Below, piece by piece: positions 1 through 64,000 of a stretch of DNA of 64,000 nucleotides. Positions within the stretch are counted from its first letter, which is position 1, and every line of letters begins with the position of its first letter. The notes under the pieces were generated by a model. That model worked only from the letters and a program-made list of their open reading frames with translations, had not been told where the DNA came from and made no database searches. Source of the DNA: Candidatus Saccharimonadota bacterium (lineage in GTDB: Bacteria > Patescibacteriota > Saccharimonadia > Saccharimonadales > CAIOMD01); contig DALYDK010000001.1 of assembly GCA_031973215.1 (NCBI GenBank), positions 38,122-102,121 on the forward strand, written 5' to 3'. The position numbers were made by a program, and so were the translations under genes.

Positions 1-1
1 T

Positions 2-418
2 GTGTCTTGCATGTGGCTTAAAAAAGGTCAGTTGGTGCTAGAGGAAAAAAGAGGCGGTATTGTCATGAAAGATTACGACTGTCAGCAAACAGGCATTTTA
101 AATGGCATTAAGACCTCTGTCTTAATTAACGAAGGGAGCGCCAGTGCAAGCGAAATAACTGCGGGTGCTCTTAAGGACAACGGCGCCGCGACAATAGTTG
201 GTCAAAAGTCATACGGAAAAGGTAGCGTCCAGGAAATGTCTAACATGCCAGGTGGTGACATCCTAAAAGTAACAGTTGCTAGGTGGTTTACTCCTAACGG
301 CAAAAACATCGACAAAGAAGGTATTACTCCTGACGAAAAGGTAGAAATTACCGAAGAAAATGCCAAAAACAATCAAGACCCACAGCTAGATAAGGCAGTA
401 TTGGTAGTTAAGTCATAA
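2..418 (+). CDS. S41-family carboxy-terminal processing peptidase, C-terminal part (5' end outside window)
   Basis: The ORF runs off the left edge. The translation contains NEGSASASEITAGAL...GQKSYGKGSVQ, the Ser-nucleophile/Lys region typical of Ctp/Prc S41 peptidases. Confidence 0.8.
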   Translation: MSCMWLKKGQLVLEEKRGGIVMKDYDCQQTGILNGIKTSVLINEGSASASEITAGALKDNGAATIVGQKSYGKGSVQEMSNMPGGDILKVTVARWFTPNGKNIDKEGITPDEKVEITEENAKNNQDPQLDKAVLVVKS

Positions 419-476
419 GCGGGTAAAATAATTAGGCTATTGCATTATTAGGGCAATATAGACTAACATAAACATT

Positions 477-869
477 ATGGATGAACAAAATCAAGCATTA
501 AAAAAAATATTATTAGTAGAAGACGATGACGCACTAGCAGCAGTTTATGAAACTCGATTAGATGCCGAAGGATTTTCTGTAAAAAGGGTAGCCAACGGTG
601 AAGAAGCTTTGTCTACGGCCTTAGCTTACAAGCCAGATCTTATTCTTTTAGATGTAATGATGCCTAAGGTTAGTGGTTTCGATGTGCTGGATATTCTAAG
701 AAATACACCAGAAACAACTAGTATAAAAGTAGTTATGCTAACTGCCCTAAGCCAAGACTCCGACAAAGAGCGAGCGCAGTCTTTGGGCGTTGATGATTAT
801 CTGGTAAAAAGCCAGGTTGTTATTGCAGATGTTGTTGAGCGAATCAAGCATCACCTTGGAATCAGCTAA
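477..869 (+). CDS. Stand-alone CheY-like response regulator receiver
   Basis: 130 aa. It has the LLVEDDD acidic pocket, the DLILLDVMMP phospho-acceptor Asp, and the LTALS and YLVKS positions. There is no output domain. It is about 60% identical by eye to the receiver of 47272..48708. Confidence 0.85.
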   Translation: MDEQNQALKKILLVEDDDALAAVYETRLDAEGFSVKRVANGEEALSTALAYKPDLILLDVMMPKVSGFDVLDILRNTPETTSIKVVMLTALSQDSDKERAQSLGVDDYLVKSQVVIADVVERIKHHLGIS

Positions 870-887
870 AAATTATATACTAAATAT

Positions 888-1409
888 TTACTTGCTGTTT
901 AAATAATTCCTATAATTATTGCCATAAGTAGTTAATGCAAAAATACCTTGGGGCAGTAGGGCAGCCCTGCCAAGTCTTACTTGTAGCATTGCAAACTCTG
1001 GTCCGTTAGTGTTTTCTCTTAAGCGGGGCTCTTTGGATATATCGTTTAGAAACTCTATGGTTTTATCGCTACCGCGCGGGTCGTCAAATTTTTCTTCTGT
1101 TGGCATACACTTTTCTAATGCAAGTTGAGTTGGTCTTTTTATGGTATCTTTTTCAATAAGCCCCAATGTCATAAGCTGATCGGCAACTATTTCTGGACCC
1201 GAAACTGACTCGTTACCAATGTAGTCTTTTGAGGGCCTTAGTTCCTTGGGTGTATCTAGGTCATCTAGGATTCTAGATACCATACTATTCCAGGTTCTTG
1301 ACCCTATGACATCACCAATATGTAGTTGTTTTTTAAATTCATAGCACAATTCAGTCGCCTTAATTACGGCAAAATGACTATCTTTGAATTCTTTCATTAA
1401 AACCTCCAT
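888..1409 (-). CDS. Hypothetical protein (173 aa)
   Basis: Uninterrupted ORF with no competing ORF. I recognised no motif. Confidence 0.5.
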   Translation of the reverse strand: MEVLMKEFKDSHFAVIKATELCYEFKKQLHIGDVIGSRTWNSMVSRILDDLDTPKELRPSKDYIGNESVSGPEIVADQLMTLGLIEKDTIKRPTQLALEKCMPTEEKFDDPRGSDKTIEFLNDISKEPRLRENTNGPEFAMLQVRLGRAALLPQGIFALTTYGNNYRNYLNSK

Positions 1410-1480
1410 ATAGTTATTTCCATATATAGACTACATTAATGAACCATTTAATGCTAACTTATCTAATAATTGAGTAATTC

Positions 1481-1514
1481 AAAAAAACCACTCTTGTTTT
1501 AGAGTGGTTTTTTA
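1481..1514 (-). terminator. Rho-independent terminator downstream of rpmA
   Basis: The plus strand reads AAAAAAACCACTCT-tgtttt-AGAGTGGTTTTTT. On the minus strand this is a hairpin followed by a U-run, 17 nt after the rpmA stop. Confidence 0.7.
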
Positions 1515-1530
1515 TATGTTCTAATTGGTT

Positions 1531-1803
1531 TTATTCTACAACTACTTCGGTGCGGTTGACTGTTTTGCCGGTATAGCGCTTTATTGCTCTTTGCTTAAAT
1601 GCGACGACTCCGTCTTTTGCGGCATGAATTGTAAAGTTGCGGCTCATGAACGTACCTTCTCCAGGAACTTTTGTTTTGCCAATTTGTCTGACAATTACTT
1701 GACCGGTTTTAACTTTTTGGCCGCCAAATTTTTTAACTCCAAGACGTTGACCGGGACTATCGTGGACATTCTTACTGGAACCGCCTGCTTTGACATGTGA
1801 CAT
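1531..1803 (-). CDS. rpmA: 50S ribosomal protein L27
   Basis: 90 aa. MSHVKAGGSSKNVHDSPGQRLGVKKFGGQ... matches the conserved L27 N-terminus (AHKKAGGS..N.RDS.G.RLGVK). Confidence 0.95.
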   Translation of the reverse strand: MSHVKAGGSSKNVHDSPGQRLGVKKFGGQKVKTGQVIVRQIGKTKVPGEGTFMSRNFTIHAAKDGVVAFKQRAIKRYTGKTVNRTEVVVE

Positions 1804-1821
1804 GTGTGGTAATACTCCTTA

Positions 1822-3012
1822 TTATGACTTTTCTAATACAACTAGTTCTCTACCTACAAATTGGTTGTCTCTAATGTAGATTAAATCAGCTTGAGAGGCG
1901 AGCTTAAAATCTATACGATTGTACCCGATTTTTGCCAGAAGGTCAAGGGTAGGGAGGCTGGCAAACCCATTTTTAACACGCCAAGCAGGTACGGCTAAGC
2001 AAAGTCTTGTGCCTGGTTTAATTTGGCCGCCAAGGTTTTGAAGCATTTTTTTATGCAAAACATTAGTTTCTTCAAGTAATTTTTGTAGCTTTTCTTGGTT
2101 TGGCATCATAGAAATAGGACTGCCAAGGTATGTCTCACAAGCTACCAAAGAAATCTCTTTTTCCCAAGTATGAGTTGTAGCATCGCCAAGTTCTATTCTG
2201 GTATATTGGTTGGTTCTTCGGGGGTGCTTCTGTTTAAGCCATGCAATATTTTCAATTGAATAATCGACCATTTTAGAACTAATGTCAGATCCGTAAACGC
2301 TATATCCCATAAGTAGCGCTTCTTGTAGCACAACTCCTGTTCCGCAAAAAGGGTCAAGAAGTGTTAGTGAATCTTTGTCTTGATCTCGCTGTTTCCCAGA
2401 AGCTAAATTAATTATTGTTTGAGCCAGTTTTGGAGGTAGCATGCCAACAAATGCATCTCTTTTTGGCCTGGCTTGGTCTCTGGCAGTGTAGCCAGATATA
2501 TCTTGTTCGTAGGTAGTTGTACCTATTAAAACCTTCGGCCCAAAACCGTAAACGACAACTTCAATACCTGATCTGCCATCGAGTTTATTGTTGATTATTT
2601 GGGCTGTAGATAAGCGGCCATTCGAAGACTGAACAAGTCTTGGGGCTAGGTTTTTCTTTTGAAGTTTGCGCTTTATTTTTATGCCTAGTGCAGTGACATC
2701 ACCAGGTTTTACAGATATTCCGTAGACACTTATTCCAAAATTAATTTTTCTGCTTTTTTTGGTAGCCAATTCTTCTGACATTGCTTCATAAATTGTATTT
2801 TCTAAAGACTGCCAATTAGAGTACGAAATAATTGCGCTAACTTTGCCAACTTTTATAACACTACCCAAATTTCTGGCTTCTAAGTAATTTATCTCCCTAT
2901 TAATAACCCCTAGGGAGCTGTCTAATTTATTAACCGAATTGGCTCCGAACAGACTTTCAAGTTCGGCAAATCCTATAGCTGGTTGGCGTCCTAATATTGC
3001 AAATGATTTCAT
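1822..3012 (-). CDS. Putative SAM-dependent RNA methyltransferase (Trm11/UPF0020-like)
   Basis: 396 aa. It carries the SAM-binding motif LDPFCGTGVVLQEA followed by YGSDIS, with an N-terminal domain of THUMP-like size. Confidence 0.6.
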   Translation of the reverse strand: MKSFAILGRQPAIGFAELESLFGANSVNKLDSSLGVINREINYLEARNLGSVIKVGKVSAIISYSNWQSLENTIYEAMSEELATKKSRKINFGISVYGISVKPGDVTALGIKIKRKLQKKNLAPRLVQSSNGRLSTAQIINNKLDGRSGIEVVVYGFGPKVLIGTTTYEQDISGYTARDQARPKRDAFVGMLPPKLAQTIINLASGKQRDQDKDSLTLLDPFCGTGVVLQEALLMGYSVYGSDISSKMVDYSIENIAWLKQKHPRRTNQYTRIELGDATTHTWEKEISLVACETYLGSPISMMPNQEKLQKLLEETNVLHKKMLQNLGGQIKPGTRLCLAVPAWRVKNGFASLPTLDLLAKIGYNRIDFKLASQADLIYIRDNQFVGRELVVLEKS

Positions 3013-3052
3013 TTAACCTAATTATATCTTACTTGGGGTATAATTAGGTCGT

Positions 3053-4117
3053 ATGTTCTCTAAAAAAGCAAGAATAATTATAAATGTCATTACCATTGCG
3101 GCCTTGGCCGTACTTTTATATTTCTCGTGGGATGATATAACTAGGGGTCTAGAAGAAATTGGCGGAGCAGACTGGTCGATACTACTGTTGATGATTCCTC
3201 TGCAGATTATTAATTTCTATTCAGTGGGAATGCTTTATAAAGATTACTTTAAAGCAACTGGTCAACCTAAAGTTCCATCAAGGTGGCAGTTTTTCAAAAT
3301 TGCGCTTGAGCTCAATTTTGTCAATCATGTCTTTCCCAGCGGGGGTGTCGCCGGATTTTCGTACTTAGGCGTCAGACTCAAGGAAATGGGAATTCCCGTT
3401 GCCAGAACCACGCTTGCCCAAGTTATGCGTTTTGCCCTTACATTTATTAGCTTTTTAGCGCTACTCTTTTTTGGCTTATTCCTGCTTAGTTTTGACCAAA
3501 GGGCAGGTGGTGTCACTTTGTTTATTGCTTTATCGATTGCTTTTTTAACATTATTTGGTTCGGCTATAGGTGTATATATCATCAGCGACAATAAACGCAT
3601 TCAGGCATTTACCGGATTTCTGCCTAAGCTTGTTAATACAGTGTTCAGGCCATTTACCAGAAATAAAGAATTAATAAATATTTCTAAAGTAGAGAAACTA
3701 TTCGGAGATTTGCATCAAGATTATGACAAAATATCCAAACAAAGAAGTAAGCTAAAAAAGCCACTTATTTGGTCACTCCTAATTAACATCAGTGAAGTTG
3801 CGACAATTTATGTAGCATATTTAGCTCTAGGCCAGACAATTAATCCAGGAGCAGTAATTCTGGCATATTCGGTTGCCAGTTTTGCCGGTCTGGTATCTGT
3901 ATTGCCGGGTGGAATAGGAATTTATGAAGCGCTAATGACTGCAACTCTTGCTAGCGCCGGAGTTCCCAGCGCCTTGGCTTTATCTGCCACTTTAATTTAT
4001 CGAATATTTACAATAATTATATTTATACCTCTGGGTTTTGTTTTATACCAAATAGCAATTAGAAAGGGTGAGGCCGTAAAAGTTGAACGACCAAAAGCAA
4101 ATATTCAGTCCAACTGA
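3053..4117 (+). CDS. Flippase-like membrane protein (LPG-synthase TM domain / UPF0104 family)
   Basis: 354 aa and multi-TM. The C-terminal LPGGIGIYEALMTATLASAGV...LIYRIF motif is typical of this family. A paralog lies at 16277..17203. Confidence 0.7.
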   Translation: MFSKKARIIINVITIAALAVLLYFSWDDITRGLEEIGGADWSILLLMIPLQIINFYSVGMLYKDYFKATGQPKVPSRWQFFKIALELNFVNHVFPSGGVAGFSYLGVRLKEMGIPVARTTLAQVMRFALTFISFLALLFFGLFLLSFDQRAGGVTLFIALSIAFLTLFGSAIGVYIISDNKRIQAFTGFLPKLVNTVFRPFTRNKELINISKVEKLFGDLHQDYDKISKQRSKLKKPLIWSLLINISEVATIYVAYLALGQTINPGAVILAYSVASFAGLVSVLPGGIGIYEALMTATLASAGVPSALALSATLIYRIFTIIIFIPLGFVLYQIAIRKGEAVKVERPKANIQSN

Positions 4118-5213
4118 TTTTATTGCAATTACCAATCAAATTTTTGATACAGCTTTTGGATTTGCCTACCTAGAGGGTGAGGTTGCAAACTTTCGAATAA
4201 GTAAAAATAAGTGGGTATATTTTGATTTAAAAGATGAGTTCAGTAAGGTTCAGTGTTTTGGAAGTGTGTATTACTTACCAGGTCCTATAGAGGAGGGGAT
4301 GAAGATAGTGGTTGGCGGAAGACCAAGTCTTCATAACCAATTTGGGTTTAGTTTTAATTTTCAATCTATTACTCCTAGCGGAGAAGGTAGTATAAAAAAA
4401 GCCTTCGATTTACTGAAAGCAAAGCTTCAAAAAGAAGGCCTTTTTGATAGTGATAGAAAAAGGGTATTGCCTTATCCTCCAATGAAAATTGCTCTAGTTA
4501 CGTCGTTGGAGTCAGCGGCTTACGCCGACTTTATTAAAGTATTAAGTAGCCGATGGCCTTTTATTACTGTCGAGGTATTCGATTCACTAGTTCAAGGAGA
4601 GCAGGCTCCAGCTCAAATTTCAGCATCAATTTTAGCTAGCAACCAACAGGCAGAACTAGCCGATATTTTAGTAGTAACAAGAGGTGGTGGTTCCGCAGAC
4701 GATTTATCGGCATTTAACGACGAACGGGTAGTGCGAGCGATTGCTTCTAGCAGAATTCCGACATTAGTTGCAATTGGGCATGAAATTGACGAGTCTTTGT
4801 CTGAACTTGCATCCGACATGCGGGCAAGTACACCAAGCAATGCCGCTGAGTTAATTGCCCCGGACAGACGCAGTGAACTCAAATTTGTTAAGTCACTAGA
4901 AGACAATATTATTAACTACTATAAGCAAAATATAGACATTGCAAAAAATTACTTGCTTACTAGCAGGTCAAGTATGTTGCATAAATTTCAAGAATTAATT
5001 TTCACTGAAAAAAATAAAATAAACTCATCTTTATTACTCTTAAACTCTTTGAATCCAAGAGAAATATTAAAAAAGGGCTATTCAGTTGTTTATAGTAACA
5101 ATCAGTTTACCGGTAGGGCTCATAATATTAAGCTTAAAGATACTTTGCTAATTAAATTTTACGATGGCGAGGTTGTTGCCGAAGTAAAGGAGGTAAAAAA
5201 TGACGAACTTTAA
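4083..5213 (+). CDS. xseA: Exodeoxyribonuclease VII large subunit
   Basis: 376 aa with a TTG start. It has an OB-fold N-terminus (EGEVANFRISKNKWVYFDLKDE..VQCF) and the VTRGGGSADDL and ASTPSNAAEL motifs. It is followed by xseB. Confidence 0.9.
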   Translation: MNDQKQIFSPTDFIAITNQIFDTAFGFAYLEGEVANFRISKNKWVYFDLKDEFSKVQCFGSVYYLPGPIEEGMKIVVGGRPSLHNQFGFSFNFQSITPSGEGSIKKAFDLLKAKLQKEGLFDSDRKRVLPYPPMKIALVTSLESAAYADFIKVLSSRWPFITVEVFDSLVQGEQAPAQISASILASNQQAELADILVVTRGGGSADDLSAFNDERVVRAIASSRIPTLVAIGHEIDESLSELASDMRASTPSNAAELIAPDRRSELKFVKSLEDNIINYYKQNIDIAKNYLLTSRSSMLHKFQELIFTEKNKINSSLLLLNSLNPREILKKGYSVVYSNNQFTGRAHNIKLKDTLLIKFYDGEVVAEVKEVKNDEL

Positions 5214-5385
5214 CTACAAACAGGCAAGGCAAGATTTAGACAAAATTTTAGAATGGTTTGAAGATCCAAACATAGATTTTGAAGAAGCCGATGCAAAATA
5301 CCAAGAAGCTAAAAAAATTATTAGCGACATAGAGAAGTACCTTAGTAAAAAAGAGGCAGAGCTAAAAGTCGAAATTAAGAAGTGA
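5200..5385 (+). CDS. xseB: Exodeoxyribonuclease VII small subunit
   Basis: 61 aa helical protein that overlaps the xseA stop. It has an AAGGAGG Shine-Dalgarno sequence upstream. Size and position are typical of XseB. Confidence 0.85.
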   Translation: MTNFNYKQARQDLDKILEWFEDPNIDFEEADAKYQEAKKIISDIEKYLSKKEAELKVEIKK

Positions 5386-5867
5386 TTATTCTTTTAATAA
5401 TTCTATTTATAATTTTATGCTTCGGCTTTGTGCTGATATTTGGCGCTCCATATTTACCAACTATGAAAACACAACAGAATCAAGCGCTTGATTTATTAGA
5501 CCTAAAGCCGGGTCAAACTTTACTAGAGCTAGGGTCAGGTGACGGTAGACTGTTAATAACTGCCGCAAAACGGGGCATCAACTGTGTAGGTTATGAGCTT
5601 AATCCTATTTTATTCATTGTTTCTAAGGCTTTGTGCTTCAAATACAGAAAATTAATTAAGATCTATTATGGAAATTTTTGGCACAAAAAATGGCCCCCAG
5701 CAGATGGTATTTTTGTATTTTTGCATCCAAGGTTTATGAAAAAGCTCGACCAATATATAACCAAACAATATCCTCACCAAAAAGTTAAATTAGTCAGCTA
5801 CGCCTTCAAAATCCCCGGCAAAAAGCCAGCCAAAACACAATCTGCAATTTTTTTGTATTATTACTAA
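5382..5867 (+). CDS. Class I SAM-dependent methyltransferase with N-terminal TM helix
   Basis: 161 aa with a GTG start overlapping the xseB stop. It carries the LLELGSGDGRLL glycine-rich SAM motif. Confidence 0.7.
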   Translation: MIILLIILFIILCFGFVLIFGAPYLPTMKTQQNQALDLLDLKPGQTLLELGSGDGRLLITAAKRGINCVGYELNPILFIVSKALCFKYRKLIKIYYGNFWHKKWPPADGIFVFLHPRFMKKLDQYITKQYPHQKVKLVSYAFKIPGKKPAKTQSAIFLYYY

Positions 5868-5943
5868 GTAATTTGCTGCTTAATTTTTAGCTTAGGTAAA
5901 TTCAAAAATCTAGCATCTAACTTCTAATTCTGTTAGCATAAGA

Positions 5944-6723
5944 ATGATGCAACCAAATCAACAAAACCCAAACAATAACCAACTTTACCCACCTAGTCCG
6001 TATGTAAATGGTCAATTCCCGGGTAACCCAATGGGCACAGGCACACTGGCTCCGCCTCCTCCGCCGGTAAATTCAAAGCCATCTGTTGGTCTTGTGGTTA
6101 CAATTGTTATTTTAACTTTGCTTTTCTTGTTATCGGCCGTTTTAGCTGGTGTATTTTTTGTGCAAATGCAGGATTATAAAAATAATTCAGACCAAAAATC
6201 AGCTGAAGCTGTAGTACTAGCCAAGGAACAGCAAAAAAAGGAACTCGAGCAAGTTTTTGCAGAGCAGGCCAAAGAGCCACTCGTAAACTACACATCACCT
6301 GCAGATCTTGGCAGTGTAGTTGTAGCTTATCCAAAAACATGGAGCGCTTATATAAATGAAAAGGGATCTACTCAGCCTTTAGACGCTTACTTTCATCCTA
6401 ACTATGTTCCCTCTAGTAGCGGAGGCTCGAATGAATCATTTAATTATGCGCTTAGGGCTCAGATTTTACAGCAAAACTACCAAACTGTAGCCGATGAATA
6501 TAAAGACGAAATTAAGGCGGGTAAGGTAACCGTTACTCCGCTAACAGGTTTGCCTGCTGGTGGTACGGGAATAAGAGTAGACGGCGAAATAGCAACGAAA
6601 AAGAACGGATCTTTAATTATTATTCCTGTAAGAGACAAGGTTCTAAAGGTTTGGACAGAAGGCGATCAATTCAAAAATGACTTTAATAATTTTGTGCTAA
6701 AGAATCTTAAATACAACCCGTAA
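5944..6723 (+). CDS. Membrane-anchored protein with Pro/Gln/Asn-rich N-terminus
   Basis: 259 aa. It has a low-complexity N-terminus, a single TM segment (VGLVVTIVILTLLFLLSAVLAGVFFV) and then a ~170-aa extracytoplasmic domain. Confidence 0.55.
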   Translation: MMQPNQQNPNNNQLYPPSPYVNGQFPGNPMGTGTLAPPPPPVNSKPSVGLVVTIVILTLLFLLSAVLAGVFFVQMQDYKNNSDQKSAEAVVLAKEQQKKELEQVFAEQAKEPLVNYTSPADLGSVVVAYPKTWSAYINEKGSTQPLDAYFHPNYVPSSSGGSNESFNYALRAQILQQNYQTVADEYKDEIKAGKVTVTPLTGLPAGGTGIRVDGEIATKKNGSLIIIPVRDKVLKVWTEGDQFKNDFNNFVLKNLKYNP

Positions 6724-6782
6724 GTTTAATGTTATAATAATACTATTAAGGGTTAATAAAAACTTGGGGTCAAGTATCTAAG

Positions 6783-7448
6783 GTGTCTAAATTTTCTAAA
6801 CAGTATAAAAACTCACTTCTCTTTGATTTTCAGGAAAAATTTATTCAAATTAAAACATTGGCCGAAGCAGGTGTCTCGGGCGATGAAATAAGTAGAATAA
6901 GTAGCGAGGCCTTGTCGACGCTTAACTATGTTTTGTTTGCTAATCATTATGCACAAACTCAGCTAGAACTAACTAGTGTTTCGGCGGCAGGGGCTGCAAA
7001 AAGTGCACTTTTCGATATAGGCAACATTACAAAAAATTTACCTGTTGATATTTGTTTCGAGACTAGCCAAACACTAGACTTAGTTTATTCAAATTCAACC
7101 GCAATAAGAGGCATTGTTTTTGGCTTAGCAACTGGCTGCCTTAACATGTTAGAGCCTGGGAAAAGAGCAAAATTAGTTGTTTCTGTTCAGCAAACCAATA
7201 TTAATACTCAACGGGTTGGAATATTTTCAAACGATATTGACCTTAGGGCTTCAGAAATAAGAAAATCAGATACTTTCAAAGAAAATCTAATGGTTGCCCC
7301 TGAGCTAAGCGCAAACTCTGGTGTTGGTTTTTATATATCTAACGAACTTTCAAAAATGATAGACTCTAAAATTCAACAATTTAACCATCGCAGTTTGCCC
7401 GGTGTTGGTTTTTACGTTCCTTTAAGTAACCAGCTTCAGTTAGTATAA
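6783..7448 (+). CDS. Hypothetical protein with degenerate histidine-kinase-like ATPase C-terminus
   Basis: 221 aa with a GTG start. C-terminal SGVGFYISNELSKMI...PGVGFYVPL resembles the G2 box and lid of HATPase_c. I recognised no H-box. Confidence 0.45.
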   Translation: MSKFSKQYKNSLLFDFQEKFIQIKTLAEAGVSGDEISRISSEALSTLNYVLFANHYAQTQLELTSVSAAGAAKSALFDIGNITKNLPVDICFETSQTLDLVYSNSTAIRGIVFGLATGCLNMLEPGKRAKLVVSVQQTNINTQRVGIFSNDIDLRASEIRKSDTFKENLMVAPELSANSGVGFYISNELSKMIDSKIQQFNHRSLPGVGFYVPLSNQLQLV

Positions 7449-7452
7449 ATAT

Positions 7453-7845
7453 ATGCGCTGTCTAATAGTTGAACCAGATAAGGTTTTGGCTCCTGTTTAT
7501 TACAATCAATTTAAGCAGGCGGGCCTAGAGGTAAATATTGCTGTAGATGCTTCAGATGCGGTTGCAAAAATAGATGATAACGTTCCAGATATTATTATTT
7601 TAGAGCCAAAGCTAGCAAAGCATAGCGGTATAGAATTAATTCATGAAGTTCGATCTTACGAAGATTGGAACTCAGTTAAAATTGTCGTTTACAGCTCTGT
7701 GCCTCAATATGCTTTTGGGGCTAGCGAGGCAGTTTGGCAAAAATATGGAGTCCTCAGGTATTTAGAAAAGTCGAAAACTTCTGTAAGCCAGTTAATAGGA
7801 ATTGTCAAAACATTATTGGAGCAAAATGAAAATAATAGTAGATAA
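7453..7845 (+). CDS. Receiver-like (pseudo-receiver) domain protein
   Basis: 130 aa with a CheY-like pattern. The acidic pocket reads LIVEPD, and the phospho-acceptor position reads DIIILEPKL, so Glu replaces Asp. The conserved SS and K (YLEKS) positions are retained. Confidence 0.65.
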   Translation: MRCLIVEPDKVLAPVYYNQFKQAGLEVNIAVDASDAVAKIDDNVPDIIILEPKLAKHSGIELIHEVRSYEDWNSVKIVVYSSVPQYAFGASEAVWQKYGVLRYLEKSKTSVSQLIGIVKTLLEQNENNSR

Positions 7846-8518
7846 GGCAATTGTCTTAAGAAGAGTAAATTATGGCGAGGCCGACCGTATTGTTTCTGTC
7901 TTAACATCTAGCAGCGGCAGGGTTTCGGTACTTGCCAAAGGAGTACGAAAGCCAAAAAGTAAGCTAGCCGCAGGCATAGAGCCTTTTTGCATTAACGAAA
8001 TATGCTTTGCTCCAGGTAGGGGCGAAATTGCAACCCTCACTAGCTCAAGGATCTTAAAGAATCATACGCAATTTATTAATAGTTTAAAAAAGCTAGAGCT
8101 TGCCAATAAAATTCTAAAAAATCTTGACACTCACCTTGAAGAGAATAGTTCAGAAAACTATTTTAATCTTCTTGAAGCTGCAATAGAACAAATAAATATG
8201 GTAGATTCTGCGGATTTAATTGAGTTATGGTGGTTAGTCAATTTACTCAAAATTTCTGGAAACGATATAAATACAATTAGCCAGACAGATGGCCAACCTT
8301 TCAGCGAAAATATACTTTACAATCTAAATATAGATAAAGGGGGATTTATCGCTTCGGAAAGCGGATTAATTGAAGCAGGTGCAGTTAAAATTATCAAGCT
8401 TGCCAAAAACAACCCACCAAGCAAATTAATTCTACTAAAAAATTATCAGTCTTTTTGCGATTCTGTTTTGCCTCATATTAGAAGCTTCTATCGTTTTCAT
8501 ACAAGCGGCAACTACTAA
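7826..8518 (+). CDS. recO: DNA repair protein RecO
   Basis: IVDKAIVLRRVNYGEADRIVSVLTSSSGRVSVLAKGVRKPKSKL is the typical RecO OB-fold N-terminus. I chose the ATG at 7826, which has a GGAG 5 nt upstream, over the TTG at 7802. Confidence 0.85.
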   Translation: MKIIVDKAIVLRRVNYGEADRIVSVLTSSSGRVSVLAKGVRKPKSKLAAGIEPFCINEICFAPGRGEIATLTSSRILKNHTQFINSLKKLELANKILKNLDTHLEENSSENYFNLLEAAIEQINMVDSADLIELWWLVNLLKISGNDINTISQTDGQPFSENILYNLNIDKGGFIASESGLIEAGAVKIIKLAKNNPPSKLILLKNYQSFCDSVLPHIRSFYRFHTSGNY

Positions 8519-8540
8519 AAACTGATATAATCGAATAATT

Positions 8541-9911
8541 ATGACTAGCAAGCAAACAAAAATGGAAGATATTATTAGCCTAGCCAAAAGGCGCGGTTTT
8601 GTTTATCAGGGAAGTGAAATATACGGGGGTGAAGCAGGCCTATACGATTTTGGACCTTACGGAGTCGAGTTACTTAACAACATAAAAAAATCATGGTGGT
8701 CTAACAATGTCTACCAAAAAGAAAACTATGTTGGGCTTGATTCAGCAATGTTTAAACACCCTAAGGTCTGGGAAGCATCTGGCCATGTTGGTGGTTTTTC
8801 TGATCCTTTGGCAGAGTGCAAGAATTGCCAGACCAGAATTCGGGTCGACAAAGAGCTAGGTGCAATTGGCATAGCTGCCGATGAGAAAATGTCAGAAGAA
8901 GAACTTAATGAACTCTTTAATGCCAATAGGTCAAAAATTAAATGCCCAAAATGCGGAAAAATGGACTTTAGTGATGTTAAGGCTTTTAATTTGCTAGTCA
9001 AGACAAATTTGGGTGATTTTACAGGTAAAGAAGAGCGCCCAGTATATTTACCGGGCGAGGCTTGCCAGGGTATTTACTTAAATTTTAAGAACATAGTTGA
9101 TACAACTAGAATGCGCGTACCTTTTGGTGTAGCGCAAATTGGGAAAGCATTTAGAAATGAAATAAGCCCCAGAAATTTCCTATTTAGAACCAGAGAATTT
9201 GAGCAGGCAGACACTCAGTATTTTATTAATCCAAATGAAAACAAAGAGGCTTACGAACAAATAAAACAAGACAGATGGCAGTGGTATTTAGATTTAGGAA
9301 TAAATGAATCAAACCTGCGCTGGCACCAACATGAAAACTTAGTTTTTTACGCCAAAGATGCTTGGGATATTGAGTATAATTATCCATCGCTTGGTTGGGA
9401 TGAAGTAGAGGGCGTCCATGACAGAACAGACTACGACCTTAAGCAGCATATGGAATTTTCTGGAACAGATTTAACATATACAGATCCAACAACTAAAGAA
9501 AAATATATTCCATGGGTACTAGAAACTTCAATGGGACTAGGTAGGGTATTCCTAGCTGTTCTTAGCGAAGCTTACAGAGAAGAAGATATGGGCAACAATC
9601 AAACTAGAACCGTACTTAAATTAAAGCCAGAACTTGCTCCGGTTAAATACGCAGTTTTTCCGCTACTAAAAAATAAGCCCGAACTTGTTGAAAAGGCCCG
9701 CGAAGTATTTAAAGAATTAAGTAAGAATAATATTTGCGAATGGGATGATAACGGTAATATTGGCAAGCGTTACCGTCGGCAAGATGAAATTGGAACACCC
9801 AATTGTGTAGTTATAGACTTTGACACATTAGAAGACGACACTGTAACGGTCCGCGACCGCGACACCACTGAACAAACCCGCGTCCCAATAAAAGAGCTTA
9901 TCGGCAATTAA
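8541..9911 (+). CDS. glyQS: Glycine--tRNA ligase (homodimeric class II)
   Basis: 456 aa. It contains LAKRRGFVYQGSEIYGG..GLYDFGPYGVELLNNIK and FRNEISPRNFLFRTREFEQ (motif 2), plus a C-terminal anticodon-binding domain. Confidence 0.95.
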   Translation: MTSKQTKMEDIISLAKRRGFVYQGSEIYGGEAGLYDFGPYGVELLNNIKKSWWSNNVYQKENYVGLDSAMFKHPKVWEASGHVGGFSDPLAECKNCQTRIRVDKELGAIGIAADEKMSEEELNELFNANRSKIKCPKCGKMDFSDVKAFNLLVKTNLGDFTGKEERPVYLPGEACQGIYLNFKNIVDTTRMRVPFGVAQIGKAFRNEISPRNFLFRTREFEQADTQYFINPNENKEAYEQIKQDRWQWYLDLGINESNLRWHQHENLVFYAKDAWDIEYNYPSLGWDEVEGVHDRTDYDLKQHMEFSGTDLTYTDPTTKEKYIPWVLETSMGLGRVFLAVLSEAYREEDMGNNQTRTVLKLKPELAPVKYAVFPLLKNKPELVEKAREVFKELSKNNICEWDDNGNIGKRYRRQDEIGTPNCVVIDFDTLEDDTVTVRDRDTTEQTRVPIKELIGN

Positions 9912-9920
9912 ACATTGAAA

Positions 9921-9986
9921 AAGGCTAAGATGGTTTTTGGGCGGGCGCGGTTGCGCTGATTGCTCCAAAAAACCTCTCTTAGCCTT
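9921..9986. terminator. Long GC-looped hairpin between convergent genes (possible bidirectional terminator)
   Basis: AAGGCTAAGATGGTTTTTGG (9921-9940) pairs with CCAAAAAACCTCTCTTAGCCTT (9965-9986). It lies directly after the glyQS stop and before the 3' end of the minus-strand ORF. Confidence 0.5.
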
Positions 9987-9998
9987 TGTTGCACCTCC

Positions 9999-10319
9999 TT
10001 AGTTGGGTGGCGGAAAGTTGTTGTTGATTGTGATGTTGGGTTGGGGTGGTGGCTGGTTTCTGACGCGCAAGCGACGACGGATTCGCCAAATTGCTACTGT
10101 AACTACGCAGACCGTAATCAATACCGTTAGAATTGGGTCGTTGGCCAACCCGAAATTCCACATGTAAACAGTCATGATTACTGCAACTACAATCGCTAGA
10201 CCGGTGTATACGATGTTAGCGAAGATGTTGGAGAATTGATGACCGATTACCCAGAGACACACTGCGATAACAGAGAGTGTGAGTAGGTAGTTCGGGCCGG
10301 TCACGCCAAGATCACTCAT
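9999..10319 (-). CDS. Small membrane protein (about 106 aa), locally GC-richer
   Basis: It has two or three hydrophobic segments. I chose the ATG at 10319 (MSDLGV) because a GAGAGGAA Shine-Dalgarno-like sequence and a TATAAT box lie upstream. The longer TTG start would sit inside the promoter. Confidence 0.5.
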   Translation of the reverse strand: MSDLGVTGPNYLLTLSVIAVCLWVIGHQFSNIFANIVYTGLAIVVAVIMTVYMWNFGLANDPILTVLITVCVVTVAIWRIRRRLRVRNQPPPQPNITINNNFPPPN

Positions 10320-10418
10320 ACTACAATTCCTCTCAAGTTGGGAAGGTGCTCTCAAAATTATAGCACACTAATACACTAATATAGACAAATAACAAAAAAT
10401 ATATTAAAATAATGTTCT

Positions 10419-12176
10419 ATGCGTAAATTAGAACATTTCATGATTCCCATAAACGAAATCGCCAAATATCAAAAAAACCCTTATGAAAAAAGGATAAATT
10501 CGGATACTATTTTTAATTCATTTATGGTTTGCGGAGAACTTTCTTCGCATTATAACTTTGAGCCATTGGAATTAGATGGTACCGATTTTATGACATATAA
10601 CAATAAAGCTTACCAAGAATATGTAAGTTCTGGAGACTTAGATTTTAGTATGGGCTCGGCAAATATAGATATTTCAATCGTTAACGGATATTTATATATC
10701 GATTATGCAACTGAAGTTGTCCGGGCGGTGAGAGATAGCCTAAAAGAGCTACTATCCGGTACTGCAACTAAAAATGAAGCACAAAATACCAAGTGCTTAA
10801 GACGGATTATTGAAGACTTTCAGAATCTCTACAGCGAAGAAGAATATTTTTCTGATCCAAACGACATTAGCTGGTATGAATTAGATGCATTCATTGAATA
10901 TTATCAATACAAAACAAGGCCAAAATTTGAACTTATCGATAATAATGACGAATTTACTGAATCAGGAGAATTTCTTAATGAAATTATACATGCAACGCGC
11001 TCAGAATTTATTGAATCGCTTAATTACTTATTAGAAAAAGGAGAACTAACTAATCAGCTCCTAGAGAGAGCAAAAGAAATCTCCAGTACTGTAATAATAG
11101 ATTTAACAGACCCTTTGGTAGAGCTTGTCAAGGAAGGTCCTGTAGATGGAGATTGGGCAATCGGATATTTTGAAACTCTAGATAGAAGAATATACATAAA
11201 TCACGAGCTCTTAAAATATGAGTCACAGAGAGCTGTTGATCAATCGGAGGGTGAGTTAGCGCTTGAAGATGTATACATACCAAATCTACAAATAATCATT
11301 TTTCATGAACTAATTCATTCAATTACTGCCAGATGGTACTCTGCCAAGCAAATGGAGGCATTATATGAAGAGGAAGAGCCCGAAAATAATAATCAGTTTA
11401 GTGTTGCCGTGCATACTGCTTTTCCAAGATTCATAAATGAAGCATTAACCGAAAATCTTGCCCTAGAACTTTATCAAAAACAAATTGGTCGGCTCGATTT
11501 AGTTCATAAAACTTATTGGGCAGAGAGAGTTATTCTGGGGTTGTTGGTTAATTGTCTCGATTTAGAAAAAGCTAATACAACACCTAATGATTTTTTTAGT
11601 AGCCTAAGAAGGGCTTGGCTCGATTCTTGTAGCGGATTAGATACAGTTCAAAAACCACTTTCGAGCTACAGTGAGTTTTTTGGGAATTTGCATCAAGCAA
11701 GCTTTAGTGGAATTTTAAACAGACTATCAATCATAGACGAACAGCTTGGTATCTTGAAAGTTTTACAAATCGTTAGCAGTAGTAAATTCGACCCGCATGA
11801 AAAGCTAGATTTTGAAGGATTGTTAAGCAGAAAAGATCTAAGATTGATTAAAATAAAAAGACACTACTTGGAGATAGACGAAACTTTTCCTTACCTTGAA
11901 GAGTACCGTGATTACTACGAAAAAAATAACAAACTCATAGAGCTAGCAGAAAGAGCTAAAAAAATACACAATAAAGCTCAAAATTTTCTAAAGACTGAAA
12001 TCGACCTTAAGTATGGATATGGTGACAGTGACATATCCCCAGACGAAAAACTTTTAATTGCAATTTTTGGCGAGGAGCCACAACGATTTGCTTTGACTAA
12101 AAAAGACTTAGAACAGGGCAGGAAAATATATGCAGAACTGAATGAAATAATTGCCCAAATGAAAAAGCTAGCTTAG
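10419..12176 (+). CDS. Large uncharacterised protein with gluzincin-like HExxH...NEAxxE motif
   Basis: 585 aa. It has IIFHELIHSI followed about 45 aa later by FINEALTENLA. This spacing and pattern are reminiscent of the thermolysin-type third zinc ligand (NEAxSD). No signal peptide is seen. Confidence 0.5.
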   Translation: MRKLEHFMIPINEIAKYQKNPYEKRINSDTIFNSFMVCGELSSHYNFEPLELDGTDFMTYNNKAYQEYVSSGDLDFSMGSANIDISIVNGYLYIDYATEVVRAVRDSLKELLSGTATKNEAQNTKCLRRIIEDFQNLYSEEEYFSDPNDISWYELDAFIEYYQYKTRPKFELIDNNDEFTESGEFLNEIIHATRSEFIESLNYLLEKGELTNQLLERAKEISSTVIIDLTDPLVELVKEGPVDGDWAIGYFETLDRRIYINHELLKYESQRAVDQSEGELALEDVYIPNLQIIIFHELIHSITARWYSAKQMEALYEEEEPENNNQFSVAVHTAFPRFINEALTENLALELYQKQIGRLDLVHKTYWAERVILGLLVNCLDLEKANTTPNDFFSSLRRAWLDSCSGLDTVQKPLSSYSEFFGNLHQASFSGILNRLSIIDEQLGILKVLQIVSSSKFDPHEKLDFEGLLSRKDLRLIKIKRHYLEIDETFPYLEEYRDYYEKNNKLIELAERAKKIHNKAQNFLKTEIDLKYGYGDSDISPDEKLLIAIFGEEPQRFALTKKDLEQGRKIYAELNEIIAQMKKLA

Positions 12177-12403
12177 CTGGAAAATATTCAGGCCTCGTCT
12201 CTGGCACATTAGTGGCAATTTGGGTAGCGGTTGCTGGTTTTGTTAATTGGCAGTTGGCAATTTTGCTAACAATAACAGCTTTAACTGGATCATTTATAGG
12301 CTCTAGAATACTCGTAAAAAAAGGCAACGAATGGGCTGCGAAAGTCATGGTAATAGCAATGTTACTGAGCGGTGTTATACTTATAGCAACTACTTTAAAG
12401 TAA
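12146..12403 (+). pseudogene. 3' remnant of a TSUP (TauE/SafE-like) transporter gene
   Basis: The open frame encodes ...GKYSGLVSGTLVAIWVAVAGFVNWQLAILLTITALTGSFIGSRILVKKGNEWAAKVMVIAMLLSGVILI. This resembles only the last two TM helices of ~250-aa TSUP proteins. The upstream two-thirds is absent. Confidence 0.6.
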
Positions 12404-12409
12404 CAAATT

Positions 12410-12976
12410 ATGAGTAAACTGACTGTTCAAGAAATGACCTTAAATGACATCGATGCCATAAGTAAAATACGGCAGAGTGCTTGGTTAGAAACTTATACTA
12501 GCGAAGAAAATGAAATAAGCTTAGAACTGATTAATGATTATTTTGCCTATCGCCGCAAAAAGCAAAATAAACAAGAGCATATCAATAAAATTAAAGACAG
12601 TATTAGTGACGCAAATAAATACTTTAAAGTAGCAAAAGACGGACAGGGCCAAGTTGTTGGGTTTATTTTTGGTGAAAAAACCGCAAACAATAGAGCTATT
12701 TTAGGTTCACTATATTTAAAACCAAGACTTATTGGCAAGGGCAATGGGCGTCTACTTATGGATGGTTTTGTTAAGTGGCTAGGTAAAGGATTAGAATGTG
12801 AGCTTTTTGTCGTTAGTTATAATAACAGAGCAATAAACTTTTATAAAAAATACGGTTTTGTAATAGAAAGCCATGAACCAACGCAAGAAGCACATTTAGA
12901 CGCTACGCACCCTTTGATTAGTAAAATGCCAGTAATAAAAATGGTTAGAAAGGCGGAATTATTTAATGAAAACTAA
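12410..12976 (+). CDS. GNAT family N-acetyltransferase
   Basis: 188 aa. It carries the acetyl-CoA motif region LIGKGNGRLLM and NNRAINFYKKYGF. Confidence 0.85.
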   Translation: MSKLTVQEMTLNDIDAISKIRQSAWLETYTSEENEISLELINDYFAYRRKKQNKQEHINKIKDSISDANKYFKVAKDGQGQVVGFIFGEKTANNRAILGSLYLKPRLIGKGNGRLLMDGFVKWLGKGLECELFVVSYNNRAINFYKKYGFVIESHEPTQEAHLDATHPLISKMPVIKMVRKAELFNEN

Positions 12977-13604
12977 AGAATTCAATGACAAGTTTGTTCC
13001 TGAAGTAAGAATATTATTTTCTGATCTTTTATACTACGGCGAATCCCAAATTTTGGCTAAACACTATGAAAAGACAGTAGAGCCTAAAGAATATTGCATA
13101 ACTAAAATTTCTAAATATAGAGAAGAATGGCAAAAAAGGTCTAATACTATATTATTGGGTATGCAAGATATTTATAAGTTGAATTTTTATCGACCAGTAA
13201 TAGAAGCTACAGTGGCGCCATTTTTTGCACCAATGAGCATGCCTCTGTTAATGAATTTCCGCCCAGAAACAGATTCTTTTGTCGATGTATTGACTCACGA
13301 GTTATTTCATATACTTTTTAATGATAATCATTTAGTTAATTACCAAACAGGGGAAAATTTACTAGAATTATGGAGAAATCTTTTCGGCCAAGATATTGAA
13401 TCAAAAATACTGGTTCATATTATGGTTCATTCAGGCTTGAAAGAAATATACCTAGATGTTTTAAAAGAACCGTATAGACTTGAGCGTGACATTAAAGAGT
13501 GTCAGCAGTGGCCCGCATACAAAGCTGCCTGGGCATATGTCGAAGACAACGATTACAAAGAAATAAATAAAAAAATTAAAGAATTATATAAATCTAATTT
13601 TTAA
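12966..13604 (+). CDS. Hypothetical protein with HExxH motif
   Basis: 212 aa. LTHELFHILF is a candidate metallopeptidase motif. I recognised no other family signature. Confidence 0.45.
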   Translation: MKTKEFNDKFVPEVRILFSDLLYYGESQILAKHYEKTVEPKEYCITKISKYREEWQKRSNTILLGMQDIYKLNFYRPVIEATVAPFFAPMSMPLLMNFRPETDSFVDVLTHELFHILFNDNHLVNYQTGENLLELWRNLFGQDIESKILVHIMVHSGLKEIYLDVLKEPYRLERDIKECQQWPAYKAAWAYVEDNDYKEINKKIKELYKSNF

Positions 13605-13677
13605 GGATTCTTTAATAATCTGCATATATTATGTCTGTGCTTCGATGAACTTTAATGCATCGTCGTGAAAGGTAATT

Positions 13678-14226
13678 ATGCATACTAAAAAGATAAGTTT
13701 AGCTATTGTGGCTTCACTAATATTATTTAGTCTTATAAGCGCACCGGTTTACGCTCAAAAAAATAACCGCCAACAAAGAAATGAAGGCTCTAGTGTAGTT
13801 GTTTCAGAAAGCAATAAGGCGGAGCTTGTTTATTTATACCAAGAAGAAAAATTAGCTCGAGATTTGTATACAAAACTATACGAAAAGTGGGGGTTGAATG
13901 TTTTTAAAAATATTTCTAAGTCAGAGCAAAAACACATGAACAGTGTTGCGAACTTAGCTAAAAAAGCTTCTGTTCAGTTACCTACAAATTTAGCTGTTGG
14001 AAAGTTTGAAAACAGCGATTTACAAAACCTCTATAATAAATTACTAACCGATGGTATGGCTAGTAAAGAGGCTGCTATAAAAGTTGGAATATTGGTTGAA
14101 GAAACAGATATTAAAGATCTACAAAAAACCTTGTCTAATAGTTCTGACAGCAGTGTTAAAAAGGTTTTGAATTCTTTGCTAAAAGGATCCGAAAGACACC
14201 TAAAAGCATTTAAAAATAATCTTTAG
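13678..14226 (+). CDS. Secreted ferritin-like DUF2202-type protein
   Basis: 182 aa with a signal peptide (SLILFSLISAPVYAQ). LYQEEKLARDLYTKLYEKWGL.VFKNISKSEQKHM is typical of the DUF2202 ferritin-like fold. Confidence 0.7.
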   Translation: MHTKKISLAIVASLILFSLISAPVYAQKNNRQQRNEGSSVVVSESNKAELVYLYQEEKLARDLYTKLYEKWGLNVFKNISKSEQKHMNSVANLAKKASVQLPTNLAVGKFENSDLQNLYNKLLTDGMASKEAAIKVGILVEETDIKDLQKTLSNSSDSSVKKVLNSLLKGSERHLKAFKNNL

Positions 14227-14268
14227 TGAGTATTTACATAATATTAGATAAGTTTTATAATAGTTTGA

Positions 14269-14958
14269 ATGATAAAAGACTATGAAGGCGTTTTTGTAAC
14301 TAGCCAACAGGCAGTTGCTGGCGAAAAACAGGCAAATAATTTCTCTAAGCAAATTGAAGAACTTGGCGATAAAAAAATATTACATGTAAAAACTCCTATA
14401 CAGGATGTTGTTAATGATTTTCAGGATACTCATAAGTACGAAAGAACTGTTATTGGAGAAATGCCAAGCGAGTATAAGCGATTATCGGCATACTGTTTGC
14501 TGGTAAGAGATCCTGAAAGAAGTTGGAATATTAGGACTTTGTACTTTAACATGCCCGGGAATTATACTGACAGAATGCCAGAGCTTAAAAACTGGCTTAA
14601 TGTTGAATCTAAAAGTGATGAGGATTTAGATAAATATATTTACTCTACACTTGGGTCTAGGGCCGTAAGAGAAAGCTCAGTTAGCGATCATATCCTTGGC
14701 GCTGTCGAGTTTGGTCAGGGTCTTAGTGGTCAGAAGAGCAAGGATGGTCTTGGGGCCAATTTACTAATACCAACTCCTTTAATAAGTTTCGTTCCTAGAA
14801 TTGCTGGTTCTTTATCTTTTCAGGCGGGGTTCCAGCCCGGTGTTAGCCCTTGGGCAGAATATTACAGAGAAGCAAGTAAAGCAGAACTGGCAACCCAAAC
14901 AACTAATAAACTCGTCTTAAGTGCTCTTATAAAAGCTACCAAGAATGGTGTAAAATAA
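14269..14958 (+). CDS. Hypothetical protein (229 aa)
   Basis: Clean ORF. It shares a short P-x-RSW-x-h-basic motif with 15744..16280. Confidence 0.5.
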   Translation: MIKDYEGVFVTSQQAVAGEKQANNFSKQIEELGDKKILHVKTPIQDVVNDFQDTHKYERTVIGEMPSEYKRLSAYCLLVRDPERSWNIRTLYFNMPGNYTDRMPELKNWLNVESKSDEDLDKYIYSTLGSRAVRESSVSDHILGAVEFGQGLSGQKSKDGLGANLLIPTPLISFVPRIAGSLSFQAGFQPGVSPWAEYYREASKAELATQTTNKLVLSALIKATKNGVK

Positions 14959-14963
14959 TACTT

Positions 14964-15218
14964 ATGGAAACAATTGTAGTAGACGTAAGAGAACCCTACG
15001 AATATTCTTCGGGGCATTATAAAGGGGCTATTAATTTACCGCCAGCAGAAATTATGTCTGGTGCCAAAAAACTGGCCAAAGTACCTAAAGACGCTAAGAT
15101 AGTTTTATATTGCAAAAGCGGAGCCCGCAGCAATGTAGCTATGGTTCACCTAAGCAGATTAGGTTATACAAACTTAGTCAATGGCATCAACCAAGATCAC
15201 GTACCTAGATTTTTATAG
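14964..15218 (+). CDS. Single-domain rhodanese-like sulfurtransferase
   Basis: 84 aa with the active-site loop LYCKSGARS (CxxxxxR). Confidence 0.85.
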   Translation: METIVVDVREPYEYSSGHYKGAINLPPAEIMSGAKKLAKVPKDAKIVLYCKSGARSNVAMVHLSRLGYTNLVNGINQDHVPRFL

Positions 15219-15262
15219 TCATTAATTATTTATTTTTTTCCTCATAAGTGTATAATCCGTAT

Positions 15263-15727
15263 ATGGAAAGGGAAAAACAAAAATTTTTCGTACCTGGCAA
15301 TCCTGTTGAGGCGGCTCAAGCTTTTCAGACTGTGCTTGATATTGAACCAGATAAAAACTTAAAACGAAAATTCGCGGTAGACGCTTTAGAAGTGTTGGGA
15401 GACCCTAAAAATATAGCAGGGTCTGATGAGATTTTAATTAAAGCAAAAGAAGCCATGGTTCTATATAATCCCGTACAAGACTCTGCGAGTTCATTTATTT
15501 ATCATGGCTTAACTTTCGATGATTTTATTGGAAAGGCATATTTTAGGTTTGGTTATCTAGATTATGAAAATGATTCAATAGGAAAATCTATTGGGAGTAT
15601 ATGTCTACAACTATTTGATGCAAAAATATTATCTTGTTCTAATCAGCCGTTGTTCACAAACCAATTAATTGCCGATGGTGTTGTAGTACCCGTGGGAGAG
15701 GTAGAGAGCGTATGGCCAGCAAAGTAA
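15263..15727 (+). CDS. Hypothetical protein (about 154 aa), possibly leaderless
   Basis: The ATG at 15263 lies exactly 7 nt after a TATAAT box (15251-15256). The alternative in-frame GTG at 15248 would sit upstream of that box. Confidence 0.5.
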   Translation: MEREKQKFFVPGNPVEAAQAFQTVLDIEPDKNLKRKFAVDALEVLGDPKNIAGSDEILIKAKEAMVLYNPVQDSASSFIYHGLTFDDFIGKAYFRFGYLDYENDSIGKSIGSICLQLFDAKILSCSNQPLFTNQLIADGVVVPVGEVESVWPAK

Positions 15728-15743
15728 TAATCCTGGACACCTA

Positions 15744-16280
15744 ATGCATAATTTTAATAGTTTAAAATCAGACTATATTATTAAGGAGCGCGAAGCTGTA
15801 GCGGTGCGAGACTTGGCTATGTCTACCTTAAGGCCAATTGCAAGTAGAGAAATATCAAAGAATAATGGCGCCTCTAAAACTAGGGGATTTTTAGTATATT
15901 CAGATTCAGGAGAAAATATCGGAAGTGGAGCAACCGATGAATTTTTTGGTTTTGTGGTTGTTAAGCAGCCTGCCAGATCTTGGAAAATGAAAATTTCATT
16001 CTTGGAATATGTTCTGACAGAAGAACAAAGGTATTCAAATTACAGAGAGGTGTACGATTTTGAGTGTTCGGAAAGCCTGGGGTGTACAGCTTTAAAGAAG
16101 ACTATTGCAGTGGTTGTTCCTATATTAAGTTCAAGAACAGATTTAAAAACAGGGACGGTCATAGATACTGTGCAACCCAATAGACTTGAGGACATAGAGC
16201 CAATGACCACCGAAGACTGTGATGTACTCTGCGACAAAATGCTACAATTTAATAAAGATAATTTAGTTTTAAGCAGATGA
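15744..16280 (+). CDS. Hypothetical protein (178 aa)
   Basis: Clean ORF. The motif VVVKQPARSWKMKISFL is paralogous to LLVRDPERSWNIRTLYF in 14269..14958. Confidence 0.5.
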   Translation: MHNFNSLKSDYIIKEREAVAVRDLAMSTLRPIASREISKNNGASKTRGFLVYSDSGENIGSGATDEFFGFVVVKQPARSWKMKISFLEYVLTEEQRYSNYREVYDFECSESLGCTALKKTIAVVVPILSSRTDLKTGTVIDTVQPNRLEDIEPMTTEDCDVLCDKMLQFNKDNLVLSR

Positions 16281-17203
16281 AAAGCGCAAAAAGTAATAAT
16301 TGGCGATTTTGGGCAACTATCATAGCTACTATTGCCGCTGTGATTTTTGTTTATTGGCAAAGAAAATCAATCCTGGCTAGCTTAAAAGAAATATCACAAG
16401 CAGATCCTGCGTGGTTAATTGTTAGCATTGCAGCTCATGTAACTTCTGTGCTCGCGGCTGCTGCAGTTTACTGGCAGATATCTTTAAAAGTAACTAAGTA
16501 TTTTAACTTGGCGGTTGCGCAAGCATCAAGCCTATTTACGGCTCGGGTTACTCCGGCGGGAGTGGGAGGCGTGGCCACAATGGGTCGTGTCCTCCAAATG
16601 AGCGGGCATAATGCGGCAGAGCTCGGTGCAGTATTAAGTACTAATGCGGTAGTGACATTTTTAGGAAATGTTAGTATTACAATTTTTGCTCTAATAATTA
16701 GTGGAAGATCAGTTATGGATGGTTTTAAAATCCCAAAAATTATTTTTCTGATTCCTGTTTTTTTACTTATTGCAGTTGCTGTTGTATATTTTGTTAAAAG
16801 CTTTCGATCTAAAGTAGTTAGTTTTGTGAAAGACCTAATAAAAACTCTGGCAAGTTATAAACATAAAAAAAGAGGACTTATATTAGGATTCATATTTGGG
16901 CTTCTCACAACAGTAGGCTATATGGTGGCTCTTTGGGCGGCAGGACAGTCTGTTGGTGTTAGTTTGAGCTTTGTAGCAGCTATCGTAACTATTTCATTGG
17001 GTACATTAGGGGCAAGTGCAACGCCACTACCTGGCGGAGTGGTAGGCGCAGAGGCTACGTTAGCTTTAACCATGACACAGTTCGGCATACCGCCAGAAAA
17101 AGCCCTTGCAGTTGCTTTTATTTATAGGTTTATTACTTATTGGTTGCCAATATTACCGGGCTATATTGCTACTCAGTACGCTCTAAGAAAGAAAATTCTA
17201 TAG
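16277..17203 (+). CDS. Flippase-like membrane protein (LPG-synthase TM domain family), second copy
   Basis: 308 aa and multi-TM. C-terminal PLPGGVVGAEATLALTMTQFGIPPEKALAVAFIYRFITYW is typical of the family. Confidence 0.7.
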   Translation: MKSAKSNNWRFWATIIATIAAVIFVYWQRKSILASLKEISQADPAWLIVSIAAHVTSVLAAAAVYWQISLKVTKYFNLAVAQASSLFTARVTPAGVGGVATMGRVLQMSGHNAAELGAVLSTNAVVTFLGNVSITIFALIISGRSVMDGFKIPKIIFLIPVFLLIAVAVVYFVKSFRSKVVSFVKDLIKTLASYKHKKRGLILGFIFGLLTTVGYMVALWAAGQSVGVSLSFVAAIVTISLGTLGASATPLPGGVVGAEATLALTMTQFGIPPEKALAVAFIYRFITYWLPILPGYIATQYALRKKIL

Positions 17204-17205
17204 GT

Positions 17206-17811
17206 ATGGAAAAAGATTATCAACACCTTGAGCTAATAGATGACTACGAGCTGTCAGATTATGAAAAAAGAGAATTATACTATTCACTAAGTAACGATGC
17301 TATGAGATGTTTTGATGATTATATTTTTGACAGTTATCAAGGCAATTTTATTGGCATAAAAAGAGTAGGTGAAGAAACCGAAAATAATGTTGAGTTTAAT
17401 GTGACATTTGAATATGATCCAGATAACGACAGGCATTTTTTAAAAAATTTCACCATTGTAATTAATGAAGTCGATGAATGTATAGGCGGAGAAGTTAGCC
17501 ATTCAATAGTTTCTAGTACCATGGAGTTTAGCGATCAAACATTAAGTTCATACCATACAGATTATTACCTATATGACACAGAGGGGTCTGTGTTTATGAA
17601 AGTATTTTTAGACGATATTCCAGAGCGGCAACCAAATAGTCGTATAGGAAAGAGGCTAAGGAAACTAAACAAAGAGACTGAATCTGATAGGCAAATTATG
17701 ACCAAGAATAAAATCGGAAAACTGCTCTACATACTTGAGTCTGTTTTAGACGACAATGAAATTAATTATGATCTTGAAGATTCAGATGATGATATTGAGG
17801 GCTATGATTAA
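17206..17811 (+). CDS. Acidic hypothetical protein (about 201 aa)
   Basis: I chose the ATG at 17206, immediately after the preceding stop, over the overlapping upstream start. The C-terminus is highly acidic (DLEDSDDDIEGYD). Confidence 0.5.
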   Translation: MEKDYQHLELIDDYELSDYEKRELYYSLSNDAMRCFDDYIFDSYQGNFIGIKRVGEETENNVEFNVTFEYDPDNDRHFLKNFTIVINEVDECIGGEVSHSIVSSTMEFSDQTLSSYHTDYYLYDTEGSVFMKVFLDDIPERQPNSRIGKRLRKLNKETESDRQIMTKNKIGKLLYILESVLDDNEINYDLEDSDDDIEGYD

Positions 17812-18389
17812 TGACTAATCCAAAAAGAATATTACCTAAAAACGCGCGTTTAGTACCTGGTAATGCCAAAAAAGTCTTTTCTGGTGAAATATTCGATATT
17901 TATCAGTGGCAACAACAAATGTTTGACGACTCAATAGCTACGTTCGAAATGGCTAAACGAACTGATACGGTTCAAATTATTGGTATAAATGCCGACAACG
18001 TTATAGTGCTCGATGAAACTCAGCCAGATGGAACTGAAAGGTTTTCTAGCTTACCCGGAGGCAGGGTAGACGATACTGATGACTCCATACTAAAGTCTGC
18101 CCAGAGGGAAATGCTAGAGGAGACCGGCTATTCATTTGGTAACTGGAAGCTCCTTAGTGTTCGTCAACCCCAAAGAAAAATAGAATGGTTCATATATACG
18201 TTTTTAGCTTGGGACATAATCAGCCAACAGCCGCAAACTATTGATGGCGGAGAAAAAATTACAGTCAAAGAATTAAATTGGAAAGATTTTTTAAAGCAGG
18301 GCCCAAAAAACACAATATCTGAGAATAATCTAAACCAATACGCTGATATTCAAGAACTAATTAATGCAGAAGAGTACGTGGGTCAATGA
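17811..18389 (+). CDS. NUDIX hydrolase
   Basis: The Nudix box GGRVDDTDDSILKSAQREMLEETGY is present. The start overlaps the previous stop (TAATG). Confidence 0.85.
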   Translation: MTNPKRILPKNARLVPGNAKKVFSGEIFDIYQWQQQMFDDSIATFEMAKRTDTVQIIGINADNVIVLDETQPDGTERFSSLPGGRVDDTDDSILKSAQREMLEETGYSFGNWKLLSVRQPQRKIEWFIYTFLAWDIISQQPQTIDGGEKITVKELNWKDFLKQGPKNTISENNLNQYADIQELINAEEYVGQ

Positions 18390-19015
18390 TAGTCACAAAG
18401 TACCCGCAAAGTTGTTTACTACTAGAGCATAAAAATAAAAAAATTATCATTGATCCAGGTAGTTTTGTGGCTGAAATGTACAAGCCAGAAATTTTTGGCC
18501 GAATTGATTTAGTTTTAATAACCCACGAGCATTTTGACCACATAAATACTGAATTTTTACAAAAAATTTGTGGTTTATATAAACCAGAAGTTTGGGCAAA
18601 TTCTTCTACGGCTAAATTAATACCAAGCTTAGTCACTACTGAAATAAAGGAAGATTCCAACTTTTATTGGGGCGAAATAAACATAAAAACAATTAATATA
18701 CCACATATGATGTTGCCTAATGGGCAGCCTGGTCCAGAGAATACTGCTTATATCATAGACGATATATTGTTTCACCCTGGAGATGGCATAGGATCGCCCA
18801 ACAGTAAGGTTGAAGTTTTTGCTGCGCCCTTAGCTGGGCCAGATATGAGCCCAAAAAAGGCAGTTGATTATATTAAACTAGTAAATCCTAAAGTAGTCAT
18901 TCCAATTCATTACGATTTTTGGCCAGCAAAACCAGAAATGTGGAGTGGCTTAATAGAGCCTCTTTGTGAGTACAGGTATCTTAAGAACGGAGAATCTTTA
19001 AACCTTGAAAAATAA
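18386..19015 (+). CDS. MBL-fold metallo-hydrolase
   Basis: 209 aa with LVLITHEHFDHIN (the HxHxDH motif). It has an ATGA overlap with the NUDIX gene. Confidence 0.8.
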   Translation: MIVTKYPQSCLLLEHKNKKIIIDPGSFVAEMYKPEIFGRIDLVLITHEHFDHINTEFLQKICGLYKPEVWANSSTAKLIPSLVTTEIKEDSNFYWGEINIKTINIPHMMLPNGQPGPENTAYIIDDILFHPGDGIGSPNSKVEVFAAPLAGPDMSPKKAVDYIKLVNPKVVIPIHYDFWPAKPEMWSGLIEPLCEYRYLKNGESLNLEK

Positions 19016-20294
19016 TAAAATAGTAAAAATTTATATAGATAAACTAGTTCATGGTGGCCAGGGAATTGGAATTTATGAAAATGGCAAAAAGTGCTTTGTT
19101 TGGGGTGCGTTACCGGGCGAAACAGTAGAGGCAGTTATAACAAAATCTCGAAAAGATTATTTAGAAGGATTAGTCGAAAGTGTAATTGAGCCAAGCCAAG
19201 ATAGAATAGAACCAAAAGAACCAGAAATTTATCTTTCCACCAGTCCATGGCAGATAGTTAACTACCTAAAAGAGGCGGTATATAAACAAAAAATTTTAGA
19301 AGAATCTTTTGGCAGAGAAGGGCTTGTCATAGATTGGCAGGACTTTTATCAAGATGCGCGAGAGTATGGCTATCGTAATAAAATGGAATATAACTTTTGG
19401 TTCGACAAAGATACTTCTAGGGTCAGTCTAGCTCTTCATAAAAGAGGTAGCCATTTAAAAATACCGGTAAACGGCAGCCTACTAGCTTCGGATCGTATTA
19501 ATACGGTTAGCCAAGAACTCATTGAATTTATAAATGAAAAAAATATAGAGGGACGTCAATTAAAAAGTGTAATTATTAGAAGTTGCGCCTCTGGTTATGT
19601 GGGTCTGAGTGTTTTTGTAAAAGATAAAAAAATAGTCGACCTCTTTGATGATTTTAGTATTGAAAACAGTGGTCTAGAGATTATTTATTCCGATCCAAAA
19701 AGTCCTGCATCGGTAGCTACAGAGCTGTTGTATAGTAACCAAGATCTACTGACAGACCATCTAAACGGAATTGATTTTAAATACTCAACAAGGTCGTTTT
19801 TTCAGGTAAATTTGCCAGTATATGAACAAGTATTAGGCAAAATTAAAAAATACCTTAGCTCTATTTCTAGAAATACGGTGATAGATTTATATTCAGGGGT
19901 AGGCAGCATAGGTTTAACGGTTGTAGGTAATAACGAACAGTTAATCATGATAGAAACAGATGCCGAAGCTTCTGCCCAGGCGCAAGAAAATATAAAATCA
20001 ACAAAATATCAAAGAATGATAACCGCTAGCGCCGAGGAATCTATTAGCTATATAACGGGGAAAGAAACCATCATTGTTGACCCACCTAGAGCAGGTCTAC
20101 ACAGCAAAGTTAGATCCAGGCTCATTGAGGTTAAGCCCAAAGAAATAATATATTTAAGTTGCAACCCTTCTACCCAGGCTAGAGATGTCAAAGAGCTTAT
20201 AGATGCTGGCTATAAAATAACCAGCGCCCAAGGTTTTAACTTTTTCCCGCGGACTCCTCATATTGAAAGCTTAATCATTTTAAGTCACAATTAG
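19005..20294 (+). CDS. TRAM-domain RNA (uracil-5-)-methyltransferase, RlmD/TrmA family
   Basis: 429 aa. It has an N-terminal TRAM-like OB fold, the SAM motif DLYSGVGSIGL, DPPRAGL, and the catalytic Cys in YLSCNPSTQARD. Confidence 0.85.
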   Translation: MKNNKIVKIYIDKLVHGGQGIGIYENGKKCFVWGALPGETVEAVITKSRKDYLEGLVESVIEPSQDRIEPKEPEIYLSTSPWQIVNYLKEAVYKQKILEESFGREGLVIDWQDFYQDAREYGYRNKMEYNFWFDKDTSRVSLALHKRGSHLKIPVNGSLLASDRINTVSQELIEFINEKNIEGRQLKSVIIRSCASGYVGLSVFVKDKKIVDLFDDFSIENSGLEIIYSDPKSPASVATELLYSNQDLLTDHLNGIDFKYSTRSFFQVNLPVYEQVLGKIKKYLSSISRNTVIDLYSGVGSIGLTVVGNNEQLIMIETDAEASAQAQENIKSTKYQRMITASAEESISYITGKETIIVDPPRAGLHSKVRSRLIEVKPKEIIYLSCNPSTQARDVKELIDAGYKITSAQGFNFFPRTPHIESLIILSHN

Positions 20295-20295
20295 C

Positions 20296-20324
20296 TTGAA
20301 TTAACAGGTTAAATCTGCTAAGAT
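20296..20324 (+). promoter_or_regulatory. Candidate sigma70-type promoter (TTGAAT-N17-TAAGAT)
   Basis: Hexamers at 20296-20301 and 20319-20324 with a 17-nt spacer. It lies just upstream of the GC-richer 20.33-20.84 kb segment. Confidence 0.35.
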
Positions 20325-20342
20325 AATATAGACCTGAAAGGG

Positions 20343-20582
20343 GTGAAAATAATGGTAACAGCTCCTGTTATCGTTGTCATCGTTGCAGTGCTGCTTTCTC
20401 TAGCAGCCATCTTTGTACAAAAAAGAACCGGACCAGCCCAAACTACAAAAGGCACCTACTCGGTGCTTGTACTAAAGGGTCGGCCGAAAATGAAGGCCAC
20501 AACTTCTGGTGCGGTAGAAATGCTTAGCCACCCTAGTAGTGTGAGCCTTGCTAAGAAGCCATCTCACATAGGAATGAGGTGA
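20343..20582 (+). CDS. Questionable small membrane protein (76-79 aa)
   Basis: It has an N-terminal TM-like stretch (VTAPVIVVIVAVLLSLAAIFV) and an AAGGGG Shine-Dalgarno-like sequence before the ATG at 20352. However, it lies in a GC-rich, hairpin-dense region that may be non-coding. Confidence 0.3.
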   Translation: MKIMVTAPVIVVIVAVLLSLAAIFVQKRTGPAQTTKGTYSVLVLKGRPKMKATTSGAVEMLSHPSSVSLAKKPSHIGMR

Positions 20583-20835
20583 ACGAAATGAAGTTCATTT
20601 GGCTCTTTTTTGTGTCAGATGCCGCTCAAAAGCGGCGTTTTGACAGAGCTCAGGCGCAGATCCACCATCTGCCTCGCCGAGACTGCTCGTAAAAAAGCAG
20701 CAATCTGAAGGCATGGGAGGGCTCATTAGTTTTGAGCCCCCCAGCCTTCGGTAAAACCCTTTTTATAACATGGTTGCCGCACAAGTAGGCCTAAATAAGT
20801 GTGTAGTTTTTGCACGGGCCCAGTGCGGCTTTTTC
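20583..20835 (+). ncRNA. Hairpin-dense GC-richer segment ending in an intrinsic terminator (candidate sRNA or structured 3' UTR)
   Basis: It contains consecutive stems. These include TGTCAGATGCCGCT-caaa-AGCGGCGTTTTGACA, GCAGAT-ccacc-ATCTGC, and CTGAAGGC..GGGAGGGCTCA-ttagtttt-TGAGCCCCCC..GCCTTCGG. The terminal stem GCCGCAC...GTGCGGC is followed by TTTTT (20831-20835). Confidence 0.35.
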
Positions 20836-20887
20836 ATAGCTCTAAAATAGACAAAATGCTTAAAATATGCTATTATATATAATTATA

Positions 20888-21715
20888 ATGGAAAAAGATA
20901 AAAAACTAACTGAGCCTACTGACGATACAACTAGCAACATAATTCAAAATCTTCTGGCCGATCCCGAGGCCGTTGCTAATAGGTTAAATCAGTTGCTAGA
21001 GGGTTCATCGGAATCACGTGTTTTAGCCGGTGATAAAATTTCATATACAGAATTTATTAAGCCAACCATTGGTGTTATTTCAGAATCTCAACTTTTATCT
21101 AAGCCGTATTATTTAGATGATTTTTCTGTTTATCAGGAAATTCCAGAGATTCTTGCGGAAATTTCAAGCAAGGTCGAGTCTTTGAATATTCCTGCTGAGA
21201 CCACAAGGATTTTTAATATTGTATTTCATACAGTACAGCAGGCGCAGTTTATGTATTTTAATCATTCACTGGGTGGCTCCGAAGCCGCCGAAAAACGAGC
21301 TAGTTTGCTTGCCGATATTATTGAATTTGACGCAGAAAATGATGATGTGAGCGACGAGGATAAACCAGTTTCAATTCAAGACCTAAAAGAAGCTGCCTTA
21401 TGTATGGAAAGAGCTGTAGTTTGTCACAATTTATTTAAATTTTTCGGGATAGACTCTACCCTTAAAACAGGCAGATTAGAATCAGATGACGGCTTTGAAT
21501 ATCATGCATGGGTTGAATTCTACAGAGAAGATGGACAGCGTTATCTGTATGACCCAACAAATCCTCATATAATAATTAGCGAAAGCGGCTCAGTTATTAA
21601 CATAAAGCCTATGCTTATTAAAATTGATAGTCAGGGGGGTCCTGTTACGACCTCATGGAAAACCCTAAGAGAAGATGGTACTGTTATCAGAGAAAAACAA
21701 CTCCAGTACTTTTAA
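20888..21715 (+). CDS. Transglutaminase-like cysteine protease-fold protein
   Basis: It has a Cys-His-Asp core pattern: AALCMERAVVCHNLFKFFGI...EYHAWVEFY...RYLYDPTN. The start is uncertain (ATG at 20867 or 20888). Confidence 0.65.
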   Translation: MEKDKKLTEPTDDTTSNIIQNLLADPEAVANRLNQLLEGSSESRVLAGDKISYTEFIKPTIGVISESQLLSKPYYLDDFSVYQEIPEILAEISSKVESLNIPAETTRIFNIVFHTVQQAQFMYFNHSLGGSEAAEKRASLLADIIEFDAENDDVSDEDKPVSIQDLKEAALCMERAVVCHNLFKFFGIDSTLKTGRLESDDGFEYHAWVEFYREDGQRYLYDPTNPHIIISESGSVINIKPMLIKIDSQGGPVTTSWKTLREDGTVIREKQLQYF

Positions 21716-21753
21716 ATTAATTTAGTGACTATCGGGTTGTATAATAGTCATTA

Positions 21754-22998
21754 ATGAAGAATGACAAACATTTTTTTTGGGGCGCGAGTACAGCGGCTCA
21801 TCAGGTAGAGGGTGGTACTCATAACCAGTGGTCTGTTTGGGAGCTCGCTCATGCTAAACATCAGGCAAATACGGCTGAGGCCAGACTTGGTTATCTTAAA
21901 AACTGGGAAAATATAAAAAGCCAAGCAGAAAATCCAGAAAATTATGTTTCTGGCCGTGGAGTTGATCATTTTAATAGGTACGAAGAAGATTTTGACATAT
22001 TAAAGCAATTAAATTTGAACAGCTTTCGTTTCACCATAGAGTGGTCCCGCTTGGAGCCAATAAAAGGCGAATGGGACAAAGAGGCCTTCGATCATTATAA
22101 AAGATACATAAAAGCTTTAAATGACAGGGGTATAGAACCTTTTTTGAACATTTGGCACTGGACTGTCCCGGTTTGGTTTGCGGAAGAGGGTGGTTTTTTA
22201 AAAAGAGCAAATATTAAATATTTCGAACGATTAGTACTAAAAGTCGCCGATGAGCTCCTGGGTGGTGTAAATTTTGTTATTACCCTAAATGAACCTAATG
22301 TCTACATTGGAATAAGCTATAGCGAGGGGCAGTGGCCTCCGCAGGAAAAAAGCCTAATTAAAGCGGTTTGGGTTTACAACAACCTTAAAATTGCCCACAA
22401 AAAAGCCTATAGAATACTAAAAAATAAAAAACCTTCAATTCAGGTTGGTGTTGCGCAGCAGCTAGCAAACATTGAACCTCTGCGCCCTGGCAACTGGTAC
22501 GACGAAGTTTCTGTTAAAACTATGCGATACTTCTGGAACTGGTGGTTTTTAAACCGTATTAAAAAACAACAAGATTTTGTTGGATTTAACTATTATTTCA
22601 CAGACTATTACAAGGGCTTTAGGCGCACAAATCCGTCTAAACCGGTTAATGATATGGGCTGGTACATGAACGCGGCCGGAATTTTGCCGTTAATGCAGAG
22701 GATTGCGTATCATTACCCAGGTAAGCCGATTTATATAACCGAAAACGGGGTAGCCGATGCCGATGATAAATTTAGAAAAGGCTGGATTGCCGAAACTATG
22801 GAAGCAATAGAAACTGCCAAAACCCAGAATGTACCCATCAAGGGCTATTTCCATTGGAGCTTACTAGATAATTTTGAGTGGTCTTACGGATGGTGGCCAA
22901 AGTTTGGACTTGTTGAAGTTGACCGAAAAACTATGAAAAGAAAAGTCCGTAGAAGCGCTTTATGGTGGGCGACATATATTGACAAAAACAAGCATTAG
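21754..22998 (+). CDS. Glycoside hydrolase family 1 beta-glucosidase
   Basis: 414 aa. It has FFWGASTAAHQVEG, the acid/base motif TLNEPN and the nucleophile motif YITENG. Confidence 0.9.
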   Translation: MKNDKHFFWGASTAAHQVEGGTHNQWSVWELAHAKHQANTAEARLGYLKNWENIKSQAENPENYVSGRGVDHFNRYEEDFDILKQLNLNSFRFTIEWSRLEPIKGEWDKEAFDHYKRYIKALNDRGIEPFLNIWHWTVPVWFAEEGGFLKRANIKYFERLVLKVADELLGGVNFVITLNEPNVYIGISYSEGQWPPQEKSLIKAVWVYNNLKIAHKKAYRILKNKKPSIQVGVAQQLANIEPLRPGNWYDEVSVKTMRYFWNWWFLNRIKKQQDFVGFNYYFTDYYKGFRRTNPSKPVNDMGWYMNAAGILPLMQRIAYHYPGKPIYITENGVADADDKFRKGWIAETMEAIETAKTQNVPIKGYFHWSLLDNFEWSYGWWPKFGLVEVDRKTMKRKVRRSALWWATYIDKNKH

Positions 22999-23007
22999 TA
23001 GTATAAT

Positions 23008-23238
23008 ATGTATATGAGTAATCTAAATTCTTCATCTCCAATCCTAGATAGACGACTAAGCAAAGACCCCTCCTATAGTGGTGGGTGGCTTGAAAGAAAC
23101 GGCGGTAAGTTATTAACCGGTTTGTTGGTGGGAGCTACTGCACTTAGTTTATTTTTTAACGGAAGCCATCGGTACGATAGCAATAATGATAGCGTCAGAC
23201 CAAATGTTAAGATTAGTTCAGAAGATAACAATAGATAA
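23008..23238 (+). CDS. Small hypothetical membrane protein (76 aa)
   Basis: It has a single hydrophobic segment (LLTGLLVGATALSLFF). Support for the ORF is weak. Confidence 0.35.
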   Translation: MYMSNLNSSSPILDRRLSKDPSYSGGWLERNGGKLLTGLLVGATALSLFFNGSHRYDSNNDSVRPNVKISSEDNNR

Positions 23239-23320
23239 TCAGAAATATTAGTTGACAAATTTATAACGCGGGCGTATACCAGATGTATAGCTCGATTATA
23301 AACATAGAAAGGTCTATAAA

Positions 23321-23623
23321 ATGTCATTCGAAACCATGCCCAGTGCTGATATTGTTGATTTAAGAGTTGAACAAGACACTTACCAAGGTCAGCCCCAACA
23401 CGATACTCAACCAGGTGTTGACCTACAAAGATGGGGTTCTATTGTTGCGTCTTTTCAAGGTGATCCTGCAACTGTTGATGCTAACGGTAATGTCTGGAGG
23501 GGTAGAGAAGCTCAGCGAGAAATCAACCCAAGAGCAGAACAGTTTTTACAGGACTATTATAAGAGTCTTTTAAGACAAATAGTAGTGGTTGACTCTGAGG
23601 CGCGAGGTTGGAGATTCTGGTAG
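23321..23623 (+). CDS. Hypothetical protein (100 aa)
   Basis: The ORF is preceded by TTGACA-N17-TATACC (about 23252-23280). An overlapping alternative-frame ORF at 23367..23573 is less likely. Confidence 0.45.
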   Translation: MSFETMPSADIVDLRVEQDTYQGQPQHDTQPGVDLQRWGSIVASFQGDPATVDANGNVWRGREAQREINPRAEQFLQDYYKSLLRQIVVVDSEARGWRFW

Positions 23624-23671
23624 AATATTATCATTCATTTTTAGAACTATAGATTATAATTGGTCCTATTG

Positions 23672-24670
23672 ATGGATTTAAGTGTTAACAAGAATATTGT
23701 AGTTATTGGTGGCGGCACTGGAAGTTTTACGGTTCTTAGTGGTCTAAAAAAATACACAAGTAATTTAACTGCAATTGTTAATATGGCAGATGATGGTGGT
23801 TCAACCGGCCAACTCAGAGATGAGCTCGGGGTTCTGCCGCCAGGAGATGTTAGGCAATGTTTAGTTGCGTTATCGTCTAGCCCTAAGCTTAGAGACCTCT
23901 TTAATTATCGTTTTACAGGTGGCTCATTTGAGGGACATGCTTTTGGAAATTTATTTTTAACTGCGCTAGAAAAAATGACGGGTAGTTTTGCCGAGGCTGT
24001 AGATATTGCCGACGAAGTTCTTAGGGTAAAGGGCAGGGTTGTGCCAATTACTTTAGAGAACGTTCAATTGGTGATGAAAAAGCCTGGTAGCCAAGATATT
24101 ATTGGTGAATATAAAATTGGCAATATGGCGTTCAAAATTAACGAACAAAGACCAATATTAGAGCTAAGTCCAAGAGCTGATATTAACCCAGATGCCAGGC
24201 AAGCAATTATCGATGCAGATTTTATTGTTATTGCTCCAGGTAATTTATATGGCAGTTTGGCGCCTGCTTTGTTAGTAGACGGTGTTGAAGATGCTTTATT
24301 GCAGACTAGAGCAAAAGTTCTGTATGTTTGCAATCTTGTTACTAAGCCAGGACAAACAGATAACTTTTCTGTGAATGATTTTGCCGGAGAAATAGAGAGG
24401 TTTATGAAGGGTAGGCGCCTAGATATTGTTTTATATAACACCAAGGCTCCAGAGAAAAGGCTTCTGAATAAATATCAAACAGACCATGAATATTTAGTTA
24501 GAGTTGACAAAGACCTATTGGCTAACAGCCATTTTAGGGCCGTTGGGACAAGTTTAATATCTAATAAAGAAGTAGTTCATGATGAGCACGATAAAATATC
24601 AGCCGGTAGATCTCTTATTCGTCATGACAGTGACATTTTGGCAAAAGAAATAATTAAGCTAATTGACTAA
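23672..24670 (+). CDS. yvcK: YvcK/CofD-family gluconeogenesis factor-like protein
   Basis: It contains NIVVIGGGTGSFTVLSGLKKY...NMADDGGSTGQLRDELGVLPPGDVRQC. The ATG at 23672 is 12 nt after a TATAAT box (23655-23660). Confidence 0.85.
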   Translation: MDLSVNKNIVVIGGGTGSFTVLSGLKKYTSNLTAIVNMADDGGSTGQLRDELGVLPPGDVRQCLVALSSSPKLRDLFNYRFTGGSFEGHAFGNLFLTALEKMTGSFAEAVDIADEVLRVKGRVVPITLENVQLVMKKPGSQDIIGEYKIGNMAFKINEQRPILELSPRADINPDARQAIIDADFIVIAPGNLYGSLAPALLVDGVEDALLQTRAKVLYVCNLVTKPGQTDNFSVNDFAGEIERFMKGRRLDIVLYNTKAPEKRLLNKYQTDHEYLVRVDKDLLANSHFRAVGTSLISNKEVVHDEHDKISAGRSLIRHDSDILAKEIIKLID

Positions 24671-24734
24671 TTTTTGACAGACCAAATTAGGGGGAGTACA
24701 GTGGATGTATAAACCTTAAACGAAGGAGACAAAA

Positions 24735-24911
24735 ATGACACAAACATTAGAACACCTTGATTATTCTATGGTGACTGATAGTGAAATGGAGTTAATTACT
24801 AGGAATATGGCAACTCTGGTATTATTGTCGCCTGAAATTAATATAGACGCAGAGAGAGAAAAGCCGGAATATAATGACAGGCTTGGAACTTTTGTGCTTG
24901 GCTACAGCTAA
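24735..24911 (+). CDS. Small ORF (58 aa) not in the supplied track
   Basis: The ATG is preceded by AAGGAG 7 nt upstream. The ORF MTQTLEHLDYSMVTDSEMELITRNMATLVLLSPEINIDAEREKPEYNDRLGTFVLGYS is followed by a terminator. Confidence 0.45.
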   Translation: MTQTLEHLDYSMVTDSEMELITRNMATLVLLSPEINIDAEREKPEYNDRLGTFVLGYS

Positions 24912-24932
24912 AATATAGTTTAACTAAACTAA

Positions 24933-24970
24933 AACACTCCTCTCATTAGCAAGGGGAGTGTTTTAATTTA
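24933..24970 (+). terminator. Rho-independent terminator
   Basis: ACACTCCTC-tcattagcaa-GGGGAGTGT followed by TTTTAATTT. Confidence 0.6.
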
Positions 24971-25063
24971 TGTCTAATACGCTATATATGGTGTAGGGTG
25001 AACGGCATGCGAACGAAATGTGGAAAAGCAAGTAATAACTTAACAAAAATATAAAAAAAGTAC

Positions 25064-25116
25064 TTGCAGTGGGTAGTTGTGGGTAGTATTATCTAGTCAG
25101 TGGGTAGCAGTGGGTA
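25064..25116 (+). promoter_or_regulatory. mraZ/dcw promoter overlapped by four GTGGGTA direct repeats (candidate MraZ boxes)
   Basis: The promoter is TTGCAG (25064-25069)-N17-TATTAT (25087-25092). GTGGGTA occurs at 25069, 25079, 25100 and 25110, giving spacings of 10, 21 and 10 bp. The region lies 43 nt upstream of the mraZ ATG. Confidence 0.65.
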
Positions 25117-25158
25117 ACACCACCACAAAACAAAAACACCACTAAAAAGCAGATTAAT

Positions 25159-25518
25159 ATGGCCACCGTAGACTATTTCGAAAGGAAGCTTGACGACAAG
25201 CGAAGGTTGACAATACCAGCCGAAATTCGAAACGAGTTCAAAAGCGGTGTAGTCGTGACCCGCGGCTTTGGCAAGTATCTGCATATGTACTCGCAAGATG
25301 TTTGGGACCAAAAAGTAGAGCCCGAACTTAAAGGTCATATCCTTGATGAAAGGACGGCCGACTTAAATGTGCAGTTTCGCACAGGTAAGGTTGCGACTAC
25401 GCTCGATGAAAAACAGGGAAGATTCACCCTCGAGCTGCACCACATCGAGTATGCAGAAATAGACAAAGAAGTTGTAGCGGTCAGAGCCGGAGCCTATTGG
25501 CGCATCCAGGCAAAATAA
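25159..25518 (+). CDS. mraZ: Transcriptional regulator MraZ
   Basis: 119 aa. LDDKRRLTIPAEIRNEF and a second LDEKQGRFTL repeat give the double SpoVT-AbrB pattern. It is the first gene of the dcw cluster. Confidence 0.9.
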   Translation: MATVDYFERKLDDKRRLTIPAEIRNEFKSGVVVTRGFGKYLHMYSQDVWDQKVEPELKGHILDERTADLNVQFRTGKVATTLDEKQGRFTLELHHIEYAEIDKEVVAVRAGAYWRIQAK

Positions 25519-25551
25519 TTTGCTTTCACCTTAACAATTTAAAAACAAAAA

Positions 25552-25581
25552 ACCGAATCGACTCGAGATTAGCGATTCGGT
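25552..25581. other. Perfect 9-bp stem-loop in the mraZ-rsmH spacer
   Basis: ACCGAATCG-12 nt-CGATTCGGT. It is preceded by an A-run, so it would be terminator-like only on the minus strand. Confidence 0.5.
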
Positions 25582-25844
25582 AGTCAACAAGTTGCAAAGG
25601 GCCCAACTATAAAAGACCCTCGTACCTTACTTAACTCAAAACACCTCCCAAAACTCCACCTCACACATAAGTCTCTCAAACTTTTTAACGACACCAATTG
25701 GCATTAAAGCAAATTTTTCAAATTCGCGTTTGAAGTATGAGCGTCAATGATCAGGATCGTTAAACCAACAAAAACAAAAACAACAAAAAAACAAAAACAG
25801 TTGGCTACTGAATCGGTGACCTTGCAAAAACAAAAACAAACACT

Positions 25845-26741
25845 ATGCATGAACCAGTATTAATTAAAGAAGTTATAGCTATACTCAAACCTCAGATGGG
25901 TGAGTCTCTATTAGATGCGACAGCAGGCTATGGGGGTCATTCGTCTGAAATTTTGAGTATAACGAACAGCTACACTGAATCAGTGCTGGTTGATCGCGAC
26001 AAAAAGGCAATAGATTATTTGACCTCCAAGTTTGCTAGCAATGGTACAAAATTTATGCGGATGGATTTTGTGTCAGCTGCGAAAAAGCTAGCAAACGAGG
26101 ATCGTCAGTTTGATCTAATAATAGCCGACTTGGGCGTATCGTCACCGCACCTTGATATAGCGAGTCGTGGGTTTAGCTTCAAGCATGAAGGACCTTTGGA
26201 CATGAGAATGGATCAATCTCAGGATTTAACCGCTGAGATAATCGTAAATACTTGGCCAGAGGAAAAAATTGCTTACATACTAAAAGTGTATGGAGAAGAA
26301 CCCATGAGTAGAAAGATTGCTAAGAGCATTATTGAGGGTAGGCCTTTTGGCAGTACTACTCAACTCGCACAAAACATTGCTGCGGCAGTAAATAGAAAAG
26401 GTAGCAAAAAGCATCCTGCAACTAAGTCATTCCAGGGTCTTCGGATAGCTGTGAACAATGAACTCTTGTTGCTAGAGCAGGCTCTTCCTATATGGCTTAA
26501 GCTTCTTAAGCCGGGTGGAAGAATAGGTATAATAACTTTCCATAGCCTTGAAGATAGAATCGTTAAGAATTATTTCAAGGAAAAATCAGGGGATAGGTAT
26601 GATGCCGAACTAAGCCTAGTTACTAAAAATCCTATTACTGCAACCAGCGAAGAATTAGACCTTAATCCGCGATCTAGAAGCGCAAAGCTTCGGGTCGCCG
26701 CAAAAATAAAAACAACAGAAAGGGCCAGTGATGCGAATTAA
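25845..26741 (+). CDS. rsmH: 16S rRNA (cytosine1402-N4)-methyltransferase
   Basis: MHEPVLIKEVI...LLDATAGYGGHS...DLGVSSPHLD...FHSLEDRIVK are canonical RsmH motifs. Confidence 0.95.
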   Translation: MHEPVLIKEVIAILKPQMGESLLDATAGYGGHSSEILSITNSYTESVLVDRDKKAIDYLTSKFASNGTKFMRMDFVSAAKKLANEDRQFDLIIADLGVSSPHLDIASRGFSFKHEGPLDMRMDQSQDLTAEIIVNTWPEEKIAYILKVYGEEPMSRKIAKSIIEGRPFGSTTQLAQNIAAAVNRKGSKKHPATKSFQGLRIAVNNELLLLEQALPIWLKLLKPGGRIGIITFHSLEDRIVKNYFKEKSGDRYDAELSLVTKNPITATSEELDLNPRSRSAKLRVAAKIKTTERASDAN

Positions 26742-26808
26742 AGTCTCTGGTCGGTCGGTAGCTCACAAAGTACAAGTTCATGTACTTTAACCACTGACCA
26801 ATTTAGCT

Positions 26809-26832
26809 CTTTTGGGGGTTCGCCTCCAAAAG
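26809..26832 (+). other. UUCG-capped 10-bp hairpin in the rsmH-ftsL spacer
   Basis: CTTTTGGGGG-TTCG-CCTCCAAAAG. It is preceded by a second hairpin around 26748-26800 (AAAGTACA-agttca-TGTACTTT core). No U-run follows. Confidence 0.55.
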
Positions 26833-26858
26833 GGCACCAAAACAAAAACAAAAAAATT

Positions 26859-27206
26859 ATGACATACGGAAAAAATGTATCTTTATCACGCTCAAGCGCC
26901 TATCAAAGGAATCGCAATGTGGTTAGTATCAGAACAACAAAACCGTCTATTGGACCGGTTACAAATATTATTGTTTTGATTTTAGTCGCATGCCTTTTGG
27001 GGTTGGTTTACCTAACCCAAGTGACAAAAACTAATGCCCTTGGCTATAAGGTTAGTGATTTAAGCAACAAACAGATTGAGCTTAAAGAAGAATACGCTAG
27101 CTTAGAAGTAGATGCTCAGAGACTACAGAGCTTAGAAAGAGTGAAAAACAGTCAAACCGCTCAAAATATGGTTACTACCAAGCCAACCGCGTTCGTAAAT
27201 AACTAG
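26859..27206 (+). CDS. ftsL: FtsL-like cell division protein
   Basis: 115 aa. It has a single TM (IIVLILVACLLGLVYL) followed by a coiled-coil-like segment. It sits between rsmH and ftsI. Confidence 0.6.
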   Translation: MTYGKNVSLSRSSAYQRNRNVVSIRTTKPSIGPVTNIIVLILVACLLGLVYLTQVTKTNALGYKVSDLSNKQIELKEEYASLEVDAQRLQSLERVKNSQTAQNMVTTKPTAFVNN

Positions 27207-27303
27207 TCGTGCTTATTGGTCAATATATTAATTTATCAAAACTGTATTTTCGGGCATTATTAATCTGATTTATGACACCTAAAATGTTATAATAATAGGG
27301 TTA

Positions 27304-29067
27304 ATGAAGTTCGTAAAAATCAATAAACAACAAGCTCAAAACAACCCTGAAAAAACTTTAAATATCAGGAATAAAACAGCGGTTTTAAGATTTTTCTTAA
27401 TTTTGGCTGGAGTATTGGTAATAGGTAGGCTTTTTATGGTGCAAATTATTAAGCATGACTATTATTCTGCTCAGGCACTTGCTGAACATGAGAAACAGTA
27501 TCAGCTACCTGCAAAAAGGGGCATTATTTATGCTTACGATGGCGATAAAAAAGTTCCAATTGTACTTAACGAAGTCAGATATGAGCTTTACGCAGATCCA
27601 AAAAATATAGAAAACAAAACTGCTGTCGCCGATATTGTTTCAAAAGCTACCGGAGAAACGCCAGATGAGGTTTTAAAAAAAATATCCGATGATAAAAAAA
27701 GATATGTAATTTTATCTAAAAAAGCTACAGAAGAACAAAAAAATAGCCTCTTGGCGCTTAAGGACAAGGGAATTGGTTATAAAGAAATTAGCATTAGGTC
27801 TTATCCGCAGGGACAGTTTGCCTCTCAGGTGCTGGGGTTTGTAAATGATGATCAGGTTGGTCAGTACGGAATAGAGCAATCTCTGGACAAACAGCTGGCA
27901 GGCGAGAAAGGACAGTTAAAAGCAATAACAGATGTCAATGGTGTTCCGTTGGCAATAAGTAATGAAAATATTCAGAAGCAGCCCAAGTCTGGTAAGGCGG
28001 TTGTTTTAACTATTGATATTGGTATGCAGAAGCTAACCGAAGATGCACTAGCAGAGGCAATTACCAGAACGAGGGCTAACAGTGCAACGGCATTAATTTT
28101 AGACGCAAATACGGGTCAAGTTAAGGCAATGGCTAACTACCCTAGTTTTAACCCAGCTGAATACCAAAAAGTTACAGATGGTTCTTGGTTTACAAATGAA
28201 GCCGTATCTGGCGCCTGGGAGCCAGGATCTGTAATGAAGCCAATAATTATGGCATCGGCATTTAATCAAGGGGCTTTAAACCCAGGATCAACATATTATG
28301 ATTCAATGAGCGTTAAAGTAGATGACAGAACCATAAATAATTCATATCCGTGGGGCGCTCAAACTATGTCTATGCAGGATATTATTACTAAATCACTAAA
28401 CACAGGGGCGGTGCACATCTTAAAGAGCTTAGGCGGGGGTGATATTAACGCTCAAGCCAGATCTGTGTATTACGACTATCTTACAAATAAGTTTTGGTTT
28501 GGAAAAACAACAGGCATAGAACAGACCGGTGAGTCGGCCGGTATGGTTGGAGGACCAGAAGAAGGTTATGGCCTTAGGGTTCGTTATGCCAATATGTCGT
28601 TTGGTCAAGGTTTGACAGTTACGCCACTTCAACTAGCTGGTGCATATGCTGCTTTGGTTAACGGTGGAGTTTATTATCAGCCTACACTGGTTTCTGCAAT
28701 AGATGATCAGCAAAACAAGCCCATAACCAAACAGGGTGCCGTCATTAGTCAGGAATCTAGTGCTCAAATAAAAAATATCCTTAAAACCGCCCTTGAAAAC
28801 AATAATAAGAATGCTGTTAGGGCAGGTTATGAGCTTGGCGCAAAGACGGGTACTGCAGAAACTGCTGATGGCAGCGGAAACTATAAAAAAGATGCCTATA
28901 ACGGTGTTTATGTTGGATTTATATCTGGTCAAGACAAGAACTATATAATGGTAGTCAGACTGGATGAACCGAAGAGTGCCAGGTTTGCCAGCTCAGAAGC
29001 TGCCACAACTTGGACTGATATAAGTAATAAGATTCTTGATTCTTATGCAATTAGACCTAAAAACTAA
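27304..29067 (+). CDS. ftsI: Penicillin-binding protein 2/3-type transpeptidase
   Basis: 587 aa. It has an N-terminal TM, the SxxK motif (GSVMKP), SxN (SLNTG) and KTGT (GAKTGTAE). Confidence 0.9.
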   Translation: MKFVKINKQQAQNNPEKTLNIRNKTAVLRFFLILAGVLVIGRLFMVQIIKHDYYSAQALAEHEKQYQLPAKRGIIYAYDGDKKVPIVLNEVRYELYADPKNIENKTAVADIVSKATGETPDEVLKKISDDKKRYVILSKKATEEQKNSLLALKDKGIGYKEISIRSYPQGQFASQVLGFVNDDQVGQYGIEQSLDKQLAGEKGQLKAITDVNGVPLAISNENIQKQPKSGKAVVLTIDIGMQKLTEDALAEAITRTRANSATALILDANTGQVKAMANYPSFNPAEYQKVTDGSWFTNEAVSGAWEPGSVMKPIIMASAFNQGALNPGSTYYDSMSVKVDDRTINNSYPWGAQTMSMQDIITKSLNTGAVHILKSLGGGDINAQARSVYYDYLTNKFWFGKTTGIEQTGESAGMVGGPEEGYGLRVRYANMSFGQGLTVTPLQLAGAYAALVNGGVYYQPTLVSAIDDQQNKPITKQGAVISQESSAQIKNILKTALENNNKNAVRAGYELGAKTGTAETADGSGNYKKDAYNGVYVGFISGQDKNYIMVVRLDEPKSARFASSEAATTWTDISNKILDSYAIRPKN

Positions 29068-29121
29068 AGGCTTAAGCTGTTATAATTATTTAAAGAATAA
29101 GGAAAAATCAAAAAGGATTAT

Positions 29122-30165
29122 ATGACAAATATTGATCTCGTCAGCCAATCATCAGCAGTTGAAGCCATTTTTTTGCTTGGACTACTGGGATTTGCTGTAA
29201 GTATGTTAATTACACCGCTTTATACATTTATTGCTTATAAATACCAATGGTGGAAGAGGCCAAGAACTACAACTCTCACGGGAGAAAAAGCTACAGAATT
29301 TCAAAAACTCCACGCGGCTAAGCATAAACGACATATCCCGACAATGGCAGGCTTAATTATGTTGGTGAGTGTTTTGTTGGTAACAATGATTTTTAATTTG
29401 TCTAGAGAGCAAACTTGGCTGCCTCTAGCTGCTATGGCTATGGCTGGGCTCGTGGGTCTTTTAGATGATTATATTAATATCAAAGGTGATGGTAAGGGCG
29501 TTGCTGGACTTAGGAGTAAAATTAAGTTTTTGCTAATAGCTGGCGTCGCGCTTATATGTGGCTGGTGGTTTTTTGCCAAGCTAGATGTTAATTCTTTCTT
29601 TTTCCCGGGAATAGGTGATATTACGATAGGGTGGCTAATAATACCCCTGTTTATGTTGGTAGTTATTTCTACCGCCAATGCTGTAAATATATCAGACGGT
29701 CTTGATGGATTGGCAGGTGGACTACTTGCTACTTCATTCGGAGCTTATGCGGTAATTGCGCTGCTTCAGGGTCGATATGGAGTCGCCGCATTTTGCATGA
29801 CTGTTGTTGGATCTTTGCTTGCCTATGTTTGGTTTAATATTTTCCCTGCAAGGTTTTTTATGGGCGATGTTGGTAGCTTTTCCTTGGGAATGGCGCTTGG
29901 TGTAGTAGCGATGATAACAGATACTTTAGTGCTTCTGCCTATAATTGGATTTGTGTTTGTTGCAGAGGCTGGTTCGGTAGTTTTACAGACAATATCAAAG
30001 AAAACAAGAAACGGTAAAAAGATTTTTAGGATATCGCCAGTTCATCACCATTTCGAGGCAATTGGCTGGCCAGAAGCTAAGGTTACAATGCGCTTCTGGG
30101 TTATTGGACAGATTGTAGCCGTAACTGGAATTGTGATAGCAATTCTTGGAGGTTTTATTGAATGA
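29122..30165 (+). CDS. mraY: Phospho-N-acetylmuramoyl-pentapeptide transferase
   Basis: 347 aa and multi-TM. It contains NAVNISDGLDGLAGG, MGDVGSFSLG and PVHHHFE. Confidence 0.95.
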   Translation: MTNIDLVSQSSAVEAIFLLGLLGFAVSMLITPLYTFIAYKYQWWKRPRTTTLTGEKATEFQKLHAAKHKRHIPTMAGLIMLVSVLLVTMIFNLSREQTWLPLAAMAMAGLVGLLDDYINIKGDGKGVAGLRSKIKFLLIAGVALICGWWFFAKLDVNSFFFPGIGDITIGWLIIPLFMLVVISTANAVNISDGLDGLAGGLLATSFGAYAVIALLQGRYGVAAFCMTVVGSLLAYVWFNIFPARFFMGDVGSFSLGMALGVVAMITDTLVLLPIIGFVFVAEAGSVVLQTISKKTRNGKKIFRISPVHHHFEAIGWPEAKVTMRFWVIGQIVAVTGIVIAILGGFIE

Positions 30166-31400
30166 TCTTCAGCCAGAGATCTAGAGCTGGCGTTAATCGT
30201 TATGACGGGCAAAACTTAAAATTGATCCGTAAGCATAGGCCAGATTACATGATACTAATACTATCTTTGCTGATGTTAACTGCTGGTTTGATAGTAATGT
30301 ATGCAATTAGTCCGGCCTTGGCGGCTCAGGGTGGAAATGTTAGCGATAATTATTTTGTTGCCAGGCAATTTGTCGCCATATTACTTGGGGTTGGCATTTT
30401 TTTCTTGGTTTCGCGTATTCAGCTAGATAAATGGCAGCAATGGTCAAAGGTTCTCTTAGCTATTGTTTTAGTTGCTAGTTTAGTAGCTGTATTTGATGGC
30501 GGCGGAAAAGAGGGCTTGCGATGGATCCAGTTTGGTTTCTTTTCATTTCAGCCTGTAGAATTTTTAAAGTTCGTCGTTATTATTAGTTTGGCAGGATTCC
30601 TGAGTAAGCTCCAAAACGAAGGTAAAATAAATGATTTTAAGAGCCTAAAACCAGTTTTGGCAATTAGCGCTGTAGTTGCCATTGTGGTAGTTATATTGCA
30701 ACGAGACTTAGGGTCTGCTGTCGTGCTTGCTTCTATTGTTGGTGCCATGATATTTTCGGCTGGTTTTCCTATGAAAAAACTACTATTACTAGCTGCGGTA
30801 GCTTTGACTTTAATTGTACTTGCCATTAGTAGCACTCCTTACAGAAGAGATAGGTTTATGACCTTTATGAACCCAGAAAGAGATTGCCAAAACGATGGCT
30901 ATCATGCCTGTCAGGCGTTAATTGCAGTAGGCTCAGGAGGATTGATAGGTCTTGGTCTTGGTAGAAGCGTCCAGGCATATGGATATCTTCCAGAAGCAGA
31001 AAATGACTCCATATTCGCTATTTTTGCCGAAAAATTTGGTTTTTTGGGTGTTGTTCTGCTGCTTGGAATTTTAGGAGCTCTGCTTTTGAGACTGTTAAAT
31101 ATAATGCAAAGGGCGCCCAATAGCTATGCTCAACTAATTGTTGCTGGGGTATTTACATGGTTGGCCGTGCAATCATTTATAAATATTGCGGCCATGGTTG
31201 GTCTTATTCCTTTAAAAGGAATCACACTGCCTTTTATTAGCTATGGGGGAACTAGTCTGGTCTTTGCAATGGCTGCTTTAGGATTGGTATTTAATATTTC
31301 TTACTACACAAGCATAAGAGAGCCAATAAGAGCAGGCAAAGACACGCAAGATGTGTTGAGCCGCAGAAAAGCGTCCTCATTTGGAAGTAGGGTAGTCTAA
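30162..31400 (+). CDS. ftsW: FtsW/RodA/SpoVE-family peptidoglycan polymerase
   Basis: 412 aa and multi-TM. It contains FQPVEFLKF, LPEAENDSIFA and GITLPFISYGGTS. Confidence 0.9.
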   Translation: MIFSQRSRAGVNRYDGQNLKLIRKHRPDYMILILSLLMLTAGLIVMYAISPALAAQGGNVSDNYFVARQFVAILLGVGIFFLVSRIQLDKWQQWSKVLLAIVLVASLVAVFDGGGKEGLRWIQFGFFSFQPVEFLKFVVIISLAGFLSKLQNEGKINDFKSLKPVLAISAVVAIVVVILQRDLGSAVVLASIVGAMIFSAGFPMKKLLLLAAVALTLIVLAISSTPYRRDRFMTFMNPERDCQNDGYHACQALIAVGSGGLIGLGLGRSVQAYGYLPEAENDSIFAIFAEKFGFLGVVLLLGILGALLLRLLNIMQRAPNSYAQLIVAGVFTWLAVQSFINIAAMVGLIPLKGITLPFISYGGTSLVFAMAALGLVFNISYYTSIREPIRAGKDTQDVLSRRKASSFGSRVV

Positions 31401-31404
31401 ATTC

Positions 31405-32583
31405 ATGTCTACAAAACAGCAATCCAGAATAATTGTTACCGGAGGAGGTACCGCCGGTCATGTAATGCCCGTAATATCTATTGCTGAAGAAATTAACAAA
31501 CTGCAGCCCAATGTTAGCATTCGTTTTATTGGTCAGAGGACTGATATGAGAAGCATGGCTATAGTTAGTAGCTGCAAGGCCATAGAAAAATCATATGCTA
31601 TATCTGCCGGAAAACTCCGAAGATTCCATGGAAGGGGGTTGGTTTGGTATATTATGCACCCATCAATAGTATTCAAGAATTTTATAGATATCTTTAGATT
31701 AATATTAGGTATAGTACAGTCGATAGTAATTTTATTAAGATGGCGTCCAGATGTTGTGTTTGTAAAAGGGGGATTTGTTGGACTACCCGTAGGGCTTGCT
31801 GCTGCAATTTTGAAAATAAAAATTATAACGCACGATAGTGATGCAATTCCAGGACTTACTAATAGAATTCTTTCCAGATTCGCCGCTACTAGTGCGGTAG
31901 CGCTTCCTGAGAAGTATTATTCTCAGTACTACAAACGAGAAAAGGTCATTCAGACTGGAGTTCCTATAAATAGTAAATTTTTCTCTAACAACTCTGTGAA
32001 AAATTTAAAACATGAGATTAATATTGACAATAATTCAAAGGTGTTAAGCGTTATAGGTGGTAGCTTGGGCGCGGTTAGAATGAATAATGCCGTTATGAAA
32101 TTAGTCCCCTCGTTGCTTGATAGTTACTCTAATTTAAAAATTATTTGGTCTACCGGAGAGAACCAATATAAAGAGATAAGCACGTCAATTGAAAAATTGG
32201 GACTTAAGAGTCGAGTACATGTTAAGCCTTTTTTTGGAGATTTAGATGAAGTCTTCGGTGTCTCTGATTTAGTAATTTCAAGAGCGGGGGCTACGACTAT
32301 TGCAGAGCTTGCTGCCAGTAAGAAAGCTTGTATTTTTATTCCTAATCCCGTTCTAACTGGTGGTCATCAGTCGAAAAATGCTGATATTTTAACGAAAAAT
32401 AATGCAGCAGTAGTCATTACTGAAAATGATCTTGATCATGGTATAGGAAAACTTAAGAGCAGTGTTGAAGTCCTTTTGAAAGACAAAGCTAAGCGCACGC
32501 AACTTGGAGACAATCTGTCGAAATTTGCCGATTCTAAAGCTACTTCTAAATTGGCGGCAGTGATATTAGGAGAAAAGATTTGA
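31405..32583 (+). CDS. murG: UDP-N-acetylglucosamine--N-acetylmuramyl-(pentapeptide) pyrophosphoryl-undecaprenol GlcNAc transferase
   Basis: 392 aa with TGGGTAGHVMP and a C-terminal SRAGATTIAEL...GHQSKNA. Confidence 0.9.
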   Translation: MSTKQQSRIIVTGGGTAGHVMPVISIAEEINKLQPNVSIRFIGQRTDMRSMAIVSSCKAIEKSYAISAGKLRRFHGRGLVWYIMHPSIVFKNFIDIFRLILGIVQSIVILLRWRPDVVFVKGGFVGLPVGLAAAILKIKIITHDSDAIPGLTNRILSRFAATSAVALPEKYYSQYYKREKVIQTGVPINSKFFSNNSVKNLKHEINIDNNSKVLSVIGGSLGAVRMNNAVMKLVPSLLDSYSNLKIIWSTGENQYKEISTSIEKLGLKSRVHVKPFFGDLDEVFGVSDLVISRAGATTIAELAASKKACIFIPNPVLTGGHQSKNADILTKNNAAVVITENDLDHGIGKLKSSVEVLLKDKAKRTQLGDNLSKFADSKATSKLAAVILGEKI

Positions 32584-33464
32584 ATATTTTTAATAAAAGA
32601 AAAAAAGGCCAAGACGAATCTTCGGGCAATTCAAATCAGCGAAGTAAAGTATATTCATATTACGCGGCTAGATCTCAGCAGCTTAATCAAAATGTACGAA
32701 AAAGTAACGACATAGAAAAAACACCAAAGAACAGACTGGCTTTTATACTAAAGCATTGGTTTTATTTTTTTATAGGATCTTTGCTTGCTTTATCTTTTAT
32801 TTACTCTTTATATTTAAAACCAAATGCTTCTCTGACTGTAAATGGAACAAAGTACAGGACCTCGGCTGAATACCAGCAAATTACTGATCAGGTTTTATCG
32901 GAGAATCCTCTGATATTATCTAAAGCGACAATTAGAATTTCTAAACTAGAAGAAAAAATAAAAAAAGAAATTCCCGAGGCAAGCTCAGTAAAAATATCAG
33001 TTCCAATACTAGGAAACCGTCCAGATGTTGAGATAACCACCGATTCTGCCATGGCCATATTTTCAAACAGCAATGCGTCGCAATATATTCTTAGCTCGAA
33101 GGGAAGGGTCCTATTGCCTGCTGAAGAGTCAGTAGAAAGCGTTAAACAGCTTCCTAAAATTATCAATAATACAGGGGTAGAAATAGGTCAAGGCGAACAG
33201 TTCTTGAATCCATCCGAGGCTAAGGCACTCCAAATGCTAATATTTCAAACGGGTTTTGGAGTATCTTTTGAGGTCCCCGTTCAGTTACAGGAGGTATATT
33301 TAAGGGATCCTGCTAAGGGTAATTTTTATGTAAAATTCTTGCTAGATCCAGAAAATATTAATCAACAATACGGAGCCTATTTAGCAGTGTTTCAAAAATT
33401 AGCAGGGAACAACCCGGCTGAATATATAGATGCAAGGCTAGCAGACAAAGTATTTGTAAAATAA
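32580..33464 (+). CDS. ftsQ: FtsQ/DivIB-like cell division protein
   Basis: 294 aa with a TTG start overlapping the murG stop. It has a single TM and then a POTRA-sized extracytoplasmic domain. It lies directly after murG. Confidence 0.6.
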   Translation: MNIFNKRKKGQDESSGNSNQRSKVYSYYAARSQQLNQNVRKSNDIEKTPKNRLAFILKHWFYFFIGSLLALSFIYSLYLKPNASLTVNGTKYRTSAEYQQITDQVLSENPLILSKATIRISKLEEKIKKEIPEASSVKISVPILGNRPDVEITTDSAMAIFSNSNASQYILSSKGRVLLPAEESVESVKQLPKIINNTGVEIGQGEQFLNPSEAKALQMLIFQTGFGVSFEVPVQLQEVYLRDPAKGNFYVKFLLDPENINQQYGAYLAVFQKLAGNNPAEYIDARLADKVFVK

Positions 33465-33609
33465 ATTTTTTAAAATGGGGGGAGGAGCGGGGGAGTTTGT
33501 ACAGTTATTAATTATTTAATAATTATTAATGTTTAAAACATAGGCGTGCGCTTAAATGTCGTAAAAAAATATATTTTTTAACAAAACTGTGGAAAAATCA
33601 AATATTTAG

Positions 33610-33652
33610 TGTTCGCTATTTGTTCACCACTTCTAGTTCGTATTTTGTTCGC
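33610..33652 (+). repeat. Two pairs of 7-bp direct repeats with 4-bp A/T spacers (TGTTCGC-tatt-TGTTCAC; AGTTCGT-attt-TGTTCGC)
   Basis: Read directly from the sequence: 33610-33627 and 33635-33652. The periodicity within each pair is 11 bp. Confidence 0.5.
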
Positions 33653-34158
33653 AAAAAATGATAAAAAAATATTATTTTGTGGTTCTGATAGACTTGTTCC
33701 TACTTAGTTATTAAATATTTAATTAATTCTAAAATAGCGACAATACTACTCCGCTATAGTCTTGCGTTTATATTTAATATTATTAATTTATGTATAATTA
33801 CTCTTCTACTAGAACTACATATACAAATTTTCAGGGATTATAACCGTCAGAAGAGGATCATGTGCTTATTTATGTTATTTACCCCTGATAATAGGTGTAT
33901 AACTTATCATCTTTTACATACTAGTTAAAGTCGTAAAAGATATATTGTGCGACATTGACTCACTATTTCCGGGGCACACCCTATTTGCTTTTTCTATTAA
34001 TATTTAATCGCCTTTTGCGGTTCAAGCTTTTATAATTTGCAGATTTTATATGTTTATAAATATATATATTTACCTTTTTGATTCATTTTTATTTTTCATA
34101 CTAATAGTATTAATTATATTTCGGTAAACTAGTTTTGCGATATTATGATCGATTACAA

Positions 34159-34176
34159 TGTTCGCAAAATGTTCGT
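34159..34176 (+). repeat. Third pair of the same direct repeat (TGTTCGC-aaaa-TGTTCGT)
   Basis: Read directly from the sequence. It lies 22 nt beyond the 3' end of the minus-strand gene 34198..35250. Confidence 0.5.
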
Positions 34177-34197
34177 TTGTCTGTCATTTATTTAAAA

Positions 34198-35250
34198 TTA
34201 TGAAAGGGCTTTTTTAAATTTTATTATTTTGCCTTCTAGCAGTTGTTTTTGGAAAATACTTAGTGAATGATTTTCTAGTAGATCTTCTAATATGTTTATG
34301 GCTGTGTGTGATAATGTTCTATCTAAGTTTATTCCAATTTGGTTGTATTGCTCGGCTTTCCACACTGTAGGCGATATTGTGTTTGTTTGATTTATTCCTT
34401 CGGCAATAGAATCTATTACATTAATAGACATGGTCTTTAGGCCTAAGCTTCCTAATTTTCTAATTAGCAGCTCAGCTGTAATAGGGCGGTTGCGAATATC
34501 AATTTCAGGATAGTTTTTGGCTAGTATCTTTGACATGTAATACCCGGTACTTAAATTATTGTTTTCCGTAGCTACTCTCAGGTTATCAAAGCTATATAGA
34601 GCCCTTGTTCCTTGTGGAAGGTTGAACGTTCTAACAACTAGGCAAGGGTTTTTATTAGACCTTATATCTTCCCTGTCGCTACTGCCAAACTTGTTCGCAT
34701 TTTTAGAAAATCTAATCCAACTATTTTCTCTAATGAAGCTATTCATATTATGGATATAAAACAAGCTTCTCGCATGATTTAGCATATTTATACTAAATAT
34801 ATCTTGACTTAAGCATTCTTTGTGGCAAATATTTTCAGGCAAAAGCTCGCCTGTTATTTGGGGCAGTAGTGAATCTACCACATAAAATTTGTCGTTATTA
34901 CTTGCAATAACGAATGAATGAGTGTTGGCAAATGCTATTTTATGATCAATTCCCGCGGTGCCAAGAATTTGACTAGTAGCAATAGAATATCCGTAGCAAT
35001 CAACTTGTTTGGAATGATTAATTGTTTCTTTATCTAGCGCAGATGCACCAATTGTTCTTTTTTTGAATGAATATTTGTTTTTTACTGTGCGGCTTGTGAG
35101 CGCTAAGGCTTCTTCTATCCCCCGCTCATCTTTTGTTTCAATTATTTTGTAAATTTCGGCATCTGAAAAATCGGCCAAAAAATCATATACCTCTGGCTGA
35201 TAATTTTCTGGGTTATATTTTTCTACAAAAGGGTGTCTAGGCTTTGGCAT
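34198..35250 (-). CDS. Transglutaminase-like cysteine protease-fold protein
   Basis: 350 aa. VDCYGYSIATSQILGTAGIDHKIAFANTHSFVIASNNDKFYVVDS fits a Cys...His...Asp transglutaminase-core pattern. Confidence 0.55.
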   Translation of the reverse strand: MPKPRHPFVEKYNPENYQPEVYDFLADFSDAEIYKIIETKDERGIEEALALTSRTVKNKYSFKKRTIGASALDKETINHSKQVDCYGYSIATSQILGTAGIDHKIAFANTHSFVIASNNDKFYVVDSLLPQITGELLPENICHKECLSQDIFSINMLNHARSLFYIHNMNSFIRENSWIRFSKNANKFGSSDREDIRSNKNPCLVVRTFNLPQGTRALYSFDNLRVATENNNLSTGYYMSKILAKNYPEIDIRNRPITAELLIRKLGSLGLKTMSINVIDSIAEGINQTNTISPTVWKAEQYNQIGINLDRTLSHTAINILEDLLENHSLSIFQKQLLEGKIIKFKKALS

Positions 35251-35290
35251 TGTTAATATTTTTTAGCTTTTAGTGACTTAATTTCTTTCT

Positions 35291-36148
35291 CTAGTATGTG
35301 AAGTATGCGGTTATTATTTTTTGTTGATCTGGGCTATAAAAAGATGTAGGCCTCCCAGACCTGATATCATTGATATTATTTTTATATATTTTAACGGGAC
35401 CGAGAAGGTCTGGGGGTATTTGGTCAATTATTCTATTCAAAGTATTCATATCAGTTTTCAGCTTACGGATAAGTTCTGATTTTCGAATATAGCCATCGGG
35501 AATTTCAGTAAATGTTTCTATTTCTTTTTCAATCTGGATCTGATCTTTTGGGGAGTAAAAAGGTGCTTTGTGATTCTGAATATTGCGGTATATTGGTTCT
35601 ATCAAGCCTTTATTTTTTAATCGCTTAGCAGCGGCGTAAGCCATTGCGGGAGTTACTTCTAGCAGCTTGGCTATGCCGTTTGCGGTCATATAGCCCTCAG
35701 GTATCCAAATTTCTGATTTGATGACTGTTTCAACCAGTTTTTGTTGATCTGGAGAGAGTAATTCAATAGACTCTGTGCTCAATTGTGAGTTATTTGTTTC
35801 TTCACCATAATCTTCTGATAGTTTAATAGCATATTTAATTAATGATTTACTGACTTCTAGGGATTCTGATAATTCATCTAGGCTTAAATATCCTTCTGGC
35901 CTATTTTCTGTGCCGATGTTTTCGGTGTCGTTATGCAGTTCTGTTGCTTCATCTAATTGGGTAGATAAAATGGACAACCTTCCTATGATAGAGCTGAGTT
36001 CAGCTTTTGTTGCTTCATCGAGGTTTTCTGAGTCGTTACTTAGTTGAATGAGCATATCAAGAACGACCGAACTTAGCATTTTGTTATTGGCTCTTTCTTG
36101 TGACTTAGCAGTCTCGTACTGCTGCTTGCCTTCAGGTAACTCTTCCAT
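35291..36148 (-). CDS. Protein with three tandem HTH-like repeats
   Basis: 285 aa. There are three modules beginning P-[ED]-G-Y (EGYLSLDELSESLEVS..., EGYMTANGIAKLLEVT..., DGYIRKSELIRKLKTD...). The last two end in FYSP-x-DQ. Confidence 0.5.
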   Translation of the reverse strand: MEELPEGKQQYETAKSQERANNKMLSSVVLDMLIQLSNDSENLDEATKAELSSIIGRLSILSTQLDEATELHNDTENIGTENRPEGYLSLDELSESLEVSKSLIKYAIKLSEDYGEETNNSQLSTESIELLSPDQQKLVETVIKSEIWIPEGYMTANGIAKLLEVTPAMAYAAAKRLKNKGLIEPIYRNIQNHKAPFYSPKDQIQIEKEIETFTEIPDGYIRKSELIRKLKTDMNTLNRIIDQIPPDLLGPVKIYKNNINDIRSGRPTSFYSPDQQKIITAYFTY

Positions 36149-36190
36149 AAAAAATAATTCTACAATATATATAATTTTTACGCAAGTTAA

Positions 36191-38869
36191 TTAACGGAGG
36201 TGGAGGACGGTTGGGTCATCGTCTTTGTTTTTATGGTTATTGGGTGTCTCTGCCGCTCCGCGTGTTACCCCACTCAAGTCAACCAAGCCTTTATGACTAA
36301 TGGTGCTCTGTGGTTTTTCTGGCTTATTGACAGGAGCGCTATTTACTGGCTTTTTTATTAGCTCTTGCCTATTATTATGACTTTTTGGGACATTTTGAGG
36401 GCCGCCTGGAGCCTTTTCTGCGACTTGGGCGGCTTCTTTGGCTCTTTTGCGCCTTAGGCGCCTTTTTTGGCTTTCTGTGAGTTTTTGGACCGGAGCGGTA
36501 ATTATTGAACTGAGTGGTATTTTACCTGGGACGTTTGAAGAAGTGGGATTATTGTTTTGGCTGATCTGTTGCTGATTTGTATTCGTGGGTAGGGTTTTAT
36601 TGATTATTTCAGTTTCTACTTCAAGTTTTGATCTTGAGTATAAAGACCTAGAATGTTCAATTATTTGGGTTGAAAAATCTTTGGTTACAGATGGAATATT
36701 TAATGAAGTACCCGAAAAAGGAGCTGCCTTTTCTCCGTTAATGCTCATGCTTGTAACAAAATGTCTGTTATGAAAAGAAGATAGGTCTCCTGCTTCAAAT
36801 TGCGGCTCGTAGTATTTAACCAAAAATGGGCTATCATCTGGACTTACTCTGAAGGTAATCATTGTTCCAACATTACCAAAAACAGCGTCACGCACCGGTT
36901 CTTCCATTTGGGAAATGTACTGATTAGCAACCGTTAAGTTAAGTCCATATTTTCTGGCCTCGCTAAGAATGACGGCAAAGCTGTCGGTGGCAAAGTTCTG
37001 AAATTCGTCTACGTATAAATAAAATGGTCTTCTATCTTCAATTCTGGGAATGTCTGCACGGCTCATGGCGGCAAGCTGAATTTTAGTCACTAACATTGAT
37101 CCCAAAATGGCAGCATTATCTTCACCGACTAATCCCCTTGAAAGATTAACAATGAAAATTTTGCCTTCATCCATCATTTTTCTAATATTAAAGGAGCTTT
37201 TTTGCTGGCCAATTATATTTCTGACCAAAGGGTTGGCCACAAAAGCACCGACTTTATTTAGTACAGGTGCTACTGCTTCGTTTGCAAATTTCTCATTCCA
37301 AGATGCAAATTCTTTAAGCCAAAAACTTTTAACAACAACATCATCAACATGGCTAATCACTTCATCTCGGAATTTTTTTTCTGTAAGCATTCTGGTAATG
37401 TCTAGCATGGTCGAGCCGGGGTAGTCTAGTAGTGCAAGAATGGTGTATCTAAGAATATATTCTAGCCTTGGTCCCCAAGAGTCAAACATTCTTTTGAGTA
37501 CACCCACAAGCTCGCTACTTACTTGACCTTTGCTGACGGAGTCGTTTATCTCTAGCGGGTTGAACCCTATTGGGAAGGCGCTGTCTGCCGGGTTAAAGTA
37601 GACAACATCTTTGATTCTTCTTTCTGGAATATAGCGAATGACATTAGAGGCGTAATCGCCGTGAGGATCAATTACGGCAAAACCTTGATTATAAAAAATG
37701 TCTGAAAGAGTAAGTAGCTCTAATAGCCCAGACTTACCTGTGCCAGTTTGCCCTAATACATAAACATGCCTGCCTCTGTCGGCTCTAAGCAGTCCAAACA
37801 TTGCGTTGCTGCCTCTAAAATTAGTACTTCCGAATAAACTTATCTCGTTTTCAGGTACTTTTCCGTATGCAGGAATATTGGCTGGTGGTTCGGCAGTTTT
37901 GGTGGTAGCCCAGACAATATTGGGAGTTTCAACAGTGGTATGTGGCAAATGAAAAAGGCTGGCTAATTCTTCTATATTTAGGATAAAACCTTTGTCGGTG
38001 AAAAGCCTATCTTGGTAATCGTTTAATTTGTTTGGATCAAAACTTGGCAATTTACTTTGAAAACCGTTTAGGTTGGTTGTGTTAAATTGCTTGAATGTGC
38101 CGACCATTGCTTGCATCCTAAGCTTAGCCGTATTTTCGTCGTTACCAGCATATACTAGTCGTATTTTAACCTGGTAGCCAAGTTTTTTACTCTTATCTTC
38201 TATGGCTGTTATTCTGGTTTTGTCTCGCTCGGATGGTTCGTAGGCATTTGCTTGACCTGCCTCGGGTGGCTTAATTAAAGCTCCAAAAGCTTGCCCTACA
38301 TAAGATAGCCCCCCTCCCCCGCTCCAAACTGCTTTACCAGATTTAATTCGAGCTATCATTTTGCTGCTTTTTTGGTGCCACTCATCGCCAATAGGTCGAC
38401 ATAAAATTTGGACCCACATTTCTTCATCTAGCTGATCTAGCTTTGCCAAGGTTGCTGTAATCGCCGCCAGCGGATCAACTTCAAAACTGGGGAACGTTTT
38501 AATCGGTAGGGTTTCGTTGTCTGTTAATACTAGCTCTGTGCTGTAAATTACTCTCTGGGGCATTGCGCGGTTAGCATAGTCTGACGTTTCTGATATTTGG
38601 GCCTGGGGGTATTGGGCATATATTTGGCCCTCAACAAAAGCCTGTAGGTCTTTGGGAACCCAAGCGTAAAATCTTATTCGTTGTCCAATAGATGCAAATT
38701 CAAAACCAACATGCTGTTGCTTTAAATATCCGTCACTAAAAAGTGACTTGAGTGGTTTGTATATACCATGAAGCGCAGCAAACATCTGTTCTGCTGACAG
38801 TTCTTTTTTATCATTTGTCCTTGGAATCTCAACTAATAGAAGAGAATTATCTGTTGGTTTACTGTCCAC
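36191..38869 (-). CDS. T4SS coupling protein-like (TraD/VirD4/DUF87-type) P-loop ATPase with basic low-complexity tail
   Basis: 892 aa. Walker A is VYVLGQTGTGKSGL and Walker B is PFYLYVDEFQNFAT. It has a ~340-aa N-terminal domain with no TM helices. The C-terminus is Lys/Arg/Pro-rich. Confidence 0.7.
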   Translation of the reverse strand: MDSKPTDNSLLLVEIPRTNDKKELSAEQMFAALHGIYKPLKSLFSDGYLKQQHVGFEFASIGQRIRFYAWVPKDLQAFVEGQIYAQYPQAQISETSDYANRAMPQRVIYSTELVLTDNETLPIKTFPSFEVDPLAAITATLAKLDQLDEEMWVQILCRPIGDEWHQKSSKMIARIKSGKAVWSGGGGLSYVGQAFGALIKPPEAGQANAYEPSERDKTRITAIEDKSKKLGYQVKIRLVYAGNDENTAKLRMQAMVGTFKQFNTTNLNGFQSKLPSFDPNKLNDYQDRLFTDKGFILNIEELASLFHLPHTTVETPNIVWATTKTAEPPANIPAYGKVPENEISLFGSTNFRGSNAMFGLLRADRGRHVYVLGQTGTGKSGLLELLTLSDIFYNQGFAVIDPHGDYASNVIRYIPERRIKDVVYFNPADSAFPIGFNPLEINDSVSKGQVSSELVGVLKRMFDSWGPRLEYILRYTILALLDYPGSTMLDITRMLTEKKFRDEVISHVDDVVVKSFWLKEFASWNEKFANEAVAPVLNKVGAFVANPLVRNIIGQQKSSFNIRKMMDEGKIFIVNLSRGLVGEDNAAILGSMLVTKIQLAAMSRADIPRIEDRRPFYLYVDEFQNFATDSFAVILSEARKYGLNLTVANQYISQMEEPVRDAVFGNVGTMITFRVSPDDSPFLVKYYEPQFEAGDLSSFHNRHFVTSMSINGEKAAPFSGTSLNIPSVTKDFSTQIIEHSRSLYSRSKLEVETEIINKTLPTNTNQQQISQNNNPTSSNVPGKIPLSSIITAPVQKLTESQKRRLRRKRAKEAAQVAEKAPGGPQNVPKSHNNRQELIKKPVNSAPVNKPEKPQSTISHKGLVDLSGVTRGAAETPNNHKNKDDDPTVLHLR

Positions 38870-38943
38870 TGCTATATTATAACTCTTTTTATTTTAATGA
38901 TTGATAATAGCTGAACTAATATAGAAAGGCTTATTTTATAGGA

Positions 38944-39999
38944 TTAGGCTTCAGCTAGGGTGTATGTTGCCTTGGCAACTCGCTTGAATTGATCTTTCCC
39001 CTGTAGGTTAAGAAGGATTGTCGTTTCTTTGACATGTCGAGTTTTGAGGACTCTTTTTACAATTTCGTCTCTGTGAAGGGGTTCGCCGGCCTTTTTGAGA
39101 ACATCGCTAATAATATCGGCCACAGTTCCCTTTTTATAGCCCCATTCGTCTAGTGCATAAATACCACGGCCAATAAGTACGAACCTTTTATCTTTAATAA
39201 GTTCATTATGAATAGCCTGAGTAGTTACGTCTTTGCGCTTAAAATCACTTTCTCTAATTGCTGCTGCAATTTCGTTGAAATGCATGTGTGATCCCTTTTC
39301 GCTCAAAATAACATATATTTTATCCCTGATATTCTTAGGGTTTACTGTAGGCCATTTGATATAACCCCATTTACCATTAAGGTGAGCTAGGTCTTTAGAA
39401 ATAGATGCTACGGCCTCGATGTGGGTTGTATCATCGCTACCAAATAATTCGGCTACTTCGCTGATATCACATGGTTTTCCAATTTTTTTGCGGATAATCT
39501 CGACTATTTTACTGGCTTGCTCGCGTATAGTTTTTTCATCATAAAGCTCTCTATCAGCTGTAGAGGCAAAGTAGTGGTCAGATTCTTCAATGTTTGCAAG
39601 CTTTGGAGCCAGTTCTGCTATAAAGCTTAGTCTGGCTTGATCAATTTTTGTGCCGTCTTGCGTAAGTAGATCGGCCAGCTGACTAATTCTCATGACTGAG
39701 CCATTAGTTTTGATAATTTCTAAAATGTTGTCCTGGGCCTCTTCAAGAGACTGGAGCTTGCCTTCTTTAGCGGAATTCTTAAGCTTTGTAACAATTGCTT
39801 TTTCTAGTTGTCTAACTCTCTCTCTTGTTATGCCAAGGAGTTCGCCAATTTGCTCTAGGGTTTCTTTTCGGTCAAATAGGCCGAATCTTCTTGATACAAC
39901 TTCTTTTTCTCTTTCTCTATCAATGGAATTAAGTATAGAATTTATAGTCTCTTCAAGATTAATCGTTGAAAAACCGGAGCTTGTTTTTGGCTTTGTCAT
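38944..39999 (-). CDS. Sigma-70 region-4-like HTH fused to two HARE-HTH-like (RNAP delta-like) domains
   Basis: 351 aa. N-terminal VVSRRFGLFDRKETLEQIGELLGITRERVRQLEKAIVTKLK matches RpoD region 4.2. Later, HFNEIAAAI...RFVLIGRGIYALDEWGY and a second similar module follow. Confidence 0.65.
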   Translation of the reverse strand: MTKPKTSSGFSTINLEETINSILNSIDREREKEVVSRRFGLFDRKETLEQIGELLGITRERVRQLEKAIVTKLKNSAKEGKLQSLEEAQDNILEIIKTNGSVMRISQLADLLTQDGTKIDQARLSFIAELAPKLANIEESDHYFASTADRELYDEKTIREQASKIVEIIRKKIGKPCDISEVAELFGSDDTTHIEAVASISKDLAHLNGKWGYIKWPTVNPKNIRDKIYVILSEKGSHMHFNEIAAAIRESDFKRKDVTTQAIHNELIKDKRFVLIGRGIYALDEWGYKKGTVADIISDVLKKAGEPLHRDEIVKRVLKTRHVKETTILLNLQGKDQFKRVAKATYTLAEA

Positions 40000-40242
40000 A
40001 CTAGTCAGTCTCTCCTAATTTATAGGTTATATTATTTTTAGTTAACAATATTATAAAATTATTAAACACATTAGTCAATATTAGCGACTAATTTCTTTAC
40101 GAACAGCTGACTATTTGGCTATTTATACGATATTGTTGAATAAATTTACAAATAGTCTTGCAATAAGCCTATTGTAGCACAAACTAGACAAAATATCATA
40201 TAGCAATTATTAGTATTAACAATTTCACCTATTTATTATGAT

Positions 40243-42543
40243 TTACTTTTTAGTTGATTTTCTTTTGGCTATTCGTTTTTTGGCTGGCTTAGCTTTTGCG
40301 AGTAACTCATTTGCCTCTAGTAGACTGATTTTTTCTGGTTCAATAGCTTTTGGTATGCGAGCATTTACTTTGCCGTTTGTAACGTAAGGTCCGAAAGGTC
40401 CTCTTAAAACCTGAATTTTTTCTTCGGCAAATTCTTTAATTTGACGATTGGCCTCTAGCTTAAGCTTTTCTTCATAAAGCTCGTTGGCTTTTTCTTCATC
40501 TACTTCAAATGGCCCAAGTGGCTTTGTAGATACAAAAGTCCTATCTACCTGAATGTACGGACCAAATCTACCAATATTGGCTTTAATTTCTTTACCGTCT
40601 TTAGTATGTCCTACCAGTCTAGGCAGCTTGAACATTTCAAGGGCTTCTTCTAGGGTGATTGATTCTAGACGGGTGTTGCTGGGGAATGGTGCAAACTGAG
40701 GCTTCTCTTCTGAGTCTGTGGAACCTTTTTGAAGCATTAGGCCATACTTACCATAGCGAGCAAATATTGGCTTACCGCTTGCTGGATCATTTCCTAGTTC
40801 CCGAGCCTGGGAACTTTCTGATCTGCTTACAGTCTCGGCATTCTCAACTAGGGGGTGAAATTTTGTATAAAAATCATCTATTGCTTTTTGCCATTTAATT
40901 TTCCCCTCGGCTACTTCGTCGAATTCTTCCTCTGCCTGGGCTGTAAAGCTTGAATCGACTATTTCGGCAAAATATTTTGCCAAGAAATCTGTTGCAACAT
41001 CCGCAAGGTGGGTGGGAATTAATTTAGACTTATCTGCTCCGTAAATTTCGGTTGTTTTCTTTTTCTCTATTGAGCCGTTTGTTAGTTTTAGCTCCAATAC
41101 ATCTTTTTCTTCACCTTCGATATCGACCTTTTCTATATATCCTCTTGTCTGGATTGTACTGATTGTTGGGGCGTATGTGCTTGGCCTGCCTATCCCTAGT
41201 TCTTCTAGTGTGCGTACTAGACTAGCTTCTGTATAACGAGATGGGTGCCTGGTGTATGATTCTGTGGAGGTAATTTCTTGTCTCTGAAGGCTTTGGCCTT
41301 GCTCTAGCTTGGGAAGAAGCTGATCTTCTTTGGTTCCGCCGTATACTTTCATGAAACCATCAAATAGTAACACCTCACCTTTGCCAACAAATTTTTCTGG
41401 CCTGGTGCTTATGGAAATATAGGCTTCGGTTTTCTCTGTTCGAGCTGGCGCCATCTGGGAGGCTACCATTCTTTTCCATATTAATTTGTATAGTTTTTGT
41501 TGCTGTGCGTCTGCTCCGGCTTCTAAGTTTGAGATATTCGTCGGCCTGATGGCTTCGTGTGCTTCTTGAGCCGATGCGTTCTTGGTTTTGTAGGTGCGAA
41601 CCTTTAGATAATTTTTACCAAATTCGGACTCTATATAAGAACTGGTGGCTGCAATTGCAATATTGCTAACAAATAAGCTGTCGGTACGCATATAAGTTAT
41701 GTGTCCGTTTTCATAGAGCTTTTGTGCGACACTCATTGTTTGCTTAACACTAAAGCCGAGCTTTCTTGACGCCTCTTGCTGTAAGGTGCTTGTTGTAAAG
41801 GGAGCTCCTGGGTTTCTTTCGCTGGGCTTTTTTAAGATTCCGTCAATAACATAAGATGCATCTATATTGTCTTCTAGGAATTTATTGGCTTTATCTTCGG
41901 AGTCAAATTTTTCATTAAGCTCCGCACTTAGTTCGTGTCCATCGGCCTGAAAGTTTCCAACAGTTTTATATGTCGATTGACTTTCAAAATTGGAAATTTC
42001 TCTCTCTTTGTCGACTATTAGCTTGACTGCCACCGATTGTACCCGGCCTGCGCTAAGACCTGGCTGGACCTTTTTCCATAATATAGGAGAAAGTTCGTAG
42101 CCTACTAATCTATCAAGAACACGCCTTGCCTGCTGGGCGTCAACTAAGTTTATATCTATGGTCCGGGGGTTCTCTATTGCTTTTGTAATAGCCGGCTTAG
42201 TTATTTCATGAAAAACAATTCTTTTGGTTTTGGCGGTATCTAACTTTAGAGCTTCGGCTAAATGCCATGCAATAGCCTCCCCTTCTCGGTCTTCATCGCT
42301 TGCTAGCCAGACTTGGTCAGATTGTTCTGCTAATTTTCTAAGTTCTGTGACAACCTTTTTTTTGTCTGCTGGAATTTCATACTTCGGTTGATAATTCTTT
42401 TCAACATTAATATTAAGGCCTTTTTTTGGTAAATCTCGGATATGTCCAAAGCTACTTTTTACTAGAAAATCTTTACCAAGAAACTTTTCTATAGTCTTGG
42501 CTTTGGCCGGACTTTCGACAATTACTAGATTTTTTTTCGCCAT
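40243..42543 (-). CDS. topA: DNA topoisomerase I
   Basis: 766 aa. The Toprim domain starts LVIVESPAKAKTIEKFLG. It also has DEDREGEAI and the active-site region YMRTDS. Confidence 0.95.
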   Translation of the reverse strand: MAKKNLVIVESPAKAKTIEKFLGKDFLVKSSFGHIRDLPKKGLNINVEKNYQPKYEIPADKKKVVTELRKLAEQSDQVWLASDEDREGEAIAWHLAEALKLDTAKTKRIVFHEITKPAITKAIENPRTIDINLVDAQQARRVLDRLVGYELSPILWKKVQPGLSAGRVQSVAVKLIVDKEREISNFESQSTYKTVGNFQADGHELSAELNEKFDSEDKANKFLEDNIDASYVIDGILKKPSERNPGAPFTTSTLQQEASRKLGFSVKQTMSVAQKLYENGHITYMRTDSLFVSNIAIAATSSYIESEFGKNYLKVRTYKTKNASAQEAHEAIRPTNISNLEAGADAQQQKLYKLIWKRMVASQMAPARTEKTEAYISISTRPEKFVGKGEVLLFDGFMKVYGGTKEDQLLPKLEQGQSLQRQEITSTESYTRHPSRYTEASLVRTLEELGIGRPSTYAPTISTIQTRGYIEKVDIEGEEKDVLELKLTNGSIEKKKTTEIYGADKSKLIPTHLADVATDFLAKYFAEIVDSSFTAQAEEEFDEVAEGKIKWQKAIDDFYTKFHPLVENAETVSRSESSQARELGNDPASGKPIFARYGKYGLMLQKGSTDSEEKPQFAPFPSNTRLESITLEEALEMFKLPRLVGHTKDGKEIKANIGRFGPYIQVDRTFVSTKPLGPFEVDEEKANELYEEKLKLEANRQIKEFAEEKIQVLRGPFGPYVTNGKVNARIPKAIEPEKISLLEANELLAKAKPAKKRIAKRKSTKK

Positions 42544-42621
42544 ATTCAGTAACTTAGGCTAAAGCTTTATAAAAATATTTGCAAGTACTAATATTGAAAA
42601 TTTTTAGTTAAATAAGATTAG

Positions 42622-43485
42622 CTAGATTAATTCCCAGGTATTATTTCCAACATTTCTAACAACACCCATTATTTCTAAATATGACAAAGTGCTATTTAGG
42701 TTGCTTGATGTCATTTTTGTCGTTTCGAGTAAACTTTCGAAATTAGCTTGGCCTTTAATTAGCACTTTTGCTATGTTCATTTGTTCTTCGTTCTCAAGAA
42801 GTGGTAGCTTTTTCTGAATATGCCGATTTTCCAAACCTAGCAAATTTAATATTTCTGCAGAATCATTAAGTAAATTAGCACCTGTTTTAATAAGATTATT
42901 GGTTCCTTCTGAGTCGGGGCTAAATATTGGTCCTGGTGCTGCAAATATATCTATGCCAAGATCTATACCAAACTGCGCAGTGTGCAGACTGCCACTTCCT
43001 TTGGCGGCTTCCGGTATGACAATAATGTCCGATAAGCCTGCGATAATGCGGTTTCTGGCAATAAAATTGCGTTTATAAGCTATTTTTTCATCTGGTTGGT
43101 ATTCGCTGATTAGGGCACCATCTTTAGCTATTTGGTTGGCTAAATTCAGGTGAGATCTGGGATATATGTTATTAACACCACAAGGTAGAATGGCAATTGT
43201 TAAGCCGTTTGATTTAAGGGCCTGTTGGTGAGCTACGGAGTCTATCCCAAGGGCAAGTCCACTCACGATGACAACGCCCTTTGCGACAAGGTCAGATACG
43301 ACTTTTTCTGTAACAGCTTTGCCGTAAGATGTTAATTTTCGGCTGCCAACAATTGCAACGCTAGGTAGTTTAAATAAGTCTATTGGATTGTCTAGTTCAG
43401 TTTTTATATAAAGATGATCAGGACTGTCGCTTAAGTGGACCAGCTTTTTGGGTATTTGTTTGGGTTTAAGCTTAAAAGTTTTCAT
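42622..43485 (-). CDS. dprA: DNA processing protein DprA
   Basis: It contains VAIVGSRKLTSYGK...VSGLALGIDSVAHQ...GSGSLHTA. I chose the ATG at 43485 (MKTFKL), because the longer track ORF would run through a plus-strand promoter. Confidence 0.9.
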   Translation of the reverse strand: MKTFKLKPKQIPKKLVHLSDSPDHLYIKTELDNPIDLFKLPSVAIVGSRKLTSYGKAVTEKVVSDLVAKGVVIVSGLALGIDSVAHQQALKSNGLTIAILPCGVNNIYPRSHLNLANQIAKDGALISEYQPDEKIAYKRNFIARNRIIAGLSDIIVIPEAAKGSGSLHTAQFGIDLGIDIFAAPGPIFSPDSEGTNNLIKTGANLLNDSAEILNLLGLENRHIQKKLPLLENEEQMNIAKVLIKGQANFESLLETTKMTSSNLNSTLSYLEIMGVVRNVGNNTWELI

Positions 43486-43501
43486 ATATTTAATAATACT
43501 A

Positions 43502-43530
43502 TTGACAATATTTACATTAAATGCTATTAT
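43502..43530 (+). promoter_or_regulatory. Near-consensus sigma70 promoter TTGACA-N17-TATTAT
   Basis: Hexamers at 43502-43507 and 43525-43530 with exactly 17 nt between them. There is no plus-strand ORF downstream. Confidence 0.55.
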
Positions 43531-43536
43531 TGTGTG

Positions 43537-43833
43537 CGTAAGTATGGCATTAGTCGTACTTAATGCACCTTTTACCCCCAAATTCTAACACTATGTTAGT
43601 AGAGTTAGATAGTTTTAGAGCAAGCAGCTAGATTCGTTGTTACCCTCCACGATTTATTTGCGCGCATTTTCTTTAGGGATTATGCAAAGTTCTAAAACTA
43701 ACTAATGCCTTTAACCTAAGCTCAACCCCTCGAGATATGTGAGGTGGAAATCACGAAGCGTGGGATATCTCCCAGGGTTGAAGGCGAAATAGAGCCTACA
43801 GCGGTGCCCACCCCCTCTGTAGGCTCTTTTTTT
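43537..43833 (+). ncRNA. Candidate ~300-nt structured RNA of unknown class
   Basis: It is bounded by the promoter above and by the terminator AGAGCCTACAG-15 nt-CTGTAGGCTCT plus T7 (43791-43833). Internal stems include GTGCGTAAGTA...TACTTAATGCAC and CAACCC..GAGATAT...ATATCTC..GGGTTG (43723-43780). No ORF is present. Confidence 0.45.
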
Positions 43834-44470
43834 ATAGAACTTTTCTGGTTTCTTCTTTGAATGATCCGCCGTAAATATACTCAGTTAAAATATTTGTCGA
43901 TTCTGACAAAATTTGAGGAATCTTAGGCTCTTCTTCTTTGCTAAATTTTCCTAGGACAAAATCACTGGCATCTATATTGCTACTTAAATCTGATTTAATT
44001 CCAATTCTAAGCCTATAAAAGTTGCTTTCCAGATGGTTGATAATAGATTTTATTCCATTGTGACCCGCGGCTTGCCCCCCCAATCTAGTTCTGATAGTGC
44101 CAAAAATTACTGCTAGTTCATCGTAAACAACCACAATATTTTCAGGACTTATTCTATAATAATCGGCCACAGCTCTAACGGATTGGCCGCTGTCATTCAT
44201 ATAAGTTTGTGGTTTGGCTAAAATTATCTTTTGGTTATTTATAATCTTTTCAGAAAACAGACCTTTAAATTTTGATACATTGGAAAATTCCGGAAAATCT
44301 TGGTTTTTGGCAAAATAATCTATTGCCCTGAAACCAATGTTGTGTCTTGTTAGCTCATATTGCTTACCCGGATTACCAAGACCTACAATTAGCTTGTAGC
44401 TTGTGGCAAGTCCTATAGTATAGGGCACTGTTTTGCTAACTTCTATTGGCTTTTTCTGAAAAAGTGCCAT
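43832..44470 (-). CDS. pth: Peptidyl-tRNA hydrolase
   Basis: 212 aa with LIVGLGNPGKQYELTRHNIGF and GGQAAGHNGIKSI. Confidence 0.95.
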   Translation of the reverse strand: MALFQKKPIEVSKTVPYTIGLATSYKLIVGLGNPGKQYELTRHNIGFRAIDYFAKNQDFPEFSNVSKFKGLFSEKIINNQKIILAKPQTYMNDSGQSVRAVADYYRISPENIVVVYDELAVIFGTIRTRLGGQAAGHNGIKSIINHLESNFYRLRIGIKSDLSSNIDASDFVLGKFSKEEEPKIPQILSESTNILTEYIYGGSFKEETRKVL

Positions 44471-44476
44471 AACAGC

Positions 44477-45820
44477 TTAATCCTCTGCCTTTTTCTTATG
44501 CCTGTCTTCATTTTTTGGTATAAACCACATTTTTATTGGCGTGCCTTCGAACCCATATTTCTGGCGCATGTTTTTCTCTAAATATCTTTTATAACTCCAG
44601 TGTAGTAGTTTGGTTTGGCTGCCGAATATTTTGAAGTTGGGGGTATCTTCTTCGGTTTGGGTTATATAGTTAAGCCTTGGATGAGAATTTTTTAGACCCG
44701 CAGGTGGATGTTCATCTACCGCTGCTCTAAGCCACTTGTTAAGTTCAGAAGTGGCAATTTTCTTACGACGATTTTGGAAAATTTCGGCAGTTAGGTCGAA
44801 TATTTTAGTGACATTTTGGCCGGTTATTGAACTAGTAAAGATCAGAGGCGCCCAAGGGACAAAAATAAATTCTTTTTGTATCATTGGTGCCAGTCTGTCT
44901 CTTGTAAAGGCGTCTTTGTCGATGACGCTATCCCACTTACTAACCACTAATATAAGACCCTTGCCGGCCTCCTTAATAAGTCCTGCAATTTTTTGATCAA
45001 GCTGAGTTCCTAATTCATTAACGTCCATTAGAAGTAAACAAACATCCGCCTCTTCTATGGCACTTAAAGACCTAATAACGCTAAATTTTTCTATTCCTAC
45101 TTCAATTTTGCCGCTTCTGCGAATACCTGCTGTGTCAAGTAGCTCAATTTCTTGCTGATTGTACTTAACGACTACTCTGTTTATGTCTCTTGTTGTACCT
45201 GCTCTATCGGCAACTATTGCTTGTTGTTTTTTTGATAGGCTATTAAACATTTGGCTTTTGCCAACATTGGGACGGCCTAAAATGGCTAATTTAATTCTAT
45301 TTGGATCCGAAGAGATTGTTGCCTGTGGTAGTTCGCGCGTTATTGAGTGAACTAGATCTTCTATGCCATTGTTCTGAGTAGTAGATGTAAAATAGATGTT
45401 TTTTATGCCAAGTTTTTGGAAATCTTTATATCCTAGACTGCCTTTCTTATCGGCTTTATTTACAACTAAAAAGACTGGCTTTTTGGTTTTCAGAATCATT
45501 TTGGCGATACGGCGATCTTCTTCTGTAATTGGAATATTAGCCTCGACTACCACCATTACTATATCGGCGCTATCGGCTGCCTGAAGTATCTGCTCTTGAA
45601 TAGTGAACTCAAAATCATCGGCAGCTTCTTTCATGCCAGCGGTGTCTACTAGCCAAAAATCTTTTTTATTGAAGCTGGCTTTTGCGACTATGCTGTCACG
45701 GGTTGTTCCGGGCTCGTTGGCAACAATTGCCTCACGCCTGCCAATAATGGCATTGAAGAGGCTACTTTTTCCGACATTAGCACGGCCAACAATAGCAACA
45801 ATAGGAATTTTTTTACTCAT
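44477..45820 (-). CDS. der: Ribosome biogenesis GTPase Der (EngA)
   Basis: 447 aa. It has two G domains (GRANVGKSSLFN, DTAG, NKAD; GRPNVGKSQMFN, DTAG, SKWD) plus a KH-like C-terminus. Confidence 0.95.
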   Translation of the reverse strand: MSKKIPIVAIVGRANVGKSSLFNAIIGRREAIVANEPGTTRDSIVAKASFNKKDFWLVDTAGMKEAADDFEFTIQEQILQAADSADIVMVVVEANIPITEEDRRIAKMILKTKKPVFLVVNKADKKGSLGYKDFQKLGIKNIYFTSTTQNNGIEDLVHSITRELPQATISSDPNRIKLAILGRPNVGKSQMFNSLSKKQQAIVADRAGTTRDINRVVVKYNQQEIELLDTAGIRRSGKIEVGIEKFSVIRSLSAIEEADVCLLLMDVNELGTQLDQKIAGLIKEAGKGLILVVSKWDSVIDKDAFTRDRLAPMIQKEFIFVPWAPLIFTSSITGQNVTKIFDLTAEIFQNRRKKIATSELNKWLRAAVDEHPPAGLKNSHPRLNYITQTEEDTPNFKIFGSQTKLLHWSYKRYLEKNMRQKYGFEGTPIKMWFIPKNEDRHKKKAED

Positions 45821-45949
45821 AAACTACTACGATACTATCATTTACAGGGGTTATAAACAAATCTAAAGAATAAAATCGAATTACTAAATAAGCAGCAATT
45901 TAATGTTTTGTGGCATTTTAGGCAAAGTGGGGAGCATAATAGTATTTAT

Positions 45950-46585
45950 ATGAATAGGTTGGTGCAAAGTAAGGTTAAAAAATTTTTTGATGATTTTCCA
46001 GATATCAGTTACGTAAAAGACGAAATTGTAATAAATAAAAACGATCAAATTGATAAAATTTTTTACATTGTCACTGGGGAAATTGTTCAAACTGGGCTTA
46101 GTTTAGCCACTAACAGAGTCGTTTTAAATGTTTATAAGCCGGGATCGTATATACCTTTGCCCTATATTTTTACCAAACAGGCCAGTAAGTATTATTTTAC
46201 TGCTACAAAGCAGACTGTCTGCCGAGTTGCACCAGCTGAGAGAGTTGCTAAGTTTATTAGACAAGACGCGGGTGTGCAGTCTGATTTAATAAAAAGACTC
46301 TCTCTTGGTCTAGATGGAATAGTAGATAAACTTTTTATGGCTTATGCGGGCACTGCCAAACAGAAAGTTGTGCTTGAGCTCTTAATTATGCAAGCTCGGC
46401 GCAATAATCATAGTGGTAACTTTGAAATAACTGTTACTCACGATGATATTGCCGAAAAATGTGGCTTAAGCAGAGAAACTGTAACTAGAGTTTTGGGTAA
46501 TTTGGCCAAGAGTGGATTAATAAATAAAAAAAGTAACAAAATAATATTCAATAGCATTGAGGGTTTGCAAAAAATTATTAGCTAA
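45950..46585 (+). CDS. Crp/Fnr-family transcriptional regulator
   Basis: It has a cNMP-binding-like beta-roll N-terminus and the C-terminal HTH IAEKCGLSRETVTRVLGNLAKSGLI. The start is uncertain (ATG at 45950 versus TTG at 45908). Confidence 0.75.
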   Translation: MNRLVQSKVKKFFDDFPDISYVKDEIVINKNDQIDKIFYIVTGEIVQTGLSLATNRVVLNVYKPGSYIPLPYIFTKQASKYYFTATKQTVCRVAPAERVAKFIRQDAGVQSDLIKRLSLGLDGIVDKLFMAYAGTAKQKVVLELLIMQARRNNHSGNFEITVTHDDIAEKCGLSRETVTRVLGNLAKSGLINKKSNKIIFNSIEGLQKIIS

Positions 46586-47246
46586 TTTCTAGGATATCTC
46601 TAGGCTTGGGCACCTGGCTGAGTGAGTATTCTCCGAACTGCTGTCTAATTAGTTTCGTGACCCTATATCCCAAAGCTTCAAATGAGCGACGAATTTGACG
46701 ATTTCTGCCCTCGTGTAGTGTTACGAGCATTTGTTTCCTGTCGTCGTTTAAATTGCCGATTCCTAGAACACTTGGTCCATCTTCGAGTTCAACGCCATTC
46801 GTTAATATTTCAACATCCCCAGGATGCAATGGTTTATTTATGCTTACCCGATAAACTTTTTCTTTTTCAAAACTTGGATGTGACAATTGCTGGTTTAATT
46901 CACCGTCATTGGTAAGCACAAGCAGTCCCCCGCTATCTTTATCTAGCCTCCCTATGGGATTCAGATGATGGTATTCTTTCGGTAATATATCATATATAGT
47001 ATAGCTTCCTTGATTATTGCGACTACATACAAATCCTCTAGGTTTATTAAAAAGAATAGTTAAAGTCGGTTTTGCGCCTGGTAACTCAAGGTTATTATAA
47101 AGAACCGTGTCTAGTTTTGGGTCTACTTGTTGGCCTACTGTTCCGGGAGCTGAATTAACACTAATCACACCAGAAGATATTAATTCATCTGCCTTTCTTC
47201 TGGATACATTAAGCCTTTCGGCAATAAACTTATTTAGTCGAATCAC
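46578..47246 (-). CDS. RsuA/RluB-family pseudouridine synthase with S4 domain
   Basis: 222 aa. The N-terminus is S4-like (RLNKFIAERLNVSRRKADELI). The catalytic motif is GRLDKDSGGLLVLTNDG. Confidence 0.9.
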   Translation of the reverse strand: MIRLNKFIAERLNVSRRKADELISSGVISVNSAPGTVGQQVDPKLDTVLYNNLELPGAKPTLTILFNKPRGFVCSRNNQGSYTIYDILPKEYHHLNPIGRLDKDSGGLLVLTNDGELNQQLSHPSFEKEKVYRVSINKPLHPGDVEILTNGVELEDGPSVLGIGNLNDDRKQMLVTLHEGRNRQIRRSFEALGYRVTKLIRQQFGEYSLSQVPKPRDILEIS

Positions 47247-47271
47247 TGGCTATAATATTTCAAAATATTTG

Positions 47272-48708
47272 CTATAAAGCAATATTGTTTGGGTCGTTGG
47301 GGTCAGTTGAGATTGGTTTTTCCGGTATTGTAGATGCTTGCTCTACGGGATCTGCCTGAGATACGGGTGTAGTATTTGTTTCTACTGGACCATCATTGGT
47401 TGTTAGTCCTTCGATTTTACTGATATCGGCAGTTTCTAGTGGAGCTGTATCGGCTACCGCCTGTTGAACTGCCTGTGCTTCCGCTACTGCAGTGCCATCG
47501 TTAACCATAGGATTATTTACTGAAGTTGTATCGTTCTCTGGCTGCTCGTTATTGACCTCAATATTTGTGCCGGCGCTAGGATTAACTACCGGCTCATTTT
47601 CTGCTTCTTTAGCTAGTTCTTTTTGATAAAGTTCGTTTATTGAAGGTGCGGAACTTGCGTCGGTGATTGGGTTAATAACTTTTTTTCTAGCCGATGCAGG
47701 TTCATCATCGTTGGCTGGCCTAACTGGAGCGGCTGCTATAACAGTTGGGTCGGGGTTATTGGCTTTTTCGGCATCTATAGCTGCCTTATCAATTTGCTCG
47801 GCCGTTGGCTCTACCATTGCAACCTGATGCTTGGCTTGTTCTGCGGGTTCGGTGGCTACAAAATTTTCAATTTGTTTATTAATTTCTGCTAATTCTTCGG
47901 CTGCAGATTCGGGCTTAACACTTGAGTCTGGGGTTACAAGTTCGGCTTTCTTGTCTTCAGAAGTTTGTTCGGTTACTGCTACCATAGGATTAATAGGAGG
48001 AGTTGCCGGAGCGGTGCCCTCAGCAGGCTCGGGAACGGAAGTTGGTTCAGCAACTGGAGCGGCCGGCGTAACTGTAATCTGTTCTGCTGGTTGTTGGGCT
48101 AATTCTGGTTCCGCTTGAACCTCGGGTGTTACGGCGCTTGGCTCTGCTAATGGTGCTGCGCTAGTATCATTGACCGAAGAGTCTGGCGCTGGGGCCATGG
48201 CCACAACAGGAGCAGGCTCGGAAACTACAGGCTGTTCATTTACGGTTGGCTCCTGGGCAACGGGTGCGGCCGGTGCTTGGCCGGACAAAATTTCAGTAGC
48301 CGTAGGAACGCCAGCGTCAGGAACTTGAATAGGAGCGGATCTGTCGTTTAGGACATCATCTACTACCCTTGCTACGTCTTCTAGGGTAACTTGCGATTTA
48401 ACTAAGTACTTGTCTGCTCCCAAAGAGCTTGCTCGTTGTTTATCTTCTGCTTGGCTAAGGGCGGTCATCATTATAACTTTTGTATTTTTTGTTTCAGGAG
48501 TTTGCCGTAAGATGTCTAGCATATCGAAGCCGCTAATTTTAGGCATCATTACATCGGAAATAATTAGATCAGGTTTTTCTTTTACTGCTAAAGCAAGGGC
48601 TTCTTCGCCGTCTTTAGCTGATACAATTTCGTACCCTTCTGCTATTAATCTTTCGCCATAAATTTCTCTTAAATTGTTGTCGTCTTCGACGAGCATTATT
48701 TTTGCCAT
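47272..48708 (-). CDS. Response regulator receiver with ~350-aa Pro/Ala/Glu/Thr/Val-rich low-complexity tail
   Basis: 478 aa. The N-terminal 120 aa form a canonical receiver (LVEDDN, DLIISDVMMP, MTALS, YLVKS). The remainder has no recognisable domain. Confidence 0.8.
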   Translation of the reverse strand: MAKIMLVEDDNNLREIYGERLIAEGYEIVSAKDGEEALALAVKEKPDLIISDVMMPKISGFDMLDILRQTPETKNTKVIMMTALSQAEDKQRASSLGADKYLVKSQVTLEDVARVVDDVLNDRSAPIQVPDAGVPTATEILSGQAPAAPVAQEPTVNEQPVVSEPAPVVAMAPAPDSSVNDTSAAPLAEPSAVTPEVQAEPELAQQPAEQITVTPAAPVAEPTSVPEPAEGTAPATPPINPMVAVTEQTSEDKKAELVTPDSSVKPESAAEELAEINKQIENFVATEPAEQAKHQVAMVEPTAEQIDKAAIDAEKANNPDPTVIAAAPVRPANDDEPASARKKVINPITDASSAPSINELYQKELAKEAENEPVVNPSAGTNIEVNNEQPENDTTSVNNPMVNDGTAVAEAQAVQQAVADTAPLETADISKIEGLTTNDGPVETNTTPVSQADPVEQASTIPEKPISTDPNDPNNIAL

Positions 48709-48798
48709 ATTTTTACCCTTTTAACTTAAGCATTAACTAGAAATAATTGTATCATTATATAAATTACTTGCCTAGATTTGGTCATCAGTTTGGTTTGG

Positions 48799-50055
48799 CT
48801 ATAAACCGGCCGTAGAATTTGTAGTATTTTGGGTGGCAAGCATTTCGGTTGCTTTCTGACTAGAAACTCTGGGAAGATTTATATAAAAAGTGCTGCCCTC
48901 CCCTGGTTGGCTATCAACCCAAATCCTTCCGTTATACATTTCAACTATTTTTTTGCAAATAAAAAGTCCAAGGCCTGTTCCGCCTATTGCTCTTGTTGCG
49001 CTATTGTCAACTCGGTAGAATTTTTCGAATAAATGTCCAATATCTTCTTTTGGTATTCCTTGACCGGTATCTTTAATTTGTATTTGGACCACTCTGTCAT
49101 CTCCTGTAATGCCAATTGTTACTTTGCCAGTTTCAGTGTACTTAATAGCGTTGTCAAAAAGGTTTGTTAGAACCTCTCTCATTCTGTCAGGGTCAACAAT
49201 AGCGTAATACAAAGGCTTAACGACTTGGTGATCTCCTGGGTTGGTAGTTGAGGCATCTTGGCTGGCGCCCACTTGGTATTCAAGCAACAAGCCCTTCTTT
49301 TCCGCGGTGAACTTCATTCCTTCTGTTAACTGTTCTAGGTATTCACCCATTTCTACGACTATAGGGTGATTAACCAATCTTCCGTCTTCGGCCTTGGCGC
49401 TAGTAAGTAGATCCTGGAATAGTTTACCCAAATGCTGCGTGCTCATATGTGCTTTACTTAGATACTCCCTGGCCTTGGTGTCTATGTGGCAAACCTTGTC
49501 GTTCATTGCTAGAGCTAAATATCCCTCTATAGCAGCTACTGGGGTCCGCATTTCATGGCTAGCGGTACTAATAAATTCGGCTCGGGCGGAATCTGCTTGC
49601 CTTTGTTCTGTGACATCTAGGAAAACCCCAATTAAACTAGTTATTGTTCCGCTTTGATCGACAAGCGGGTTAACGCTTATAGATATTCCTATAGTTTTTG
49701 CTTCATCTTGAGAGCTTATGTTAGCGGTAGTATCTTTGATGATTGTTTTCTCAGATATAGCTCTTGAAAAAGGATCTAGCCCTGCCTGGTTGGGTTCATT
49801 TTTGTCATTTACAAACTTAAAAACAGCATCTGTAGACAGACCGACGGCATCTTCTTTTTTCCAGCCAGTAATTGCTTCGGCGCCAGGGTTGAACATAATA
49901 ATATTTTTTTTTGCATCTAATAACACTACCCCGTCGGCAATAGAATTGATGATTATTTCGGAAAGAGCTTGGGCGTTCTTAAGACTGCTAGAAATTTTAT
50001 CTGCTGCATTATCACTTGATTTGGTTGCTTTGTTCTTAAAAAATAGCATTCCCAC
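48799..50055 (-). CDS. PAS-domain sensor histidine kinase
   Basis: 418 aa with no obvious TM. It has a PAS-like region, the H-box STASHEMRTPVAAIEGY, the N box LTNLFDNAIKY and G boxes DTGQGI / GTGLGLFICKKIV. Confidence 0.85.
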   Translation of the reverse strand: MGMLFFKNKATKSSDNAADKISSSLKNAQALSEIIINSIADGVVLLDAKKNIIMFNPGAEAITGWKKEDAVGLSTDAVFKFVNDKNEPNQAGLDPFSRAISEKTIIKDTTANISSQDEAKTIGISISVNPLVDQSGTITSLIGVFLDVTEQRQADSARAEFISTASHEMRTPVAAIEGYLALAMNDKVCHIDTKAREYLSKAHMSTQHLGKLFQDLLTSAKAEDGRLVNHPIVVEMGEYLEQLTEGMKFTAEKKGLLLEYQVGASQDASTTNPGDHQVVKPLYYAIVDPDRMREVLTNLFDNAIKYTETGKVTIGITGDDRVVQIQIKDTGQGIPKEDIGHLFEKFYRVDNSATRAIGGTGLGLFICKKIVEMYNGRIWVDSQPGEGSTFYINLPRVSSQKATEMLATQNTTNSTAGL

Positions 50056-50156
50056 CGTTTTTCTATTTGTAATTGTAATGGATATGCTTTTATATTATCA
50101 AATTTAAATGCTTTACGGTTTTATTTTAAAGGCTTCGGTCTTGTAATCTATGTATT

Positions 50157-50816
50157 ATGGATAATTCAAAATACTCAAACGAGCCTAAGGTAGATTATTG
50201 GGATTTTATTAATGATAACGATTTGAAGCTACTGCTAGAAGATATTCTTGATTCAAAAAACAGTAAAATAATATTAATTGATGGCAGGTCTGGAAGCGGA
50301 AAATCATATCTTGGTAATAAAATAGGAAATTTGCTTAAAGCACCTGTAGTGCATACTGATGATATTGCATGGAATAATCATCCAATTAATTGGGATACAG
50401 AAATAAAGGAAAATATTATTAAGCCATGGCTAAATAATGAAAATATTGAATATAGACCAAAGGGCTGGAATGAAACTCGCAAGGGTGCAATTACTCTATC
50501 AAGAAGAAGTAAATTGTTAATTATAGAGGGCGTTGGTGCCGGCCGAATTAGTTTGAATACCAATAACTCAATACTTATTTGGGTTCAGGCTGATGCAGAA
50601 AAGGCTTTTCAGCGTGGAATATTGAGAGACATGAAGACAGAGCAGCGAACCAAAAGTGAGGCTGTAGCATTCTGGAACAACTGGAAAATGTACGAAGACC
50701 CTTTTTTGGAAGAAGAAAAACCCTGGGAAAGGGCTGATATTGTAATAAATGGTGACGGCTATGGAGCTAACAAAAGTACTTCTAAAATAACTCGTGGTCC
50801 TCTGTTTAGAAATTAA
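50157..50816 (+). CDS. P-loop kinase-like protein (uridine kinase-like fold)
   Basis: 219 aa with Walker A IDGRSGSGKSYLG followed by VHTDD. Confidence 0.5.
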   Translation: MDNSKYSNEPKVDYWDFINDNDLKLLLEDILDSKNSKIILIDGRSGSGKSYLGNKIGNLLKAPVVHTDDIAWNNHPINWDTEIKENIIKPWLNNENIEYRPKGWNETRKGAITLSRRSKLLIIEGVGAGRISLNTNNSILIWVQADAEKAFQRGILRDMKTEQRTKSEAVAFWNNWKMYEDPFLEEEKPWERADIVINGDGYGANKSTSKITRGPLFRN

Positions 50817-50859
50817 TTGAAGCAAATTGGTTATTTAGTGTAAAATATTGTCTAGCTAT

Positions 50860-51036
50860 GGTCTCATTGTCGGAGCGGTCTTGGACACCAGGTTCTCATC
50901 CTGGCAATCGGCTGAAAACTGCTAGGCAGCAGTTCGCAAGGCCGGAAGCCTGGATGGCCAATGCCACCAAGCTGAGGCGGGCCCGACCAAATTTACGAAG
51001 TAAATTATGGGTGGGTCGATTCCGAATCGAGCCTTT
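50860..51036 (+). ncRNA. tRNA-Glu-derived chimeric unit 1
   Basis: From 50860 to 50911 the acceptor 5' strand and the anticodon arm through CAATCGG are base-for-base identical to the tRNA-Glu gene. The D-loop differs and position 9 is T rather than C. The same 22-nt upstream box is present (50834-50855). After 50911 come hairpins ACTGCT-aggc-AGCAGT and AATTTAC-gaa-GTAAATT, a T-loop-like GGGTCGATTCC, and a terminal palindrome plus TTTAT. Confidence 0.4.
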
Positions 51037-51054
51037 ATAATATAGTTAGCAAAT

Positions 51055-51140
51055 GGTCTCATCGTCTAAAGTGAGACAAGCCGGTCGGCTTGTTGCAAGG
51101 AAATCTACTCTTCAAAACTTGTTTTGAAAGATGTAGTTTT
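51055..51140 (+). ncRNA. tRNA-Glu-derived unit 2
   Basis: GGTCTCATCGTCTAA is identical to tRNA positions 1-15. It is joined to GTGAGAC (an acceptor 3'-strand-like sequence), then AAGCCGGTCGGCTT and an imperfect hairpin ending in TTTT. A TATAAT box lies at 51036-51041. A decayed anticodon-arm-like piece, GGAGCACCAGGCTGTTCTAAA, lies at 51160-51180. Confidence 0.35.
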
Positions 51141-51229
51141 GGGGCCGCGCTAGCGTGGCGGAGCACCAGGCTGTTCTAAATGATGATGACTTGGTTAAGT
51201 AGTTTAGTGTAAAATATTGTCTAGTATTT

Positions 51230-51304
51230 GGTCTCATCGTCTAACGGTTAGGACACCAGGTTCTCATCCTGGCAATCGGGGTTCGATTCCCCGTGAGATC
51301 ACCA
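51230..51304 (+). tRNA. tRNA-Glu (anticodon CUC), CCA encoded
   Basis: A manual cloverleaf fits. Acceptor: GGTCTCA/TGAGATC. D arm: GTCT-aacggtta-GGAC. Anticodon arm: CCAGG-TTCTCAT-CCTGG. T arm: CGGGG-TTCGATT-CCCCG. It ends A-CCA. The D-arm sequence TCGTCTAACGGTTAGGACACC is typical of tRNA-Glu. Confidence 0.9.
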
Positions 51305-51307
51305 AAA

Positions 51308-51340
51308 TAAAAACTCCAGCTTGTCTGGAGTTTTTATTTT
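51308..51340 (+). terminator. Rho-independent terminator after tRNA-Glu
   Basis: AAAAACTCCAG-cttgt-CTGGAGTTTTTATTTT. Confidence 0.8.
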
Positions 51341-51477
51341 GGATTTTTCTTGCAGAGAAACCGTCAATCCAGCAATAAATCACTCCAGCAAAGCCTGAAT
51401 CCCTTTTTGACTTACCTTCTAACAAGAATTACCTTGGTATAATCAAGTTAAGAGTTAACTAAAAAAGGAGCAATTAA

Positions 51478-52683
51478 TTGGCTAAGAAGGTATGGCAAGC
51501 AGATGATAACGGCCTGCATCCGCTGGTAGAAGATTACACCGTTGGTAGTGACTATATTACAGACTTGCAGTTGCTTGAATTTGATATTGAAGCATCAAAG
51601 GCACATTCTAAAATGCTATTAGCTCAGAAGATTTTGACCAAAGAAGAGTTTGGAAAGTTGACTACTGCCCTAGAGAAGCTTACTGTTTTGGTACAAGAAG
51701 GTAGCTTCAAGATAGATAAAAGCCAAGAAGATGGACATACCGCTATCGAGCAATATTTAACAGATGAGTGTGGCGAGGCTGGTAAAAAAATACATACAGG
51801 CAGAAGCAGAAACGATCAGTCGCTGGTGATGACCCGTCTGTTTAGCAAAAAAATCTTATTAGAAATAGAGAAAGATATAAAACAGTTAGTAAAAGCCTAT
51901 GAAGCAGCCATAAAACAGTTTGGAAAAGAACCAATGCCTGGCTATACACACATGCAAAAAGCAATGCCTACAACGATAGGTACTTGGCTGGGTGCCTATA
52001 AAGACGGTTTTTCAGATGTTGCTAATTATTTACCATCCACACTTGATTACATTAATCAAAATCCACTAGGTTCAGCATCGGGTTTTGGCATAACTAATTT
52101 TGCTAATCAAAGAGATTTAACAACTAAAGAGCTAGGCTTTGGTAAAACTCAGGAAAACCCTATTTACTGCGGAATTTCTAGAGGTTTATTCGAGAATGTT
52201 GTTCTTCAGAGCTTGTCACCTGCTATGGTTTTAGCCGGAAAATTTGCCAATGATATGCTGTTGTTTACTACTAGTGAATTTGGTTTTGTGAGTCTGCCAA
52301 GCCAATACACAACTGGGTCTTCTATAATGCCCCAAAAACGAAACTATGATGTGTTTGAAATAATGCGTGGTAACTCTAAGCTTTACCACACCCTTCAACT
52401 ACAAATTCAGGATATTATTCTTGGCTTTGGCACTGGTTATCAGCGTGATCTACAACTTACCAAGAAATCATTTATAGATGCTATAAACTTATGCAAGCAA
52501 ACAATTATTTTACTAAGTGAGCTAGTTGCGAACTTGCAGTTCAATAAAGAACGCCTAGAATCTGCCATGACAGAAGATTTATTTGTGACTAATAAAGTGT
52601 ACGATTTAGTAAATGACGGAATGTCATTTAGAGAAGCCTATAAAACCGTTAAAAAGAAGTATTTTGACAACATCCAGGGTTAA
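51478..52683 (+). CDS. argH: Argininosuccinate lyase
   Basis: 401 aa with a TTG start after AAAGGAG. It has HTGRSRNDQ and the signature GSSIMPQKRN. It is shorter than typical ArgH. Confidence 0.9.
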   Translation: MAKKVWQADDNGLHPLVEDYTVGSDYITDLQLLEFDIEASKAHSKMLLAQKILTKEEFGKLTTALEKLTVLVQEGSFKIDKSQEDGHTAIEQYLTDECGEAGKKIHTGRSRNDQSLVMTRLFSKKILLEIEKDIKQLVKAYEAAIKQFGKEPMPGYTHMQKAMPTTIGTWLGAYKDGFSDVANYLPSTLDYINQNPLGSASGFGITNFANQRDLTTKELGFGKTQENPIYCGISRGLFENVVLQSLSPAMVLAGKFANDMLLFTTSEFGFVSLPSQYTTGSSIMPQKRNYDVFEIMRGNSKLYHTLQLQIQDIILGFGTGYQRDLQLTKKSFIDAINLCKQTIILLSELVANLQFNKERLESAMTEDLFVTNKVYDLVNDGMSFREAYKTVKKKYFDNIQG

Positions 52684-52754
52684 TAATGTATTACGGTCTA
52701 TTGAGTTTATTAATGAAAATATAGAATGAATATTTATAAGGAATCGAAAGTATA

Positions 52755-53423
52755 ATGAAACACAAAATCGCCGTAATTTTTGATATGGACGGAGTTATCG
52801 TCGATAGCGTAGGTTATAATTGGCGGCTAAATAATACTATCCTCTGTAACTACGGTATAAAAATCACAGATGAAAAATTATTTAAGTATATTGGCAGGAA
52901 TCTGCAGGACCAAATAGATGCAATAAACAGAGATTATAAAGTAAACATAAATTATAAAAGCTTTTCAGATTCACTTGCTGAGCTTAAGAAACAGCAAAAA
53001 AGACTTCCAGAGCCAATGTCTGGCGCAGTCAAGCTTATAGAAAATATCAATAAAATTGGAATTGATATGGCAATTGGTACGAGCAATAGCCGGCAAAATG
53101 TTGATGCCGTATTAGTGAAAATGGGACTACAAAGCATTTTCAAAGTAATAGTTTCCAAAGAAGATGTCATAAATCACAAACCAGACCCAGAGGTTTACGT
53201 AAAGTGTGCAATGTTACTAGGTTACGATAGTACTAATTGTATTGTCATTGAAGACTCCCCTTCTGGCATATCAGCCGCTAAGAATGCAGGTGTTGCCTGT
53301 ATAGCTGTTAAAACCAAATATTGTAGGCTAAGCGATCTTTCAGGGGCCGATATCATTGCAGATTCTTTAGAGGACCAAAAAATAATTCAGTTCGTTAAAT
53401 CGTTTTCAAACCAAACAAAGTGA
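52755..53423 (+). CDS. HAD-superfamily hydrolase (beta-phosphoglucomutase-like subfamily)
   Basis: 222 aa with VIFDMDGVIVDS, GTSNS, KPDPEVY and IEDSPSGI. Confidence 0.85.
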   Translation: MKHKIAVIFDMDGVIVDSVGYNWRLNNTILCNYGIKITDEKLFKYIGRNLQDQIDAINRDYKVNINYKSFSDSLAELKKQQKRLPEPMSGAVKLIENINKIGIDMAIGTSNSRQNVDAVLVKMGLQSIFKVIVSKEDVINHKPDPEVYVKCAMLLGYDSTNCIVIEDSPSGISAAKNAGVACIAVKTKYCRLSDLSGADIIADSLEDQKIIQFVKSFSNQTK

Positions 53424-53455
53424 CTACTGTATCTATAGGACACATTCATTCGACA

Positions 53456-54118
53456 TTACATCAAATCAAGTAGTTTGCGAATAAATGTTTTTCTTGGAAC
53501 GGTATCGGCCGTCTGTGTTTCAGAATTTAGTTTTATATCGGGTGCGTTTGAGGACAAATCGGACACATTGACCGCAGGTCTGAATAGTCCTTCGGAAGGA
53601 CTAGAGCTGCGAGCTGTCTTACTTTCTATTTTTCCATTTTTGGTATGAACACTAATAACAGCGGGTTCAGGGTAACCCATATAATCTAAATAAAAACCCG
53701 AATCGGTAAGAAGTGTACTAGTTAGTTGGTCTGGTAGCTCTTTATTAGATGACTTAAGGCTTTCGCACAATGCTTTATACACGCTCAAGCTCATTGATTT
53801 ACTGGTGTCTATTTTTAGACCATCCATATCTACAACAATCATTTCAGTGCGGACCCCTTCGCCTACGATATCGTCAAAACTCATACTCTTTCTATCATCT
53901 CTTAAAAGTTCGATACCGCTCTGCTGATTGTAGACCAAGTAAGTATCTACCTGTCCTAGTTCGTTAGCTACTTCTACTACGGAAAAATCATCAGGCGAAC
54001 AACTGAACTTTTTTGCCAGTATTTCTTTAAATTTAATTAGTGTACTTTCAAGATATAATTCTTTTTTTGGTAATGACTCTGATGGAATGATACTATTCAT
54101 AATTATATTATACACCAA
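53456..54118 (-). CDS. Hypothetical protein (220 aa)
   Basis: Clean ORF with no recognised motif. Confidence 0.5.
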   Translation of the reverse strand: MVYNIIMNSIIPSESLPKKELYLESTLIKFKEILAKKFSCSPDDFSVVEVANELGQVDTYLVYNQQSGIELLRDDRKSMSFDDIVGEGVRTEMIVVDMDGLKIDTSKSMSLSVYKALCESLKSSNKELPDQLTSTLLTDSGFYLDYMGYPEPAVISVHTKNGKIESKTARSSSPSEGLFRPAVNVSDLSSNAPDIKLNSETQTADTVPRKTFIRKLLDLM

Positions 54119-54363
54119 TTATTTAAAAAAGTCAAGTATATGTCACGGCCAGTTTGGCACACAGTACTAGTTTGCGCTAATTTAAGAAAACTACAAACTA
54201 TTAGTCGAATTGCATGATTTTTATCTCATTAGTTAATATTTTTAGTTGTGCTTCTGTGTATGTTCGCCTTTTAGTAATTGTGTAGAATATAACCACCGAA
54301 AAGAAGTATTTTGACAATTTAGACAGATAGTTTTAGGATTATAAAATAACTAAGATTGGTCTT

Positions 54364-54657
54364 ATGAAACAAAAAACCAAAGAACAACTTCAGGGCGTTA
54401 TACAGGAAAGAGGAATCGAGAAAGCGGCACGCCGACTTGGCCAAATGCTTTTTAGTAATGATAGTGAAGAAGCAATAATTACTTTAAGGGACGGAGAGGT
54501 ATTTGTTGATAATAATCGCCTTACAGCCTTGGCTGAACAATCTTTTGCTAATTTAGGTTCTACTGCTCCTGACCAGGTTATAGCTGTCGCTACGCTCATG
54601 TTAGAGAGCCTAAAAGGAGCCCTAGAATCTATAGAGCCTGCCAGTGAAGATTCTTGA
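54364..54657 (+). CDS. Hypothetical protein (97 aa)
   Basis: ORF from the track with no recognised motif. Confidence 0.45.
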   Translation: MKQKTKEQLQGVIQERGIEKAARRLGQMLFSNDSEEAIITLRDGEVFVDNNRLTALAEQSFANLGSTAPDQVIAVATLMLESLKGALESIEPASEDS

Positions 54658-54765
54658 AAACCCTAGTATATTTTTTGCCTCTTTAACAGCCTAAGATGGT
54701 ATATATTTTTTATAATGATTATGGTATAAATAAGTTATCCATTCAAAAACAAAAAAGGATAAAAA

Positions 54766-54909
54766 ATGCAGCCAGATACACCCGAAAAACCAAAAGTTTT
54801 AGATAACTTTCCTACTCCTTACGAAGATTTAGATGAAATAATTGCCAACGCTAGTACAAATATTGCCGGAGATTTAGTTAACAAAGACCTCGAAGCAACC
54901 ACTGAGTAA
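54766..54909 (+). CDS. Possible small acidic ORF (47 aa), not in the track
   Basis: The ATG is preceded by AAAGGA. The product is MQPDTPEKPKVLDNFPTPYEDLDEIIANASTNIAGDLVNKDLEATTE. Support is weak. Confidence 0.25.
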   Translation: MQPDTPEKPKVLDNFPTPYEDLDEIIANASTNIAGDLVNKDLEATTE

Positions 54910-55122
54910 TTAGAGCCATCATTGTTGGTGATGTTTTAGCACTTATTTTTGGTATAATTTAAGTAGTTGTGTAAGTGCTGGTATTTGCCTTCTTACTTAC
55001 AGACTTTATTTTTCAGATAGGTAAACTGCGGTCCCTGCCATATCTTATAAGTCAATCTCTTTACTAATTTTTTAAATTAGACAATTCTTTTTAAAATAAC
55101 TCTCTTAAAAAAGGATTTTAGT

Positions 55123-55395
55123 ATGAACGATGGTGTAGTTTTAATTAATAAACCGGTTAGTGTGGCTGTTATATATGAAAAAAACGGTGACATTAACTCT
55201 ATGTGCATGCCAAAAAAAATGCATTATAGTGGTCAAGAAATCATTTTTACCGAGCTAGGGTTACGGCACCCCACCCAAAAGGGAAAACGCATGGTACATG
55301 TTTTTGATATGAGCGATGGGCTTCATGACTACCGCCTAGAGTTTGATGCCGAGCGCTTAACTTGGGTTTTAATATCGATGCTTTCGGGGAGCTAG
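55123..55395 (+). CDS. Hypothetical 90-aa protein, translationally coupled to the Y-family polymerase
   Basis: Its stop TAG (55393-55395) lies 1 nt before the polymerase ATG (55397). AAAGGA precedes its own ATG. Confidence 0.5.
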   Translation: MNDGVVLINKPVSVAVIYEKNGDINSMCMPKKMHYSGQEIIFTELGLRHPTQKGKRMVHVFDMSDGLHDYRLEFDAERLTWVLISMLSGS

Positions 55396-55396
55396 A

Positions 55397-56647
55397 ATGC
55401 ATATGCAAGATTTAAACCCCGAAAGGCCTAAAATTATGCATATAGATCTTAATAGTGCATTTGCTAGCACCGAGCAGCAATCTCGCCCTACCCTGCGTGG
55501 CCGACCGGTTGGGGTAACTAACAGAATATCTAAAAATTGTTGCATGATTACCGTTTCTTATGAGGCAAAGGCCGTTGGCGTGAAGGTTGGCATGGGCCTA
55601 AAAGAAGCTAGGGCTATTTGCCCAGATATTTTTGTCGTAGAATCTGACCCGCCGAAATATCATCATATGTATAAAAAAATAGCCGGAATAATGCAAAGCT
55701 ATAGCCCCTTGGTAGAAATGAAAAGCATAGATGAAGGTATTATAGATTTTACTGGCACAACCAATAAAAAAAGTCTGGTAGATATTGGTTTAGAAATTAA
55801 AAACCGGGTCAAGCAAGAAATGGGTTGCTATATGAGAGTTAATATAGGCATTGGTCCTAATAGGTTTTTGGCCAAGCAGGCTGCTGGTTGGCATAAGCCA
55901 GACGGGCTTGATGTGCTAGATGCTAAAAACGTAATTGATTACTATAAAATAATTAACTTAGTTGACATAACCGGCATTGCCAGCCGTTATGAGGCTCGCT
56001 TGAATGCTGCGGGCATATACACTCCTCTGCAGTTTTTTGGTGCTAGCAGTAAGTTTCTGCAAACTAGAGTTTTCGGTGGAATTGTCGGAGACCATTGGCA
56101 TAAAAGACTAAGAGGATATGAGATAGATGACAGACCTACCAGGTTGGGTATTGTTGGCCGGCAGTGGGTTTTAAGTAAGCCCAGCAATGAAGATAGTTTT
56201 ATATTGCCCTGCTTTCATTATTTGTGTGAAACAACTGGTAAAAAACTTCGCTATAACAGTGTTGATGCTCGTGGAGTTTTGGTTTGGGCTCGTTTTACAA
56301 ATGGGCAAGGCTTTGTTCTTAGAAAAATGTTCAAAAGCTCTTTTTATACAGATAAAGAAGTTTATAGGCGGGCGCTACTTCTTTTTAACAGGCGCCCCCG
56401 GCACATGAAAGTTCAAACAATGGGCATTTCATGTTATGGGCTGAGTCCATCAAAAAGAAGTCAACTTAGTATGTTTGAGTCTTTTAATAAAGAGCAGTGG
56501 CTAACAGAGGCGGTAGACGAAATTAACGATAGGTACGGCAATTTTACTATTTGTTCTGCTAACGCTATGGCGGGAAAGCAATTGGTTAAGCAAAAAATTC
56601 CCTTTGGGGGAACCAAATACTTTGAGCTTTTGCTAAAACGCGCCTAA
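55397..56647 (+). CDS. Y-family DNA polymerase, UmuC-like
   Basis: 416 aa. IMHIDLNSAFASTEQ..RP.LRGRPVGV resembles the UmuC DVNSFYAS..RP.L.GRPVVV signature. The catalytic SIDEGIID motif is present. Confidence 0.85.
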   Translation: MHMQDLNPERPKIMHIDLNSAFASTEQQSRPTLRGRPVGVTNRISKNCCMITVSYEAKAVGVKVGMGLKEARAICPDIFVVESDPPKYHHMYKKIAGIMQSYSPLVEMKSIDEGIIDFTGTTNKKSLVDIGLEIKNRVKQEMGCYMRVNIGIGPNRFLAKQAAGWHKPDGLDVLDAKNVIDYYKIINLVDITGIASRYEARLNAAGIYTPLQFFGASSKFLQTRVFGGIVGDHWHKRLRGYEIDDRPTRLGIVGRQWVLSKPSNEDSFILPCFHYLCETTGKKLRYNSVDARGVLVWARFTNGQGFVLRKMFKSSFYTDKEVYRRALLLFNRRPRHMKVQTMGISCYGLSPSKRSQLSMFESFNKEQWLTEAVDEINDRYGNFTICSANAMAGKQLVKQKIPFGGTKYFELLLKRA

Positions 56648-56678
56648 ATGTAAGAATAAATGATAAAATCAATTTGTT

Positions 56679-57368
56679 ATGGAACATGTAGAAAATACAA
56701 AATCAAAGCTGAACTGGCTTAGAGCTGGTGTCTTGGGAGCAAATGACGGAATAGTATCTATGGCCGGTTTAGTGGTGGGTGTTGCTGGGGCTACTCAAGA
56801 CAAAACGGCAATTTTGGTGGCGGGGCTTGCCGGACTGGTTGCCGGCGCTTTTTCTATGGCTGTTGGTGAATATGTATCTGTTAGTACCCAAAGAGACGCC
56901 GAGAAGTATTTCATAGAAAAAGAATCGAAAGAAATAGAGGAAGATCCCGAGGGGGAGCTTGAAGAGTTGGTAGAAATATATGAGGCAAAAGGCCTAAGCA
57001 AAGAAACAGCAAGAGCTGTAGCTGTTGAACTTACTGAAAAAGACGCCCTTGAGGCTCATCTTGAGTTACAGTTTGGTTTAAACAAAGACGAGCTGACTAG
57101 CGCATGGCAGGCAGCCATTGCATCTGCAATATCTTTTACGATAGGTGGCTTAATACCTGTTCTAGCAATTATATTGCCTGCTGCAAGTGCTAGAGTACCA
57201 GTAACTTTTGTAGCTGTTGGAATAGCCTTATTAATCACCGGAAATGTCAGTGCCAGAATGAGCAATGCACATGTGCCAAGAGCTATGATAAGAATATTTT
57301 TTGGTGGCATGCTTGCCATGATAGCTACTTATATAGTTGGATTGCTTTTTGGCTCTGCTGGAATATAA
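56679..57368 (+). CDS. VIT1/CCC1-family iron/manganese transporter
   Basis: 229 aa with NWLRAGVLGANDGIVS, a central acidic helix region and C-terminal TM helices. Confidence 0.85.
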   Translation: MEHVENTKSKLNWLRAGVLGANDGIVSMAGLVVGVAGATQDKTAILVAGLAGLVAGAFSMAVGEYVSVSTQRDAEKYFIEKESKEIEEDPEGELEELVEIYEAKGLSKETARAVAVELTEKDALEAHLELQFGLNKDELTSAWQAAIASAISFTIGGLIPVLAIILPAASARVPVTFVAVGIALLITGNVSARMSNAHVPRAMIRIFFGGMLAMIATYIVGLLFGSAGI

Positions 57369-57402
57369 AAAAATCGCCCACAAGTAAGGGCGATTTTTTT
57401 AT
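57367..57402. terminator. Bidirectional rho-independent terminator between convergent genes
   Basis: AAAAAAATCGCCC-acaagtaa-GGGCGATTTTTTTATTTT. Confidence 0.8.
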
Positions 57403-57412
57403 TTTAGGGGAA

Positions 57413-58075
57413 TTATTCTTCAGATTTTTTAGCTTCTGCCTCGGCCGGTTCTTCGGCTGGCTTGTCGGCGTTTTCAGCTATAGCTTCTGCAGCTGCGTCG
57501 GCTTCGGCAATTTGGTCTTTAGGTACTTCTACAATTGCAACAGGTGTATCTAGGGCAGTCAGGATAGTCACGCCAGCAGGAGCTTTGATAGATTCTACTC
57601 TAACTACATCACCTGCTTCCTCAAGCGAGCTTAGGTCAACTTCGATTTTTTCTGGAAGATCTTTCGGTAATGCCTTAATAAGAAGAACATCTAACTCTTT
57701 TAGAACCATAAGGCTTTTCTTTTCTGCTGGGATCTCGGTTTCTGCATAAACAACAGGTACTTCGGTTTCAATAGCTTCATTTTGTTTGACTGCTTGAAAA
57801 ACAATATGTCTAATTGAATGCTTCGTAGGGTCAAAATCGACATTTCTAATTATTGCTAGGTAGTTTTTACCATCTAGGTCAAGATTAACGGTTTGGCTTT
57901 TTCCGGCCGCACTATAGGTGACTTCAAAATCTCTATATTCGCCTTCGGCAATAATAGATTCTTTACCGTGATTGTGGATTACGGCTGGTACGGTACCACT
58001 TTTTCGTAGTGCATTTAAACCTTTACCCACTTTAGTTCTTGGTTTTAATTTTAGTTCAATAGTATTGTTAGACAT
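57413..58075 (-). CDS. rplY: 50S ribosomal protein L25/general stress protein Ctc
   Basis: 220 aa. It contains LKLKPRTKVGKGLNALRKSGTVPAVIHNHGKESI and has an acidic C-terminal extension. Confidence 0.9.
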   Translation of the reverse strand: MSNNTIELKLKPRTKVGKGLNALRKSGTVPAVIHNHGKESIIAEGEYRDFEVTYSAAGKSQTVNLDLDGKNYLAIIRNVDFDPTKHSIRHIVFQAVKQNEAIETEVPVVYAETEIPAEKKSLMVLKELDVLLIKALPKDLPEKIEVDLSSLEEAGDVVRVESIKAPAGVTILTALDTPVAIVEVPKDQIAEADAAAEAIAENADKPAEEPAEAEAKKSEE

Positions 58076-58184
58076 TAATTCCCTCTTAATTATCTAGATT
58101 ATTATAAACTATTTTTGAACAAATTTATAGTAATTATGTACATTTTGGGAATAATATACTTCAAAAACGATATAATGAATTGTT

Positions 58185-59348
58185 ATGGATATTTATGAAA
58201 AATCACTAGAAGAACACCTAAAACATAAAGGGAAAATTAAGGTTGAATCAAAGGTTCCTTTGAATTCAAAAGAAGATCTTAGCATATACTACAGTCCCGG
58301 CGTTGCGGGCGTATCATCTTATTTAGCAAAAAACCCAAACGAAACATTTAGGTATACTTCGGTTAATAACAGTGTAGCGGTAATTTCTGATGGATCTAGC
58401 GTTTTGGGGCTTGGCAATATAGGTCCAGAGGGTGCTTTACCAGTTATGGAGGGTAAGGCCATTCTATTTAAGAATTTTGCAGATATTGATGCTTTCCCTA
58501 TTGTTTTAAATACCCAAGACCCCGATGAAATTGTTAAAACCGTTCTTAATATTGCTCCGAGTTTTGGTGGAATTAATTTAGAAGATATTTCAGCTCCCAA
58601 TTGTTTTTATGTTGAAGAGCAGCTAAAAGAGCGACTATCAATTCCGGTTATGCATGACGATCAGCACGGTACTGCCGTAGTTGTACTTGCGGGCTTAATT
58701 AATGCCTGTAAGGTTACCGGTAGAAATTTACAAGACGCAAAAATTGTAATTATTGGCGCCGGTGCTGCGGGAGTAGCAATTGCAAAATTGCTACATGAAT
58801 ACGGTAAAAGACTTGAGCAAGTTACTGGTTATGGCGGCCCAAGAATGTTTGCCGTTGACAGCAAGGGTGTTATACATAAAGGACGAAGTGGCTTAAATGA
58901 ATCAAAGTTAAGATTGCTTGATTTTGTGAATTTGTCTAATACTATGGCAAGTGTAGAGGAGGTTGTATCTGGGGCAGACATTATTATTGGCGTTTCTGGT
59001 CCCGGTAGTATTACTCCGCAAATGGTTAGTGCAATGTCAAAAAACGCAATAGTATTTGCACTAGCTAACCCAGAACCAGAAATTATGCCAGACTTAGCAA
59101 AAACAGCGGGAGCAGCTATTGTGGCCACAGGAAGAAGTGATTTTCCGAATCAGGTTAATAATGTTTTGGCATTTCCTGGCATATTTAGGGGAGCTTTAGA
59201 TAATAGGCAGCCAATAACCGACGATATTAAGATAAAAGCTGCCGAGGCAATTGCTAGCTTGGTAAAAAAGCCGTCAGAAGATGAAATTATTCCTAGCCCT
59301 CTCAACCCTGCTGTGGTTGACGCGGTTGCTAGTGTATTTAAAAAATAG
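58185..59348 (+). CDS. NAD(P)-dependent malic enzyme (short form)
   Basis: 387 aa with LSIYYSPGVA, VISDGSSVLGLGNIGP, FGGINLEDISAP, HDDQHGTA and GAGAAG. Confidence 0.9.
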   Translation: MDIYEKSLEEHLKHKGKIKVESKVPLNSKEDLSIYYSPGVAGVSSYLAKNPNETFRYTSVNNSVAVISDGSSVLGLGNIGPEGALPVMEGKAILFKNFADIDAFPIVLNTQDPDEIVKTVLNIAPSFGGINLEDISAPNCFYVEEQLKERLSIPVMHDDQHGTAVVVLAGLINACKVTGRNLQDAKIVIIGAGAAGVAIAKLLHEYGKRLEQVTGYGGPRMFAVDSKGVIHKGRSGLNESKLRLLDFVNLSNTMASVEEVVSGADIIIGVSGPGSITPQMVSAMSKNAIVFALANPEPEIMPDLAKTAGAAIVATGRSDFPNQVNNVLAFPGIFRGALDNRQPITDDIKIKAAEAIASLVKKPSEDEIIPSPLNPAVVDAVASVFKK

Positions 59349-59541
59349 AATTACTTATTTTACTTCTTTCACAGTATAAGTATTTTTTAATATGGTTAAA
59401 AAGTCTATTGCATATTATATAATAATATTGTATATTATCAAGTAGATAGCAAAGTATTGTTATTCCAACAATTAACATCTGAATAAATACAGCAACAAAT
59501 ACTTCAAAACCAAATAGTAAGTTTTAGGGAGATTTGTTGCC

Positions 59542-60138
59542 GTGGAAAAGCAATACGAATTATTTGAGCAAATTGGTGAAAGATTACGAAACGAAGAAAA
59601 TCTTTTAAAAAAGAAATTTTTTCGTTATGTGATTATTCTTCGATTTCCGTTGGCAATAATAATTGCTTTATTTGTTTTTTCTGCAATGAGTACCCAGGCT
59701 GCTTCGCCTGCAGCCAGCGCTGTTGTTTATAGTGAATCAAAAGCACAGACTATAAATGCAGCAGATATTTTTTATATAGATAAAATTAATAATTTGCGGG
59801 CATCTTTAGGGAAGCCATATTTGTTTTATAAGCCGGCCCTTGAAAGATCTGCAGCATTTAAAGCTCAAGATATGATTAATAATGATTATTGGGGTCATTT
59901 TAGCCCCTATGGTACTAGTTTTTCTGATTTTATATGGAGACAAACCCCTTTTAGCGAAAAGGTTGGTGAAAATTTGGCCAAATGTTATGAAAATAGGAAC
60001 GATGCCTTTAGGGCGCTTGTTAACAGCCCTTCCCATTATGAAATAATGGTTGGCGATTTTACTCACGTTGGAATTAGCGAAAGAACTAACTTAAACGACG
60101 GTTGCATTTATACTGTTCTGCATTTTGCAAAAAATTAG
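59542..60138 (+). CDS. CAP (SCP/PR-1, YkwD-like) domain protein with N-terminal TM/signal anchor
   Basis: 198 aa with a GTG start. It contains INNLRASLG...AQDM...YWGHFSP...VGENLA...SPSHYEIM...HVGIS. Confidence 0.8.
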   Translation: MEKQYELFEQIGERLRNEENLLKKKFFRYVIILRFPLAIIIALFVFSAMSTQAASPAASAVVYSESKAQTINAADIFYIDKINNLRASLGKPYLFYKPALERSAAFKAQDMINNDYWGHFSPYGTSFSDFIWRQTPFSEKVGENLAKCYENRNDAFRALVNSPSHYEIMVGDFTHVGISERTNLNDGCIYTVLHFAKN

Positions 60139-60187
60139 CCTTAATTTGCTATAATTACTTCTAAATTAGCAACAAGGAGAAGTTATC

Positions 60188-60922
60188 ATGCAGCAATCGG
60201 ACAACCCATCATTATCTAAGTCTGTTCTAGAGAGAATTTCTGCTGCTGAAGATACAAAAACAGCAACAATTACTGGAACTAGCTTAAAAATATTATTTCT
60301 TCTATTACTAACGGTAGGTGCGGGATATTTTGGCTGGCAAGCTATGTCTAGTGCATCCACTTCTGCAATTGTGACAATAGCCGGATTTTCTATTGTCGCC
60401 ATTGTCGCGGCTGTGGTAACCGCATTTAAGCCTACTTGGGCAATGTTTACTGGCCCTATATATGCTTTGGCCCAAGGATTTGTAATGGGTGCCATATCTC
60501 AGGTCTACAATGCTCAGTTCAATGGGATAGTTGTACAGGCAATAGGTCTAACTGGCGCAATATTTTTTGTTAGTTTATGGGCATTTTGGCTAGGGCTCAT
60601 TAAAGTTACTAATAAATTCCGAATTGGCGTCGTTATAGCAACGCTAGGAGTTGGCTTATACTACCTAATAGCATTTATTCTTAGTTTATTTGGGGTGACA
60701 GCGCCTTTAATATTTGATACCGGCACTTTTGGGATAATATTTAGCGTAGTGGTTGTATTTATTGCCACTTTAAATTTATTTTTAGATTTTGACTTTATTC
60801 AACAGGCAGAAGCCTCTAAGATGCCAAAAGTTTTTGAATGGTATGGTGCTTTCGCACTAATGGTTACATTAATTTGGCTATATATAGAAACACTAAGGCT
60901 TATTGGCAAGACTCGTTCTTAG
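60188..60922 (+). CDS. Bax inhibitor-1/YccA-family membrane protein
   Basis: 244 aa with about 7 TM helices and typical size and topology. This is a pattern-level call only. Confidence 0.65.
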   Translation: MQQSDNPSLSKSVLERISAAEDTKTATITGTSLKILFLLLLTVGAGYFGWQAMSSASTSAIVTIAGFSIVAIVAAVVTAFKPTWAMFTGPIYALAQGFVMGAISQVYNAQFNGIVVQAIGLTGAIFFVSLWAFWLGLIKVTNKFRIGVVIATLGVGLYYLIAFILSLFGVTAPLIFDTGTFGIIFSVVVVFIATLNLFLDFDFIQQAEASKMPKVFEWYGAFALMVTLIWLYIETLRLIGKTRS

Positions 60923-61720
60923 TTCTTTAGCTATAAATTTACTGTAATATTTATTTAGAACATGCCCTACCCTGGCTTTAATTACGGTTACATTATGCCG
61001 TTCTTTTGCTAGCTGTTGGTAGTTTTTGGGCATCACTAGTACGTCAAAAACACCGTAAATAATTTTAATATTTTGTTTAATATTTTGAATATCTGTAAGT
61101 GTTTTTTGGTTGACTATTGAGTTAACCAAACTCCTTTTAAAAGGTATCCATGTCTGTGCATTAATCTTAAATCCGCTAAAGCCCGCAGTTGCTATTTTTG
61201 CCGCCCTAAGAGTTGTCTTAGGATTGTTAACAATCATTTTATAAACTCTAAAATACGCATTATTTTTGCTTCTTGCCGTTTTTGAATATTGCTTTTCAGC
61301 TTGTGCTACATCGGCAGGCAGGTATATGGGAGGGCTACAAAGAAAAAGACTATCTATTTTAATTTTATTTCTTTTAGATATTTCAATTGCTATAAGTGAA
61401 CCCATAGAATGACCAACTACTATAATTGGTTCTTTCAGCCGAAGCTTTTTAATGGTTTTTTCAATAGATTTAGCGTGATCTTGTAAGTCGTAAGAACAAT
61501 TTGCGGGCTTTGGCGAGTTCCCAAATCCTAGCAGATCCAGAACAATTAATCTCAAGCCCTGCCCGTTTAAATTACTTATACAATCATCCCAGCACTTACC
61601 ATCGGTCGCTATGCCGTGCAAAAACAGAATAGGCTTCCCTTCTTTGTTGTCATATCTTACAAATAGTTTTGGAGTTCTGTAAAATAGATCCAATAATTTT
61701 TGAAAACTATTTTTTAGCAT
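60893..61720 (-). CDS. Alpha/beta-fold hydrolase
   Basis: 275 aa with HGIATDG and the nucleophile elbow VGHSMGS. Confidence 0.8.
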   Translation of the reverse strand: MLKNSFQKLLDLFYRTPKLFVRYDNKEGKPILFLHGIATDGKCWDDCISNLNGQGLRLIVLDLLGFGNSPKPANCSYDLQDHAKSIEKTIKKLRLKEPIIVVGHSMGSLIAIEISKRNKIKIDSLFLCSPPIYLPADVAQAEKQYSKTARSKNNAYFRVYKMIVNNPKTTLRAAKIATAGFSGFKINAQTWIPFKRSLVNSIVNQKTLTDIQNIKQNIKIIYGVFDVLVMPKNYQQLAKERHNVTVIKARVGHVLNKYYSKFIAKELRTSLANKP

Positions 61721-61789
61721 ATTGAATCATCTTCTAGTAATTTATCAATTTCTTAAGTCAATTATCTTATTATGGAATTCTTGTAATAA

Positions 61790-62353
61790 TTAGACGGTCA
61801 TTATTTCTTGCTCTTTGGCCTTGGACAGTTGATCGACTTTTGTTTTTATATTAGCCATTAAGTCATTCACCTTCTTCTCTAATGATGCTAGATCATCTTC
61901 TGTGATTTCTTTGGCATTTTTTGCTTTTTTAGCTTCATCTAGAATATCGTGTCTAATATTTCGACAAGAAATGTGGCAATCTTCAGCCTTAGTGCTTAGT
62001 TGTTTGACAATATCTTGTCTTCGCTCGGTAGTAAGTGGGGGTATTGGTATGCGAACAACTCGACCATCGTCACTAGGATTTAGCCCTAAGCTTTGATTAT
62101 TTCTAATTGCCTCACTAATAGCTTGAATATTGCTTGGGTCAAAAGGACTAATTTGTATTAGTTGGGCTTCTGGAGTGGTAATGTTACTGACTTGGTTAAG
62201 TGGCATTTCCGTTCCATATGCAACAACAGTAACTCCATCTAACATGCTTGGGTGTGCCCTACCGGTTCGGAGCTTTTTTAGCTCTTCTTCAAAATGTGCC
62301 AGAGCACCGTTTAATTTATTTTCAGTATCTTTAATAGCTTTATTAGTATCCAT
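61790..62353 (-). CDS. frr: Ribosome recycling factor
   Basis: 187 aa with LRTGRAHPSMLDGV...PFDPS...GLNPSDDG..VRIPIPPLTTERR. Confidence 0.95.
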   Translation of the reverse strand: MDTNKAIKDTENKLNGALAHFEEELKKLRTGRAHPSMLDGVTVVAYGTEMPLNQVSNITTPEAQLIQISPFDPSNIQAISEAIRNNQSLGLNPSDDGRVVRIPIPPLTTERRQDIVKQLSTKAEDCHISCRNIRHDILDEAKKAKNAKEITEDDLASLEKKVNDLMANIKTKVDQLSKAKEQEIMTV

Positions 62354-62404
62354 TTGTTCCCTTTATTACTATGATTTATATTTTACGCTAAATTAACGGT
62401 TAAA

Positions 62405-63130
62405 TTAATCTATTTTTTTACGCTCTAGCTTTCGAGCGATAGCAATACCTAGCATGCCACTTGAATTTATGGACCAGTGCACTAGCCACGGGGCAACAAT
62501 ACTATTAGATATGATTCTAAGCCAAGCAAAAATTGCCCCGGCAATGCTTGTTATGACAACCACCCCAATAATCGATCCGTATTTTCGGCGTTTTAGGTCA
62601 CGGTTTGCTTTGGCGAGTATTCGATTGTTTTCTAGCATGGCAATGGTTGGAAAAATATGCCATAAGCCAAAAATTAACGAAGAAATTATAATAGCTGTAA
62701 TTGTAGAATTATGTTGCAATAAAAGCCCAAGTAATACTCCCCTGAAAAGCACTTCTTCTATTAATGCCGTTCCAAATGGAACTCTTACGGTTGCTTCGTA
62801 AGATATTAATTTGCCGCTGGCATTAGCTAGGTCGTCTCCTAGGAAAAATCTACGCAGTATGGGGATAGTGGCAATTATGGATGTTCCGAGTACAATGGCT
62901 GCAACCGCTAGAAAAGCAATATATATACCTGGCCAAATTTTATCGAATGCAAGGCCCATTTGCTCAAAATTTAGGCCAAAGCTTAAGCCCAATAGTACGG
63001 CAACACCAGTGATTCCTATATTTAAGTATAAATGCAACTTTTCTGGAACGGACTTAGCTAGCACCGTGCTATACAGTAAAATTAAAATAACTAGGACAGC
63101 TTCTTGGGCGTAAGGGGTTGGAATAACCAT
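62405..63130 (-). CDS. CPBP-family intramembrane glutamic endopeptidase (CAAX protease/Abi-like)
   Basis: 241 aa and multi-TM. It has EEVLFRGVLL and FGLWH motifs. Confidence 0.85.
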   Translation of the reverse strand: MVIPTPYAQEAVLVILILLYSTVLAKSVPEKLHLYLNIGITGVAVLLGLSFGLNFEQMGLAFDKIWPGIYIAFLAVAAIVLGTSIIATIPILRRFFLGDDLANASGKLISYEATVRVPFGTALIEEVLFRGVLLGLLLQHNSTITAIIISSLIFGLWHIFPTIAMLENNRILAKANRDLKRRKYGSIIGVVVITSIAGAIFAWLRIISNSIVAPWLVHWSINSSGMLGIAIARKLERKKID

Positions 63131-63186
63131 ATTTCAATGCCTTATTATACGCCGAAAAATTATATAAGCATAAATACTTAAATATG

Positions 63187-63657
63187 AAAAAAGGCCCCGG
63201 TTGGGGCCTACCTCTTTGTAAGAGGGGTTTGTTGGAATGCCGACGCCTTATGTAAATGGCGCTTGGCTTAACTTATGTGCCTCGTGCTACCGCGGGGTTT
63301 GCAACGGCTTCCAACAATTGGTCAGGGGGGCTTTCTCCCTGGTCCATGCGCGTTTTTGTTTCTTTTGCGCTATTGGGTTGGACGACCCAACGATCTTTTG
63401 GTCTTTTCGACCCAGGCATCTATTTTTTCCTGTTTGACGGTTCCGTCTCGATTCCAGTGTTGCACTGTCCGAGCTTGTCAGGCTCGAACCACTGTTTCGA
63501 GCCCGGTTGGGCTATCTTTGCGGCGTCTTTCGATCACCTCTAGAGATATCCGTCTCCCAGCCACCGCTTTTGCTGCTTTGAAGGAGGAGGCTTAGCGGCT
63601 TTTCCAAGAGTTTCTGACCCTGTGCGGGGTCATCAACACTCCCTCTCTTACGAGATA
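63187..63657 (-). ncRNA. Large structured RNA A (~470 nt), unknown class
   Basis: It lies between a perfect TTGACA-N17-TATAAT promoter and the terminator GGCCCC-aacc-GGGGCC plus U6. It is visibly GC-richer than the flanks and full of short perfect hairpins. The plus strand shows overlapping ORFs in three frames, typical of non-coding GC-rich DNA. It is homologous to RNA B. Confidence 0.6.
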
Positions 63658-63663
63658 AATTAC

Positions 63664-63692
63664 ATTATACACTATATATAAAAAAATGTCAA
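63664..63692 (-). promoter_or_regulatory. Consensus sigma70 promoter of RNA A
   Basis: On the minus strand, TTGACA (63692-63687), a 17-nt spacer, and TATAAT (63669-63664). Confidence 0.7.
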
Positions 63693-63723
63693 TATTATAT
63701 TGTCATATTCTTGTTTTAAATAT

Positions 63724-64000
63724 GAAAAAAGGCCCCGGTTGGGGCCTACCTCTTTGTAAGAGGGGTTTAACGGAATGCCGCCACTTCTACCAACTTGGGT
63801 ATAGGTGCTGGACTAAATTGTCCAGTGCTCCCTTGCGGGAAAGGCAACGGCGATTCCGTAAATGGTCAGGGGGGTGTGATCCTTTTGGGATCCTCCCTGG
63901 CTTCCTGTCGCTTTCGCGACTCTTGCACTATAAGCTTCTCCTAGAAGAAGCAGTGCAGTGGGTGGATAGCGACCCATTTTAGCCTACCGGCAAGGGTTTT
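63724..64000 (-). ncRNA. Large structured RNA B (3' ~280 nt; 5' end beyond the window), paralog of RNA A
   Basis: The ~52-nt 3' module including the terminator (63716-63767) is identical to 63179-63230. Upstream blocks are collinear with RNA A, with compensatory substitutions and GNRA-capped hairpins (GTCGC-GAAA-GCGAC, TCCC-GCAA-GGGA). Confidence 0.55.

Follow-up and report, generated by a model that had tools for sequence, protein, structure and literature searches.

Few large, intricately folded RNAs have been described from bacteria; to our knowledge, they comprise rRNA, RNase P, tmRNA, the group I and group II introns, OLE, GOLLD, ROOL, raiA and HEARO. Nearly all of these have proved to act as ribozymes or as ribonucleoprotein machines, or else to form assemblies that had not been foreseen. 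The bacterial RNase P RNA is encoded by an essential, single-copy gene and contains the P4 pseudoknot, which is formed from CR-I GGAAAGUCC and CR-V ACAGAA..CCGGCUUA. Sibling RNAs in multiple copies are exemplified by Qrr and PrrF, which are Hfq-dependent, base-pairing regulators of ~100 nt with simple structures. The CPR bacteria, or Patescibacteria, have very small genomes that leave little space for dispensable sequence; despite this economy, the lineage described here retains one or two structured RNA genes of ~480 nt under selection.

The window, that is, the whole stretch of 64,000 nt that was analysed, derives from an uncultured Saccharimonadales (CPR) bacterium. Two structured RNA units are arranged in tandem on its minus strand (Table 1). 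This observation, made in the original prediction, was confirmed, and the interpretation placed on the units was supported. The RNA is flanked upstream by an Abhydrolase_9 (alpha/beta-hydrolase) gene, beginning 8 nt past its stop codon, and downstream by a CPBP protease gene (of the CPBP-frr genes). Unit B runs beyond the window, and extension past position 64000, as had been proposed, recovered its 5' end and upstream neighbour from other contigs of the same species (full-length B occupies L003:8909–9408, where window position 64000 corresponds to L003:9131). Both RNAs fall within a range of ~470–500 nt. The terminator and repeat predicted for unit B were present, but their coordinates had been placed one base too low: the terminator lies at 63746–63725 rather than 63745–63724, and the segment matching 63179–63230 lies at 63717–63768.

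Table 1. Positions of the RNA units and associated sequence features in the window.
Feature	Position	Strand	Remarks
Unit A, complete RNA gene, ~471 nt	63187..63657	(-)	predicted start to end of U-tract
Unit B, 3' 276 nt of ~494 nt	63725..64000	(-)	5' part lies past the window end
A, 5' sub-domain: helices P4-P7, long hairpin with CUGACAA loop, GUGCAA internal loop	63435..63606	(-)	covariance model R1
A, 3' sub-domain: CAGGG/CCCUG hairpin, then long GUUGGAA-GCCG/CGGC-A-UUCCAAC helix closing a multi-way junction	63217..63344	(-)	covariance model R2
3' module, A copy: CGGCAUUCC, P1 3' strand/hairpin CCUCUU-ACA-AAGAGG, terminator, 9 nt past U-tract	63178..63242	(-)	direct repeat D1
3' module, B copy	63716..63780	(-)	direct repeat D1
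5' terminal strand of A, AUCUCG-UAA-GAGAGGG	63641..63656	(-)	inverted repeat I11; alifold P1
Unit A promoter: TTGACA (63692-63687), 17-nt spacer, TATAAT (63669-63664)	63664..63692	(-)	12/12 consensus
Terminator of A, intrinsic: GGCCCC-AACC-GGGGCC + U6	63187..63208	(-)	
Terminator of B, intrinsic	63725..63746	(-)	
Promoter-like site of downstream CPBP-frr genes: TTCATA-18-TATAAT	63159..63188	(-)	10/12 consensus; not the RNA's own

Four sequence types (A, B, C and D) were recognized at this one locus, where C represents a sister lineage and D a third lineage. The perfect promoter claimed for unit A was found exactly where it had been placed, while that of unit B, read from L003 (TTGACA-17-TATCAT), matched the consensus at 11 of 12 positions. 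The hexamers were kept in all four types and the spacer was constant at 17 nt, its sequence having diverged; thus, types A and D have identical hexamers and spacer length around different spacer sequences. The terminator of A was likewise as described beforehand, and in type C the terminator stem carries a compensatory CG-to-UA change. A similar terminator (GGCCCC-GAAA-GGGGCC-U5) stands directly after the upstream gene in L160, a relative that has no RNA. These features support A and B as putatively independent transcription units, each of which would start a few bases beyond a sigma-70 promoter that is close to the consensus, and would end at an intrinsic terminator; it is from such sequence signals only that we infer transcription and the ends of the transcripts.

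Unit A had a minimum free energy of -172 kcal/mol (z = -6.4), and unit B had a z-score of -6.7; in neither case did any of 100 shuffled sequences fold as well. Two covariance models, R1 and R2, were built from types B and C only. Unit A was identified by both (R1, 63606–63435, E = 5e-7; R2, 63344–63217, E = 2.5e-13), while R2 also identified B at 63902–63755 (E = 6e-42), B being among the types from which that model was built. Alignments of the four types made with MAFFT only did not resolve the variable centre well enough for pairs to be counted, and therefore model-fitted alignments were used. Read with the bias towards the modelled structure that comes from fitting to models of B and C, and with the few independent events afforded by four divergent types from three closely related lineages, these alignments showed 94.6% of cells paired in the 5' sub-domain (alignment A9, four types), where both sides had changed in 20 of 44 pairs, and 93.0% in the 3' sub-domain (alignment A12, four types), where both sides had changed in 12 of 45. 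None of 500 shuffles reached the observed values for the 5' sub-domain, or on four of five measures for the 3' sub-domain. When pairing partners were slid by 1–3 columns, pairing was 25–36% and 34–51% respectively. Among hand-picked helices, pairing was 98% within types and 72% across types, falling across types to 33% for P4 and 42% for P7i.

The structural elements described in the original prediction were all recovered: the colinear conserved blocks of A and B, the compensatory helix closing the 3' domain, the CAGGG/CCCUG stem with its extra hairpin in B, the UGGGU/ACCCA hairpins, and the GAAA- and GCAA-capped stems. The divergence said to preserve structure was also seen, in helices kept through many double changes. 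The GNRA class of loop was retained despite sequence change, with GCAA becoming GUAA between B strains. The types are 57–76% identical and have their helices in common. Comparison among them showed a closed, two-domain architecture in which at least 12 helices are kept by compensatory substitution, and in which the junction and terminal sequences are invariant.

The 3' modules of the two units form a direct repeat of 65 nt with 95% identity at an offset of 538 nt, within which 53 nt are identical; hence the identity that had been claimed for this module stood. Recombination or gene conversion, together with an ancestral terminator, accounts for this identity better than function alone. At the other end, the 5' terminal strand is invariant in all four types, with a loop of GAAA, GUAA or GUGA. 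In unit A it has two alternatives, either P1 with the 3' strand or a local GNRA-capped hairpin; the long-range pairing had been anticipated, and the complementary CCCCUCUUAC does stand before the terminator. The RNA 3' end similarly has alternative pairings just upstream of the terminator, namely the long-range P1 or a local CCUCUU/AAGAGG hairpin. Together, the terminal strands make an imperfect inverted repeat that is invariant where the interior has diverged, and this could reflect a constraint at the DNA level, through recombination, instead of the RNA level.

Neither A nor full-length B matched any of the 4227 families of Rfam 15 at gathering threshold, nor at E <= 10 beyond chance. The sub-threshold hits at E <= 10, obtained for the window region and for the full-length A and B of L003, latched onto the terminator and were attributed to chance; the highest-scoring of these was SraG, with 25.8 bits where its threshold is 50. 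The sole gathering-level hit in the window was a tRNA at 51230–51301. This was the full scan that the original prediction had called for, including RNase P, tmRNA, SRP, 6S, introns, OLE, ROOL, GOLLD, raiA and HEARO, and the statement that no known housekeeping class was represented held in Rfam and in ARAGORN, which found neither a tRNA nor a tmRNA in 60000–64000. Omega RNAs of IscB/TnpB (HEARO) were rejected because the neighbours are Abhydrolase_9 and CPBP genes and neither end of the RNA varies among the four types; a Pfam scan of 20 of the 22 window ORFs with 330 aa or more found no IscB or TnpB domain, all 20 being ordinary housekeeping genes with no partner or mobile-element gene among them. 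Integron cassettes or attC sites, MITEs and CsrB-like sponges were discounted by inspection. The literature searched (including PMC11109978) described no RNA of this kind from Saccharibacteria or Patescibacteria.

The known range of the RNA is three closely related lineages. All examined contigs of the species carried type B, while type A occurred only in the window, L002 and L003 and was absent from 10 others. The tandem pair is thus polymorphic among strains, the majority of which carry B alone, and copy number is one or two. The collection of homologues proposed at the outset recovered types C and D. No further copies were found by nhmmer (--max) and the two covariance models in the window and ~1.3 Mb of other loci, and these tools placed the RNA at a single locus in the 64 kb plus ~150 kb of related sequence. 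An exact pattern (AGCCCAAC..CCTGACAAG..GTGCAA) found only the same species among genome contigs (L018, a misbinned contig), and another (GGGANNNTTGA..CCCGCACAGGG) picked up, among metagenome contigs, 17 chance hits and a single contig that was again from the same species. Four exact patterns produced nothing real among viral contigs, which alone were scanned with CGGCATTCC-N6-CCCCTCT..AGAGG, a block conserved in all four types. The scan motifs are not invariant, since C has CCCUGCACAGGG, CCCAGC and GUGCAC, and D has CCACCCUGACCU; the negative scans therefore say little about the spread of the RNA. Phage and plasmid collections gave no match by blastn. A 12-mer match at window position 21628 lay inside a coding region and was regarded as chance.

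These observations are best explained if each unit is a gene, transcribed on its own, for a large (~470–500 nt), lineage-specific and highly structured non-coding RNA that would act in trans, a reading that is probable though well short of certain. The general characteristics of a large structured RNA were seen at the level of sequence: transcription signals of its own, a lack of coding potential and compensatory structure. This is a genuine and apparently undescribed RNA with a narrow known distribution; the suggestion that it might be new agrees with the Rfam 15 and literature searches, although the RNA is so far known from only three closely related lineages and one locus. The terminator that it uses originally belonged to the Abhydrolase_9 gene. 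Compactly folded, the RNA would act as a ribonucleoprotein scaffold, or as a catalytic or ligand-binding RNA, and by analogy with OLE, ROOL, GOLLD and raiA such a role in trans is the most likely. The invariant termini and junction motifs may be protein-binding or tertiary-contact surfaces, and the poorly conserved central hairpins may be peripheral.

Of the other explanations, a non-autonomous selfish or mobile element is unlikely but deserves most attention. This would be an ORF-less retroelement, an IS-derived module resembling a guide RNA, or something MITE-like, inserted between the Abhydrolase_9 stop codon and the terminator and spreading by means of its conserved ends. It would account for the same site being without RNA in relatives whose flanking proteins are 62–82% identical, for the copy number varying among strains, for the inverted terminal strands around a diverging interior, and for the identical 3' modules on either side of copy A. 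However, L165 has lost the RNA body and retains a 70-nt remnant of the 3' module (L165:3012–3072), while L160 has the terminator only; these states indicate the deletion of an ancestral gene and not empty target sites. The element was also found at only one locus in the window and related sequence, its promoter and terminator are conserved as in a cellular gene, no transposase, TnpB/IscB, reverse transcriptase or integrase was found among the 20 scanned ORFs, and neither Rfam (HEARO, group II) nor the phage and plasmid collections produced a match. Comparison of the contigs showed that the locus behaves like a short array of sibling genes whose members come, go and are swapped through recombination in the shared 3' module, so that the RNA is accessory rather than essential. 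Since its body has been deleted in several close relatives and A is missing from most strains, the RNA is dispensable. A cis-acting element, whether a long structured 3' UTR with a stabilizing or regulatory effect on the Abhydrolase_9 mRNA, or else a leader or attenuator at the 5' side that controls CPBP-frr, is slightly more doubtful again. The RNA does start immediately after the Abhydrolase_9 stop codon and ends at a terminator formerly of that gene, preceded by alternative pairings of the kind described above. Yet it has its own near-consensus promoter in all four types; the downstream genes, beyond a strong terminator, have a promoter-like site to themselves, which argues against a leader of the CPBP gene; relatives operate both genes about 100 nt or less apart without the RNA; its 470–500 nt and at least 12 helices are far above the size of known leaders; and two tandem copies, each with promoter and terminator, are unlike a UTR. 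Riboswitches and other cis-regulatory leaders were rejected on the promoter-like site of the downstream gene and on the relatives that keep both genes but lack the RNA, and the RNA is probably not a cis-regulatory element.

A trans-acting RNA could belong to a known class (RNase P RNA, tmRNA, a group I intron, or OLE, ROOL, GOLLD or raiA) that is so divergent in CPR bacteria that Rfam does not recognize it. Its size and closed-end architecture do resemble RNase P and other stable RNAs, and unusual RNAs and introns have been reported from CPR bacteria (PMC13011429). This is nevertheless improbable, given that full-length A and B had no hit to those families at E <= 10, that ARAGORN found no tmRNA, and that neither GGAAAGUCC nor ACAGAA-CCGGCUUA was seen on reading A and B. 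Deletion in close relatives and duplication in some strains would be intolerable for an essential RNA such as that of RNase P, and introns of groups I and II were rejected because the RNA lies between two protein genes and not inside one, with its own promoter and terminator and no hit to an intron model. The last explanation, that the locus encodes one or more small proteins and that its apparent structure arises incidentally from GC-rich coding sequence, is effectively refuted. The original prediction had noted no long minus-strand ORF; only short ones exist, although they reach 48 aa in A and 54 aa in B, in frames that are not conserved, and there are antisense ORFs of 95–106 aa. However, mismatches between B and C, counted by position mod 3, showed no three-base periodicity (36/44/33, p = 0.42), whereas the same test gave 27/5/120 for CPBP and 28/11/103 for RRF (p < 1e-22). 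All eight indels between B and C are of 1–2 nt, the conserved blocks are read in different frames by the sense ORFs of the two units, no gene was called at the site in about 20 public contigs, and a profile of the antisense translations found no homologue among 5.8 billion proteins. A protein-coding gene was rejected on this evidence. The mismatch between B and C was 0.24 in the RNA, compared with 0.47–0.50 at third codon positions of the flanking genes; being below even the 0.47 of a neighbouring gene, this value indicates that the RNA is under selection.

The favoured reading, of an independently transcribed structured RNA, can be tentatively extended, although the extension is itself rather less likely to be right than wrong. 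The units may represent an undescribed class of ~480-nt RNA with a complex fold, peculiar to one group of Saccharimonadales (CPR) epibionts and maintained as a recombining array of divergent siblings. Its invariant core might form a ribonucleoprotein or catalytic particle, while the fast-changing central hairpins would come to differ from strain to strain, perhaps in relation to a parasitic lifestyle or to conflict with mobile elements, and a wider CPR family might then be detectable with covariance models. A new class would be one more among the few large RNAs whose function is unknown, and would give structure determination a compact target. It might also be a handle on CPR biology, since some Saccharibacteria are now genetically tractable (PMC10633639). 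The locus is a clean natural experiment, with four divergent versions, presence/absence polymorphism among strains and several independent deletions to compare.

With respect to known systems, the RNA resembles RNase P RNA in size class, in having a terminal 5'-3' helix and a multi-domain fold, and in its own promoter and terminator, but differs in having no Rfam match to RNase P, in that the CR-I and CR-V of the P4 helix were not seen on reading, and in being dispensable and variable in copy number. Like Qrr and PrrF, it occurs as tandem paralogous genes, each with promoter and terminator, with conserved modules beside diverged parts and a copy number that varies among strains; it is, however, five times larger and has a conserved, complex architecture. 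The omega RNAs of HEARO/IscB and TnpB are also large, structured and patchily distributed with conserved ends, whereas the RNA described here does not match HEARO in Rfam, has neither an IscB nor a TnpB gene adjacent or among the scanned ORFs, and carries no variable guide segment, since both of its ends are invariant. Compared with OLE, ROOL, GOLLD and raiA, it had no match to their models at E <= 10 and it occurs as divergent sibling copies in tandem; those RNAs are found in Bacillota, Lactobacillales and phages, while this one belongs to three closely related lineages of Saccharimonadales (CPR). There are no known associated protein genes comparable to the oapA/B/C of OLE, and the phage or tRNA context of GOLLD and ROOL is absent. 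In other respects it is these four that the RNA resembles: several hundred nucleotides long and independently transcribed (here as predicted from promoter and terminator signals), with many helices kept by covariation, invariant junction nucleotides and GNRA-capped stems, it is a GC-rich RNA in an AT-rich genome and, as they are, not essential in all relatives.

Two covariance models were built from types B and C alone, C being the form of this RNA at the same locus in a sister lineage; type A, and type D from a third lineage, were then found and aligned by the models. An earlier alignment of the variants had contained 25 pairs with compensatory change. Within the 5' sub-domain (P4-P7), 94.6% of cells were paired and 20 of 44 pairs had changed on both sides, and within the 3' sub-domain the values were 93.0% and 12 of 45, counts that favour the modelled structure, the alignments having been fitted to it and comprising only four deep lineages, although the signal is still large. 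None of 500 shuffles reached the 5' value, where slid partners were 25-36% paired; for the 3' sub-domain the same was true on four of five measures (slid partners, 34-51%). For hand-picked helices, pairing was 98% among sequences of one type and 72% between types; P4 and P7i were the most variable (cross-type pairing of 33% and 42%). GNRA loops varied in sequence while remaining GNRA. Hence, a complex fold is conserved across types, and the compensatory, structure-preserving divergence of the original prediction was borne out.

The predicted transcript begins with AUCUCG-GNRA-GAGAGGGA and closes with CCCCUCUU-loop-AAGAGGU before the terminator. On paper, these ends can form either one long terminal helix (P1) or a local hairpin each; a natural U-to-C variant (n = 1) favours the long-range pairing, while the conserved GNRA at the 5' end favours the local hairpin. 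The 5' domain comprises a small CCC/GGG hairpin, the covarying P4 and a hairpin pair closed by P5, of which the long hairpin carries a GUGCAA internal loop. Three or four type-specific hairpins make up a variable centre, and the 3' domain combines the CAGGG/CCCUG hairpin with a long helix that closes a multi-way junction. The terminal strands were invariant in all types, in contrast to the freely covarying internal helices, indicating constraint at the sequence level.

The features described for units A and B were all present, except that the coordinates of B had been placed one base too low. The promoter of A (TTGACA, 17-nt spacer, TATAAT) matched the consensus at 12 of 12 positions; a GC-rich body of about 471 nt followed, ending in the terminator GGCCCC-AACC-GGGGCC and U6. 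A 65-nt direct repeat was common to both 3' ends (95% identity, offset 538), and minimum free energies were far below those of shuffled sequence (z = -6.4 for A, -6.7 for B). The protein of the downstream neighbour, a CPBP protease, was present on many public contigs, from which complete B was recovered. Extension past position 64000, as had been proposed, thereby supplied the 5' part of B, with its own promoter (TTGACA-17-TATCAT), and the upstream neighbour, an Abhydrolase_9 membrane hydrolase gene; CPBP and frr lie downstream. Taxon names carried by homologous proteins assign the organism to Saccharimonadales/Patescibacteria. Across types, promoter hexamers and spacer length were kept, spacer sequence diverged, and the type C terminator stem bore a compensatory change.

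Coordinates of features, in the window unless a public contig (L number) is named
Feature	Position	Strand	Description
Unit A, complete	63692-63187, including promoter	minus	Promoter, body and terminator
Unit B, 3' 276 nt	64000-63725	minus	Upstream of A; same terminator at end
Unit B, full length	L003:8909-9408		About 494 nt
CPBP gene	62405-63130	minus	Compared with L157:632-1360 (type C sister lineage)
3'-module remnant	L165:3012-3072; L166:1325-1385		About 70 nt, GGCGGCCATTCCGACAAACCCCTCTTtgttAAGAGGTGGCCCCgaaaGGGGCC
Recombination tract	L162:5380-6100 vs L001:9881-10580		90-97% identical; other flanks ~80%
117-aa ORF indel	L001:11356-11709 vs L003:11341-11411; ~window 61720-61790		Downstream of frr
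GC-rich stretch	20585-20850	plus	Within ORF-poor stretch 20295-20866
892-aa protein	36191-38869	minus	Type IV secretion coupling-protein/HerA-like ATPase domain
Adjoining protein	38944-39999	minus	Sigma-70 region 4 and HARE-HTH domains

Every relative found occupied the same locus. The genome-wide and metagenome-wide scans used exact motifs that vary between types and, taken with the viral-contig scans, set no limit on the distribution of the family. Type B was present in all contigs of the species examined; A was an extra tandem copy confined to the window, L002 and L003, with B alone in 10 other contigs. Type C occurred on L157, L159 and L164, and type D on L162, where Abhydrolase_9 was 90% identical. 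One contig of 3.4 kb (CAYLXL010000087.1), assigned to a MAG labelled 'uncultured Gammaproteobacteria', was almost identical in sequence to that of this Saccharimonadales locus, suggesting that it was misbinned. A hypothetical 117-aa ORF after frr was strain-variable and absent from the window's strain, constituting an indel next to the RNA locus.

B and C differed at 24% of sites in the RNA, compared with 47% at Abhydrolase_9 third codon positions, a difference that shows purifying selection on the RNA. CPBP was 97% identical in protein between window and sister lineage and only 77.6% in DNA; its synonymous sites are therefore saturated, and purifying selection on it is very strong. Pairwise identity was 76% for B-C and 57-65% for every other pair. 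Flanking genes placed the three lineages about equidistantly, yet D, and likewise A, was much more distant from B than C was, so that divergence among types is not clock-like. Old paralogs differentially lost, inter-lineage exchange, or both, would explain this. The lineages of D and B shared a recombination tract that takes in the 3' end of the RNA together with the initial ~600 nt of CPBP; both lineages co-occur in one metagenome (JGI 3300056808). Copy-number change at the locus is driven by recombination.

In species with 62-82% identical flanking proteins, the gap between the two flanking genes was at most about 100 nt and contained no RNA. One such relative retained a 3'-module remnant including, in L165, CGGCCAUUCCGAC, one strand of the helix that closes the 3' domain, now left without its partner; gene callers absorbed this remnant into an over-long 291-aa CPBP ORF. 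In L160 only a near-identical terminator was left, directly after the hydrolase stop codon. Taken with the RNA-less relatives, these relics indicate that the RNA was ancestral to a wider clade and deleted several times. The RNA is accessory and dispensable.

Two further observations concern the window. The GC-rich stretch (0.46; MFE z = -6.1) lacks a long ORF; a 79-aa ORF precedes it, and a terminator-like hairpin with a T-run marks its end. Rfam gave no match to it at E<=1, and a further unannotated structured RNA may be encoded here. The ATPase-domain protein and its neighbour may belong to a competence, conjugation-like or pilus-associated module.

Four other explanations of the RNA were less well supported. 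Against a divergent form of a known RNA, the sole Rfam 15 match in the whole window at gathering thresholds was a tRNA elsewhere, while at E<=10 the window region and full-length A+B gave only chance matches latching onto the terminator, and ARAGORN returned nothing at the locus. The claim that no known class is represented held accordingly, and literature searches yielded no account of an RNA of this kind from Saccharibacteria or Patescibacteria. A small-protein gene fares no better. Mismatches between B and its ortholog C showed no three-position bias (36/44/33, p = 0.42), unlike CPBP (27/5/120) and RRF (28/11/103) by the same count; 8 of 8 indels were of 1-2 nt, and none of 5.8 billion proteins matched a profile made from the longest translations of the antisense strand. 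The units are without coding function, as first read.

Against a selfish element, transposase, TnpB/IscB, reverse transcriptase and Cas were sought among 20 window ORFs of at least 330 aa and none was found, these being ordinary chromosomal genes. A cis-acting UTR has against it the transcription signals of A and B, which are gene-like. We infer instead a stable trans-acting RNA, which would work as a folded particle: a ribonucleoprotein scaffold, ribozyme or ligand binder. In being a stable folded particle, it would resemble the large 'ornate' bacterial RNAs.
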